From NCBI GenBank assembly GCA_951406725.2, contig OX597818.1, positions 59,954,001 to 60,018,000 on the forward strand: a stretch of DNA of 64,000 nucleotides. The letters run 5' to 3'. The notes under the pieces are model-generated. The model saw only the letters and a list, made by a program, of their open reading frames with translations, ran no database searches and was not told the DNA's origin. Origin of the DNA: Octopus vulgaris. Lineage: Eukaryota. Both the position numbers and the translations under genes were made by a program. Below are positions 1 to 64,000 of the stretch, one piece after another (position 1 is the first letter of the stretch; each line of letters opens with the position of its first letter).

Positions 1-273
1 GGACTCGCGGTCGCAGGATCGCGGTTTCGATTCCCAGACCGGGTGTTGTGAGTGTTTATTGAGCGAAAACACCTAAAAGCTCCACGAGGCTCCGGCAGGG
101 GGTGGTGATCCCTGCTGTACTCTTTCACCACGCTGTCTCTCACTCTTTCTTCTGTCGGCCTGCTTGCTTAGCCAGCGGGGTGGCGTCATTCGAAGGCTAA
201 AACAATGCGAACGCATTGTGACCAGCGATGTGTAACTACATCTGATGGTCTGGTCGGTCACGTGATCACGTGA
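1..273 (+). mobile_element. tRNA-derived SINE, family C head with tail type 1 (5' end cut by window edge)
   Basis: B-box-like GGTTTCGATTCC followed by a body shared with copies at 4902, 27689, 37965, 40149, 51582 and 53502; tail ...GGTCACGTGATCACGTGAT matches 27689-28100. Confidence 0.85.
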
Positions 274-279
274 TATATG

Positions 280-314
<35 letters not shown>

Positions 315-1777
315 ATGGGGGTATGTATGTGTGTATGTATCTATGTATGTATTTAAGCAAATAAAATGAGAGGTAAACGGCAAGAATGATTTTTATACTT
401 TCGTAAAGAGCACAGATGTTCAAAATCCACTAGCAAATCGTGGTAGATTAGGAAACTGCTGTAATATTGCTTGCGTGTGTGTGTCATACGATACGAATTT
501 AAGGCCAACGAAGATTGCGAGTCCCACACATTTCCTTAATAGCTGGGTATTACCTATTCATATTACATTAAATTTCACGGTCACAAAGACCATCAGATAA
601 TGTGCATTAGTTTCTAGTTAATATTTAATATAGATATAAAAAACAAACATTATATCATTTATCATTCATTCGTTATATTACGAATTTTTAACCGTTGGAT
701 ATCTAATAAATCTGTGTTCAGTAAGTCCGACAGTGCATATAGAGTATATGTGGATGTTTAGAATAATCCATTTCTCTTATAGCTCCGTCTCATTTCACAT
801 TAATATTATCTGCATAGATTACTTCGGTTTAACAACAAGTCAATTTAAAAGTGGATATTATCAGCATAATTCTTCCTTTGAAATATTACAAAGCTGTTTC
901 AGTTCTAGTCGAGTGCAATTATCTGGAGAGGGCTTTGATGTGGTTTTTGCTTGCGTATTTTAGAAATAATAATAATTTAATTATTAGATTGGATTTTTCA
1001 GGCGTACTATTATCTTAAACTACCTCATTTTGTAATTCATATTCTCTTGAGAAACTCATAATTTTAAAAAGAATACAAAAGCTTTTAATAAGCCTATTGA
1101 ATTATTTCTTTATGTTCGAATAGGCCATACTTTCTGCACAGTAATATGATAACTCACTAAGCATACGGTTAAATACCGATAGATTATGACACTTTTATCA
1201 TTATTTAATGTGCTTTGTATGCAGCAATAGGTTTAGAGATCTCTCCTTAAATATATAACTTCTAGTTCATTCTGGATTATTACTTGCAGAGACACATATG
1301 AATTACGTTTAATTCTATTCGTATAAAGGCCAATTTAAACAAACCCACAATGGCATATCTTTAATAAATTGCACATTAATTATCATTATGCCATTTAAAC
1401 ACACACACACACACACACAGATATATACACATCCGCTGTACGTCGATACAACGCCTTTGGCACATCAGCTTATTCGTCACTAATGAATTAAATCTGATTT
1501 TTCACATGATATATCTCAGTATGAAAAGGTAAGAATCAAAGACCTAAATAACAAGGACGTTATGTTGGCGAAACTTTGAAGTTAGCCTGTGAATATGATG
1601 CTTAACGCATATGTATGTATGTATGCGTGTATACGTATATTCAAGTAATTTAACTGATATAAAGACATATTACATGGTAAGATTTCAACAATTAGAGAAG
1701 CACTCGACGATCAGCTTAGGAGGTAAACATAATCCTAAAATAAAAAACACAAATCTCGTTAATATAATAATATAAAG

Positions 1778-1857
<80 letters not shown>

Positions 1858-1912
1858 GAGATGTACTTGATAGCGAGTGACCTGATCTGAGATCGTGTGC
1901 TGGAACGAAAAC

Positions 1913-2126
1913 AATTGCAGCGTGGAAGGCGTTTGTAAGCCATTTAAGAAACACACAAAATCCGTTAGATTCACTTCTACATTTAAATTTAATTTGTCAA
2001 AATATTTTCGTCGCTTTGAGACCGCGACCTGTTCACTGACAAAATTCCGTGCTGCACATATTTTGTTAGTGAATCGAAGTGTTTTTGTGTATTCCTAAAA
2101 TGTCTTATAAACACCTTCCACGTTGC

Positions 2127-2130
<4 letters not shown>
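1913..2130. mobile_element. Short inverted-repeat element carrying a hammerhead (Penelope pLTR-like), between (TA)n tracts
   Basis: 1913-1960 is an imperfect reverse complement of 2082-2130; hammerhead lies inside; (TA)n at 1780-1852 and 2130-2175. Confidence 0.6.
1993..2043 (-). ncRNA. Minimal type-I hammerhead ribozyme motif, G3:C8 core variant
   Basis: Minus strand: UUUGUCA-GUGAACA-g-GUCGC(ggucucaaa)GCGAC-GAAA-AUAUUU|UGACAAA; 7-bp stem I, 5-bp stem II, palindromic stem III (AAAAUAUUUU). Confidence 0.7.
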
Positions 2131-2178
<48 letters not shown>

Positions 2179-2206
2179 TTATATATACAAATATTCTATA
2201 ATTATA

Positions 2207-2251
<45 letters not shown>

Positions 2252-2314
2252 CATATATATATATATATATATATACATATATATATACATATATACAAAT
2301 ATTCTATAATTATA

Positions 2315-2383
<69 letters not shown>

Positions 2384-2426
2384 TATATATATATATATAT
2401 ACAAATATTCTATAATTATAAATAAT

Positions 2427-3043
2427 AGTTGGTAAAATTAATTAATAATTAATTAGTTTTACCCTTTTATTATTGATAATATAATTCTCTCTCCCTGATA
2501 TTTAACTACAGTTCTCTCTGTAGAAATGTATTGCTCTGTAACTCACGTGGGAGGAACGGGAAGAATGCGAGGCCTCTTTTGTACTTTTTGAATTTGGTAG
2601 TACTGGCGGTCGAAGATGGTATGTCTGGGATTACTCATATCAGACGGGTATGTTCGATTTTTAGTGCTCTCAAATCCAAATCGAAAGAAATCTTTGAGCT
2701 GACGAAGGAAATGTTGATCTTTATATTCAACTAATCCAGAAACGGCCGTTCTCATGTAATCTTATGTACGTATGATCTTTCGTTATTTTTCCCTCTATAC
2801 CTGTGTCAGTTATTTTTGAGTATGCATTGTCTGGAAGATTTTTCTTACAGTAGAAGAAATAGCTAAGATTTTTTGGCTGCTATTTCTAAAAGTTCTGTGT
2901 GTGGTAAAGTAAATTATTTTACTGAACCCTAATTATATAACGTAATGTTTTAAATATACCGTAAATAGTCTTTTTACATACTGAATACTACTTGGTAAAA
3001 TTAATTGATAATTAATTAGTTTTACCCTTTTATTATTGATTAT
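2427..3043 (+). mobile_element. Penelope pLTR-like non-coding element with ~50-bp terminal direct repeat
   Basis: TTGGTAAAATTAATT..TTTTACCCTTTTATTATTGAT occurs at ~2429-2478 and ~2992-3040; internal hammerhead; motif TTTGGCTGCTATTTCT is shared (reverse complement) with 26190 and 31975. Confidence 0.55.
2695..2754 (+). ncRNA. Minimal type-I hammerhead ribozyme motif
   Basis: UGAG-CUGACGA-aGGAaauGUUGA..UCAACuaaUCCa-GAAAC-GGCC-GUU|CUCA; stem III is the perfect palindrome AACGGCCGUU. Confidence 0.75.
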
Positions 3044-3149
3044 ATATATATATATGTGTATATATATATATACACATGTACATACATGCGTAGAAGTGTG
3101 TCTGTCTATTTGTATGAATAACTATAAACATTAATATACAAAGATAGAA

Positions 3150-3570
3150 GGCGGTGAGCTGGCAGAAAATTTAGCCCGCCGGGTGAAATGCTTATCAGTA
3201 TTTCTTCTGTCTCTACGTTCTGAGTTCAAACTCCGCCGAGGTCGACTTTGCCTTTTATCCTTTCGGGGTCAATAAATTAAGTACCAGTTACGCACTGGTG
3301 TCTATCTAATCGACTGGACATCCTCCCTCAAAATTTCGGGCTTTGTGCCTAGAATAGAAAAGAATAGACAGAGTGGCGATCGGGCAGAACCGTTGGCGTA
3401 ACGAAAATATACCTAACGAGCAGTACTTCTTCCGACTTTACGTTGTGTGTTCAAATGCCGCCCGGGTCGACTCTGTTTTTCATCCTTTCGGGAAGGATAA
3501 GATACGTACCAGTTGAGGATTGGAGTCGATGTAATTAACCTCCGCTTTGCCTGAAATTGTTGACTTTCTG
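3150..3570 (+). mobile_element. Two diverged family A-related SINE copies
   Basis: GGCGGTGAGCTGGCAGAA head, GAGTTCAAA B-box, core GCCTTTCATCCTTTCGGGGTC(G/A)ATAAA..GTACCAG. Confidence 0.75.
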
Positions 3571-4398
3571 TCAAAATTTAAAATAAATGTAGATACATAG
3601 ATAAACATGTATTTATGCATGTATGTATGTTTTGAAAGCAACAGCGTTCTAGGAAACTTGAAATGTATCGTAAAATTTATCAGAAGTGTGATTGTCAAGA
3701 AAGAGTTAACTAAGGATAGAAAACATGCTAGAAATAAATATACGATCTTGTTAAAGTTACATTGTGTATAGTCTAGTTCTATTTTCATTCATTTCGCTAA
3801 AATTCATGAACCAGCACTACTAAAACGTTTTCACAGAATTTTTAAATATTCATAGGTTCTTTAAGAAACACAAAGTTCTCTTTCCTTTTTTTATCCCAAT
3901 TATACATAAAATATGCAGATCGGATTTTACCAACAATTTTCAAGTTAATTTACAGTTCACTAAGACAGCAAATTCCAGCCTTGTTTATCAGTTAATAGTA
4001 AGGTTAAGATATTTTCCATTTCAATTTTATCAATAGTTACGTTAAAGTTGATACAAATTCCAAACGTAACCAAGGAGTGTGATAAAGCAATTTACAATGT
4101 TTTGTACTCGACAGGTTTTTGCTGTGTGTGCTATTCTAGAAAGTTGCTAAAGGGGAAAAGCTTATCTTGGCGCCATATCTTAATGATAGATTTTGTTGTT
4201 GCTTTTCACAGTGTATTGGTATCGAATCGATCCGTACACCTGAGTCTTTTTAACGTTTTTAGTGAAAATAGTCAAATATTGATTGATCATATCAAGTTCG
4301 TTAATAGTTAACAGATAACGCTGTTTCAGCACAGCTGAAAATTGGGGAAAAAAAATTTGATCATCATTTCTCAAGTTGGGTTCAGCATAAAAAGCCTA

Positions 4399-4697
4399 TG
4401 GGAATTTATTATCAGTGGGGAGGGGGAAATTTATTATTAGGTGACCGACTTCATAATCAGAGGGGTGTAAATATATTAGCAGGAGGCGTGTCAGTTCATT
4501 ATCGGGAAGTATGAGAATATATTATCAGGTGTGTGAATTTATGATCTGGGGGTATGTGAATTCATTAAACATTATTAGGGGGCGTACGAATTCATTATCA
4601 AGTGTGTGAATACATTATCGGAAGTCTGTGAATCCATCATTCATGATCAATTTATTATTAGATGTATGAATTCATTATTAGGGAGTTTGGGAATTTA
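4399..4697. repeat. Diverged ~22-bp minisatellite
   Basis: Recurrent unit ~GTGTGAATT(T/C)ATTATCAGG, about a dozen copies. Confidence 0.7.
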
Positions 4698-4901
4698 GCT
4701 GAAAGTAAACTTCGTTGGTTCAAAATTTGAGCATCTAAATCTATGTATTAGACAAGACAGGAATCAAGACTTATTTATATCCTAAAATGTTTGATACTCC
4801 GAGATCAATTTCAAGTTCCTGATGAAGAGTCTCTATTTTAAGAGAATTCAAAGGTTTTATAATACGTATTTACACTTATTATACACTTGGTTTAGTAAAC
4901 C

Positions 4902-5256
4902 TATGATGGAAGCACTCCGTCGGTTACGACGACGAGGGTTCCGGTTGATCCGAATCAACGGAACAGCCTGCTCGTGAAATTAACGTGTAAGTGGCTGAGC
5001 ACTCCACATACACGTGTACCCTGAACGTAGTTCTCGGGGATATTCAGCGTGACACAGAGAGTGACAAGGCCGGCCCTTTGAAGTAAGATTGAGAGAAAGT
5101 TGTGGTGAAAGAGTACAGCAGGGATCACCACCATCCCTGCCGGAGTCTCGTGGAGCTTTAAGTGTTTTCGCTCAATAAACACTCACAACGCCCGGTCTGG
5201 GAATCGAAACCACGATCCTACGACCGCGAGTTCGCTGCCCTAACCATTGCGCCTCC
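4902..5256 (-). mobile_element. SINE family C head with tail type 3
   Basis: GGAGGCGCAATGG head on minus strand; 11-bp TSD TTTAGTAAACC at 4891-4901 and 5257-5267. Confidence 0.88.
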
Positions 5257-5399
5257 TTTAGTAAACCAAGCCATTATAATACCAATAAATGACTAACAAA
5301 CTCTTAAGAAAATCATGTGAACATTACTCATGCAAAAGATAGAGGAGCTACCGTAGGCACTTAAGTATAAGTGTGGTATTTATCAGACTTGATGTTTTT

Positions 5400-5808
5400 T
5401 ATTTCTTTATTGCCCACAAGGGGCTAAACATAGAGGGGACAAACAAGGACAGACAAACGGATTAAGTTGATTACATCGACCCCAGTACGCAACTGGTACT
5501 TAATTTATCGACCCCGAAAGGATGAAAGGCAAAGTCGATCACGGTGGAATTTGAACTCAGAACGTAACGGCAGACGAAATATCTATTTCTTTACTACCCA
5601 CAAGGGGCTAAACACAGAGGGGACAAACAAGAACAGACAAACGGATTAAGTCGATTATATCGGCCCCAGTGCGTAAGTGGTACTTTATTTATCGACCCCG
5701 AAAGGATGAAAGGCAAAGTCGAACTCGGCGGAATTTGAACTCAGAACGTAACGGCAGAAGAAATACAGCTACGCATTTCGCCCGGCGTGCTAACGTTTCT
5801 GCCAGCTC
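5400..5808 (-). mobile_element. SINE family A with tandemly duplicated body
   Basis: Two ~185-bp body units; TSD-like CAGA(C/T)TTGATGTTT on both flanks. Confidence 0.88.
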
Positions 5809-5837
5809 ACAGATTTGATGTTTCTCTCCCTTCCTTT

Positions 5838-5892
<55 letters not shown>

Positions 5893-7094
5893 ATCAAATA
5901 TAAACTTGAAAACCGGAAGGGATAACACTGGAGGTTCTCAAAGAAAGCAAAACATGATGTGACATCAATACTCCAGAAAATACTTTTGGATTTTCTCACG
6001 AAGAATCGTGATGACGATATGATCTACAGACCTTAAACTTGCACTGGCAGGAGTATATTTTACAGACTTGAGATTCTCCAAGAAATTTTGGACGAAACCC
6101 TGCTACATTGAAGCACGAAGATGATTATTTTGTAGCTCATGCAAAAACAACACCTCAAAATTGAGTCGGAATTAGTCAGAGCAATGAGTGGCTTTAATTC
6201 AAGATGTTAAAGAATTTGGACATCTTCTGTAGCAGCTTGCTGGCCACTTCTTAATTTGTCTTCTAACAGTATTTAACCAAACTTCTAAGCTGTTTTTTAC
6301 AGCTATTCAGCCTTCGAGTTCCTTTATTTTCAGTAAAATTCCAATTCACTCTGCGCTTCAAAGTTTGTTTATAAAAATGTTCTCACATTCCAGAATCTAT
6401 CATTCGGCGTTAATAAAGGCGCCAACTGTTGTGATGGGTTGTTTGGCTTAATGGTGCAGTTCGCTCAGTCGGAATTTGAAAGGAACGGGGTTCGATTATC
6501 TGTAAAGGCTAGCTAGTCACTCCTTCCGCTCACCAAGAGTATTTACGTAATCTTCTAACCTGTTTTCACATCTCGTCTGCGTTCGAAGTTACCTTTATTT
6601 TCTGCTAAATTTTAAACAGAATGAACGACTTCAGTTTGTTCTCCAAGTAACTGAAACAAATCAACAATTTCACTCTAAGTAGTTTTTAGCCTTTTAAGTG
6701 TTCATGGAAACCATTATCGATGCTTAAGAAATTAATTCTTTTAGTCGCCCTAAGAAAAAACCGTTTTCATATAAAATTAATTTTATTACTTAGATAATTT
6801 CTAAATTTAATTTTCCTTGAAACCTTAGTAAAGTTATTAAAATAAAAATGACTATTGAGCACAAAAGATAATCTTTTAATGCCTCGATTAGTGAAATTAA
6901 GTAAACATTTTGCTTGAAAAGACAGAGCAATTTCACGTCTTGACTGCGAGTGATGATGGCGAAGGATTAATTCTCACTTTGTTTTGTTTGATTGTAAGCT
7001 GTTATTTTTATTTTTCTATTTGTAAAGAAAATTAGCTTGAGCTTTATATATTTTACTGAGGATCTATATTCCATAATACACGAGCCTTTTAATT

Positions 7095-7371
7095 TTTTGC
7101 TTCGGTCATTTGATTGCGGCCATACTGGAGCACCGCCCTTTAAGATGTTTTAGCCGAATGAATCGATGCACGTACTTAATTTTTTTTTCCCTAAACCTGG
7201 TATTTATTATATTGATCTCTTTTATCGAACCGCTATTTTATAGAGACGTAAATACACCAACACCGGTTATCAGTCGATAGTGCGGGACAAACACGAACAC
7301 AAACACATACGCACACACACACACGCACAAACACAAACACACACACACACACACATATATATATCTATCTA

Positions 7372-7411
<40 letters not shown>

Positions 7412-7830
7412 GTTAATCCAAACATGAACAAAGGTAAAACACAACAACGCGAGGACCTGGAACAAGTATAGTGTTATTGGACACTCAGAAAAGGAAAGAA
7501 AGAAGGGGGATTTAACGTTTCGAGCGGAGCTCTTCGTCAGAAACATAGGGAAAGGAAAGGTCCAAGGAAGGGAAGACGGAGAAATAAAATCGTCAACGAT
7601 ACACACGTGGTCACTTATTGAAAAATGAAAAATGTGTATATATATATATATAATGTGGTGTGTGCGTTTGTCCGAAGGGCTTCTTTCAGTTTCCGTCTAC
7701 CAAACCTTCTCACAAGGCTTCAGTCTGCCCGATGCTATTACAAAAGACGCATGCTCAAGGTGCTACTCAGTGGGATTGAACCCAGAACTATGTGGTTGGG
7801 AAGCAAACTTCTTACCTCACAGCTACAACT
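7095..7830 (-). mobile_element. SINE family B interrupted in its internal (TA)n by a hammerhead element
   Basis: Tail half ~7095-7355 and head half ~7670-7830 match 8331-8746; insert at ~7411-7637. Confidence 0.75.
7510..7544 (-). ncRNA. Minimal type-I hammerhead ribozyme motif
   Basis: GUUU-CUGACGA-a-GAGC(ucc)GCUC-GAAAC-GUU|AAAU; stem III palindrome AACGUU. Confidence 0.8.
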
Positions 7831-8330
7831 GCATGTTTTAATAAGTTTAAATAAATTAAACAATTAAAAATATAACAACGTGTGTTAAAATCGTTTGTTA
7901 ATGCTTCGGGTGTATTTAAAAATAACGAATTTTGCATAAAATTTGAAAGTTTTGAATGACCTTTAAATGTCATTGGATTTAAATAAAATTCCACATCGGT
8001 GACTTTCTTGGAGCGTTCACGCTTTCTGCGTTAGATATGCTTGTGCATGCAAGCACACACAAATACACGCACACATATGTGTGTGTATGTATGTGTATAT
8101 ATACACACATATGTATAATCAATATATATAATACGCTAATTTGTACATATAAATTTTTTTTGTGAGTAACACTTAACCATTTGATGTAACAAAAATCGAC
8201 CGACGACGGCGGGATGGGAAAAATATCATATACGCACACTGATGCACGCAGACTAAGGCAAGCATATATGTGTGTGTGTGCGTGTGTATATATATATATT
8301 TGTGCATTTATTATGTTAATTTACATATGT

Positions 8331-8494
8331 GGCGCAGGAGTGGCTGTGTGGTAAGTAGCTTGTTTACCAACCACACGGTTCCGGGTTCAGTCCCACTGCG
8401 TGGCACTTGGGCAAGTGTCTTCTACTATAGCCTCGGGCCGACCAAAGCCTTGTGAGTGGATTTGGTAGACGAAACCTGGAAGAAGCCCGTCGTA

Positions 8495-8538
<44 letters not shown>

Positions 8539-8746
8539 TGTGTGTGTGTTTGTATGTCTGTGTTTGTCCCCCTAGCATTGCTTGACAACCGATCCGTTAC
8601 TTAGCGGTTCGGCAAAAGAGACCGATAGAATAAGTACTGGGCTTACAAAAGAATAAGTCCCGGGTCGAGTTGCTCGATTAAAGGCGGTACTCCAGTATGG
8701 CCGCAGTCATATGACTGAAACAAGTAAAAGAGTAAAAGAGTAAGAG
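8331..8746 (+). mobile_element. SINE family B (tRNA head, CORE-like TTGGGCAAGT, internal microsatellite)
   Basis: GGCGCAGGAGTGGCTGTGTGGT..GGTTCAGTCCC head and (GTAAAAGA)n tail; near-identical copies at 29421, 31122 and 54272. Confidence 0.9.
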
Positions 8747-8814
8747 TATGTGCGTGTGTGTATGTGTGTGAGTGTGTGTGTGTGTGTTGCAGTCAAGACC
8801 TGGATATGTAGTGT

Positions 8815-9300
8815 AATGATAATCTTCCAAAGTTTTAATCCAATATGGAGATCGAAGACCAGCCGTAAGAAGATAAATCTGCAGCTACACTCATCCATTG
8901 TTATACAGACAGCCATCTACGCTTGTGAAACCTGAAAGAAGACGGTGGAGATCTCTCAGTTGCTGGTCGTGTTCCATCGACGATGACTACGTTCGATCCT
9001 GGTGGTCTCTTTCCGCGATAGTGAGACAAAAACGTGAAGAGAAGATCTAACGCGTAAAGTTAGCAGAACATAGTGATTAAGCAGCGAATATGACGGATGC
9101 TTTAATTAGCGTCGCGCTGAGGTGGACGTCAGATGGAAAAGGCTAAGAGAAAGATGAAGGAAGCTGCGGGAGTATAAGCATCAAGAGGCCATGATAGCAA
9201 TGGGAGTCAGCCCGAGAGGAACCAGAAAGAAGGCAAAAAATCGGGAAGTTTAGAGAAGGCTTGTTACTGGTTTTGTTGATAGTTCGGAAGGATCTAAGAG
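8815..9300 (+). mobile_element. Degenerate RTE-like LINE 3' remnant
   Basis: Translation ..FNPIWRSK..KINLQLHSSIVIQTAIYACET*K...LVVFHRR*LRSIL resembles the post-RT domain of RTE elements; contains stops. Confidence 0.65.
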
Positions 9301-9621
9301 CTTTGTATGTTTGTGTATGTATGTATGTATGTATGTATGTATGTATGTATGTATGTATGTATGTATGTATGTATGTATGTGTGTGTATGTGTGTGTGTCT
9401 GTACTTCTCTGTACACATAAAATTACGTCACTAGTGATAAAGTTTTCCCTTCGCTTTTAGTGTAATATTTACGCTGGGACAAGGTGAACACCAATTTGCG
9501 CTGGGACAAGGTGGTCGGCCCCAGATACTTGCCCATATCTAAACCCAAAACCACGTGATTTAGAAGCAGGCTTCTTACCACACAGCCACGTCTGCGACTA
9601 TAGCGTTACCTTTATTTTAGA

Positions 9622-10018
9622 CTAGCAGTATCGCCCGGCGTTGCTCGGGTTTGTAAGGGAAATAACTATATAAGCATTTTTAGAGAGTTATAGCCAAAAT
9701 ATAGCAAAAAAATGCATTAAAAATGGAAAAAAAATTATGGTAAATTTTTGTTTTAATCGTTGACTCATCGTAGACATTTTTAGAGAGTTACTTCCCTTAT
9801 ATAATAGCGAAAAAATGCATTAAAATGGAAAAAATTATGGTAATTTTTTTTTAAAATCGTAGACTCATCGTAGACGCGCGCTAATACCCAGAAGGGCTCG
9901 ATATGAATCACGACTATAAGATACCCGGTTTTGGTTAAACTGCACCGCAAAATGTGGGAGTAGTTAGGAATCTAAATCGTAGGAGGCAGACACAAAACTT
10001 CACTTTTATACATAAAGA
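9622..10018 (-). mobile_element. Non-autonomous Helitron
   Basis: Minus strand begins TC and ends CTAG, with sub-terminal hairpin CCCGAGCAACGCCGGG; inserted between A and T with no TSD; homologous to 15714-16091. Confidence 0.85.
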
Positions 10019-10831
10019 TTAATACGTTTCTTTTTTATATATATTACTTTGATTTCCTTCATTCCATTATTGCCACACATAGTACTGGATTTAGTAGGTA
10101 TGTGTTTTTTGTTCGGTATGTTGACAATCTTCTTTGTTCCTGATCTTTGCGGTACAAGAAGAAATCGAGCAGTTGCTAATTTGGTGGAGATACTTGTAAC
10201 TTCATTGCTCCTATTTTTGTTTCAGCTGCTACGAGTCTAGTTCTTTATGCGTCCCAATAATTCCACGTGTGGCTTTAAAAATGGTATTATTGCAGCAAGA
10301 AATTGCATTTCTTTTCTTTCCTTTATTCTGTTCGTCTTAGAAATTCATCCCACTTCACGTCAATTTCAATTAATTGAGCAATAAAAACCGAAGTTTTATT
10401 TACGAATATTGAAATATAAAAAACACACGAGGATGCAGCGACATAATTCTAAGGAAAATGTACTCAGAAATCTGTTTACGAACAGGAAAATTCAAACAAG
10501 GGAACTATGGAGTCTTTTATAAATGCAAAACTTCAAGTGATACACTTCGTAATTGCAGATATTCTTCAGTCGCTAGCATGCATATGTTCGACAAATAGCC
10601 ATTGTGTAAATGTTTAGTTTTGTAGCTGACTAGTGGTTAGCGATAAGTAACAAAGTTTAGAGACTAATTGTTTTTGTTCTTTTACCAATAATGAGATTTA
10701 CCAAGCAATACGTGCTTCGACGAGAAGAAACGGAAAATAGGTGTTCGCTATTCAAATCAGAATCTTTAAAGAAAGAGGACGAAAGAGTAATTTACCTGTG
10801 TTAATAGATTTTTACGTTATATCTATGTAGT

Positions 10832-10876
<45 letters not shown>

Positions 10877-10927
10877 GCATGCACGTATGTGTCTGTGTCT
10901 ATGGTATTTATGTATATGACTACACAC

Positions 10928-10970
<43 letters not shown>

Positions 10971-11579
10971 CGTATATATATATATATATTACACACACAT
11001 ATATATATGTTTTTATGTATATATATGTGTGTGTTTGTGTATATGTATTACGTATGTATGTACTATGTATGTATGTATGTATGTATGTATAGAAGTAAGT
11101 ATGAACGTATGTATATGTATACGAATGTATGTATGTATAAATGTATGTATTTATGTATGTATTGATGTATGTATGAATGTGTGTATGTATGTGTGAATGT
11201 GTATATGTATGTATGTGTGTATGTACAGACATAGACAGATAAACATATGCCACTGACACAAATTATAGGCCCGGAAAATCCTGACCATCAAATGAGCTCA
11301 ATAAAATGTTATAATTTAGAAACACGGAAACTTCCAAACCTTATCGAAAACAAAATAACTCTGTAAAAAAACTGGACTAATACATAGGCATCAACAAAAT
11401 AAAAATTTTCCATATATTAGACATCAATATACTTATATAAAAAAAAATCCAATAACAGTAATTTTTTAAAAGATTCAACGTCTGTAACATATATAATAAA
11501 GTGAAAAGTTTTGTAAACCAATTACGTACATGATCATTTGCAACGGCGTCTGTAATAGAACTTCCATATTGTGGTAAGA

Positions 11580-12360
11580 GACTCTCAAGAGAGCTGAACA
11601 GCAGGTCTTCAGAGGAGAAACCCTATTCGGGCAAGTATTTTAGCCTTTTATTACTCGCACTCTAAGGAAGGGGCACGGGTCACACCCAGGTCATAACTCC
11701 TGGGTGCCCTTCCGCCGGCACTGTTTCGCCACTTGAATATCGGAGACTTGGGTATTTAATCCGTTAACTCGCTGGTTGTCATAGCATCGGTGAACGGGTC
11801 AGTAAAGAACTTCAGAGGGAGCTGAACAAGGGACGTTCATCAGCGAAGTCCCCTCTCTCGGTCTTAATTCTTTCTACTTTAAGGAGGCCGGGTTGCATCT
11901 AGATCACGACTCCTGGATACCCTTTCTGCTGACCCATTGTGGAACATATCATGATTGTGCATGTCGTTAGACCTAGGTAGGTTAACAAGGAAGCAAAGTC
12001 TGACACTATTGTCTGCATTGCAGCCTGACCCTTCCTAGTTAGTTAAGGTAACCCAGGGTCAAGGTACCAAGGGTGTGGTAACCAGTTCAGTCTGAGACGC
12101 CACTTGACTTCCGTTACTTCTTGACCAAATCCAGCTGGAGCTCATTTGGAACCTCTTTTACCTTAAGAAGTCTGGTTCTGTTTCTCCCTGAAATTGGGAG
12201 CTCTTTCAAGAAATCGTTGGCAGATTTGCAATCCAAACCTCTCCCACGCGCCTCTATAGCGAAGACTTTGGCTTGCACCCAAGGTTATCTCCATTTGATG
12301 ATTAAACTGCCATATTTCTCATTCTCGGAGACGTGGCTTTCTCAGACGATCCTCTAAATG
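11580..12360 (-). mobile_element. Remnant of a restriction-like-endonuclease non-LTR retrotransposon (HERO/NeSL-like): C-terminus plus duplicated 3' UTR
   Basis: 12115-12345 minus translates ESHVSENEKYGSL..KVFAIEARGRG..KSANDFLKEL..SGRNRTRLLK / SSSWIWSR, like the RLE motif K..KY..L..EVG.RG..S.WIW; diverged ~130-bp direct repeat at 11583-11720 and 11811-11935. Confidence 0.6.
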
Positions 12361-12378
12361 AGACATTACATCTTTTAG

Positions 12379-12434
<56 letters not shown>

Positions 12435-12469
12435 GTATATTTGTATATATAAGTATATGTATCTTTTCT

Positions 12470-12694
12470 TCATCGTTACTTGTTTCAGTCATTTGACAGC
12501 AGTCATTCTGGAGCACCGCCTTCAGTCGAACAAATCGACCTCAGGACTTTGCAAGCCTAGTACTTATTCTTTGCAAGCCTAGTACTTATTCTATCGGGCT
12601 CTTTTGCCAAACCGCTAAGTTACGTGGACATAAACACACCAGCATCGATTGCCAAGCGATTGGTGGGGGGACAAATACAGATACACACGCACTA

Positions 12695-12733
<39 letters not shown>

Positions 12734-12885
12734 CAGACATACATAAATACATATATGCATATGACAGGCTCCTTCCAGTTTCCGCCTACCAAATCCACTC
12801 ACGCACAAGGCTTTGTTTGGCCCGAGGCTGTCGTAGAAGGCACTTGCCCAAGGAGCCATACAGTGGGTCTAAGCCCAGAACCATT
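12470..12885 (-). mobile_element. SINE family B
   Basis: Reverse-complement homology to 8331-8746. Confidence 0.85.
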
Positions 12886-13254
12886 TCCCTTCGTCAGTAC
12901 TGGACATCTGCCTGCCAGACGTGACAGTTGAACGTCCTAGCTCGCAACATATAGAAATGCAGACGATATCCAGCCGTTGATCTTTCAACAAGGTAAGTAG
13001 CTAGTTCTGAAATCTCTGTAACATGCAAGTTGTACCAATTCTGAAAACTGGTAGTAACAATACTGAAAACGATAGTAGAGTAGTATCTGTACAGCCATGT
13101 TGAAGTGGCATCATACATATATTTTCAGTGTTGCTATTACTTACATCTCTTACAGACATTTTAGAACTAGCTATTTTGCTTCTATATATATATATGTTTG
13201 TATGTATGTATGTATATGTATATATATATATATATGTGTGTGTGTATGGATGGA

Positions 13255-13300
13255 TGGATGAATTTGGTAGACGAAAATTGAAAGAAACCCGTCGTATATA

Positions 13301-13368
<68 letters not shown>

Positions 13369-13580
13369 CTTGTGTGTCTGTGCTTGTCTCCCCAACATCG
13401 CTTGACAACCGATGCTGATGTGTTTACATCCCCGTAACTTCGCGGTTCGGCAAAAGAGACCGATAGAATAAGTACTAGGCTTACAAAGAATAAGTCCTAG
13501 GGTCGGTTTGCTCTGACTAAAGGTGGTGTTCCAGAATGGCCACAGTCAAATGACTGAAACAAGTAAAGAGAGTAATAGAG
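13255..13580 (+). mobile_element. SINE family B (5' truncated)
   Basis: TTTGGTAGACG..internal (TG)n..GACTGAAACAAGTAAAGAG. Confidence 0.85.
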
Positions 13581-13685
13581 AAAGAGTTGGTTTCTAACCT
13601 AGATTCGCGGCACCTTCATTGGAATTTCAACATCAACAGGGTACGTATGTATGTATGTATGTATGTATGTATGTATGTATGTATG

Positions 13686-13719
<34 letters not shown>

Positions 13720-13894
13720 TGTATGTATGTATGTATGTATGTATGTATGTATGTATGTTGCTTAGTGAGTGGGATTGACTCAGTGCACAGCCTTTCCTCA
13801 CTTTAAAAAAATCTTCTTGCACAGGTATTGCAGGATAACAACATTGATTAAGCTTCGTGCAATGGCCATACTCGATAACGAGGGGACAGCCACC

Positions 13895-13927
<33 letters not shown>

Positions 13928-14009
13928 TGTATGTATGTATGTATGTATGTATGTATGTATGTATGTATGCATGTATGTATGTATGTGTCTGTGTACATTT
14001 ATATATACG

Positions 14010-14053
<44 letters not shown>

Positions 14054-15322
14054 TATGTAGGTATGTGCGTATGCATATGTGTTTGTATGGTGTTGCAGTA
14101 AAAATCTAATACATCTAATTCCATCTCAACTTCGAAAAGGCTATGAAAAAACAGGAGCACTTACACGTGTGTGTGTAACGGGGTGAGCGGGTGTTAGAAG
14201 TTAATTGAAGAGGATCTGAAATACAGAGTTGCTTGAAATAAAATTATTTTGAAATAAAAAGCGAAAGCTACTTTTAAGAGATGTTGGTACATAATGTGCT
14301 AAGCGAAAAAACAGCGGTTCAGAAAATTTGTAATATGATAATGAGCAAAACAAACCAAAAGAAAATAATATAGCGTGTGATCTTTGGAGTCAATTACAAA
14401 GATATAGAAAAATAAAAATGATACGACAAGAATAAATATAATCTTAGATTTTGTAACGAATGTAAGATTCTCTCTGGAAAAAAATTTCTTAAAAATATAT
14501 AAATGGTTTCTAAGTGAGTGGAATAAAAGACAGATAATATAAGAAATGAGAAATAATACCCAGATATTTTGGTTGATATTAACTGCATTATAATTAAGCA
14601 GGTGCGAAGATTGTGTTAGATCTTTACCAGAAATGAATCCATTTAAGTTATAGACTGCAATTTAAGATAATAAATATATAATTATTACCTGTATCTTTGA
14701 AGTAGCTCGGATGACGTAAGAAGTGTGAATAACTTGTTTACGGAAATATTGTTTGACGGATAAGATGTTGGAGGCAATCCTTCTAAATGTAAAACATGTT
14801 TAAAAGTCAATATATATTTACACACTGAGGAGTCTTCATGTACACTACAATGGGCTCTCAATGAATTATATAGATAATTTTAATTTCTATACACCGAGTC
14901 AGTTTTTTCAAGAATTATCTCCATTTCGTCTTCACAAATGAAACATAATGCTTATAATTTCGGAGATGCAGTTGCCAGGCAAGTGAATTTCTCTGAGACT
15001 GTGAAATGAAATTAAAGCAATTACCGTGTAGAAGACATATATTAGCCGTTCAAAAATGCACGGTAACTGTTAACTTCTCTTAAACATTTATTACATGGTT
15101 GTCAAAATTCTGGTCGCACCGTCTGAGACAATATGGTAAAAGCGCATCCCTGAACCGGATTTGCGTGCTTATCAAAGACTTTCTATGTGCCTTCCACGCT
15201 GTGATCTTCATAATTTTTACACATTAACATCTTTAAGATTTTCCAAGTACTTTTCAGTTAAACAGTCTTGTTTATTTCATGCCCCTGACGAGAGAGAACT
15301 TCTCTACATATTTATCTTGATA

Positions 15323-15713
15323 CTAGCAGTGTCGCCCGGCGTTGCTCGGGTTTGTTTCGACCCTTTAGAACTGGAATTTTTAAAAACTAAAACTTTTGCA
15401 TTATGTAGCTTGTTATTCTCTTTAAGTGAACATTTTTCTGGTTGAAATACACCGAAAAATGGCGACACGGCAGTTAACAAATCGTAAAAAATAGGGATTT
15501 TCATAGAAAAAAAAAGCACCTTTTTGATGTAAATAATTTTTGGTATTAACACGGTCCGATTTGAATTTTATCTGCTACAGAAGAAAGGGCAAGCCTTCTT
15601 CTATCATACTCTCAATTTTGGTCAACTTGCACCGCAGGGTCTCGGAGGAGATAGTGTTAGTTGAAGGCTATCAAACCTGCCATACACAGACAACTTCAGC
15701 TTTATATATAAGA
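15323..15713 (-). mobile_element. Non-autonomous Helitron (second subfamily)
   Basis: TC...hairpin-CTAG termini on minus strand; same ends as 9622-10018 but different interior. Confidence 0.8.
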
Positions 15714-16091
15714 CTAGCAGTATCGCCCGGCGTTACTCGGCTTGTAGGGGAAATAACTATATAAGCATTTTTAGAGATGTAAAGTATAATAGCCATCTCA
15801 ATATGGCTAACCACAAAGGGGTTACTGTAGCTTTTTACGTTCTGAAATTTAATAATAAATTTTTAGAGAGTTACTTCCCTTATATATGCCAAAAATGCAT
15901 TAAAAATGGGTAAATTTTTTTTTAAATCGTAGACTCATCGTAGACGCGCGCTAATACCCAGAAGGGCTCGATATGAATCACGACTATAAGATACCCGGTT
16001 TTGGTTAAACTGCACCGCAAAATGTGGGAGTAGTTAGGAATCTAAATCGTAGGAGACAGACAGCACACAACTTCACTTTTATATATAAAGA
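15714..16091 (-). mobile_element. Non-autonomous Helitron
   Basis: TC...CTAG termini; interior matches 9622-10018; abuts the previous Helitron directly. Confidence 0.85.
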
Positions 16092-16611
16092 TTATCGCCC
16101 ACTCGTTCAGTCCATCTTTCCTTCTCCTGACATCGAACAGCTACAGCGTAGAAGTAATGTCGACCATATCACAAATAATCGGATTTGTCTTAGGGCGCTT
16201 ACAAAGTTCATAGACCTTGCCTTATTTTCCAGATACATCTTATAGTAACCATACTGAAATTTAAGTTGGCAACAGTACTTCAGATATCTTCCTCTTTCTG
16301 AGACCGTTTCACAACCTAAAAGTATCCTACATAGCTTTGTCGATTTTCAAAAGTTATCGCTGATTATGTCTTCATACAATAAGAATTTTAAGAATATCTG
16401 TAGATGATCCGTTTTATACCTTAATATGTTTTGTAGAAAATTTCTACACATCATATCTGTCCGTATGTTGGAATAATATTTTCTGTTACATGTAAACGCG
16501 CATATTTACCAACGAAATTTTATGTAATGTGGCGCTAGATCAACTTCTTAAGTTCTAACAACTCCAACCAAATACATTGGGGGCTAATCATTCTTTTTTT
16601 TATATATATAC

Positions 16612-16654
<43 letters not shown>

Positions 16655-16670
16655 GTATGAATGTATGTAT

Positions 16671-16702
<32 letters not shown>

Positions 16703-16723
16703 ATAATTGGTTGGTTGTCATAA

Positions 16724-16861
16724 TAATAAAACTCGGAGTTTCGGATGCTGGGGCTGACGTCTGCTCCGGCATCACATCAGAAATTAAGAAAAACAAAAAC
16801 GCTTGTTTCTCTCTAATAACTAATGAGATGCCGGAGCAGACTTCAGCCCCAGCATCCGAAA
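16724..16861. ncRNA. Inverted pair of partial hammerhead motifs
   Basis: Minus copy 16724-16780: CUGAUGU-GAUGC..GCAUC-c-GAAACUCCGAGUU|UUAUUA. Plus copy 16814-16861: UAAUAA-CUAAUGA-GAUGC..GCAUC-c-GAAA. Together they reconstruct one full motif. Confidence 0.6.
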
Positions 16862-17120
16862 TAATATAAAGTTCTCAAATCAATTAGTAACATCTTAGGG
16901 AAGGTAAATATACAGATAAAGATGTAGATATGAATTTCAGGAACATAAGGTAGTATTGTTAGGATGCCAACCAGACCAAAATTAAGTTGTGAACTTAATT
17001 TTGGTCTGGTTGGCATCCTAACAATACTACCTTATGTTCCTGAAATTCATATCTACATCTTTATCTGTATATTTACCTTCCCTAAGATGTTACTAATTGA
17101 TTTGAGAACTTTATATTATT
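16860..17120. repeat. Palindrome, 129-bp arms with 3-nt loop
   Basis: 16860-16988 reads as the exact reverse complement of 16992-17120; loop GTG. Confidence 0.92.
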
Positions 17121-17136
17121 GGAAAACCTACCTAAA

Positions 17137-17222
17137 TTAGCTGAAGATTACTCGACATAGTATATATGCTGTAATATTTACAGCTTTTAATAAAATGTTA
17201 TAGTATGAAACAATTGTACTAA
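17137..17222 (+). ncRNA. Type-I hammerhead motif with long stem II
   Basis: UUAG-CUGAAGA-uUACU...AGUAu-GAAAC-AAUU-GUA|CUAA; stem III palindrome ACAAUUGU. Confidence 0.72.
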
Positions 17223-17254
17223 ATTACCGGATCCATTCTTGTTGCTTATTTTTG

Positions 17255-17289
<35 letters not shown>

Positions 17290-17496
17290 AAGTAACTTTC
17301 CGAAACTGGTTAAGGTGGATATATAATTCTAGCGGGTCCCGTGCTCGCTCTTATCGGCTTAGCAATGCTGGCTAGCCTCAATGAATGTAGTTGAACTCCA
17401 GTTAGTTGAATTTACTACAATGGTAAATCCTCACTTTGATAAATCCAAATGTCTTTCTAAAAACTGTATAGTATCGGTAGATACACTGCGGGTGTT

Positions 17497-17547
<51 letters not shown>

Positions 17548-17929
17548 CTCCGGTACGTATTAATCCTTTCTACTAGAGGCAGAAGACCTGAAAATTTGAG
17601 GTACGGGACCAGCTGATTATATCAACTGCAGTATTTCACTAGTACTTTATTTATCGATCCCAACATGATGAAAGGCAAAGTCAACCCCGGATGAATTTGA
17701 ACTCAGAACGGTAAAGATGGAGAAACGTATTAATAACTAATATGCGAATCATCGTTCCAGATCTCGCTGTACACATAGCAAATAATGTTATTAATTTTAT
17801 ATTGGTCAGCTAAAATTATAAACAAAGTTAGTGGCTTGTTTGGGTTTAAAGGCCCGCGTACTTTTAACTGACGAGACACAACATGTCAAGACACACTGTA
17901 ATTATATATATATATATATATTTCTTTAC

Positions 17930-18333
17930 TACCCACAAGGGGCTAAACACAGAGGGTACAAACAAGGACAGACAAACGGATTAAGTCGATTATATCGACC
18001 CCAGTGCGTAACTGGTACTTATTTAATCGACCCCGAAAGGATGACAGGCAAAGTCGACCTCGGCGGAATTTGAACTCAGAACGTAACGGCAAACGAAATA
18101 CGTTTTTTTTTATTACCAACAAGGGGCTAAACACAGAAAGGACAAACAAGGACAGGCAAACGGATTAAGTCGATTATATTAACCCCAGTGCGTAACTGGT
18201 ACTTAATTTATCGACCCCGAAAGGATGAAAGGCAAAGTCGACCTCGGCGGAATTTGAACTCAGAACGTAACGGCAGACGAAATACGGCTACGCATTTCGC
18301 CCCGCGTGCTAACGTTTCTGGCAGCTCGCCGCC
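17930..18333 (-). mobile_element. SINE family A with duplicated body
   Basis: Full head GGCGGCGAGCTG..; two body units. Confidence 0.88.
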
Positions 18334-18697
18334 TTTTTACACCAGTATTATATATATATATATATATATAATACAGGTGTAAAAACTTGAATGTAGATTC
18401 GTCCTTTAATTTGGAGGTTTCCAAAAACAGATTTCTAATGTTGGTTCGTCATACATTTTTGGTATTTTACAGGCGTAAATTTACCAAGATATGAAACTAG
18501 TACTTGTATATAACGTCTGGTGAATTTATGGAATGAACTCCCATAAAACTCATCAGTTTAGTTTAAAATGGAAGATAGAAGAACGAAACGATTGTCTGCA
18601 AGAATTAAACTTCTTATATATTTCAATAACCTGTTTCCTCCATTTTTAAATAAATTGATGTTTTCTTATAGGACTCCTTTCCATAAATTAACCATAC

Positions 18698-18831
<134 letters not shown>

Positions 18832-18851
18832 AACACACGTATAAATACGTA

Positions 18852-18886
<35 letters not shown>

Positions 18887-19168
18887 ATGTACTTATACGT
18901 GTGTACAAATATGTTGGTAAATAATTTACAATGTTTAGTCATAGATTTTATAGGTTGTTGTGAAAGAAAGGAACAGAGAAAATCTTTATGCTTTATTGCA
19001 CTGATAAAAAAATATATTGTAATATATTATTTAATTCTAATCATCCACAAAAGTTTAGAAATAGATTTGTAAAATAGTGAGAAACATATTTTCAAAATAA
19101 AATTATCGTTTTGGAAATTTGTATGAATGGCTTATACATTTTTCATCAGTTGATGCCGTATGCCATTC

Positions 19169-19216
<48 letters not shown>

Positions 19217-19418
19217 ATATATATATATATGCATACATATATACATATATATGTTCTTATCTATATATGTATGTATGTCTATATATTTATATGAATATAT
19301 ACACATATATATAAATACAAATATATTTACAGAGACAGACAGATGGACAGACATGCAGACAGATAGACAAACATACAGAAACAACTTGTTTTAAATCTCT
19401 GGGCGAAAGATATACAGT

Positions 19419-19762
19419 ACCAACAGAATGTGACAGCCCTGTAAAGGATATTACTGTTGTTTTGGACCCCACAAAAACCTAGTTTTCAGCTGGCTATCGA
19501 CACATTGTTTGTGCCCGTATACTCTTTGCAAAGGGAGTCATCGCCCCGATCTCTGGCATGTGGTTGTCTCACACTCAGCACGGGTAACTACCTAGAAAAA
19601 TATGTCTGTGAGTATCACGTAAGGCTAGAGATAGCAACGATACTCCCTTCCTGCAAATATATGGACACAAACTGTGTGTCGATAACCAGCTGGAAAAGAG
19701 GTTTTCCTGGGGCTAAAACAACAGTAACACCGTCCTTTATAGGACTGCCACATTCTGTTGGC
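19419..19762. repeat. Diverged fold-back (MITE-like) element
   Basis: CCAACAGAATGTG..CAGCTGGCTATCGACACA is mirrored by TGTGTCGATAACCAGCTG..CACATTCTGTTGG; inner arms also pair imperfectly. Confidence 0.7.
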
Positions 19763-19800
19763 ATATAAACTTTACTATATATAGATATATACATATATAT

Positions 19801-19850
<50 letters not shown>

Positions 19851-20113
19851 TAGGTTATTTCCCTTGAGTGTTTAAAACAATTGTAAAGGTGCTATGGGTT
19901 ATTTGCCTTGGGTGTTTAAAAAAAAATTAGTTATATGAGGTAGATGTAAAGATCCCTTCCAGGGGCCGTATTAACGATTTTTTTCAACAATCTAAGTATG
20001 TCACAAGGTTTCCAGAAATGAGTTCTCACGTGTCAACATTGATCAAAATCAATAAAACGATATAGGAGTTAGCTAACAACGCCACAAGCAAGCACACACC
20101 GAATATATATCTC

Positions 20114-20187
<74 letters not shown>

Positions 20188-20196
20188 TATATATAT

Positions 20197-20275
<79 letters not shown>

Positions 20276-20848
20276 CATAGATATACATATTTGTTATATA
20301 AATCAGAAATTATATATCTACTTTAACGATTTTATTTTCCTTTTGTGCAAAAATGTCGTTGTTTCTAACTGTCAGCAGTATTTTCAAAGTCTCTTTTTCT
20401 ACATTTATTCCTGTATTAGAATACCATTCTTTCTTCTAAATCTAGCTGCATCTGCAACGAAATGTCGAATATTGCTGAATTCTTTATACGCCATTTCCCC
20501 CAATACATCTGTCACACGGTTTATTAATGCCCCGGAAATAGTTAAAATATTCAATGGGTTTTCATGTACTGTCTTTCATAAAATGAGAAGCGTTACTTCT
20601 GTTCATATAATCTGTGTTTCCCTTGATATGTAACATTCTATAATAACAATATAACGATTTACCAGGAAAAAGATATCACCCCAAAGTAATATCTTAATGT
20701 GTCTATAACATGTGGTTGTTTTTCATATATTCTGTATTCTAAAAAAGCAACATTTTCGCATAAACGCTTTTGCATGGAAACTAAAGCCCTTTGTTTTCAA
20801 TATGCAAGTTGAGTTTATTACACATACATATACACACAAACACATATA

Positions 20849-20890
<42 letters not shown>

Positions 20891-20895
<5 letters not shown>

Positions 20896-21041
20896 ACAAG
20901 ATAAAACTACCTTTAGCAAGTAATTTTTACACGCTAGAAGAAGCAGTCAAAACTACCAAAACCACATTTAAGAGCACATTTTGACTGCTTCTTTTAGCGT
21001 GTAAAAAATTATCTGTTAAAGGTAGTTTTCTCTTGTGTTTA
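20891..21041. repeat. Inverted repeat (~60-bp arms) adjacent to (TA)n
   Basis: TAAACACAAGA..GAAGAAGCAGTCAAAA versus TTTTGACTGCTTCTT..TCTTGTGTTTA. Confidence 0.8.
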
Positions 21042-21113
21042 AAGGTACACTATTTTATACATGCTAGGTCACTGTTCGTGATATTTCTAAGAATATTTGC
21101 AACCCTTTATATG

Positions 21114-21161
<48 letters not shown>

Positions 21162-21560
21162 CATAGATACATACATACATAGATACATACATACATACAT
21201 ACATATATACATACATACATACATATATACGTGCACACATAAACATGCGTATATATGTATGTAGGATGTGTAAGTATGAATGTAGGTAGGCTTGTATATG
21301 AAGGATAGTAAATACCTAAATTCCTATGTGCCAAAATCTTTGTAGATATGCTTAATTTACATATATGTATACACAGTATACATACGAATGGAAGACTACA
21401 CAAGCAACATAAAGAACGACCCTTCATCAGTTGTCGGCTGTTTTTCTATTCTATATTTCGAGTAATTCACGACAACATATGCCAAGTGTGTGTGTGTGTG
21501 TATGTGCGAACGCATTTCCCCAGCGTACCTAGTCACCTGTGAACTAAACCCCATAATTTG

Positions 21561-21591
<31 letters not shown>

Positions 21592-21625
21592 ATATACATC
21601 ACACACACATGTACACATACATACA

Positions 21626-22035
<410 letters not shown>

Positions 22036-22446
22036 TTAATAGCTCAATAAATTGATCCTTAAGCTGTGCATGACACGAGTTCGCTTTCATGAAAAGAGTT
22101 CACCACTTTGTGTGTTTGTATACATATTCATATATATGTACATAGTTAATCGAAAATATATTCAATGAGAATACAATATACTGAATTTCGAATAAGCGCT
22201 CTTGGTAGCGAAATATCTAAAATCTTTGGACCAAAGCACATCTATGCCAGTTACTTTTTAAACAACATCTTTTTCATTTATTTTAAATAGCATTCGATTA
22301 ACTTCGCTGAAATTTATCCTTTTGTTATCTGACGAGTGGATGCACTGCCGAATAATGATAATCAATTTTAGATTTCATTTAGAAGGACAATACATTCATG
22401 AAACGATCGTAAGATGTTTTAAACTTTTTACATAATCATACTTTAG

Positions 22447-22770
22447 ATATTCTGTTGTGTCTGGGGAGAGTCATTTTCATTTTGTGCCTTATAATGTAAC
22501 AACTCACCGGTAAAATTTCCACTTATTTTATATTTTTATCTTCCTAAAATTTTCGTTGCGTCTTGCAGCCTTCTCAAGACTATTGAAAAGGTTACAAGAC
22601 GCAACGAAAATTTTAGAAAAATAAAAAAATGTTTAAATAAGTGGAAATTTTACCGGTGAGTTGTTACATTATAAGGCACAAAATGAAAATAATTCTCCCC
22701 AGACACAACAGAATATGCTTCAACACACAAACTCACACAAAGAATCTTGCAAACCAATTCCCAAAACGAA
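22447..22770. mobile_element. Inverted-duplicated pLTR-like element with two U3:A8 hammerhead motifs
   Basis: Arms 22447-22577 and 22583-22714; homologous to 50404-50885 and 62640-62775. Confidence 0.75.
22580..22616 (+). ncRNA. Minimal hammerhead motif, U3:A8 variant (mirror copy 22544-22577 on minus strand)
   Basis: CUA-UUGAAAA-g-GUUAC(aagac)GCAAC-GAAA-AUUU|UAG; mirror copy core UUGAGAA. Confidence 0.6.
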
Positions 22771-23023
22771 ATACTTTAGATATTTGTATGTCTATTTATT
22801 AATACAATATTATTTTGAACGTATATCTTCTGTGATGATTTTTTTGATGTAATTTTTCCTGCTCTTACTTTATAATGTGTATGTATGTATATATGTATGT
22901 ATGTATGTTATGTATGTATGTATGTATGTACGTATGTATGTATGTTATGTATGTATGTTATGTATGTATGTTATGTATGCATGTATGAATGTATGTATGT
23001 ATGTATGCATCTACGTATGTATG

Positions 23024-23055
<32 letters not shown>

Positions 23056-23485
23056 TGTATGTATGTATGTATGCATGTATGTATGCATCTACGTATGTAT
23101 GTATGTATGTATGTATGTATGTATCTACGTATGTATGTATGTATATGTATGTATGTATGAATGTATGTATGTATGTATGTATGTATGTATGTATGTATGT
23201 ATCTTTTGGAGATTAACTTGTCTGGCAAGTGATTTGCTCTCAGACATGGAACTGAAACTCATATAATTAAACAGCGGAGGACACACATTATCCGTTCCAA
23301 ACAAACAAAACTAGTTGACTGCAATTAAACATTTGGTGTCAAAATTTTTACTCGATCGCTAATATGTCTTCTGCACGGAAATCTTATACGCAAACGTTCA
23401 CACGCACAAGCATATATGTGTATATGTGTGTGTACACATTTATATGTATACAAACAAACATACATGTGTGTGTGTGTGTGTCCAT

Positions 23486-23526
<41 letters not shown>

Positions 23527-23563
23527 CAAATATACACGTATGTGTGTGTATACATACACATTT

Positions 23564-23594
<31 letters not shown>

Positions 23595-23665
23595 ATATAT
23601 AATTAAATTATATATATATATACAAGCAAATATACACGTATGCATTTGTATACATACACACACAC

Positions 23666-23697
<32 letters not shown>

Positions 23698-23981
23698 AAG
23701 TAAATATACACGTATGCATGTGTATACATACACATTTATATATATATACAAACAAATATGTGTGTGTATAAATAAAACTTTTATATGTATACAAACAAGG
23801 ATGCATGTGTGTATGTTTACATACACATTTATATATATATATACAAGCAAGCATACACTGTGTGTGTAAACGTAGACATTTATATACATACAAACAAACA
23901 TGTCTGTGTATACACATTTAAATGTATACAAACATACACGTATGTGTTTGTATACATACACATATGTATATATATATACAA

Positions 23982-24044
<63 letters not shown>

Positions 24045-24398
24045 TGTGTGTCTGTGTGTGTTTGTGTGTGTGTGTGTGTTCACATATGTAGACATTCAGT
24101 CAATAGGTTTCCTTCTTCGGTGGCATCTTTTGAAATTAGCCAAGTCAAACTATTTGGAATGTTGATTGCTAAAATGAAAATTTAACTATTATTAAATTAT
24201 CCGAGACATTGGAATTTAAATAAGAATCAGTTATAAAGTTTCATTAATTTTAAATTTTTCTCCAGTATTATCATTTTTGTTTTTTTTGTCTGGCATTTCA
24301 ATGCAGCTCTACTTTTTTGCGTCATAACACTGTTTTTTTTTTCTTTATTATTTTTTTTTATTTTGTTTCATATGTAACACTTGCTTCTGAATGTTATA

Positions 24399-25714
24399 CG
24401 AGGTGTAGTCAAACATTATCCGACCTTCATTTTGTGGCACAAAATAACAATACGTTAGAAAAATCCTTATGGGTATTATATGGCCATAACGTGACTCGTT
24501 AAAGGCGGCGAGCTGGCAGAAACGTTAGCACGCCGGGCGAAATGCGTAGCCGTATTTCGTCTGCCGTTACGTTCTGAGTTCAAATTCCGCCGAGGTCGAC
24601 TTTGCCTTTCATCCTTTCGGGGTCGATAAATTAAGTACCAGTTACGCACTGGGGTCGATATAATCGACTTAATCCGTGTGTCTGTCCTTGTTTGTCCTCT
24701 CTGTGTTTAGCCCCTTGTGGGTAGTAAAGAAATAGGTATTTCGACTGCCGTTACGTTCTGAGTTCAAATTCCGCTGAGGTCGACTTGGCCTTTCATCAGT
24801 TCGGGGTCGATAAATTAAGTACCAGTTACGCACTGGGGTCGATATAATCGACTTAATCCGTGTGTCTGTCCTTGTTTGTCCCCTCTGTAGTAAAGAAATA
24901 GGTATTATGTGGCACGTCGTTCCTGAGCATGCGCAAGAATTTTCGTGTCTGTAGTTTGCGCCATTTGCCCACAGTGCCGCGTTGAGTATAGACATGAAGT
25001 GTATGCTGTGCGATTTCTCTTTTTGAGTGAAAATGACAGAGCACATTGAGCAAAGATACTGTTTTAAATTCTGCTTAAAACTTGGTGATATGCAGGCCCA
25101 GACTACTGAGAAGATTCAGAAGGCCTTTGTAGATGATGGTATGGGAAAAACACAAATAAGGGAATGGTACAACCGGTTCAAAGATGACCGCACCTCAGTG
25201 GACAGTGAGCCAGGTTGTGGGCAGACAATTAACATAGAACACTAATTGGGGGTTCTTCGTCGCATTCGTGAAGTTGTGCCACGACAACGACCTGACTTGT
25301 GGGCAGCAAAGAACTGGAAACTCCACCATGACAACGCACCCACTCAGACCGCCCACGTTGTCCAAGCATTCCTCGTCAACCAAAACATACCACTTGTTCG
25401 TCGGGTTTCCTGCTCCTCAGATTTGGTTCCGTGTGACTTTTGGCTGTTCCCGAAGCTCACAAAAGAGACAAAACACTCAGAGGGAGAAGATTTGAATCAA
25501 CAAAGGACCTTAAGCAAAATTCGACGGCACAGCTCTACAGCATCCCAAAAAGTGATTTCCAGAAATGTTTCCAACAGTGGAAGGAACGCTGGAAGAAGTA
25601 TGTAGAGCACTAAGGAGAGTACTTTGAAGGAGCCAAAATAAAAATGGTGAGTTTTTCAATATTACTTCATTTTTTTCTGTGGCCAAAGATCAGTTACTTT
25701 TTGACAACACCTTG
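24399..25714 (+). mobile_element. Mariner-type DNA transposon, internally deleted and frameshifted
   Basis: Imperfect ~29-bp TIRs (CGAGGTGTAGTCAAAC.. / ..TTTGACAACACCTTG) with TA on the left; HTH region EQRYCFKFCLKLG..WYNRFK at 25033-25225; catalytic-domain remnant LHHDNAP..SSDLVPCDFWLFPKL at 25246-25460. Confidence 0.9.
24503..24900 (+). mobile_element. SINE family A (duplicated body) nested in the mariner
   Basis: Full head, B-box GAGTTCAAATTC, two body units ending AAAGAAATA. Confidence 0.9.
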
Positions 25715-25960
25715 CATCTTGTATGGTGTGCGCATCTTTTATAGTTTACTTTTCTCAGTCGCAGAAGTGCGGCCATGCTGGTGCGCCGCCACGAAAGGTT
25801 TTGTAGAACAAATCGACTCCGGTGTTTATTTCTTAAGTCTATTCCTTATTTTATCGGTATCTTTCATCAAGCCCCTTGTAAGCTGCATGAATGTAAAGGA
25901 ACACACACCGTTTGTGAAGTGGTGGTGGGATGAACACAGAAACACATGCACACACACACA

Positions 25961-26059
<99 letters not shown>

Positions 26060-26313
26060 TTGCGTGTTTATATATAAATGCATGTATGTTTATACATATA
26101 TTTGTAATAGTCCGGTCGATCAACTGATCAATATATACATAAATAAAAAGGGGCGAGCAACAGGTTGCTTAGCCACATACCGAAAAATCAGAAATAGCAG
26201 TCAAAGACTGTTTATTTCTATTTTCCACAAATATGACTCCACATACATCATATCCATGTAATTCACATATGTAAAACAGAAGGAAAATATAAAGAAAATA
26301 TAGTCTAGGATTA

Positions 26314-26373
26314 GTTACGGACACGTTTCTGGATTAGAATTATAAATCAATTCATTTCGTTTATCAACGCAAC
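26314..26373 (-). ncRNA. Type-I hammerhead motif, U3:A8 variant
   Basis: GUUGCG-UUGAUAA-acgaaauGAAUU..AAUUCuaaucca-GAAAC-GU-GUC|CGUAAC; 6-bp stem I, GUC cleavage triplet; stem II related to the 2695 motif. Confidence 0.72.
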
Positions 26374-26638
26374 ATTCCACTTAAATAGATTTCACAAATA
26401 CCATACATACCCTCCGCTTCCCGAGCCAGCGTCATCGGAGATAGTAGAAGATAGCTGGCATAGGCCAAATTCATAGAGACGAAAGAATTCGTACTTTCCC
26501 TCCAAAAATTTTACCATGTGCGTCACGAGAATCGTTCCTTAGAAATAGAACTATGGACTGTCATAGTTCTAGAAATAGAACTATTGATTGCCCTTATGCT
26601 ACCGTCCAACCCATGCCAGCATGGAAAGCGGACGCTAA

Positions 26639-26670
<32 letters not shown>

Positions 26671-26766
26671 ATAGTGAGAATTTAGAAAAAAACAAAAGAC
26701 GAAGACAGGTCGGGTGTGTAAACCACAAACAGATGTATTAGTTTAACGCTCGTGAAGTGGGAAAGT

Positions 26767-26802
26767 CTTTTACGTTTCGAGCCTACGCTCTTCAACAGAA
26801 AG
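26767..26802 (-). ncRNA. Minimal hammerhead motif, A6U core variant
   Basis: CUUU-CUGUUGA-a-GAGC(guag)GCUC-GAAAC-GUA|AAAG; lies in an element homologous to 61891-62070. Confidence 0.65.
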
Positions 26803-27688
26803 GAATACAGAAATAAACGGAGAGACAAAATTTTTTAAATGTTTAGTGTCTAGCGATCAATCATGACGAATGCCGGACAGAGGTGGGCAGACGAATATTC
26901 TCGATTAAAAAGCACATATGGTAACCTTGGCAACAATATCCGCTCGAGTAGTCTTCATTTCCCGGACCCTCTAGTTTTGCGTCTATATTTATACCAGGTC
27001 GTTTCTATCGATTTTTTTAAATAATATTGGTGTAATTCTCAGTGCATGCAAGTCTCAGATCTGTCAGGCACATAAATTTGCCCTCATTTGGTTAAGACAG
27101 ATCTGCCAAGCATAACACAGCTAAAAGTTTATTTCCGATTCTCTTGTTTATATGCGTACGTCATTTTCTGGTGCGAAGCTGTAGATCCTGTTTTCAATAA
27201 AACACTTTTTTTTTTTATTCCTTTGAGTACTGACTTCGATTTTTCTTATCTATTCTCAGCGGGTTCAATGATTATTTTAATCCAGAAACTGGCCATGCAC
27301 AACTTCTTGAAAATGCTTTGTCATAGAATCCTGTAAGAATCCTTAGATGTTTTTCATTCTTTCTCTTCTTCCTTTTTCATAACTACCCATCAGTTCTGCT
27401 CCTGTTTTGTGTTCCTTAACTTCCCAGAAGACAAACAGTATTTTTTCAGTTTTTCTAGTATTTATTTCATAGGTATTTTTTATCGATTTTCCTTTATCAT
27501 CTACTAGATATACTTGTTCTCCGACAGGAGGCATTTTATAATACATTTCTGGTTGCATAATCTCTACCTTCAAGTAAAACGAATATTTGGATCGCAAATT
27601 TTGCATGGTGCATTATAAATGCCATCATATCTGCTATTTTCTCTCTGTCTGGGTTTTCTAGTTCGTATAGCATCTAATCAACATTATT

Positions 27689-27946
27689 ATCACCGTGATC
27701 GACCAGGCTATCAGATGTTGCTACACATCGCTGGTCACAATGCGCTTCGCATTGTTTTAGCCTTCAAATGACGCCACCCCACTGGCTAAGCGAGCAGGCC
27801 AATATAAATATATATATATATATATATATCACCGTGATCACCGTGATCGACCAGGCTATCAGATGTTGCTACACATCGCTGGTCACAATGCGCTTCACTT
27901 TGTTTTAGCCTTCAAATGACGCCACCCCACTGGCTAAGCAAGCAGG

Positions 27947-27982
<36 letters not shown>

Positions 27983-28290
27983 CGTGATCACCTTGACCGA
28001 CCAGGCTATCAGATGTTGCTACACATCGCTGGTCACAATGCACTTCGCATTGTTTTAACCTTCAAATGACGCCACCCCGCTGGCTAAGCGAGCAGGCCAA
28101 CAGAAGAAAGAGTGAGAGAAAGTTGTGGCGAAAGAGTACAACAGGGATCGCCAACACCCCCTGCCGGAGCTTCGTGGAGATTTAGGTGTTTTCGCTCAAT
28201 AAACACTCACAACGCCCGGTCTGGGAATCGAAACCGCGATCCTACGACCGCGAGTCCGCTGCCCTAACCACTGGGCCATTGCGCCTCCAC
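27689..28290 (-). mobile_element. SINE family C with tail type 1 triplicated
   Basis: Full head at 28100-28290; three ~115-bp tail copies separated by (TA)n. Confidence 0.9.
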
Positions 28291-28364
28291 ATCATTATAC
28301 TCATATAATAATGGGTCTGTCAGAACAGTTCTGATGCCCAAACGTTTCAAGTGGTACTTTTTGT

Positions 28365-28604
28365 CTCTTACTTGTTTCAGTCATTAGACTGCGGCCATGC
28401 TGGAGCACCGCATGAAGAGGTTTTAGTAGAATGAATCGACACCAATACTCATTTTTTAAAGCCTGGTATTCATTCTATCAGTCTCTTTTTGCTGCACCGC
28501 TAAAGAGGATGTAAACAGGCCAATACCGGTTCTCAAGCGGTGGTAGAGGACAAACGTAGGCACACACACACACACATACGCACATGCATACATGCATACA
28601 TATT

Positions 28605-28671
<67 letters not shown>

Positions 28672-29075
28672 ATACTCTTTTACTCTTATATTTGTTTCAG
28701 TCATTTGACTGTGACTATGCTGGAGCACTGCCTTTAGTAAATCTTGGACTTTTTCTTTGTAAGCCTAGTATTTATTCTATCGGTCTCTCTTGCCGAAATG
28801 CTAAGTCACGAGGACGTAAACACACCAGCATCAGTTGTCAAGGATGATGGGGGACAAACACAGACACACAAACATACGCACACACGTACATATATATACA
28901 TATATTCGACGGGCTTCTTTCAGTTTCCGTCTACCAAATCCACATACAAGGCTTTGGTTGGCCCGAAGCTATAAGGCTATAATAGAAAACACTTGCCCAA
29001 GGTACCACGCAGTGGGACTGAACCCGAAACCATGTGGTTCCGAAGCAAACTTGTTACTGCACAAACACACCTCCG
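28365..29075 (-). mobile_element. Two SINE family B copies (tail-only, then near full-length)
   Basis: Reverse-complement homology to 8331-8746. Confidence 0.85.
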
Positions 29076-29388
29076 CTTATACTCGATGTTTGTTGGGAGC
29101 AACGGAACCTAATTATCATATGATAACTGGTAGGATTTCATTTTTAATGCTGAGTATACCTACATTTTTGGCATTTCTATTATTTAATCAACATATTTCA
29201 AGATCTTTCCTATTTTTGTGCTCGATCCATTTTTTCCTGGAGAAATTGCAACGCTTATAGTGAGACATTGTTCCTGTGTATCATAAACGATTGTATCTGA
29301 TACGCTGTTCTTTTATTTTCTTTGTCAGGTGTCAAAATCTCATAGAAGCTTTGGTTTACATCTTCGTTTACAAGCCTTTCTAATACAA

Positions 29389-29420
<32 letters not shown>

Positions 29421-29421
<1 letters not shown>

Positions 29422-29832
29422 GGCGCAGGAGTGGCTGTGGGGTAAGTAGCTTGTTTACCAACCACATGCTTCCGGGTTCAGTCCCACTGCGTGGCATCTT
29501 GGCCAAGTGTCTTCTGCTATAGCCTCGGGCCGACCAAAGCCTTGTGAGTGGATTTGGTAGACGGAAACTGAAAAGAAGCCAGTTGTATATATGTATATAT
29601 ATATATATGTGTGTGGGTGTATGTTTGTGTGTCTGTGTTTGTCCCCCTAGCATTGCTTGACAACCGATGCTGGTGTGTTTATGTCCCCGTCACTTGGCGG
29701 TTCGGCAAAAGAGACCGATAGAATAAGTATTGGGCTTACAAAAGAATAGGTCCCGGGTTCGAGTTGCTCGATTAAAGGCGGTGCCCCAGCATGGCAGCAG
29801 TCAAATGACTGAAACAAGTAAAAGAGTAAAGA

Positions 29833-29833
<1 letters not shown>
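29421..29833 (+). mobile_element. SINE family B, full length
   Basis: Head, internal microsatellite and GTAAAAGA tail all present. Confidence 0.9.
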
Positions 29834-29880
<47 letters not shown>

Positions 29881-30359
29881 TAAATTCAAAATGAGGGTGA
29901 GGATATTAATTTAGTTAACATCGATTTCACACCAGTGGTCTAGCATATAAAAAAACTGAAGGTTCAGTAAAATCAGTAAAATTGTATTATATACAGTAAA
30001 GTATTATCTACAGCATCGGTTTTTCCGGTAATTTGGCGCGCCAAAATAGGACATTTGAAATAGTAACCACGAGTGTAATGGGTAGAACTATTTACAGATC
30101 TGACTTCATGCAGACGTCCTAGTATGCAGTCCTGCTAATTATATTCATCTGGACGGTCACACCGATGATCTACGGGCATTTATGTAAGTAATATTACGTA
30201 ATTATTTTTATTGGTTTTTCTTTTGTCTTGCTCGATTACGTTTTGGTTGTTTTGCTAAATTTTTCTTGAGAACACTTTTTAGTGGTAAGACCATAGCGGA
30301 TCTATTTCTAGCATAAGGGTGTCCACATAGTGGTTTCCCTCTAATATATATATATATAT

Positions 30360-31080
30360 ATGCACATAAGCAAGATAGCAGCAAATTGCAAACAACTGGC
30401 AGGATGGATACTGAGATCCTTCAACACAAGAGACCAAGAAAGTATATTGACCCTGTGGAGAATCTTAGTTCTCGACCGCCTGGTTTACTGTTCCAAGTTA
30501 TGGAAACCACATAGTGCCAAACTAATAGCGGAGCTTGAGACAGTCCAACGCCACTACACTAAAAAGACTGATACACTGCAGTGGGTGAGCTACAGGGATA
30601 GGCTGAGAAAACTACGGCTTTACTCCTTGGAGTGAAGGCGTGACAGATACGCAATCATATACATATGGAAAATCCTTGAAGGGCTAGTACCTAACTTTGG
30701 CATTGAATGCAAATCAAGTGCTAGAACTGGCCGCCATTGCACTGTACCAAAGGTACCGTCTTTTCCATCTAAATTCAGAACTAGGTATTCCAATAGTCTA
30801 GGGTTCAAAGGTCCACAGCTTTTCAATGCGCTGCGGCAAAAATTAAGAAATTTGCATAAGGTGGAAGTAGATGTCTTCAAAAAGGAATTAGACATCCTCC
30901 TCTCCACAATGCCGGATGAATCAACAGCCCGGCATGAGGTACAGACGAGGGCTGGAAGAATCAAACTCAATTATACATCAAATGTACCAACAGCTGAGGA
31001 AAAGGCACATAGAGGAGTGGTGATGTGAAACACCCAGAAAGACCATGGTACTGCTCCAGCATGACCCCAGCCGAGTAGAA
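30360..31080 (+). mobile_element. 5'-truncated CR1-group LINE (ORF2 C-terminus with in-frame stop)
   Basis: HISKI..GWILRSF..RL.YCS.LW.P..LE.VQR..TK..SY.DRL.KL.LYSLE*RR.R..IYIWKIL.G, typical of the CR1/L2 post-RT domain. Confidence 0.85.
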
Positions 31081-31082
31081 GA

Positions 31083-31121
<39 letters not shown>

Positions 31122-31122
<1 letters not shown>

Positions 31123-31316
31123 TCTTTTTTCCTCTTATACTTGTTTCGGTCATTTGACTGTGGCCATACTGGAGCACCGCCTTCAGTCGAGCAAATGGAA
31201 CTTATTCTTTGTAAGCCTAGTACTTATTCTATCGGTCTCTTTTGCCGACCTGCTAAGTTACGGGGACGTAACACACCAGCATCGGTTGAAGGGGATAAAC
31301 ACAGACACACAAACAT

Positions 31317-31377
<61 letters not shown>

Positions 31378-31548
31378 CATATATACGATGTGCTTCTTTA
31401 AGTTTCCGTAAACCAAATCCACTCACAAGGCTTTGGTGGGCCCGAGGCTATAGTAGAAGACACTTGGCCAAGGTGCCACGCAGTGGGACTGAACCCAGAA
31501 CCATGTGATTGATAAGCAAGCTACTTACCACACAGCCACTCCTACGCC

Positions 31549-31549
<1 letters not shown>
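31122..31549 (-). mobile_element. SINE family B
   Basis: Reverse-complement homology to 8331-8746. Confidence 0.88.
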
Positions 31550-31581
<32 letters not shown>

Positions 31582-31597
31582 ATGTATGTATGTATGT

Positions 31598-31674
<77 letters not shown>

Positions 31675-31675
<1 letters not shown>

Positions 31676-31902
31676 GCGGCGAGCTGGTAGAAACGTTAGC
31701 ACGCCGGGCGAATTCGTAGCCGTATTTCGTCTGTCGTTACGTTCGAGTTCAAATTCCGCCGAGGTCGACTTTGCCTTTCATCCTTTCGGGGTCGATAAAT
31801 TAAGTACCAGTTACGCACTGGGGTCGATGTAGTCGACTTAATCCCTTTGTCTGTCCTTGTTTGTCCCCTCTGTGTTTAGCCCTTGTGGGTAGTAAAGAAA
31901 TA
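31675..31902 (+). mobile_element. SINE family A, monomer
   Basis: Head, core and AAAGAAATA end. Confidence 0.88.
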
Positions 31903-31915
31903 TATATATATATAT

Positions 31916-32560
31916 AAGTAATACTAAGTAATTAAGGGTTTAGCAACGAATTGCCTCACCAACACACCGAATTTAGAAATAGCAGTCAAAGAGATATAGC
32001 TATTCCTTCTACTAAAAGGGGATCTCAGTAAAAACACAGCACTTGAAAGGCAAACACAGACAGGTAAGAAAGAAAGAATGAAATGACGGCAATCTATCAT
32101 GCAATTTTAAGTTACCTACGGACGTACGTTTCGAGATCAAGTTTTAGGATAGCATAAGAATTAGAAAATTCTACTTTACCAAACTTCTTCTCTCATCGGC
32201 GCAGGATACGACAATTATGAATAATTGTATATTAAATTTTGAGATACTAGAATGCATCATCTCAACTCAGTGTCAGAGCGAGCCAAAGCATGACCAGTAC
32301 CACGAAATTCAAAGTTTGAATGAAAGTTTGTGTCACCAGCCCCTTCCACCCGCGTGTAGCCAAGACAAAATGCTGCGGTCATTTACTGGGATAAAATATG
32401 GTTATCAGTAATAATAAAGGGTGAAATTAATTAATTAGGGATAATTATCAATTACACCAAGTAGATTTCGGCATGTAAAAGCCCCATTCGAGGAAAATTT
32501 AAGTAATACTAAGTAATTAAGGGTTTAGCAACGAATTGCCTCACCAACACACCGAATTTA

Positions 32561-32561
<1 letters not shown>
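31916..32561 (-). mobile_element. Penelope pLTR-like element with ~60-bp terminal direct repeat, within (TA)n
   Basis: 31916-31976 is repeated at 32500-32560; internal hammerhead; flanked by (TA)n. Confidence 0.65.
32115..32205 (-). ncRNA. Type-I hammerhead motif, long stem II, U4C variant
   Basis: CCUGCG-CCGAUGA-GAGA..AAGUUU...AAACUU..UCUC-GAAAC-GUAC-GUC|CGUAGG; stem III palindrome ACGUACGU. Confidence 0.72.
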
Positions 32562-32596
<35 letters not shown>

Positions 32597-32975
32597 CCAG
32601 CAGTTGTCTGAATTATTGTATCGATATTTCTTACAATGTTGCCTGCATAAATTGAGACAAATCTTATGATGGAGTTTCTTGAGCTAACATTTCGCAGCCT
32701 CCTCAATATGAACACTATATTCCGATCGCTGATTATATTGGCCACACTTGTAAAGAAGTGAAATAAATATTTTATTCACTGAATCAATGTTTTAAGCTTG
32801 ACTTTGAGCGACCAGTAAGAAACTTCGGTTTTCTCTCTTTAAATATTTACTCCGGAGCGATTCTTCCCATCTGTCATGATTTTTCACACGATTGGTACCT
32901 CCGTGAATATATCCATGTTTCTCCATTTCTTCTGGCGATTCCTGTCTTTTAGAAATAATTCTGCTTAGGGATACT

Positions 32976-33034
<59 letters not shown>

Positions 33035-33603
33035 TTCCTCTTGAAGTTCAGCACAAGTAATCCCAATTCTGTTGCAGCATATTTAAATAGTTCACCATTC
33101 TTTTCTAGAAAGCGGTTTACTGACATTCGCACGCTAAAGGTCAGTACACCACCATATCATTTACATCAGGCAGAATCATCTGAGTACTGGATAAGATGCC
33201 TGGCAGTATTTCTTAACCCTGTGCATTCTGGTTTCAAATCCTGTCGCGGTCAGCCTTGCCCTTCAACTCGCTAAAATCGAAAAAATATAGTAACAGTCAA
33301 ATATTGAAGCTGAAGGTATCGTCTAACCCTCTTTTCTCGTAATTGCTTGTCTTGGAGCTTAATTAGAAACAATATATTATTATTATTAGGGAACGAGTTG
33401 ACAGAATCGTTAGAGTGTCGGACAAAATGCTTTGTGACATTAAATCCGGATTTTTACATTCTGAGTTTCAATTTCACCCACATTACCTTTGCCTCTCATC
33501 ATTTTGGGGGTCGATAGAATAAACAGATGTCAAGTACTTGAATCGATGTAATAAAACTTTACCGCTCCACTAAAACTGCTAGTTTTGTGCAAACATTTGA
33601 AAC

Positions 33604-33613
33604 TATCATCGTC

Positions 33614-33685
<72 letters not shown>

Positions 33686-33778
33686 GTTATTATTATTATT
33701 ATTATTATTATCATTATTATTATTATTATTATTTCTATTAATATTATTATTATTATTATTATCCTCATCATCATCATC

Positions 33779-33811
<33 letters not shown>

Positions 33812-33899
33812 GTTATTATTATTGTTATTATTATTATTATTATTATTATCATTATTATTATTATTATTATTAGAGTTGCTGCTGTTGTTGTTGTTGTTG

Positions 33900-33933
<34 letters not shown>
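33604..33933. repeat. (TTA)n compound trinucleotide microsatellite
   Basis: About 110 triplets with TCA/TTG interruptions. Confidence 0.95.
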
Positions 33934-34808
33934 TGCGTGAGGGAGCAGCTGATACAATCAAATACGCAGCCCATTAAACCCCTCATGCACATAAATGACA
34001 TTCATATGAGCGCGATCTCATGAAGGAAAGGAAAGGAAAAGAGAGGAGAGAAAAAAAAATGGAGAAAAGAAATGAAGAAGAGAAAGCAGAGAGGAAAAAA
34101 AAAAGATAAACAGCGCATGATCTTGTATTTTACCCGTTGCTACGTTCTGAGTTCAAAATCCGCTGAGGTCGACTTTGCTTTATATCCTTTCGGGATCGAT
34201 GAATTAAGTACCAGTTGCATACTGGTATCGATCTAATCGACTGGCCTCTCCCCCAAAAATTTCGGGCCTTCTGCCTAGAGGAGAAAACAATATTTTGGAA
34301 CGATTACGTTTTATAGAGATCCTCTTAAATGATATTATCTTCCAGCATTATTTGTGAGACTAATGTTCTGTGTGGTTATTTGTATCAACGAAAGCGTCCA
34401 ATTATTTTAACCCCGCACCTTCATTCAGTTGAAGTGGTAAAGAATGTCCTCAGACACTCTTACTGGAGACACGATACAGCTGAAACATCCGTTTATATCG
34501 TTTATTAGCGGTTCACTGCTATTACAAGCTGCAAACATTCTTATATTCTTGAATTTCTAAGTTCTTCATAAATAGAAATTTTAATTAAATGATGATTAAT
34601 TTTGCTCATCAGATATTCAATGATTATACATTACAAGGACATATATGAAACGGACGTATTAGATTTCAAACTGATTTAATTAAAACCAATCTTTTATTCT
34701 ATATTATTAATTTACCATGGTAAGATATTGATATATTTCTATAACATTGGGAGTGATATTGTTGCTAGTATAATGCGTTGTTCTGACTGTCTGCTGTTGT
34801 TTTATTTG

Positions 34809-34884
<76 letters not shown>

Positions 34885-34885
<1 letters not shown>

Positions 34886-35745
34886 GTCGAACGACTGCTG
34901 TCACGTCTGGGACGAGTCGGTTTATCAGCCGAGTCTATCGTTAATATCGTCACGCCTCCTTCCTTCAAACGGGAAGGAAGAGCTAGTTTCATCATACTCG
35001 TAGCTATGGCGAAAGAATGTATCTGGTGGACGCGTCTGAAAGGATTGGAGACAAACTCCTTTCTCTCTGGTCAATCTCTCATCAACTTCTTCAAGTATCA
35101 CTTGAAAAGGAAAGTGAGAGTAGAGAGGCAAGTTTTGTCTAGTGAATGTTTCAAAAAAAGATGGGTGAATGTAGCAAGAATGGCACGTATGAATGACGAA
35201 GCCACCTTGAGCATAATCGTATGAACCCGGAAAAATTTAGAACAGAGAGTTACTTACTTGCAAATACATGTGTTAATATGTGATATTATTGACCGAGGTT
35301 ACCGTGGTCTTTTCTGTAGGCTTTTCTTTCCATGGATAAACCTTATCTGCTTCCCCCTTTACACTTTACATCATGACATATCTGTGATACACGATCCCTA
35401 TTGATCGTTTTATTTTTCTTATCTTTTTACGATCCCTTTTGATCGAAAACCCACCCCACTTTTCTATTTTTTTCTCCCAGAAAAGAAAAGCTCTACTTTG
35501 TAATTTGTCCCGTCTGTGTGGCTAATAAAGAAACATATCTATCCATCTATCTAGCTAGCTAGCTATCTATTTGTCTGTCTGTAGGTTTATTTCTCTACGT
35601 GATACACGATCCCTTTTCATCGTTTTCTTTCTTTTACAGGATCCCTTTTGATCGGAATTTTCTTTTTTTTTTTTTCGAAAAGAAAAGCTCTGCATTGTAT
35701 TTTTCCCCTTTTGTGTTGGGCCCTGTGTGGCTAATAAAGAAAATT
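34885..35745 (+). mobile_element. Tx1/L1-like LINE 3' end with duplicated 3' UTR
   Basis: ..LVAMAKECIWWTR..LINFFKYHLKRKVRVERQ..FKKRW resembles the AK..IW..R C-terminus of Tx1/L1 ORF2; UTR segment GTGATACACGATCCC..GGCTAATAAAGAA occurs at 35384 and 35599. Confidence 0.65.
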
Positions 35746-35900
35746 ATATCTATCTATCTGCCTGTCTGTCGATTTATCTATCTATCTGTTGTTTTATTTG
35801 TCTATCTATCTATCTATATATATATATATCTGTCTGTCTGTCGGTATATTTGTCTGTCGTTTTATTTGTCTATCTATCTATTTATCTTTCTATCTATCTA

Positions 35901-35939
<39 letters not shown>

Positions 35940-36736
35940 GTCAGTCTGTCGGTATATTTCTCTGTCGTTTTATTTGTCTATCTATCTATCTATCTATCTA
36001 TCTTTCCTCTGTGTCCCTGTGTGGCTAATAAAAGAACTTATCTGTCGGTTTATTTATCTATCTATCCATCTATCTGTCTGTCTGACTGTCTATCTATCTG
36101 TCGTTTTATCTACCTATCTTTCTATCGATCGATCTGCCCTTCTCTCTATCTACTTATTTATCTCCCTATCTACTCTTATATCTAGTTCCATATCAATAAA
36201 CATTTTACGTATCTTTAATCTCTTGAATTCATGAACTTTTAAAACTTTTCTATCTCTAAATCTATACCGAAAACTAAACTTCCTCATATATTTTTACATT
36301 TTTTTACTCCTTAATATATTTTGTCTTTCATTTCATTTAAATTTATTCTATTTCACCCTCCTCCTTCACTTTCCTAAGTGCCATCCTCTTATGTTACTCT
36401 ATTGTTCGCATCGATCAATCTCAAGATTTCTATACGTTTTTTTCTAGCCTCTTTTGTTATTTTAAATCCATTTTAGAAGACTACGACCAAAACAACACAG
36501 AGAGAATATGAGAATTTCTTTTTTATTTCAGGCGAAATATGCCTAAGAGTAAGTTATTTAATCTTCCATTGATATGTCAAGACAGTAGGCCGTTATTTGG
36601 GATAGATTTGGTTGTTATTCATGGCAGATGTAACGGATTTGTAAGAGTTTTTCCGTGGTACTCGTGATACATATATGCACACAGATACAGAGAGAGAGAT
36701 AAACAGATAGATATGTAGATAGACAGACAGACAGAC

Positions 36737-36803
<67 letters not shown>

Positions 36804-36901
36804 CAGAGAGTTAGATAGGTAGCTAGCTAGATAGACAGACAGACAGACAGACAGATAGATAGCTAGATTGATAGATAGATTGGTAGATAGATCGATAGAT
36901 C

Positions 36902-36981
<80 letters not shown>

Positions 36982-37201
36982 TAGAGAGAGAGCGGGGTAA
37001 GAAAACAAGGACGGGAGAGAGCAAATATTAAACAAAAGCTGATGATGGCTTAACACCACGATAGGAAATATTTCATATTCATGAAGAAAATTAGGGCCAT
37101 ATTTATTATTTACTTGTTCTAGCCTTTTAGTCATTGAATTGCAGCCAAGCTGGAGCACTACGTTCCAGGGTTTAATCGAACGAATCAACACCTGTACATA
37201 C

Positions 37202-37377
37202 ATTATTTACATTTGACGGATATTTGTCCTCATCTTCTTTGTTGTTAACACAACGTTTCGGCTGATATACTCTCCAGCCTTCATCAGGTGTCTTGGGGAA
37301 ATTTTGAACCTGGGTTCTCATTCCTAAGGTATTTTTCGATGTTATTATTATTATCATTATTATTATTATTATTATTA

Positions 37378-37426
<49 letters not shown>

Positions 37427-37522
37427 TCAGGTCACTGCCTGGAATCGAACTCGGAATCTTGGGGTTAGTAGCCCGCGCTCTTAACCCCAAGATTCCGAGT
37501 TCGATTCCAGGCAGTGACCTGA

Positions 37523-37582
<60 letters not shown>

Positions 37583-37712
37583 TCGAAAAATACCTTAGAA
37601 ATGAGAACCCAAGACACCTGAGGAAGTCTGGGTATAACAACAAACAAGATGAAGACAAATACCTGTCAAATGTAATTATTGTAAATAATTCCTCAACTCT
37701 TAAATACCGAAC
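37202..37712. mobile_element. tRNA-headed, hammerhead-bearing element as an inverted duplication
   Basis: Arms 37202-37467 and 37482-37712; each has B-box GAGTTCGATTCC, (TAA)n and a hammerhead region; homologous to 48188-48750. Confidence 0.8.
37247..37292 (-). ncRNA. Minimal type-I hammerhead ribozyme motif with intact core
   Basis: GACAC-CUGAUGA-a-GGCUG(gagaguauau)CAGCC-GAAAC-GUU|GUGUU. Confidence 0.85.
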
Positions 37713-37964
37713 TGAAAGACAGAGGTAATTGTAGAATCTTGGCGAGCTTAAACCTGGATATAGAGAGGGTATGTGACTGATAGTGATGATCTTTTAGCTT
37801 TTTCTATAAAGTTTCTCACCGATACCCTCTGTTAATTTTCACTCACAAAGCTTAGCGAAGAATTTTGCTGTGTAGAATCAAACGGGCAACCGTGGGGCTC
37901 GAAGCGAATTTCTTAACCACACAAACCCGATATGTTCCCTAATTTATTTTTTCTATTGTTTATT

Positions 37965-38258
37965 CCTTCTCGAGCCATGCCTGGCTCATAAGGGCCGGTT
38001 TCCCGGTTTCCTTGGCGTATAGCTTCCCCACCTGGACGGGACGCCGGTCCGTCGCAGGTGAAATGCAAGATGCAGGAGGAAAGAGTGAGAGAAAGTTGTG
38101 GCGATAGAGTCAGCAGAAGTTCGCCGTTACCTTCTGCCGGAGCCGCGTGGAGCTTAGGTGTTTCGTTGATAAACACACACATCTCCCGGTCTGAGATTCG
38201 AACCCGCGATCCCTCGACCGCGAGTCCGCTGCTCTAACCACTAGGCCATGTGCCTCCA
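37965..38258 (-). mobile_element. SINE family C variant with V-domain-like tail
   Basis: tRNA head plus CCTGCGACGGACCGGCGTCCCGTCCAGG. Confidence 0.8.
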
Positions 38259-38897
38259 CTATGTTCCCTGATACTAACTGCACGGTCACCGCTGGAACAT
38301 TTATTACCATAGATGTGTTTGATCAGAGCCGCTATAACGATAAACCACAACAGTTTCCGTGGCTGTCACCCAGCCATGGAAACTATTGATCACTTTGCGG
38401 TAGAGAGGGCTTTCGTCATTATCCACAACATGACTTTAATATTCACAGAAAATAATCAATGTTCAGTTTGTCTCCCCTGATTTTCAAATAATTCTTGATA
38501 GTTATATGTGATATGTTATGTTCTAAGGGTGGGGTTTTTTGCATTCGTTTCGTCAGTAAAAATAATTTGCATTCTAGAATTAATTTTATAAAATTATATT
38601 TATTTTTGTTATAAATATCTTGAGAATAGTCGCTTTACAGGTGTAATTTAAATTTCTTTCTACTTGAATTTCAAAATAAATCATGATAGGGAGAGAAAAA
38701 AAATCTTTCTTTCACAGTACTATAAATATTTTTGGTTCAACGGCTAACTGTCTGTTACAATCCATCACATATCCTCGTTAACCGAACACATCAGTCGGTC
38801 GCCTTGGCACTAAATGTTGGAACCAAGCAGAACTGACGCGGCTCCCAACCACAAAAACTACATTTCCGAAAAACCATCACCTCCACCAACACCAACT

Positions 38898-38932
<35 letters not shown>

Positions 38933-39124
38933 GATGATAATGATGCGATCAATATTGTTATTGAATTTTGTTTCTAGTATTTCAAAAGGTCGTCGCCATA
39001 TTCACCAAGTCCTTTCACGTCATAATCTAACACAGATTCGTGTGTCTCGCATGTGTGCAGAGCTTAGTGTGGTTTTATATATTATGGCTGTTATTGTAGT
39101 TGTTGTTATTGCTGTTGCTGTTGT

Positions 39125-39169
<45 letters not shown>

Positions 39170-39173
39170 CATA

Positions 39174-39587
39174 TATTTCTTTACTACCCACAAGGGGCTA
39201 AACACAGAGAGGACAAACAAGGACAGACAAATGGATTAAGTCGATTACATCGACCCCAGTGCGTAACTGGTACTTAATTTATCGACCCCGAAAGGATGAA
39301 AGGCAAAGTCGACCTCGGCGGAATTTGAATTCACAACGTAACGCAGACGAAATACCTATTTCTTTATTACCCACAAGGGGCTAAACATAGAGGAGACAAA
39401 AATGGACAGACATAGGTATTTAGTCGATTATATCGACTCCAGTGCGTAACTGGTACTTAATTTATCGACCTCGAAAGGATGAAAGGTAAAGTCGACCTCG
39501 GCGGAATTTGAACCCAGAACGTAACGGCAGACGAAATACGGCTACGCATTTCGCCCGGCGTGCTAACGTTTCTCGCAGCTCGCCACC
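39174..39587 (-). mobile_element. SINE family A (duplicated body) inside a (TAG)n tract
   Basis: Two body units with (AGT)n on both sides. Confidence 0.88.
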
Positions 39588-39588
39588 T

Positions 39589-39591
<3 letters not shown>

Positions 39592-39633
<42 letters not shown>

Positions 39634-39773
39634 GAGGAGTAGTAGTAGTAGCAGCAGCGGTGGTGGTGGTGGTGGTGGTGGTGGTGGTGGTGGTGGTGGT
39701 GGTGGTGGTGGTGGTGGTGGTGGTGGTGGTGGTGGTGGTAGTGGTGGTGGTGGTGGTGGTGGTGGTGGTGGTG
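39592..39773. repeat. (AGT)n-(GGT)n compound microsatellite
   Basis: Read directly. Confidence 0.95.
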
Positions 39774-40148
39774 ATATTGTATTTCTTATTGTTGTTTCGC
39801 TTTTTGTTTTGTTTGTATTTTTATTAATGTATTTCCATTTTATTCGACGCACCTGTTTAAGTGGTTTTCATGCGCAGTGATATTTATATTCCTACACACG
39901 ATTCCAGTGAACCAACGCTGTCATTTAAAGTTCCAAAGTAAGGAAAAATAACTCAGGGAACTTGTAATGAAATTTCGGATGACAACATCGATTCTTAATT
40001 CAGAACTGAATGCTTATTCACTTGGTTTACTGAGTACGACTATAGCAAGTTGCACCTACTTACCTTCACGCGTGCGTATTGGACCGTATGTGGGTCGCTG
40101 TTCAGTATGCGCACGCATTTGTATTAGCTTATATAAAACTATAACCGT

Positions 40149-40901
40149 CGCTTTTTCAAGCCTAGCCAGACTCATGGGCCCGGTTTCTGTGACGTATGTG
40201 TTCCCCCCAGCTGGACGGGACGCCAGTCCATCGCAACGTTACCCAAGAAACAGGCGGAGAGAGTGAGAGAAAGTTGGGGCGAAAGGGTACAACAGGGGTC
40301 ATCACCACCCTCTGTCGGAGGCTCGTGGAGCTTTTACGTGTTTTCGCTCAATAAGCACACACAATGCCCGGTCTGGGAATCGAAACCGCGATCCTCCGAC
40401 CGCCAGTCCCCTGCCCTAACCACTGGGCCATTGCGCCTCCACGGCCCCGTCTTTAAAGCCTAACCAGGCTCATGGGTCCGGTTTCCCGGTTTCTATGGCG
40501 TATGTGTTCCCCAGCTGGACGGGACGCCAGTCCAACGCAGCGTTACTCATGTTTGCCAACTGAGTGGACTGGAGCAACGTGAAATGAAGCGTTTTGCTCA
40601 AGAACACAACGTCCCCCGGTCCAGGAATCGAAACCACAATATATATATATAAATGCGCCCTTTTAAAGCTTAGCCAGGCTCATGGGCCCGGTTTCCTGGT
40701 TTCTATGGCGTATGTTTTCCCCAGGTGGACGGGACACCAGTCCATCGCAGCGTTACTCATTTTTGCCAGCTGAGTGGACTGGAGCAACGTGAAATGAAGC
40801 GTTTTGCTCAAGAACACAACGTGTCGCTCGGTCCAGGAATCGAAACCACAATCTTACGATCATGACGCTGACACCCTAACCACTAAGCCACGCGCCTCCA
40901 C
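40149..40901 (-). mobile_element. Cluster of three SINEs sharing one V-like tail (one family C head, two family D bodies)
   Basis: 40149-40442, 40443-40640 and 40654-40901 all contain GCGATGGACTGGCGTCCCGTCC..GGGCCCATGAGCCTGGCTAGGCTT-like tails. Confidence 0.85.
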
Positions 40902-41989
40902 ATTAGCTTATATACATACATGTATATGCACGCGCGTGCGTGTGTGTGTGGTAGTATTATATACATATATCTATTTGGCTTCTTACATTTCCTTAATTTT
41001 TTCTTTGATGCTCTTGGAGATATCCGATCGCTAACAAGTAACAAGATCCTTTTTGTTTGATTTTTCAATGATTCTATACAATTGAGATCATATTGATGTA
41101 CGAGTGCATAAATGCATATATTCATCAAGTGTGTGTATCTTACCTTGCAGGAGAATCAAATGTAAAATTCTCGCAAATATTTATAAATCTTCCCTGGAAG
41201 TTTGATTCTCTGAAGGTTTTACTGTGTGTTTTCCTTTGTCCTCTTGAAAGTCTTAACATTTCAAAGTGTTTATATAAGCCTTTTGTTATGTGGGAAATAA
41301 AAACTGAAATGACACGATGTAAAGTATTGTACTATGAGATGGAGTAGAGATAAAGTGAAATAAAAGAGCGAGCGAGTGAGAAAGAGAGAGACTAACGTTT
41401 CCGGCTGTGAATTTCTTCTCAGAAATTGTATATGCTACTTCAGCGACGACTTACGCCTCTTCATTTTATACTTCCAATCCAATCCTTGCAACTACAGTCT
41501 ATCATTAGCCAACACGCTGAAGTGACAATCATTGTATTAAGTACCCTACACCGCCAAACATTAGAGGAAATTTGATCATTTACAGATTGAATATCAGTTT
41601 GGTAAAAGCTGTATAAAATCTCTTTTATTATTGCTCATACTGGGCGCTACTACACACACGGATTGACTTTTGTGTGAACTTTATTATCTTTTGGTATAGG
41701 AATATCATTTATGGCAGAATTAATACAGTTACAGAAATCGGTTAAACACCCTGAGCATTTTATTTCCTTTACGTTCTGACTATTAATCCTGAAGTGGTCA
41801 ATTTTACCTATTTATGAAAGTTTAAGAAAGTACTTGCATCTATTACATAGTTATAACTGCCCGTGTTTATTGTAATTTTCAGGGTGAAGACCTCGTAGGC
41901 CAATTTTAGAAAAGAAGCGTATAGTTTGGAATGGATGTAGCAACTGTACCCAGATCTGAACATGTGCAAATTTTGTTCTCAGAATACTC

Positions 41990-42325
41990 AGTAACCAGCA
42001 TCCTGGTAACGAACTACTTGACAGAGACGGGCATTAAAACCTTCCTTGCAGCCCACAGCTCGCTCCCTGTGATTTTTAATCGTTCCACAAGCTGAAGGAG
42101 ATCATCAGAGGCAGCCGTTTTGAAGATAGAAGAGGCCATGACAAGGTTGCTGGGCACCTTCACTTTGGGGGACTTGCATGGGACCTTCACGAACTGGTTG
42201 GGGTGCTATGACAACTGAAATGAAGTTTGAGGATCCTCCTTTGAAGAAGATTAGCGGTTTGTACTTCTCTGAAATTAATAAATATCTCTCCTGAGAAAGT
42301 GTGAAAACTTCTAGTATGGACCTTG
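41990..42325 (+). mobile_element. Degenerate mariner 3' half
   Basis: LVTNYLTETGIKT..LAPCDF*SFHKLKEIIRGSRFED; ends ..GGACCTTG|TA; related fragment on minus strand at ~49860-49990. Confidence 0.7.
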
Positions 42326-42739
42326 TATGTTGTAAGGTTTCCGTATCGTAAGTATCCTTTATATTCATGAAGGTGTAAAGGTTTTCGTCATGCTTCTGTA
42401 ATCTATTCAATAATCTCGTCCAGCAGAAATTCTCAGTGAACAGGTCACAGTGCACCCAAATTTAATATTGAACTGTATTGCTTGTATTTTCTGACAGCAT
42501 TTCCTAATGATATAGGAGAACATTGCATTATATTTCCAATGGAACGTGAAATACAGAAACAAAACTCGGGTGATAGCAACAATGAAGGCATTCCAAAACG
42601 AATACATTCTTTTATCTCTTTAATTATTGCTTTTCCTTGCATAGAGATACCAGTATGATTTTAGTGCTGTCAGATCCATGCGGGATCCACTCTTCTACGA
42701 CAAAATACTATGACTCTCTTGTATTTGATAGAAGGCCGT

Positions 42740-43215
42740 GAGGTTTTCTGTGGGGGAAGCAGGTGTTGTCTCAAGGTATCGGTGGATCAGGAGATGCGAG
42801 CCCTGGTAATGGGCAGTACTACCAGTATCTATTTCTTTACTGCCCACAAGGGCCTAAACACAGAGAGGACAAACAAAGTCAGACAAACGGATTAAGTCGA
42901 TTATATCGACCCCAGTGCGTAACTGTTACTTATTTAATCGACCCCGAAAGGATGAAAGGCAAGGTCGACCTCGGCGGAATTTGAACTCAGAACATAAAGA
43001 CAGACGAAATACCGCTAAGCATTTCGCCCGACGTGCTAACGATTCTGCCAGCTCGCCGCCTTGTACTACCAGTATCAGTGTCAACTTGACCAGAGTTGTG
43101 GCTTCTTCAACAACAACTGCGAGGTCAAGATGAGGTTATCTGATGTTGAAAGCCCCAAAACATCTGATGACCTTAGGAAACATCAATAATGTTGTTTCCA
43201 GTCTCATCACAGAAT
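42740..43215 (+). mobile_element. Possible HERO-like LINE 3' end, split by a SINE
   Basis: EAGVVSRYRWIRRCEPW* resembles the AE.AS.WLW.RR terminus; 43130-43205 resembles a HERO 3' UTR (recalled from memory, not searched). Confidence 0.4.
42830..43062 (-). mobile_element. SINE family A monomer with TSD
   Basis: 14-bp TSD GTACTACCAGTATC at 42816-42829 and 43063-43076. Confidence 0.92.
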
Positions 43216-43430
43216 GATGAATGGAAAAGGAAGACAATTATAAACAAAGACAAACCTGATATAAACTATGATGAATTCCATTTGCAATTCTGCAATTCGA
43301 GTTAAGGATGAAGCTGAGAAATATCTAACTGTAAACAATTGTTTTCTTAACACTAACAAATAAATATATACTTCATTCAGTCGCTAAACTTTGGTTTGAA
43401 AACAACTCCATAATTTGGTGCGTTCCTTTT

Positions 43431-44029
43431 TTATTTCTTTATTGCCCACAAGGGGCTAAACATAGAGGGGACAAAAAGGACAGACAAAGGGAATAAGTCG
43501 ATTACATCGACCCCAGTACGAAACTGGTACTTAATTTATCGACCCCGAAAGGATGAAAGGCAAAGTCGACCTCGGCGGAGTTTGAACTCAGAACGTAGCG
43601 GCAGGCGAAATACCTATTTCTTTACAACCCACAAGGAATTAAACACAGAGAGGACAAACAAGGACAGACAAACGGATTAAGTCGATTATATCGACCCCAG
43701 TACGAAACTGGTACTTAATTTATCGACCCCGAAAGGATGAAAGGCAAAGTCGACCTCGGCGGAATTTGAACTCAGAACATAGCGGCAGACGAAATACCTA
43801 TTTCTTTATTACCCACAAGGGGCTAAACACAGAGAGGACAAACAAGAACAGACAGACGGATTAAGTCGACCATATCGAACACATTGCGTAACTGGTACTT
43901 AATTTATCGAACCCGAAAGGATGAAAAGCAAAGTTGACCTCAGCGGAATTTGAACTCAGAACGTAAAGACAGACGAAATACCGCTAAGCATTTCGCCCGT
44001 TGTGCTAACGTTTCTGCCAGCTCACCGCC
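43431..44029 (-). mobile_element. SINE family A with triplicated body
   Basis: One head and three ~183-bp units; TSD TTGGTGCGTT on both flanks. Confidence 0.9.
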
Positions 44030-44358
44030 TTGGTGCGTTGCTTTCTATTAAGTTGGAAACAACGTCCCTCCTGCTGCATTTTAACAGAATCATTTTGATA
44101 ATGAAGGTACTTTTGCAATATTTACAGTAAAACAAACATTATTTTTTGATATTCTGATGGGTTTATTTTTCCCTTTCTTAATAGGTTACTTTACACCATA
44201 GATGTGGTAGAGATGACGAACTAAAAGTGGATCTGTTTTTTGCGGTGAAGATGGAGTTACTATGCACGAGGATGCTTGATGCTGGTTATTTCCGGTTGGA
44301 GATCATGATACGTGAGGTGAATAGACGTGATATGTAGCAGAAGTGATAGTTCTTTGAA

Positions 44359-44893
44359 CAGGGTTGGGCAGAGAGGAGGGAGTTTTTGAAATGGCTATTA
44401 CTCAGCCCCCAAGGAGAGAGACATATGTCTGACAGGTACCATTTGGTTTTTTCAGCTGAAGCCATGGCTCTGTGGACGATAGAGCATCACTTATTTGTCT
44501 ACAACAGTTACGTGTCAGACAAGCTTTTATACGGAATCCGAATCGCTCTTTTCGGAGGCATTCCACTGAACTTGGCATCGGTAATCGATCGGTAAGGTGT
44601 ATTTTGCATGAAGACCTACATTTCCACCCGTAAAAATTGTTCATTGGGCAACAGTTGAAGCCATGGGACTATACACAGAGCAATGCTGGAGAGAGTGGAG
44701 GCCAACCTCCAAGAATGCCTTCAGAAATGCATCAATGAAAACGGACACCACATGATGGATGTTGTTTTCCACACTTGATTTGACAGGTGGTAATTCAATA
44801 CGAACACATTGTTGTCAATAAAATTTGTTTGCAGCTAACGTTAATGATTTTGTGAATTTTTCAAAAACGTCCGCCCTCCCTGCCCCAACCCTA
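44359..44893 (+). mobile_element. Internally deleted Tc1/mariner-superfamily transposon
   Basis: Imperfect TIRs CAGGGTTGGGCAG..GTTTTTGAAA; remnants MALWTIEHHLFV, RNPNRSFRRHSTELG..ILHEDLHFHP*K and MLERVEAN..CINENGHH. Confidence 0.75.
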
Positions 44894-45486
44894 TAGTATG
44901 TAATGGTATCTATATAACCGGTGGTGGTGGTGGTGGTTGTAGTGGTGGTGTTGATGGTGGTGGTGGTGGTGGTGTTTATGGTGGTGGTGGTGTTGATGGA
45001 AGTGGTGATGGTGGTGGTGGTGGTGGTGGTGTTAATGATGGTGGTGGTGTTGATGATGGTGGTGGTGGTGGTGGTGGTGTGGTCTTGGTGGTAGGGGTGT
45101 TGATGGTAGTGGTGATGATGGTGTTGGTGACGGTGGTGACGGTGGCGGCGGCGGTGTTGAAGGCGGTAGTGGCGGCGGCTGCGGTGGTGGTGATAGTGGT
45201 GTTCTGTAGTGATGGAGGTGATGGTGCACATTGGATGGGGAGTTTTTAGTGCTCGGTGTTTACTTAACGCCCCCCACCCACCTCAGGTCAACCCATGACC
45301 ATTGGGAGAGTGGCTTTATACAAAGAACTGTTAGCAAAACCAACGCGTTTTTTCTTTTGTCCTAAAATGTTAGGTCGTGGTTTAATGGTCATTTGTTTGT
45401 TTTACGCATTGCGTGAAGCGATACGATTGGATGGTTTTGATGATGGGGCAAGTAAACAGATGTATATGTGTATGTGTGTGTGTAGA

Positions 45487-45523
<37 letters not shown>

Positions 45524-45594
45524 GTGATCGAGAAAACAGACATACAGACGGACAAATAGATAGATAGATAGATATATGGATAGGTAGATAGATG

Positions 45595-45652
<58 letters not shown>

Positions 45653-45679
45653 TAGATAGATAGATAGATAGATAGATAT

Positions 45680-45733
<54 letters not shown>

Positions 45734-45800
45734 GGACAGACAGACAGATAGATAGATAGATCACTGATAGATGGATAGATAGACAGGCAGACAGACAGAC

Positions 45801-45909
<109 letters not shown>

Positions 45910-45959
45910 CATAGATAGATAGACAGACAGACAACAGACAGACAGACAGACAGACAGAC

Positions 45960-46010
<51 letters not shown>

Positions 46011-46746
46011 CAAACAGATAGATAAGTAGGTAGATAAATTACAAGTTACGAGGATAAATATTTAGATACATAGAACGAAAGTTTTCGACTAACGAGAACA
46101 ACAGACCATTTTTTATTGTTTCCTCCATGTCTTTTTTTTTTTTCCAATTCATTTCATTCCGTGTTTTTTTCCACGTTTTCTAGCTTTTAGTTGTCAGTTC
46201 TTTAGCAATGGTGTACAAAACCAGAATGTGTCCTACAGTAACGAGCTAACTTTAGAAAAATAAAGTTAGTCGCCTTTGTTGTTTCGTACAATGTAAATAA
46301 AAATCTTGCGATGAATCGATTATACGTCAGTCGAAATTTCAAGTAAATATGTGAATGCAATAATAAACAAAATAATAAGTTTTCCTTTGGGCAAATCATT
46401 AAAATAAGCAACTCGACTGGTGAAAAAAAACATTTCCCAACGATTTAGTTGAATATATATCTTCATGAATGTGTCTATGTATGTAAGTATGTACGTGTTT
46501 CTGTATGTGTACACCGAAGCATATACCATATATGTGTGCATGGAAAATATGATTTAATTTTTCTATAGACATATAATTTTAGCGTCGGTGATTAAGTAAA
46601 CAAAGTGGTTAGAAAACAGATTCTTTTTTTTTTTATCACTCCGGTGTACAGAAAGATAAGATCTTTCTAATCAAATTCGAATTGTGGTAGACTTTCATCA
46701 AAGAAAGACTACCTATCTCCACTCCTTGGAGAGACTGATATGTCAG

Positions 46747-46794
<48 letters not shown>

Positions 46795-46799
46795 CTATA

Positions 46800-47052
46800 T
46801 AATCGATTTAATCCGTTTGTCTGTCCTTGTTTGTCCTCTCTGTGTTTAGCCCCTTGTGGGTAGTAAAGGTATTTCGTCCGCCGCTGCGTTCTGAGTTCAA
46901 ATTCCGTCAAGGTCGACTTTGCCTTTCATCCTTTCGGGGTCGATAAATTAAGTACCAGTTACGCACTGCGGCCGATGTAATCGACTTAATCCGTTTGTCT
47001 ATCCTTGTTTGCCCCCTCTGTGTTTAGCCCCTTGTGGGTAATTAGAGAAATA
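46800..47052 (+). mobile_element. SINE family A, 5' truncated
   Basis: Partial unit followed by a full body unit. Confidence 0.85.
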
Positions 47053-47057
47053 TATAT

Positions 47058-47300
47058 GCCAAGGATCCCTGCATCACCATCAAAATACAGGACCAGATAC
47101 TGCAGCAACTTGAGTTTGAGGGCCCACAGCTCTTCAATATCCTTCTAAAATTCCTGAGAGACCGGTATGGTGTGGATGTAGATGTCTTTGAAACAAAACT
47201 GGATCACCTCCTGTCAAGGGTTCCAGATGAGCCCAACTCACGGCAGGAAACACAGACGAGGGGAGCAACATCAGAGTCACCCATTCACCAAATGCCACAT
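47058..47300 (+). mobile_element. CR1-group LINE 3' fragment
   Basis: GPQLFNIL..VDVFETKLDHLLSRVPDEP, homologous to 30780-30960. Confidence 0.75.
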
Positions 47301-47679
47301 AGCAGTCGACTGGTAAAGATTTCATTTGAATAGACCGGGACAAAATGAAACGAAGTAACTTGCTCAAAAACACAACAAACCGCACGATACAGGAATTGAA
47401 ACCACGATGTAATGATGCGCAAGTTAAGAAACCTAACCATTAGGCCACTTTTGGAAGAGTTGTTGCACACGTTTTGCTTTTATATTTGAAACTGTGCGTA
47501 TGGTAAATATGTCTGGATAAAATTGTGTTCACAATGTGACCTATGTAGCGCTCTGTGGTGCTACTGTTATTGTTCGGTGAGAGTTTAGCACAGTAAATTA
47601 TATTTCTTTGGGGGCATTTAACGTTAATTGGACATGTACTTTTTTAAGAGAGTTGCAATAGGGTGAGGAATAAATTCTG

Positions 47680-48377
47680 AGAATGAAATCTAGCTATTAT
47701 TGTACTGATTCAAGCTGACAAAGAGGTGAAATTGGCAGTGCAGCTATGATTGCCTTTGGGATTGTATATATTAAACCTTTTGCCGAATTTATAGTTGCTG
47801 GGGAAGAGTTTGTAGATTAACTTTAGAAAGTATCTAACAATAACGGCTCTAACGATAGGACTAAAGGTTGGCTATACAGAATAGATTTCGTGCAAAAAGC
47901 ATCTAATCGATTTGGTTCTAACGTCTAAACTGAAAATTAGATCATGCCATATAGTTTTATTGTGGAAAGAATCTGAGAATATTAGCTCTAAAGTTTTAAC
48001 TGAAAGGGGTATATACTTTATAAAGTTAGCTTAGGATCTGCTTAAATTGAAAAGATGTTAAGCACCATAGCTTTATTTTAGGAAGGAACTAGCAATATTA
48101 GTATAAACATGTATACTCAATAGGTTGTGGTTATATGATAAAGTTTTCGATTAGAAAAGATCTAACAACATTTGTTCGCGATAATGCAGTTCTATATTTA
48201 AGTGATGAAGAATTATGTACATTATTTACATTAATTACATTCAACGGATATTTGTCCTCATCTTGTTTGTTGTTAACACAAAGTTTCGGTTGATATACCT
48301 TCCAGCCTTCATCAGGTGCCTTGGGGAAATTTCGAACCAGCGTTCTCATTCCGAAGGTACTTTTCGATGTTGTTCTT

Positions 48378-48408
<31 letters not shown>

Positions 48409-49825
48409 TTGTTGTTGTCATTATTGTTGTTGTTGTTGCTGTTGTTGTTGTTGTTGTTGCTATTGTTATTGTTGTTTTGGTCACTGCCTTGAATCGAACT
48501 CGGAATCTTGGGGTTAATAGCCCGCGCTCTTAACCCCAACATTCCGAGTTCGATTACACCATATGCCCACAGACATATGGCGTAATGGTTAACAACAACA
48601 ACAACAACGTCGAAAAATAACTTAGGAAAGAGAACCCAGCTTCGAAATTTCCCCAAGACACCTGATGAAGGCTGGAGGGTATATCAGCCAAAACGTTGTG
48701 TTAACAACAAACAAGATGAGGACAAATATCCTTCAAATGTAAATAATGTATTTGTTCGTGAGTTACATTGAATTTGAGTTTAAGAACGATCTGGCAATGT
48801 TGATTCTAACGTTCAAATTAAAATAAGTAGTATACCATTTCTTTTAGTTTTAAAAGTATCTGGGGATATTTGTTCTAACGTTTAAAATTAAAATGGATTA
48901 TATGATTCACTTGAAGATTAGGGAGGATAGGGTAATATTAGTTCTAACATTTAGCATTTAAGTGGATTAAACGTATAGTTTTAGTTTAAGAGGATTTCAA
49001 TACCGTTTCTACCGTTTAAGCTAAAGTATTTTATATTTAAGAATAAGTGATCATTATTCTATCTAACATTTAAACCAAACGTTAGGTTATGCAGAATTGT
49101 TTTAGTTTTTGAAGAATGTGGCAGTAATGATTCAGACAGATAAACTGAAAGGGGTTATAACGTTTAGCTACAGTTTAAGATGTATCAGGCAGTATTAGTT
49201 CTAACGTTTAAACAAAAATTTAGGTTATGACGAACGATTTGAATTTAAGACGGATCTACAAAACTAGGTCTTACGTTTAAACAAACAGTTGGTTTATAGC
49301 ATGTGTTTCAATTTAGGACCGATCTGGTAATATTAGTTGTAACGTTTGTACTACAAAGAGGTTTATATAATGAGATTTAATTTAGAAAAGATCTGTCGAT
49401 ATTGGTTTTAGATTTAAAATGTAAAGCGGGTTATACCAAATAGTTTTAATATAGGAATAATTTTGTATTATCAGTTCTTTTGCACCGAAAAGGGATGATA
49501 CAATATAATTTAATTAAAGATCCTGCATAATTGATTCTAATGCTTAACCTGAACGGACGATTATACCATATAGTTTTAGTTAGGAAGGGCCTGAGTAGCT
49601 TAGTTCCGATGTTCACAATCGAAAATTGGGTTATAACTAGATTTTAGTATTAGCAGTACTGGCAATATTGGTGTCAATGCTTAATCTGAGAGGAAGGTTT
49701 TACCATATGGTTTTAGATTAAGAAGGATCTGGCAATATCGGTTCTAACTATTAAACTGGAAGGTATATTATATCATATAATTTAATTGAAGAATGATCTG
49801 GTGTTAATGGCTCTTACATTTAAAC
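47680..49825. repeat. Highly diverged ~60-bp tandem repeat array
   Basis: Recurrent GGATCTGGCAATATTAGTTCTAACGTTTAAACTGAAA..GGTTATA..TAGTTTTAGTTTAAG; interrupted at 48188-48750. Confidence 0.75.
48188..48750. mobile_element. Second copy of the tRNA-headed hammerhead element (inverted duplication)
   Basis: Homologous to 37202-37712 with (CAA)n replacing (TAA)n; hammerheads at 48275-48320 (-, GAAACUUU) and 48657-48702 (+, G12A); A-box TGGCGTAATGG at ~48578. Confidence 0.8.
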
Positions 49826-50403
49826 TCTTCGCATCAATTGAAAAGATCATAAAACCAATTGCTTAACTACAAGATGCATTTCAAAAATTTTAGGAGAGAC
49901 ATTTATTAATTTCAAAGAAGTACAAAACCATAATCTCCTTGAAAGTAAGCTGGCCACAATGCATTTGTTTGACCTCTTCTATCTAAGGCCTATCTATCTA
50001 ATTTGCCTTTTAGATGTGCTAGGATTACAGAGCTGGATATGAATTTCATTAGCGTTACCAAAAACTATTGTGATACTCTCAGAATAAAATGTAATGGACC
50101 AAAACTTTAAAAAATCCCTTTAAAAAAAGAGACCGATAGAATAAGTACTAGGCATACAAAGAATATGTCCTGGGGTCGATTTGCTCGACTAAAGGCGGTG
50201 CTCCAGCATGGCCACAGTCAAATGACTTAAACAAGTAAAAGAATAAAAGAGTGTGTTCTTAAAGGACAACTTTAAATCCTTTTATCTTCCTCACCGACTT
50301 CTCACAATAGTTTTATCGCAAACCTTGTTCCGCCGTTTCTGTATCAAGCATAACACTTTACTGTCACAACATATCTGGTAAATCTAGATAATATTAAAAT
50401 CCT

Positions 50404-50885
50404 ATTGTGTTTGGGGAGAGTCATTTTCTTTTTGTGCCTTATTATGTAACACACTCACCGGTAAAATTTCCAAGTTTTTCTTATTTTTATTTTCCTAAAA
50501 TTTTCGTTGCGTGTTGCAACCTTTTCAATAGTTTTGACTCTGTCCGTTATTTACACAGCGTTCCCTTTTGTTTATTTGTGCGCATGTGTGTGGGTCAGTG
50601 TGTCTGTGTGTGTGTGTGTGGGTGTGTGTGCCTATACATGCATGCATGTACGTATGTATGTATGTGTGTGTTTGCTTGTGTATGTACAGGGAACGCAGTG
50701 TAGATAACGGACAGATTCAAATGTATTGAAAAGGTTGCAAGACGCAACGAAAAGTTTAGGAAAATGAAAATAAGAAAAACGTGGAATAAGGCACAAAAAG
50801 AAAATTGCTCTCCCCAGACACAATAGAATATGCTTCAATACACGAACTCATATAAAGAATCTTGCAAACCAAATACAAAAACGAA
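50404..50885. mobile_element. Inverted-duplicated pLTR-like element with U3:A8 hammerhead motifs
   Basis: Same family as 22447-22770; arms separated by a (TG)-rich spacer. Confidence 0.75.
50495..50531 (-). ncRNA. Minimal hammerhead motif, U3:A8 (degenerate mirror copy 50723-50759 on plus strand)
   Basis: CUA-UUGAAAA-g-GUUGC(aacac)GCAAC-GAAA-AUUU|UAG. Confidence 0.65.
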
Positions 50886-51245
50886 ATTAAAATCATATCT
50901 GTGCAAATGTTAAGCGTGTGACCTTCTTTTACGTCTCAGAGGGGAATACATAAAAACGTCTGATTTCAGGTGGTTGAAAATGTTTAAATTTCTATTGTAT
51001 GATAGCTTGCAGGGGAAAAAAAAGAAACTTTTGAATTAAGAAATATTATAAATAAAATTTGATTAAACCTGCTGGATAAGATGACAAGTAATTAATTAAA
51101 AAGTCACAGATATAGGTTTCAGGTTTTTAATCTTCGAATACTTAAACGCTCCTTACATACACAAACAAATATACAAGCAAGCAGACATGAGCATACGCAC
51201 GTACGCACACACACATATATACACACGCATATATACATATATATG

Positions 51246-51298
<53 letters not shown>

Positions 51299-51331
51299 TT
51301 CGTCTTTTGTTTATTTTCATAAAGCTTCCCG

Positions 51332-51397
<66 letters not shown>

Positions 51398-51448
51398 ATA
51401 TATATATGTATATATATATATGTATATATATGTATATATATATGTATG

Positions 51449-51892
<444 letters not shown>

Positions 51893-52004
51893 ACGTTTAT
51901 AGTTTTATATATATATATATAAAACTATAAACGTCGCCTTATATATATATATATATATATAGTTAATCCCCAAAAACGAAGTATTAGCAGATGATGGAAA
52001 AAAA

Positions 52005-52039
52005 GTTTTACATTTCGAGCAAAGCTCTTCGTCAGAAAC
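52005..52039 (-). ncRNA. Minimal type-I hammerhead motif
   Basis: GUUU-CUGACGA-a-GAGC(uuu)GCUC-GAAAU-GUA|AAAC; same family as 7510-7544. Confidence 0.75.
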
Positions 52040-52509
52040 AGGAGACGGAGAAGGAAGACGGGGGAAAAAATTGCCAACGATCCACATGCAGTTACATTTT
52101 GAAGTGACCGGAAGGCAATGGGTGGAGAAGAAGTTCTAACACAGGAGAGTGTAAGAGAAGGAGGTATCTGTGTGTATGTGTGGGTATGTGCGTGCGTGCA
52201 AGTTTGTGTGTTTGTTTAATAGCATGTGTGCGTGTGTATGTGTGTGTTGCTGTGTGTGGTGTTTGTACGGTGTTGGCTGTTTATATGTGTATGTATGAGT
52301 GGACTTTGTGTCTCTTAATGTTGCAGAGACTTTGTGTCTCTTAATGTTCAGCAGCATGGCAAGAGGAGTGGTGGTCTTTTGTGGAGTTGTGTGTCTCTTC
52401 ACATGTGCGTAGAGGAACCGTCAGTAGAAAGGTGTTCGACTGGCAGTTTGAAGTATATGTAGGTGTGTGTGTATGTGCATATTAAACTATTGAAAACGTC
52501 CATCTGCTG

Positions 52510-52835
52510 AGACCCTCTTCGATCATGAATGACCAAGGGATTGCACCTAGGAAGTTACCCTCACAGGCACAAGTCTTGGCAAGGTTGTTTATGGAAGACC
52601 AGTAGTCGCCCATGCATACCGGCCTCCCCTCTCCACGCCACTAGTGTTATCCAAGGGAAAGGCAAAGGGGCCGATACAGCTTGGCACCTGTCACGTCGAA
52701 ACTCATTTCTACAGCTGAGTGAACTGGAGCAACGTGAAATAAAGTGTCTTGCTCAAGAACACAACACACAGCTCGGTCCGGAATTCGAACTCATAACCTC
52801 GCGATCGTAAGCTCGACGCTCTAAGCACTGAACCA
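52510..52835 (-). mobile_element. SINE family D body with a different tail
   Basis: GAGTTCGAATTCC B-box; TTCTTGAGCAAGACACTT..CACTCAGCTGTAGAAATGAGT shared with 40654-40901; unrelated 3' tail. Confidence 0.8.
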
Positions 52836-53040
52836 TCACAACCATGTATCAAAACATATATTCTTAACTATCAAACACACCCACTGTGTATATGTGCGCG
52901 CATGTGTATGGTTACATTGGTTGTGTATGTGCATACATGCAAAAATACGGGTATAAATGTGTGTGTGTGTGTGTGTGTGTATGAGACTAAATAGAATTGA
53001 GACATAAACAAGAATGCCTGTAGCCTTATACGTATCTTAC

Positions 53041-53112
53041 GCCGGCTAGCTCAGTCGGTAGAGCACGAGACTCTTAATCTCGGGGTCGTGGGTTCGAGCC
53101 CCACGTTGGGCA
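53041..53112 (+). tRNA. trnK-CTT: tRNA-Lys(CTT), possibly a pseudogene (1-nt deletion in 5' acceptor strand)
   Basis: GCCGGCTAGCTCAGTCGGTAGAGCACGAGA-CTCTTAA-TCTCGGGGTCGTGGGTTCGAGCCCCACGTTGGGCA is nearly identical to metazoan tRNA-Lys-CTT (GCCCGG..); TTTT at 53120-53123. Confidence 0.88.
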
Positions 53113-53126
53113 CAATATATTTTAAA

Positions 53127-53340
53127 GGCGACGAGCTGGCAGAATCGTTAGCACGCCGGGCGAAATGCGTAGCCGTATTTCATCTGAGTTCAAATTCCAC
53201 CGAGGTCGACTTTGCCTTTCATCCTTTCGGAGTCGATAAATTAAGTACCAGTTACGCACTGGAGTCGATGTAATCGACTTAATCCGTTTGTCTGTCCTTG
53301 TTTGTCGTCACTGGGGTTAGCCCCTTGTAGGTAGTAATAG
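53127..53340 (+). mobile_element. SINE family A
   Basis: Head and body; begins just after the tRNA terminator. Confidence 0.85.
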
Positions 53341-53501
53341 GTATTCGTCCAGAGTTAGTATGTCTTTGAACATGCTTTGATAAATTGAACAAAAATATAT
53401 CTGTAGCAAACGAGGATCATTCAGCTGTTGGGGCAGACGAAAATCGCAGGTAATTTGGATTTCCGTGTGGTATTAGCAAGTTTATTTATTTATTTATGAA
53501 T

Positions 53502-53783
53502 GCGCCCTTTTCAAGCCTAGCAAGGGTCATGGGCCCGGTTTCCCAGTTTCTGTGGCGTATGTGTCCCCCACTCCCAGCAGACCCGGACGCCAGTCCATCG
53601 CTGCGTTACTCAAGAAACAGGAAGAATGAGTGAGAGAAAGTTGGGGCGAAAGAGTACAACAGGGGTCGCCACCCTCCCTGCCGGAGCCTCGTGGAGCTTT
53701 AGGCGTTTTCGCTTAATAAACACACACAACGCCCGGTCTAGGAATCGAAATCGCGATCCTCAACAACTGGGACATTGCGTCTC
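53502..53783 (-). mobile_element. SINE family C with V-like tail
   Basis: Reverse-complement homology to 51582-51892. Confidence 0.85.
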
Positions 53784-53991
53784 CGTATTATCAAGTATAA
53801 GAGCGAAGTTATTTGGGTTAGTGTGTTCACTAGAGTAAGGGCTGAGTAGAAGTTCGTAGGAAGGTAGAAAAGAATGAGGAACAAGGTTAAATGAATTGGT
53901 GCACAGACAAATGAAGTAGCAGTGTGGAAGCGAGAGTTTATGGAGTTGTTTGACATGATCTTGGAGCGCAATTACAACGCATATGCATATA

Positions 53992-54092
53992 TCAGGTCAT
54001 CCCATAATTTCTGTTCGGATTTTGAATAAAGGAAACAAGTGATCAAATGTTATATTTAATTGAAATTTAATCATCAATGTACTTTCCCTGAT
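53992..54092 (-). mobile_element. Probable mariner 3' terminus
   Basis: Minus strand reads ..GKYIDD* then an AT-rich UTR ending TTATGGGATGACCTGA|TA. Confidence 0.45.
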
Positions 54093-54271
54093 TATCTATG
54101 ACTTCCTTCCATCCCCTTTCAATTCCACATTGCTCTTCCTTACCCCACCCCAACCAACCTCCCACACTGTCCCTTAAAATAGCAAACAACCCTTAGCTTC
54201 ACACAAAATTAAAAAAAGGCTGAAACAGGTCAGCTCATCTCAAATTCTTTGTAAACTCCTACATATATCCT

Positions 54272-54445
54272 ACAGGAGCAGGAGTGGCTGTGTGGTAAGT
54301 AGCTTGCTAACCAACCACATGGTTCCGGGTTCAATCCCACTGCGTGGCATCTTGGGCAAGTGTCTTCTGCTATAGCCCCGGGCCGACCAATGCCTTGTGA
54401 GTGGATTTGGTAGACGGAAACTGAAAGAAGCCTGTCGTATATATG

Positions 54446-54476
<31 letters not shown>

Positions 54477-54704
54477 GTGGGTGTTTGTGTGTCTGTGTTT
54501 GTTCCCCTAGCATTGCTTGACAACCGATGCTGGTGTGTTTACGTCCCCGTCACTTAGCGGTTCGGCAAAAAAAGACCGATAGAATAAGTACTGGGCTTAC
54601 AAAAAGAATAAGTCCCGGGGTCGAGTTGCTCGACTAAAGGCGGTGCTCCAGCATGGCCGCAGTCAAGTGGCTGAAACAAGTAAAAGAGTAAAAGAGTAAA
54701 GAGT
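54272..54704 (+). mobile_element. SINE family B, full length
   Basis: Homology to 8331-8746. Confidence 0.9.
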
Positions 54705-55122
54705 AATATCTCCTTCTGTGTATATATATATATATATACTACCAAATATGACTTTTTTTGAACTCCGAATACTTTTCTGTGTATGTATATAGATACTTCC
54801 AAACACGCATGATTTTTAATGGACTCCTAATATTTTTATTGAACTTTTTGTTTAATATTTTCTCAAGATATTTCCTTGTAAACTGTTTTTAACATTTTCT
54901 TATTATTATCAAAGAATGTATATATGTATTTTAATACTTTTGTGACAACCAGTACTTAACACAACAAAGTTTATACAAAGCTTTACATTTTACTTTTGAC
55001 AATATTTTTTTAAAAAGTGAAACCGGTCAAGTGAATAAACATCTTTAAAATTGCATTTTCAAAGCTTCTTTCATATAAATGTTCACTCGTGTGATACCTT
55101 GCAACTTCACTTTGTTATATAA

Positions 55123-55155
<33 letters not shown>

Positions 55156-55388
55156 TGTATGTATGTATGTATGTATGTATGTATGTATGTATGTATTATG
55201 TATGTATGTATTATGTATGTATGTACGTTATATACGTAGATACATACGTGTGTGAGAGTCTGAGTGGTGATGTTAGAAACACAAATGGCTGCCAATAATT
55301 ATCTACCTCCATAATCTGCTTTCAGTTTTGTATAAGAAAATGTTTAATTGGCTTTCATTATTCCTCCATTGATATTAACATTTTACGC

Positions 55389-55425
<37 letters not shown>

Positions 55426-55502
55426 CATATATATATATATATATATTCATATATATGTATATACATACATACGTCATATACATCAACGCGTATATAGATA
55501 TA

Positions 55503-55625
<123 letters not shown>

Positions 55626-55792
55626 GAAAAAAATCTATCAGAAAGGAACTCTATCTCTCTTAAAAAATATCTTTTGATAAGCATAACAAATGCACAACCG
55701 GTAAAAAGAACTTTCACCTAATTAAATACACTCTACCTTACTTAAATTATTTTGTCAGCATTTTCTTCATTTCCTTTTTTTATATATATATG

Positions 55793-55823
<31 letters not shown>

Positions 55824-55850
55824 GTATATATATGTATATATATATATATA

Positions 55851-55970
55851 TATAATCAAAATAAGCAACAAGAATAACTTTGGTAATTTGGTACGATCGT
55901 TTCACGTTACATCCTTTTATTAAATGTTTGTTAGTATTACAAGTTATTCTTGTTGCTTATTTTAATTATA
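55851..55970. repeat. Short inverted repeat with the 3' half of a hammerhead
   Basis: TATAATCAAAATAAGCAACAAGAATAACTT and its reverse complement; minus strand GAAAC-GAUC-GUA|CCAAAUUACC, homologous to 17207-17260. Confidence 0.65.
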
Positions 55971-56064
55971 ACCACCCCATGGATTTATATGGATAATACC
56001 ATACAAAAGTCTGGTGCATCTAACTTAAGTACCATATTCATTTGAATCTAAATTTTGCTGAACT

Positions 56065-56096
<32 letters not shown>

Positions 56097-56166
56097 TACA
56101 TGCATACGTGAATATATACATAAATGCTTAAATATATATATGCGAATATATATATATATATACATC

Positions 56167-56202
<36 letters not shown>

Positions 56203-56898
56203 ATATGCATCTTGATGTGCACATAGATATTTTTCATATACATGTGAGTGAATATATACATATATATGTATGTGTATATATATATCTCTCTGTGATGAAG
56301 ATATATATATATATTCATCGCACACCCACACACACATAGACACATTTTATATATTTCCAACAACTTAGAACCGCTTAAGGGTATTTCAGAATTTCAGAAT
56401 TTATATTCCCAGAATTCTTATACGACACTATACAATCTTTAGATAAATACATACTCCTAATGTCTACGATCTTGTCGTGATGCGTTGGCGATGGGGGAAA
56501 AAAATGATAAAATGGAAACTATATAAATCACACAAAATGTCATATAAGTACGTGCGTGTATGTGTGTGATTATATATTCCAATCTCATCTTATGCCATAT
56601 ATTTTGATGAATTTATTCTATCCAACCAAATGTACTTTTCCTTCTAATTCCGAAGTGTTTTTCTTCCATTTGTCTTATGGTTTTTGTTTTCAATTTCTAT
56701 TTATTTTCATGTATTTCTTTTTTTAAATACCGTTTCCGTCCAAAGTAGATTTAGGCAAAATTTCTTGTTTTCATATTCTACATATCACGATGCTAGAAAT
56801 CTATAAATATAGTATGTATTTCTCTGAGATTGTTTACTTTTTCTCACATCACTCAAGTCATGTCTGCATTATCCACATTTTATTTCACAAACATATAA

Positions 56899-56960
<62 letters not shown>

Positions 56961-56971
56961 GTGTATATATA

Positions 56972-57018
<47 letters not shown>

Positions 57019-57801
57019 GCACAAAGAGAGAGACACAAACAGACAGAGATATATTTATATATACATACGCACACACACGTATTCGATGGTCTGTATGCGT
57101 ATATGCATGTCCTCTCTGTGTGTATTTCGTTGTCTGTATGTTTAATCAAAGTAGATAAACATGTTATTCATACTTAGTTGCACAGACTAAGAAAACATGC
57201 TTTTTTTTCGAGTCTACTAATTTGTATAATTACCCTAAATGGAAATTATAATTAGTAGCTGTTCTCTAAGACTATTGAAGCGCTCGAAGAAAATACAATA
57301 ATCACAAGCTAAAATAAACAATATTAGTCGCGTCACGCTTCTTCACATCACATGGCCCTCGTCTTGGAAAGATGTATTGATCTGCAAAATACCTAATGTC
57401 TAATACACTCCAGCTGTAAATGGTCATATCGTTACCCAGGATCCGCTAATAGTTTCCCATTGAAGTTTATTGCATTTTTGAGGAACGTCACAGTGATTTG
57501 GTTTGTATCGAAATTTCAATGATATGCTATGCATGACAGATGCACGATGTAAGATCACAGTTTTTGATGCAAATTTGACCAAGCGCCACTCTTTTTTAAC
57601 ACTGCAAATATTTTGCAATTTTTCACATGGAACATTTGAGTGCAGTGTCGCAAGCAACAGGGTGGTACCGAAACACTTGTAAATGGTCATTTAAGATGGG
57701 CTAAATTGTTTCTTTGTCTTATTTGAATTATATTTTCCTTTTTGCCAGATCCATACATTCGATTTACCATTGTCATTTCTATTCACTTTTTCTTTTTCAA
57801 A

Positions 57802-57975
57802 TCATCATCATCGTTTAACGTCCGCTTTCCATGCTAGCGTGGGTTGGACGATTTTGATTGAGGACTGGCAAACCAGATAGCTGCACCAGGCTCCAATCTT
57901 GATCGACAGCTGGATGCCCTTCCTAACGCCAACCGCTCCGAGAGTGTAGTGGGTGCTTTTTACGTGCCACCGGCA
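57802..57975 (-). mobile_element. SINE 3' part with Ceph-domain-like motif and (TGA)n tail (family E)
   Basis: GGCGTTAGGAAGGGCATCCAGCTG..GCATGGAAAGCGGACGTTAAACGATGATG; the same tail occurs at 26602-26670 (+). Confidence 0.7.
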
Positions 57976-58069
57976 TATATACATATAGCCCAGTGGATAA
58001 GGCACCGGCTTCCTAAGCCGGGGATTATTGGTTCATGTCCTGTTAGAGGTAGAAAAAGTTAATATTAGG

Positions 58070-58620
58070 TGCAGGCGTGAGTGTGTGATAAGAAGCTTGC
58101 TTCTTACCACAGCAATCGGTGGGCGTTTATGTTGCCCTCATCATTACCATATCGTATATCATTTCATCTCATTATGTCCTTGTCAAGCCCGCAGCTTCCT
58201 TTCGTTGTAAGGCCAATTGTGGCCAATTGAATGAATAAATGAATAAAAGAAGCTCGCTGCTTAACCACATGGTTCTGGGTTCCGTCCCACAGTCTGGCAC
58301 CATGGGTCGATCAAAGTCTTGTGAGTGGATTTGGTAGACAGAAACTGAAAGAAGCCCGTTGTATATATGTGTGTGTAAGAGAGAGAGAGAGAAAGAGAGT
58401 GAGAGCGCACGTCTGTGTTTGTACTCCCACCATCGCTTGAGTACCGATGTTGGTGTATTTACCTCCCCGTAACCTAGCAGTTACGGAATAAAGACCAATA
58501 GATTAAGTATTAGGCTTACAAAGAATAAGTCCTGTGGTCGATTTGTTCGACTAAAGGCGGCGCTGCAGCATGGCCGCAGTCAGATGAGTGAAACAAGTAA
58601 AATATTAAAAGAATAAAAGT
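58070..58620 (+). mobile_element. SINE family B, diverged and interrupted
   Basis: Head fragments at 58070 and 58248; tail extends to 58620. Confidence 0.75.
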
Positions 58621-59637
58621 ATATATATATATACGTACATATATGTATGTATGTATGTATGTATGTATATATATATGTATGTATGTATGTATATATGTAT
58701 GTATATATGAGTTGTTTTTTATTCTTATTTCTAGCCATACTGGTGTTGAATAGCGTCCTCAGCCGCTTTAGTGACGTATATATTTTTTATTTTCGGTTGA
58801 ATAATTGCTAACAAGCCACCCTCATTTTTTTATAATTTACACCTTTACCATTTATGAAATCAGCGTATGATTTCTACGGTGAGCTTATAAGCTGACAAGG
58901 CAAGTTGAGTTTCACCCAAAACGCCGGTAAGAGCCACTGACAAGCAATAGATCTAAGAAATCACTGGTGATCTGGCAATGCCAGTTGCTTAGAGAGTTGC
59001 CTCCCTTGTCAAACAATAAGATGGTGCTTATTGTGGCTATGGCTTGTTTGGACTATTATTTCTAGCAATGCTGGTACTGAATAGCGCCCCATGGCTGGTA
59101 TTTTGAAGGAGATGGGAGTGGCATTTAAGCAAAGGGAAGGCCTCGTAGATTTAAGTTATGTAGACATAAATTTATTCGAGTTTATCTGCGAGATTATTTA
59201 TTTCCCATTCTCCATCTTCAATCCAATTATAGTTCTATTTGAGTCTTAGACAAGATGGAAACGACATGATGGGAATTATTAGATTCAAGATATAATCACA
59301 TAGCAAAGTGTAAAAAGTATGTAATTTACAAAAAAAAATTCTATAAAAAATATTCCTTATATATCCTGTAAAAATGTTAACTGTTGATGTGGCTACATCA
59401 AAAATAGCTAAACGCATAATTCTGCGCATAAAGATTCAGAAAAATATTTTGGGATAATTCTTATGAAAAATACGATTCAAAATTTCTAAAGCTTTCCCAC
59501 TGGGGTGGGAAAAACTATAGATATAAATTGTTTTTTTTAGCTAATGATTAGGGAATATAAAGATGTACTCGTGCTAGTTGCGTATACAGGTATGTTTCAC
59601 AAGGAAATTGCAATGATATAGCTTTGTCTCCGGGTGA

Positions 59638-59733
<96 letters not shown>

Positions 59734-60086
59734 ATGTATATATATAAATGGGTATATTATCGTTTACTGATGTCTTTATCCTATTGTTACTGAGTATGCT
59801 GAGAAGGTTTTATTTTCATAGCAAGTTTGTATGAAAAAAAACGGTTAGATTTTATTGTTCATACATAACTGCTTGTGGGATATAATCTGCAATAAAATCG
59901 CTGGTTTGTACTTTTACGCTGTATGCACCCGTGTTCTGCTAATAGCGATGTGACCCCATACAAGAACAACATGTTACATACACAGGTACATGCGAAGAAA
60001 GTAAATGATACACAAAGTAATAAAATACATACATTCTCACCTGTGCATATATATATGTGAGTGTGTGAGAGAGTGTATGTGTGTGC

Positions 60087-60117
<31 letters not shown>

Positions 60118-60779
60118 CGAACATATATATATATATATATAAATATATATATATACGAACATATATATATATATATAAATATATATATATATACGAACAT
60201 ATATACGTACATATATATATATGTATGTATATATATATATATATACGTACATATATACATATGTATGTATACGTAGATGCTTACGTGTATACATATACCA
60301 TAAAACATCAGGAGGTACGGGAGGTGATAAATTTGACCTCTTGGTATTTTTAGGTTATCAAGTAATTTCTTTTTTCTTTATCTCATGTCAGTTCTTCTTG
60401 TTATTTGACTTATATTAAGGATGGTGAATCTCTTAACTTCTATCTAGCACTTTATCTTAAGTGATACGGCGGTATCTATATGTGAAGAAAACATTTTCCT
60501 TATGATAATAGATTCACAATATGTTTTTTCTTGGATGTTGACGTTTTACTGACCAAATCAATGAAGGTATATTCCTCGTTCGTATCTCCTAAATTCTTAT
60601 GGTTTATATACTTCTCATGAAAATAATTTTACCGATTCGATCTCCCGGACTTCAGTGGCATAGAACTGCATTTTATTCCTCTGTATTGGATTACTATGTT
60701 GTATGATAACCGGGTCCACTAGAGGAGCTTTCTGTGATAGCCACAAAATTCTATGAATCCATAGATATATATATTTTCT

Positions 60780-60995
60780 AATTGTTTCAGTCATTTTACT
60801 GCTATCATGGTGGTGCAACACCTTGAAGAGTTTTAGTCGTAGAAACCGACCGACCTTAGGACTTATTTTTTTAAAACCTAGTACTTATTCTATCGATCTC
60901 TTTTCCCGAACCGCCAAGTTACGGAGGCGTAAACACATAAGAACCTGTTGTCAAGCGGAGTGGGGACAAACACAGACACAAAGACATACACACGT

Positions 60996-61057
<62 letters not shown>

Positions 61058-61330
61058 CTTTATTGCTCACAAGGGGCTAAACATAGAGGGGACAAACAAG
61101 GACAGACAAAGGGATTAAGTCGATTAGATCAATCCCAGTGCGTAACTGGTAATTTATTTATCGACCCCGAAAGGATGAAAGGCAAATATGTATATACAGC
61201 GGACTTCTTTCAGCTTTTCCTTCTTCTAAATCCATTCACAAGTCTTTGATCGTCCAGAGGAAATAGAAGACACTTGCTCAAGGTGCCACGCAGTGGAACT
61301 GAACCCGGAACCAGTTATTTGGGAAAGCTT
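60780..61330 (-). mobile_element. SINE family B with a family A fragment (61053-61186) in its (TA)n
   Basis: Homology to both families. Confidence 0.78.
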
Positions 61331-61855
61331 CTTTAGTGTCCCAATATACTTATTATTCACGTTGTAATACTGTTCCAAAAGAATTTTAAAAAATTACGCC
61401 TTTTCTCATCCCCAAATTTATGCTCTTGTCATCCCTTTTCCCTGCTAACCTTCTCTCCCGATTAATAACTCTTGAAGTTTTTAAGCTCCGGAAGGAAGAA
61501 TGCTTTTTTAATGCTTGCAAACGTTTGCAAAAGATTAGATGTTATCTGCCGAGGTATTCACTTGGCACGCAATTCTCATACTCTTCCATCGTTTTCTCTC
61601 ATGCATTGTGATCACAATCCAGATGTGCAGCAAACTCACTGCGTGTGACTCGTTTGTCCACTCGCTGGAGACTCGTGTTAGGAGTTACATTTCAACGGCT
61701 TTCATATCTATTTCGTCCCTCTTTAAACATTCTCATCCATTTTTGCATTTTACTCTGGTCAATGGCGTCATTACTGTAAACAACGTGTAGCCTTCTGTGA
61801 AAGTCGAACACGATACGCTTTTCATTTGTCAAATATGTTAGCATGTGTATGTGTG

Positions 61856-61892
<37 letters not shown>

Positions 61893-61981
61893 GAGAGTTC
61901 ACGAAAAAAAACAAAAGACGAAGACAGGTGGTGTACAAAACAAACGGATGTATTAGTATAACGCTCAGGAATAGAAAAAGT

Positions 61982-62017
61982 CTTTTACGTTTCGAGCCTA
62001 CGCTCTTCTACAGAAAG
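61982..62017 (-). ncRNA. Minimal hammerhead motif, A6U core variant
   Basis: CUUU-CUGUAGA-a-GAGC(guag)GCUC-GAAAC-GUA|AAAG. Confidence 0.65.
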
Positions 62018-62639
62018 GGACGCAGAAAAAAACCAAGGAGAGAAAAAAATGTGTGTAGTGGCTACCGATATGTATGTGTGGGGGTGGTGTAATTATCCAC
62101 CTAATATCTACAGATATTAATGTATTTTTTATTCAGCGTAGAGCTCATGGTTTTCCCCTCCCCTTTAAATATTTTCATCCATTTTTGTATTTTTCTCTGG
62201 TCAATGGCGTCATATCACTGTAAACAACCTGCACTATCCGGCAGTTATCACTTCTCTTTACTCAGATCATCAGAACATCATTGTTACATCAACATTTCAT
62301 CTCTGTATATACAAACAAAATTCGCACTTTATATATACAATGTATGGTAAGCTAGAACTGAAAAAAGTTACTTTGATTTGGTCAATAAAACGCAAACATC
62401 GGAGTAAATATATATTGTGAATCTATTATCATTGGGAAAATGTTTTCTTCACATATAAACACCTTCATATTACCTAAGATAAAGTTCTAGGTAGAAATTA
62501 AGATATTCAACATCCAAAACGAAAAGAAATTACAAGAGATAAAGAAAAGAAAATAATAGATAAGGTAAAAAAAAATATAACATAAAAATATAAACAAAAT
62601 ACAAAAACAAACCAAAAAAGAACGTAGCTCCAATGATGG

Positions 62640-62775
62640 ACAGAGTCAAAGACTATTAGAGAGGTTGCTAGAAGCAGCGATAATTTTAGAAAAAGTAAAT
62701 GAGTGGAAATTGAAGCGGTGAGTGTGTTAAATTAATAAGGCATTAAAACAGAGTGAATCTCCCCAGATACTATAA
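62640..62775 (+). mobile_element. Degenerate third copy of the 22447/50404 element
   Basis: CAGAGTCAAAGACTATTAGAGAGGTTGC..GCAGCGATAATTTTAG..GGTGAGTGTGTTA..CTCCCCAGA. Confidence 0.6.
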
Positions 62776-63332
62776 AAATATAGGTAAAAAATATAAAAGC
62801 TTTTTTACCAAAGTAATTACAACGGTAGGTTGGCTGGGGACAAAGCAGCTGGCGACTTAATATTTGTACAGAATTCATGGAATGCTGCTTAAAGGCTGGG
62901 AGATCAATCTAATGTCAAGAAATTGTGTTCTTTAAAAATAAACTTCTACATGAAGTCAACAAAGATTACAAAACATCTGCAAATATACTTTGAACTTTCA
63001 CGTCCCATCAGCAATACCTGAATATGCTTTCCATACAGGGTGTTACCTGGAGTGAATCAAGTACGTTTCAACACAGCATAGAAGCACACCTACACAAGCA
63101 TGTATGCATACTAATAAATGTAAATATATATACAAACACACTTACACACATACACACATGCACACACACATACATATACATACACATACACCAATAGAGA
63201 GAGACATCGACAGAGAGATTGAGAGCGAGAAGAGAGAACTTGATATACTCCAAAACACGTGCATATATACACACGCACACGCACACACATTATATGGTTT
63301 AATCATATATATACGTGTGTGTGTGTGTGTGT

Positions 63333-63371
<39 letters not shown>

Positions 63372-63464
63372 CATTTCCATGTGCTACGATGGAGGCGATG
63401 GTTATCTGTTTGGTTCTGCTGGGTATGTTGGTTTTGTTCATTCTTGATATGTCTTGAATATGTT

Positions 63465-63517
63465 TCACTGATGAACAAAAGACGTCGATAATACGTTAAT
63501 TGCGAAATTACAGGTGA
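63465..63517 (+). ncRNA. Degenerate hammerhead-like motif
   Basis: UCA-CUGAUGA-aCAA..GACGU..ACGUU..UUGc-GAAAU..UGA but no NUH triplet; the surrounding segment is bounded by (TA)n on both sides. Confidence 0.35.
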
Positions 63518-63644
63518 TCTGGAACTAAATTCTGTTTTTAAATGTCTTGCTTCGAGAGCTGCATTTGGTACGATTCGTTTATTTTTTGGTAGTAATGACT
63601 TTGAAAGTCCCTCCTAGCGTGTGGCATTTATGTGTAATAATGCC

Positions 63645-63729
<85 letters not shown>

Positions 63730-64000
63730 TAAAACTTACGGTATTATGGTTGTTTGAATGGCTAAGTGTTCTGTTATTGGGTGGGTGACCAGTGATAACA
63801 GTGTTATCGGTCACACGATTTCATTTGACACCGTTAAATTTCGCAATATGTTCCACAAAATTTGGCGTAGTAGAGTAAGGCAGTTTTAGCGTGTGTCTGT
63901 TAAAAAATTTATGATACAGGTTAGATGCAGGGACCTGTTTATCTAAAGCTTGGGAAAATGTTCCAGCTACATGTGAAGCAACATTTACACTAAAAGGAAA

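What the first reader, a model, noticed from the sequence alone, without database searches (positions are those of the whole stretch)
26314..26373. Within-family covariation from C3:G8 to U3:A8 between related hammerheads
Seen: this motif and the one at 2695-2754 share the stem II scaffold (a.gaaaug...cuaaucca-GAAAC), and their elements share the AGAAATAGCAG(T/C)CAAA motif. The core is CUGACGA in one and UUGAUAA in the other. Stem I (UGAG/CUCA versus GUUGCG/CGUAAC) and inner stem II (GUUGA/UCAAC versus GAAUU/AAUUC) also change while keeping pairing. Inference: structure rather than sequence is conserved.
Basis: partly seen in the sequence, partly recalled or inferred. Interest (0 to 1): 0.72.

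Follow-up and report, generated by a model that had tools for sequence, protein, structure and literature searches.

The report
Hammerhead retrozyme with swapped core pair
The two motifs are worn copies of a predicted self-cutting RNA inside a 560-base non-coding repeat that is likely pasted around this animal genome by Penelope-type enzymes; the swapped core base pair is real and already in print, but this family also keeps the half-swapped stages.

Summary
Observation confirmed. Both motifs are type-I hammerheads in homologous, non-coding ~560-bp repeats. The shared scaffold has 631 exact matches in G000 (reversed control 0). Genome-wide, positions 3:8 read U:A 372, C:G 177, U·G 112 and C·A 9 (106 expected). 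With relatedness controlled, support is modest: 2 of 168 null pairs score as high. Helix I and inner helix II keep pairing through double changes, and all 16 recurrent loop-3 types are self-complementary, which predicts dimer cleavage. Copies end in (TA)n (96 of 103) and form tandems, more-than-unit inserts and inverted 5' copies. That is a Penelope footprint, and an intact Neptune-like element is present. So this is a non-LTR retrozyme. The U3:A8 swap is published for Penelope hammerheads (Cervera & De la Peña 2014), and this scan noted similar families on other DNA. Corrections: the 2695 copy has GUU, not GUC, and the 26314 copy has a private helix-II mismatch. Added here: intermediates were amplified. 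U·G subfamilies exist, and the 26314 lineage runs C:G to C·A to U:A (twice). Helices I and II carry twin AAU/URA internal loops. Cleavage and expression are untested.

The parts
26131..26565 (-). E2: 5'-truncated copy of the ~560-580-bp non-coding repeat (clade B)
   Evidence: Extent from blastn to nearest kin; kin at 80-94% identity
26308..26378 (-). E2 hammerhead with distal helix I: helix I 26373-26368/26319-26314, loop 1 AAU/UAA, helix II 26360-26330, helix III ACGUGU
   Evidence: Sequence
26361..26367 (-). E2 core UUGAUAA (U3:A8); predicted cut after GUC, between 26320 and 26319
   Evidence: Sequence; shared with nearest kin L002
26190..26205 (+). Shared AGAAATAGCAGTCAAA motif, antisense to the E2 hammerhead
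2421..3046 (+). E1: 1.1-unit copy (clade A) between (TA)n tracts; terminal direct repeat 2421-2483 / 2984-3046, period 563
2685..2763 (+). E1 hammerhead with distal helix I: core CUGACGA 2699-2705 (C3:G8), helix II 2706-2738, palindromic helix III ACGGCCGU, predicted cut after GUU at 2750
   Evidence: Sequence
2872..2887 (-). Shared AGAAATAGCAGCCAAA motif, antisense to the E1 hammerhead
31900..32490 (-). E3: young, more distant relative (~588-bp unit; limits approximate) with the same shared motif and end; hammerhead 32115-32205, core CCGAUGA (C3:G8, U4C)

Best explanation
Both motifs are type-I hammerhead folds in homologous non-coding ~560-bp repeats whose copies end in TA microsatellites; they are predicted to self-cleave as dimers and are likely copied by a Penelope-type RT/endonuclease, and selection on the RNA at each copying round likely keeps the pairing, including the C3:G8-to-U3:A8 swap. 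Shown: homology, family size, pairing patterns, palindromic helix III, unit length, tandem/inverted/more-than-unit insertions, and an intact Neptune-like element in the genome. Inferred: read-through transcription of tandem copies; two hammerheads pair through helix III and cut after GUC/GUU to release a ~560-nt monomer; a host ligase circularises it; the Neptune-type enzyme reverse-transcribes more than one unit into (TA)n; AAU/URA loops in helices I and II dock and buffer core changes, so U·G and briefly C·A masters could still spread. The two window copies are themselves slightly decayed.
For: 3:8 table 372/177/112/9, C·A expected 106. Tree-based LR 22.1-22.7, reached by 2 of 168 null pairs. 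97.1% of cells paired and covariation score 0.328, against 0.125 shuffled and at most 0.081 slid. Helix I pairs hold in 166-178 of 185 instances with four double-changed versions. 16 of 16 recurrent loop-3 types are self-complementary (33 of 33 positions, null mean 14.3, 0 of 20000). 96 of 103 loci meet (TA)n at one of two fixed distances versus 17 of 103 controls. Terminal repeats with period ~500-645 in 22 and inverted copies in 27 of 103. A 7 x 559.5-bp array with an inverted 5' copy and no ORF. RT + zinc-finger + GIY-YIG element with 98-99% identical copies ending at (TA)n. U3:A8 nested in C3:G8 within clade B.
Against: No cleavage or expression shown. The likelihood test is anti-conservative (39 of 168 null pairs pass its nominal 5%), and two non-pairing contrasts with position 3 scored 18-19. 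In one search, two of five measures do not beat the shuffles (82/500, 147/500), the 58 rows were hand-picked from 158 distinct motifs, and 18 rows were gapped at position 8. The canonical G10.1-C11.1 pair is absent if helix II is counted from the core. The Neptune-like element shares no alignable hammerhead region with E1-E3, so the partner is not identified. Clade-B branches are short (0.003-0.036).
Confidence: 0.75

Rival explanations
1. The repeats are solo pseudo-LTR stubs of an autonomous Penelope-like element not yet found. The hammerhead was selected in that parent, and the short copies are 5'-truncated by-products, not self-propagating circles.
For: Same insertion footprint, and most copies are 5'-truncated, E2 included. 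Cervera 2014 link dispersed single motifs to truncated PLEs.
Against: Where copies are long, the sequence upstream is the unit's own 3' end (22 of 103; E1). Arrays have ~540-560-bp periods with no ORF. Among the 40 longest open frames in 125 loci I saw no Penelope ORF upstream of a unit; the one GIY-YIG fragment lies beyond a TA tract.
Confidence: 0.15
2. The hammerhead is largely inactive in U3:A8, U·G and C·A subfamilies. The core drifted, and the 3:8 association only reflects two old lineages.
For: U·G 112 of 670; amplified U4C cores; a C·A grade; modest tree-controlled signal. Li et al. 2026 saw cleavage in 1 of 9 retrozyme dimers tested.
Against: Outside clade A, C·A is still scarce (about 8 seen versus 21 expected; the C:G and U·G counts are extrapolated from the first 100 listed rows; Fisher test). 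U:A arose at least twice. Helices and loop-3 palindromes stay compensated in the same subfamilies. Perreault 2011 state that U3-A8 is active in vitro.
Confidence: 0.08
3. UUGAUAA in the 26314 copy is private post-insertion decay (CpG or random) of a canonical core.
For: This copy carries other private changes (26359; loop 3 GC to GU).
Against: Its nearest kin shares UUGAUAA, and U:A is the commonest state genome-wide. In clade A only 4 of 54 instances depart from C:G and none is U:A.
Confidence: 0.02

Closest known systems
U3-A8 minimal hammerheads of Cercyon Penelope-like elements, Schistosoma mansoni (Cervera & De la Peña 2014, PMC4209133; abstract, results, discussion and part of methods read, supplement passages)
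   Same: C3-G8 / U3-A8 covariation among related motifs, long helix II, extra nucleotide after A9, palindromic helix III, many heterogeneous subfamilies, opposite-strand pairs of motifs
   Different: Helix I here is 6 bp with an internal loop and distal stem. A conserved A precedes G12, which their consensus lacks. There is a 3x3 loop in helix II. No ORF is attached. They report no U·G or C·A counts in the parts I read.
Animal non-LTR retrozymes (Cervera & de la Peña 2020, PMC7229834, passages; review PMC7761336, passages; Li, Clavereau & Pollet 2026, bioRxiv 10.64898/2026.07.22.740005, main text through discussion)
   Same: Non-coding, AT-rich monomer with one type-I hammerhead per unit, tandem and dispersed copies, proposed circular intermediate and mobilisation by PLEs
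   Different: The unit (~560 bp) is above the 150-450 bp of the 2020 paper but within the 51-972 bp of the 2026 one. No pLTR parent was found and no circRNA is shown.
Neptune/Naiad-type PLE insertions (Craig et al. 2021, PMC8557442, passages)
   Same: (TA)n target bias, partial tandems, inverted 5'-truncated copy
   Different: No RT or endonuclease in the unit; the genome's intact Neptune-like element has a different hammerhead
Natural U3-A8 and U4C core variants (Perreault et al. 2011, PMC3088659, passages)
   Same: Same substitutions; U3-A8 stated to be active in vitro, U4C slower but viable in a viroid
   Different: Here they occur as amplified subfamilies of one repeat, with intermediates ordered on a tree

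Membership tests
Type-I hammerhead ribozyme | Core YUGANRA ... GAAA ... UH with a 3:8 pair | tested here: met
   Sequence; 549 of 670 scaffold matches Watson-Crick, 112 wobble, 9 mismatch
Type-I hammerhead ribozyme | Helices I, II and III supported by compensatory change | tested here: met
   helix III only 2 bp as a monomer, invariant, extended by palindromic loops
Type-I hammerhead ribozyme | G10.1-C11.1 pair closing the core | tested here: not met
   Positions next to the core are A·A 121, unpaired A 44, C·A 17, U-A 2, G·A 1 of 185; the A before G12 was fixed by my anchor. A G-C pair follows one step out.
Type-I hammerhead ribozyme | Match to an Rfam hammerhead model | tested here: not met
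   No hit at gathering score
Type-I hammerhead ribozyme | Site-specific self-cleavage | not testable with these tools
   Needs an in vitro assay
PLE minimal hammerhead | Palindromic helix III / loop 3 (dimer type) and long helix II | tested here: met
   16 of 16 recurrent loop types self-complementary
PLE minimal hammerhead | Short helix I (4-5 bp) with poorly defined loop 1 | tested here: not met
   6-bp helix, AAU in 143 and URA in 164 of 185, distal pairs 165, 155 and 133 of 185
PLE minimal hammerhead | Lies in the pLTR of an RT/GIY-YIG ORF | tested here: inconclusive
   None seen in 125 loci or in 18 PLE loci; the genome was not searched exhaustively
Non-LTR retrozyme | Tandem units, each with a type-I hammerhead, no ORF | tested here: met
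   L120 (7 units), L121 (3), L122 and L123 (2 each)
Non-LTR retrozyme | Expressed as linear and circular monomer RNA | not testable with these tools
   Only assembled contigs were available
Non-LTR retrozyme | Target-site duplication | not tested
   Insertions lie in (TA)n, which hides them
Penelope-mobilised insertion | (TA)n target, partial tandem, inverted 5'-truncated copy | tested here: met
   96, 22 and 27 of 103 loci; the last two are lower bounds, since E1's own repeat was masked in that script

The most novel reading that the evidence does not exclude
The family is a dated record of a ribozyme crossing a catalytic-core fitness valley by two routes. In one clade U3·G8 wobble masters spread. 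On the 26314 lineage a mismatched C3·A8 master (CUGAGAA, possibly rescued by a one-nucleotide register slip of the core) kept retrotransposing until U3:A8 arose twice. Twin AAU/URA internal loops in helices I and II would form an undescribed internal-loop docking contact that buffers these changes.
Probability: 0.3. Interest if true: 0.58.

Novelty: new member of a known kind. Interest (0 to 1): 0.33.

Why it matters
As it stands, this is a well-supported new example of a Penelope-mobilised retrozyme with a known core variant. Its extra value is as test material: all four 3:8 states occur in one scaffold in amplified subfamilies, so one can measure how much cleavage a retroelement needs and whether a compensatory swap in a catalytic core can pass through a mismatch. 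The in vivo role of Penelope-type hammerheads is described as open in the papers read.

Tried and rejected
Rfam at gathering score found no hammerhead. Single-strand folding gave no signal, and simple co-folding gave the helix-III dimer for 5 of 7 motifs but not for E2 or L081, so I give it little weight. The first GAAA inside helix II as the core partner was rejected because no helix I forms. Private CpG decay was rejected (rival 3). The nominal p of 2e-4 from the likelihood test and the Fisher p of 5e-71 were rejected as overstated. Expression: no RNA holder listed; family-like pieces lie in contigs of 4 of 4 runs only guessed to be RNA, none spanning the unit, so these are not used as evidence. 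The intact Neptune-like element as parent: no shared hammerhead region. Pfam gave no hit on the GIY-YIG fragment; that label is recalled from its motif. Lünse 2017, Przybilski & Hammann 2007 and Nelson & Uhlenbeck 2008 were not held, so I have no measured rates for U·G or C·A. Paper searches for U·G or C·A intermediates returned only Cervera 2014 or nothing relevant; subscription papers, one unsearched supplement file of PMC4209133 and the closed bioRxiv supplements may bear on this. R-scape was not available.

Full report
Observation. The window lies on G000:C5 of a 2.8-Gb, microsatellite-rich animal genome. Both motifs are as described. E2 (minus strand) has core UUGAUAA and triplet GUC. E1 (plus strand) has core CUGACGA and triplet GUU, not GUC. 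Each carries a private pair-breaking change (E2 at 26359, E1 at 2755). Neither folds better than shuffles alone and Rfam does not detect them. Homology rests on two colinear blastn segments, on a shared scaffold with 631 exact genome matches against 0 for the reversed pattern, and on shared unit size and ends. DNA searches gave 2349 and 2832 first-look candidates, of which 40 each were scored.

The 3:8 pair. Four whole-genome pattern counts on the same scaffold gave U:A 372, C:G 177, U·G 112 and C·A 9, n = 670; independence predicts 106 C·A. Copies are not independent, so I built a tree from flanks only. It holds 185 instances: 191 found, 6 tandem copies of L120 dropped; the set is enriched for kin of E1 and E2 and for U·G and C·A copies that I fetched on purpose. 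It shows three deep groups. Clade A (E1) is C:G in 50 of 54, clade B (E2) is mixed, and clade C is mostly U:A and U·G. A dependent-evolution model beats independence by LR 22.1. The test is anti-conservative, however: 39 of 168 flank-column pairs pass its nominal 5% level, 2 reach 22, and two non-pairing contrasts with position 3 scored 18-19. The fair figure is about p 0.02. U:A is not private decay: E2's nearest kin shares it, and none of 54 clade-A instances shows it.

Intermediates. U·G is a master state in some subfamilies: by my reading only 2 of the first 100 listed U·G matches are clade A, and dozens share one inner stem with UCGAUGA or UUGAUGA. A 39-sequence tree of clade B and outgroups, built without the core, gives a ladder. 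CYGAAGA copies (C:G) lie at the base, then five CUGAGAA copies (C·A, on five contigs) as a grade (support 90). U:A then arises twice, once in the group holding E2 (93) and once in the UUGAGAA/UUGAUAA group (89), and a U·G group arises later (100). Internal branches are short and the supports are ultrafast bootstraps, so the order is suggestive only. CUGAGAA could also be read as a core lacking N7 that keeps a C:G pair; that is my inference and is untested.

Other helices. On 58 rows hand-picked from 158 distinct motifs, 97.1% of cells pair, 10 of 17 pairs change on both sides, and the covariation score is 0.328 against 0.125 shuffled and at most 0.081 slid. The two pair-counting measures do not beat the shuffles (82/500, 147/500), and 18 rows were gapped at position 8. 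Across all 185 instances the six helix-I pairs hold in 166-178, as GAG/CUC, RCG/CGU, AUG/CAU and AUA/UAU. All 16 loop-3 types seen twice or more with a GU triplet are self-complementary (33 of 33 positions; null mean 14.3), the signature of dimer cleavage described for such motifs. Helix I continues past an internal loop (AAU in 143, URA in 164 of 185; not part of my search anchor) into a covarying distal stem, mirroring the AAU/UAA loop of helix II. The loops sit 6 and 4 positions from the core, the helix lengths given for canonical type-I motifs, so a tertiary contact is inferred. The position next to the core is a mismatch or a lone A rather than G-C.

The element. E1 is 1.1 units between TA tracts (repeat period 563). 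E2 is 5'-truncated. L120 holds seven 559-560-bp units plus an inverted copy and no ORF. Of 103 loci, 96 meet (TA)n at about +155-215 or +275-325 from the cut (control 17), 22 show unit-spaced repeats and 27 inverted copies. This matches the Penelope footprint in Craig et al. 2021. The genome holds a 4.3-kb element with an RT domain (PF00078) and zinc-finger and GIY-YIG motifs (labels recalled; hence Neptune-like), with 98-99% identical copies ending CCC(T/G)T before (TA)n, as many family copies do. It has a different hammerhead, so it is a candidate helper, not a proven parent.

Mechanism. Shown: structure, family, footprint. Inferred: read-through transcription, dimer cleavage, ligation to a ~560-nt circle, more-than-unit reverse transcription by a Penelope-type enzyme, and selection on the RNA at each round (model as in PMC7761336).

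Comparison and novelty. U3-A8 in place of C3-G8 is reported for Schistosoma Penelope hammerheads with about 1,300 hits and for other natural hammerheads. Retrozymes as non-autonomous Penelope derivatives are in a 2026 preprint. This scan noted U3:A8 retrozyme families elsewhere, including in this genome (unchecked notes). I found no paper counting U·G or C·A intermediates, but three key biochemical papers were not held. Verdict: real, correctly read, a new member of a known kind; interest 0.33.

Noticed in passing
window 31900-32490 (-); L204-L228: E3 family: very young (about 99% identical), 587-588-bp tandem and inverted units; 45 of 48 hammerhead hits (overlapping loci counted again) read CCGAUGA (U4C) with canonical G-C at the base of a long helix II. 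It is the best candidate for a currently active member.
   Followed up: partly
window 63462-63525 (+): A fourth, distant hammerhead between TA tracts: canonical core, A·C at the base of helix II, a similar purine internal loop, different sequence (model E 9e-6).
   Followed up: partly
L196 2748-7028, L197, L198; window 26769-26802 (-): Intact Neptune-like element whose 3' hammerhead reads CUGUUGA (A6U); a matching fragment, seen by eye, lies about 400 bp upstream of E2's hammerhead on the same strand.
   Followed up: partly
L001-L118: Two fixed 3' ends per unit (about +175-200 and +290 from the cut), both ending near CCCTT before (TA)n.
   Followed up: partly
G000: Subfamilies that lack the nucleotide after A9 (44 of 185 instances) leave a lone A before G12.
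   Followed up: no
window 7513-7540, 37247-37287, 48275-48315, 52003-52035 (-): Other canonical minimal hammerhead-like motifs of different repeat families.
   Followed up: no
window 5384-5878, 17903-18397, 24501-24888, 39158-39651, 42814-44093: Dispersed family of 184-bp tandem units with inverted copies.
   Followed up: no
window 53041-53112 and 57979-58051 (+): tRNA-like Rfam hits, 52.7 and 36.6 bits.
   Followed up: no
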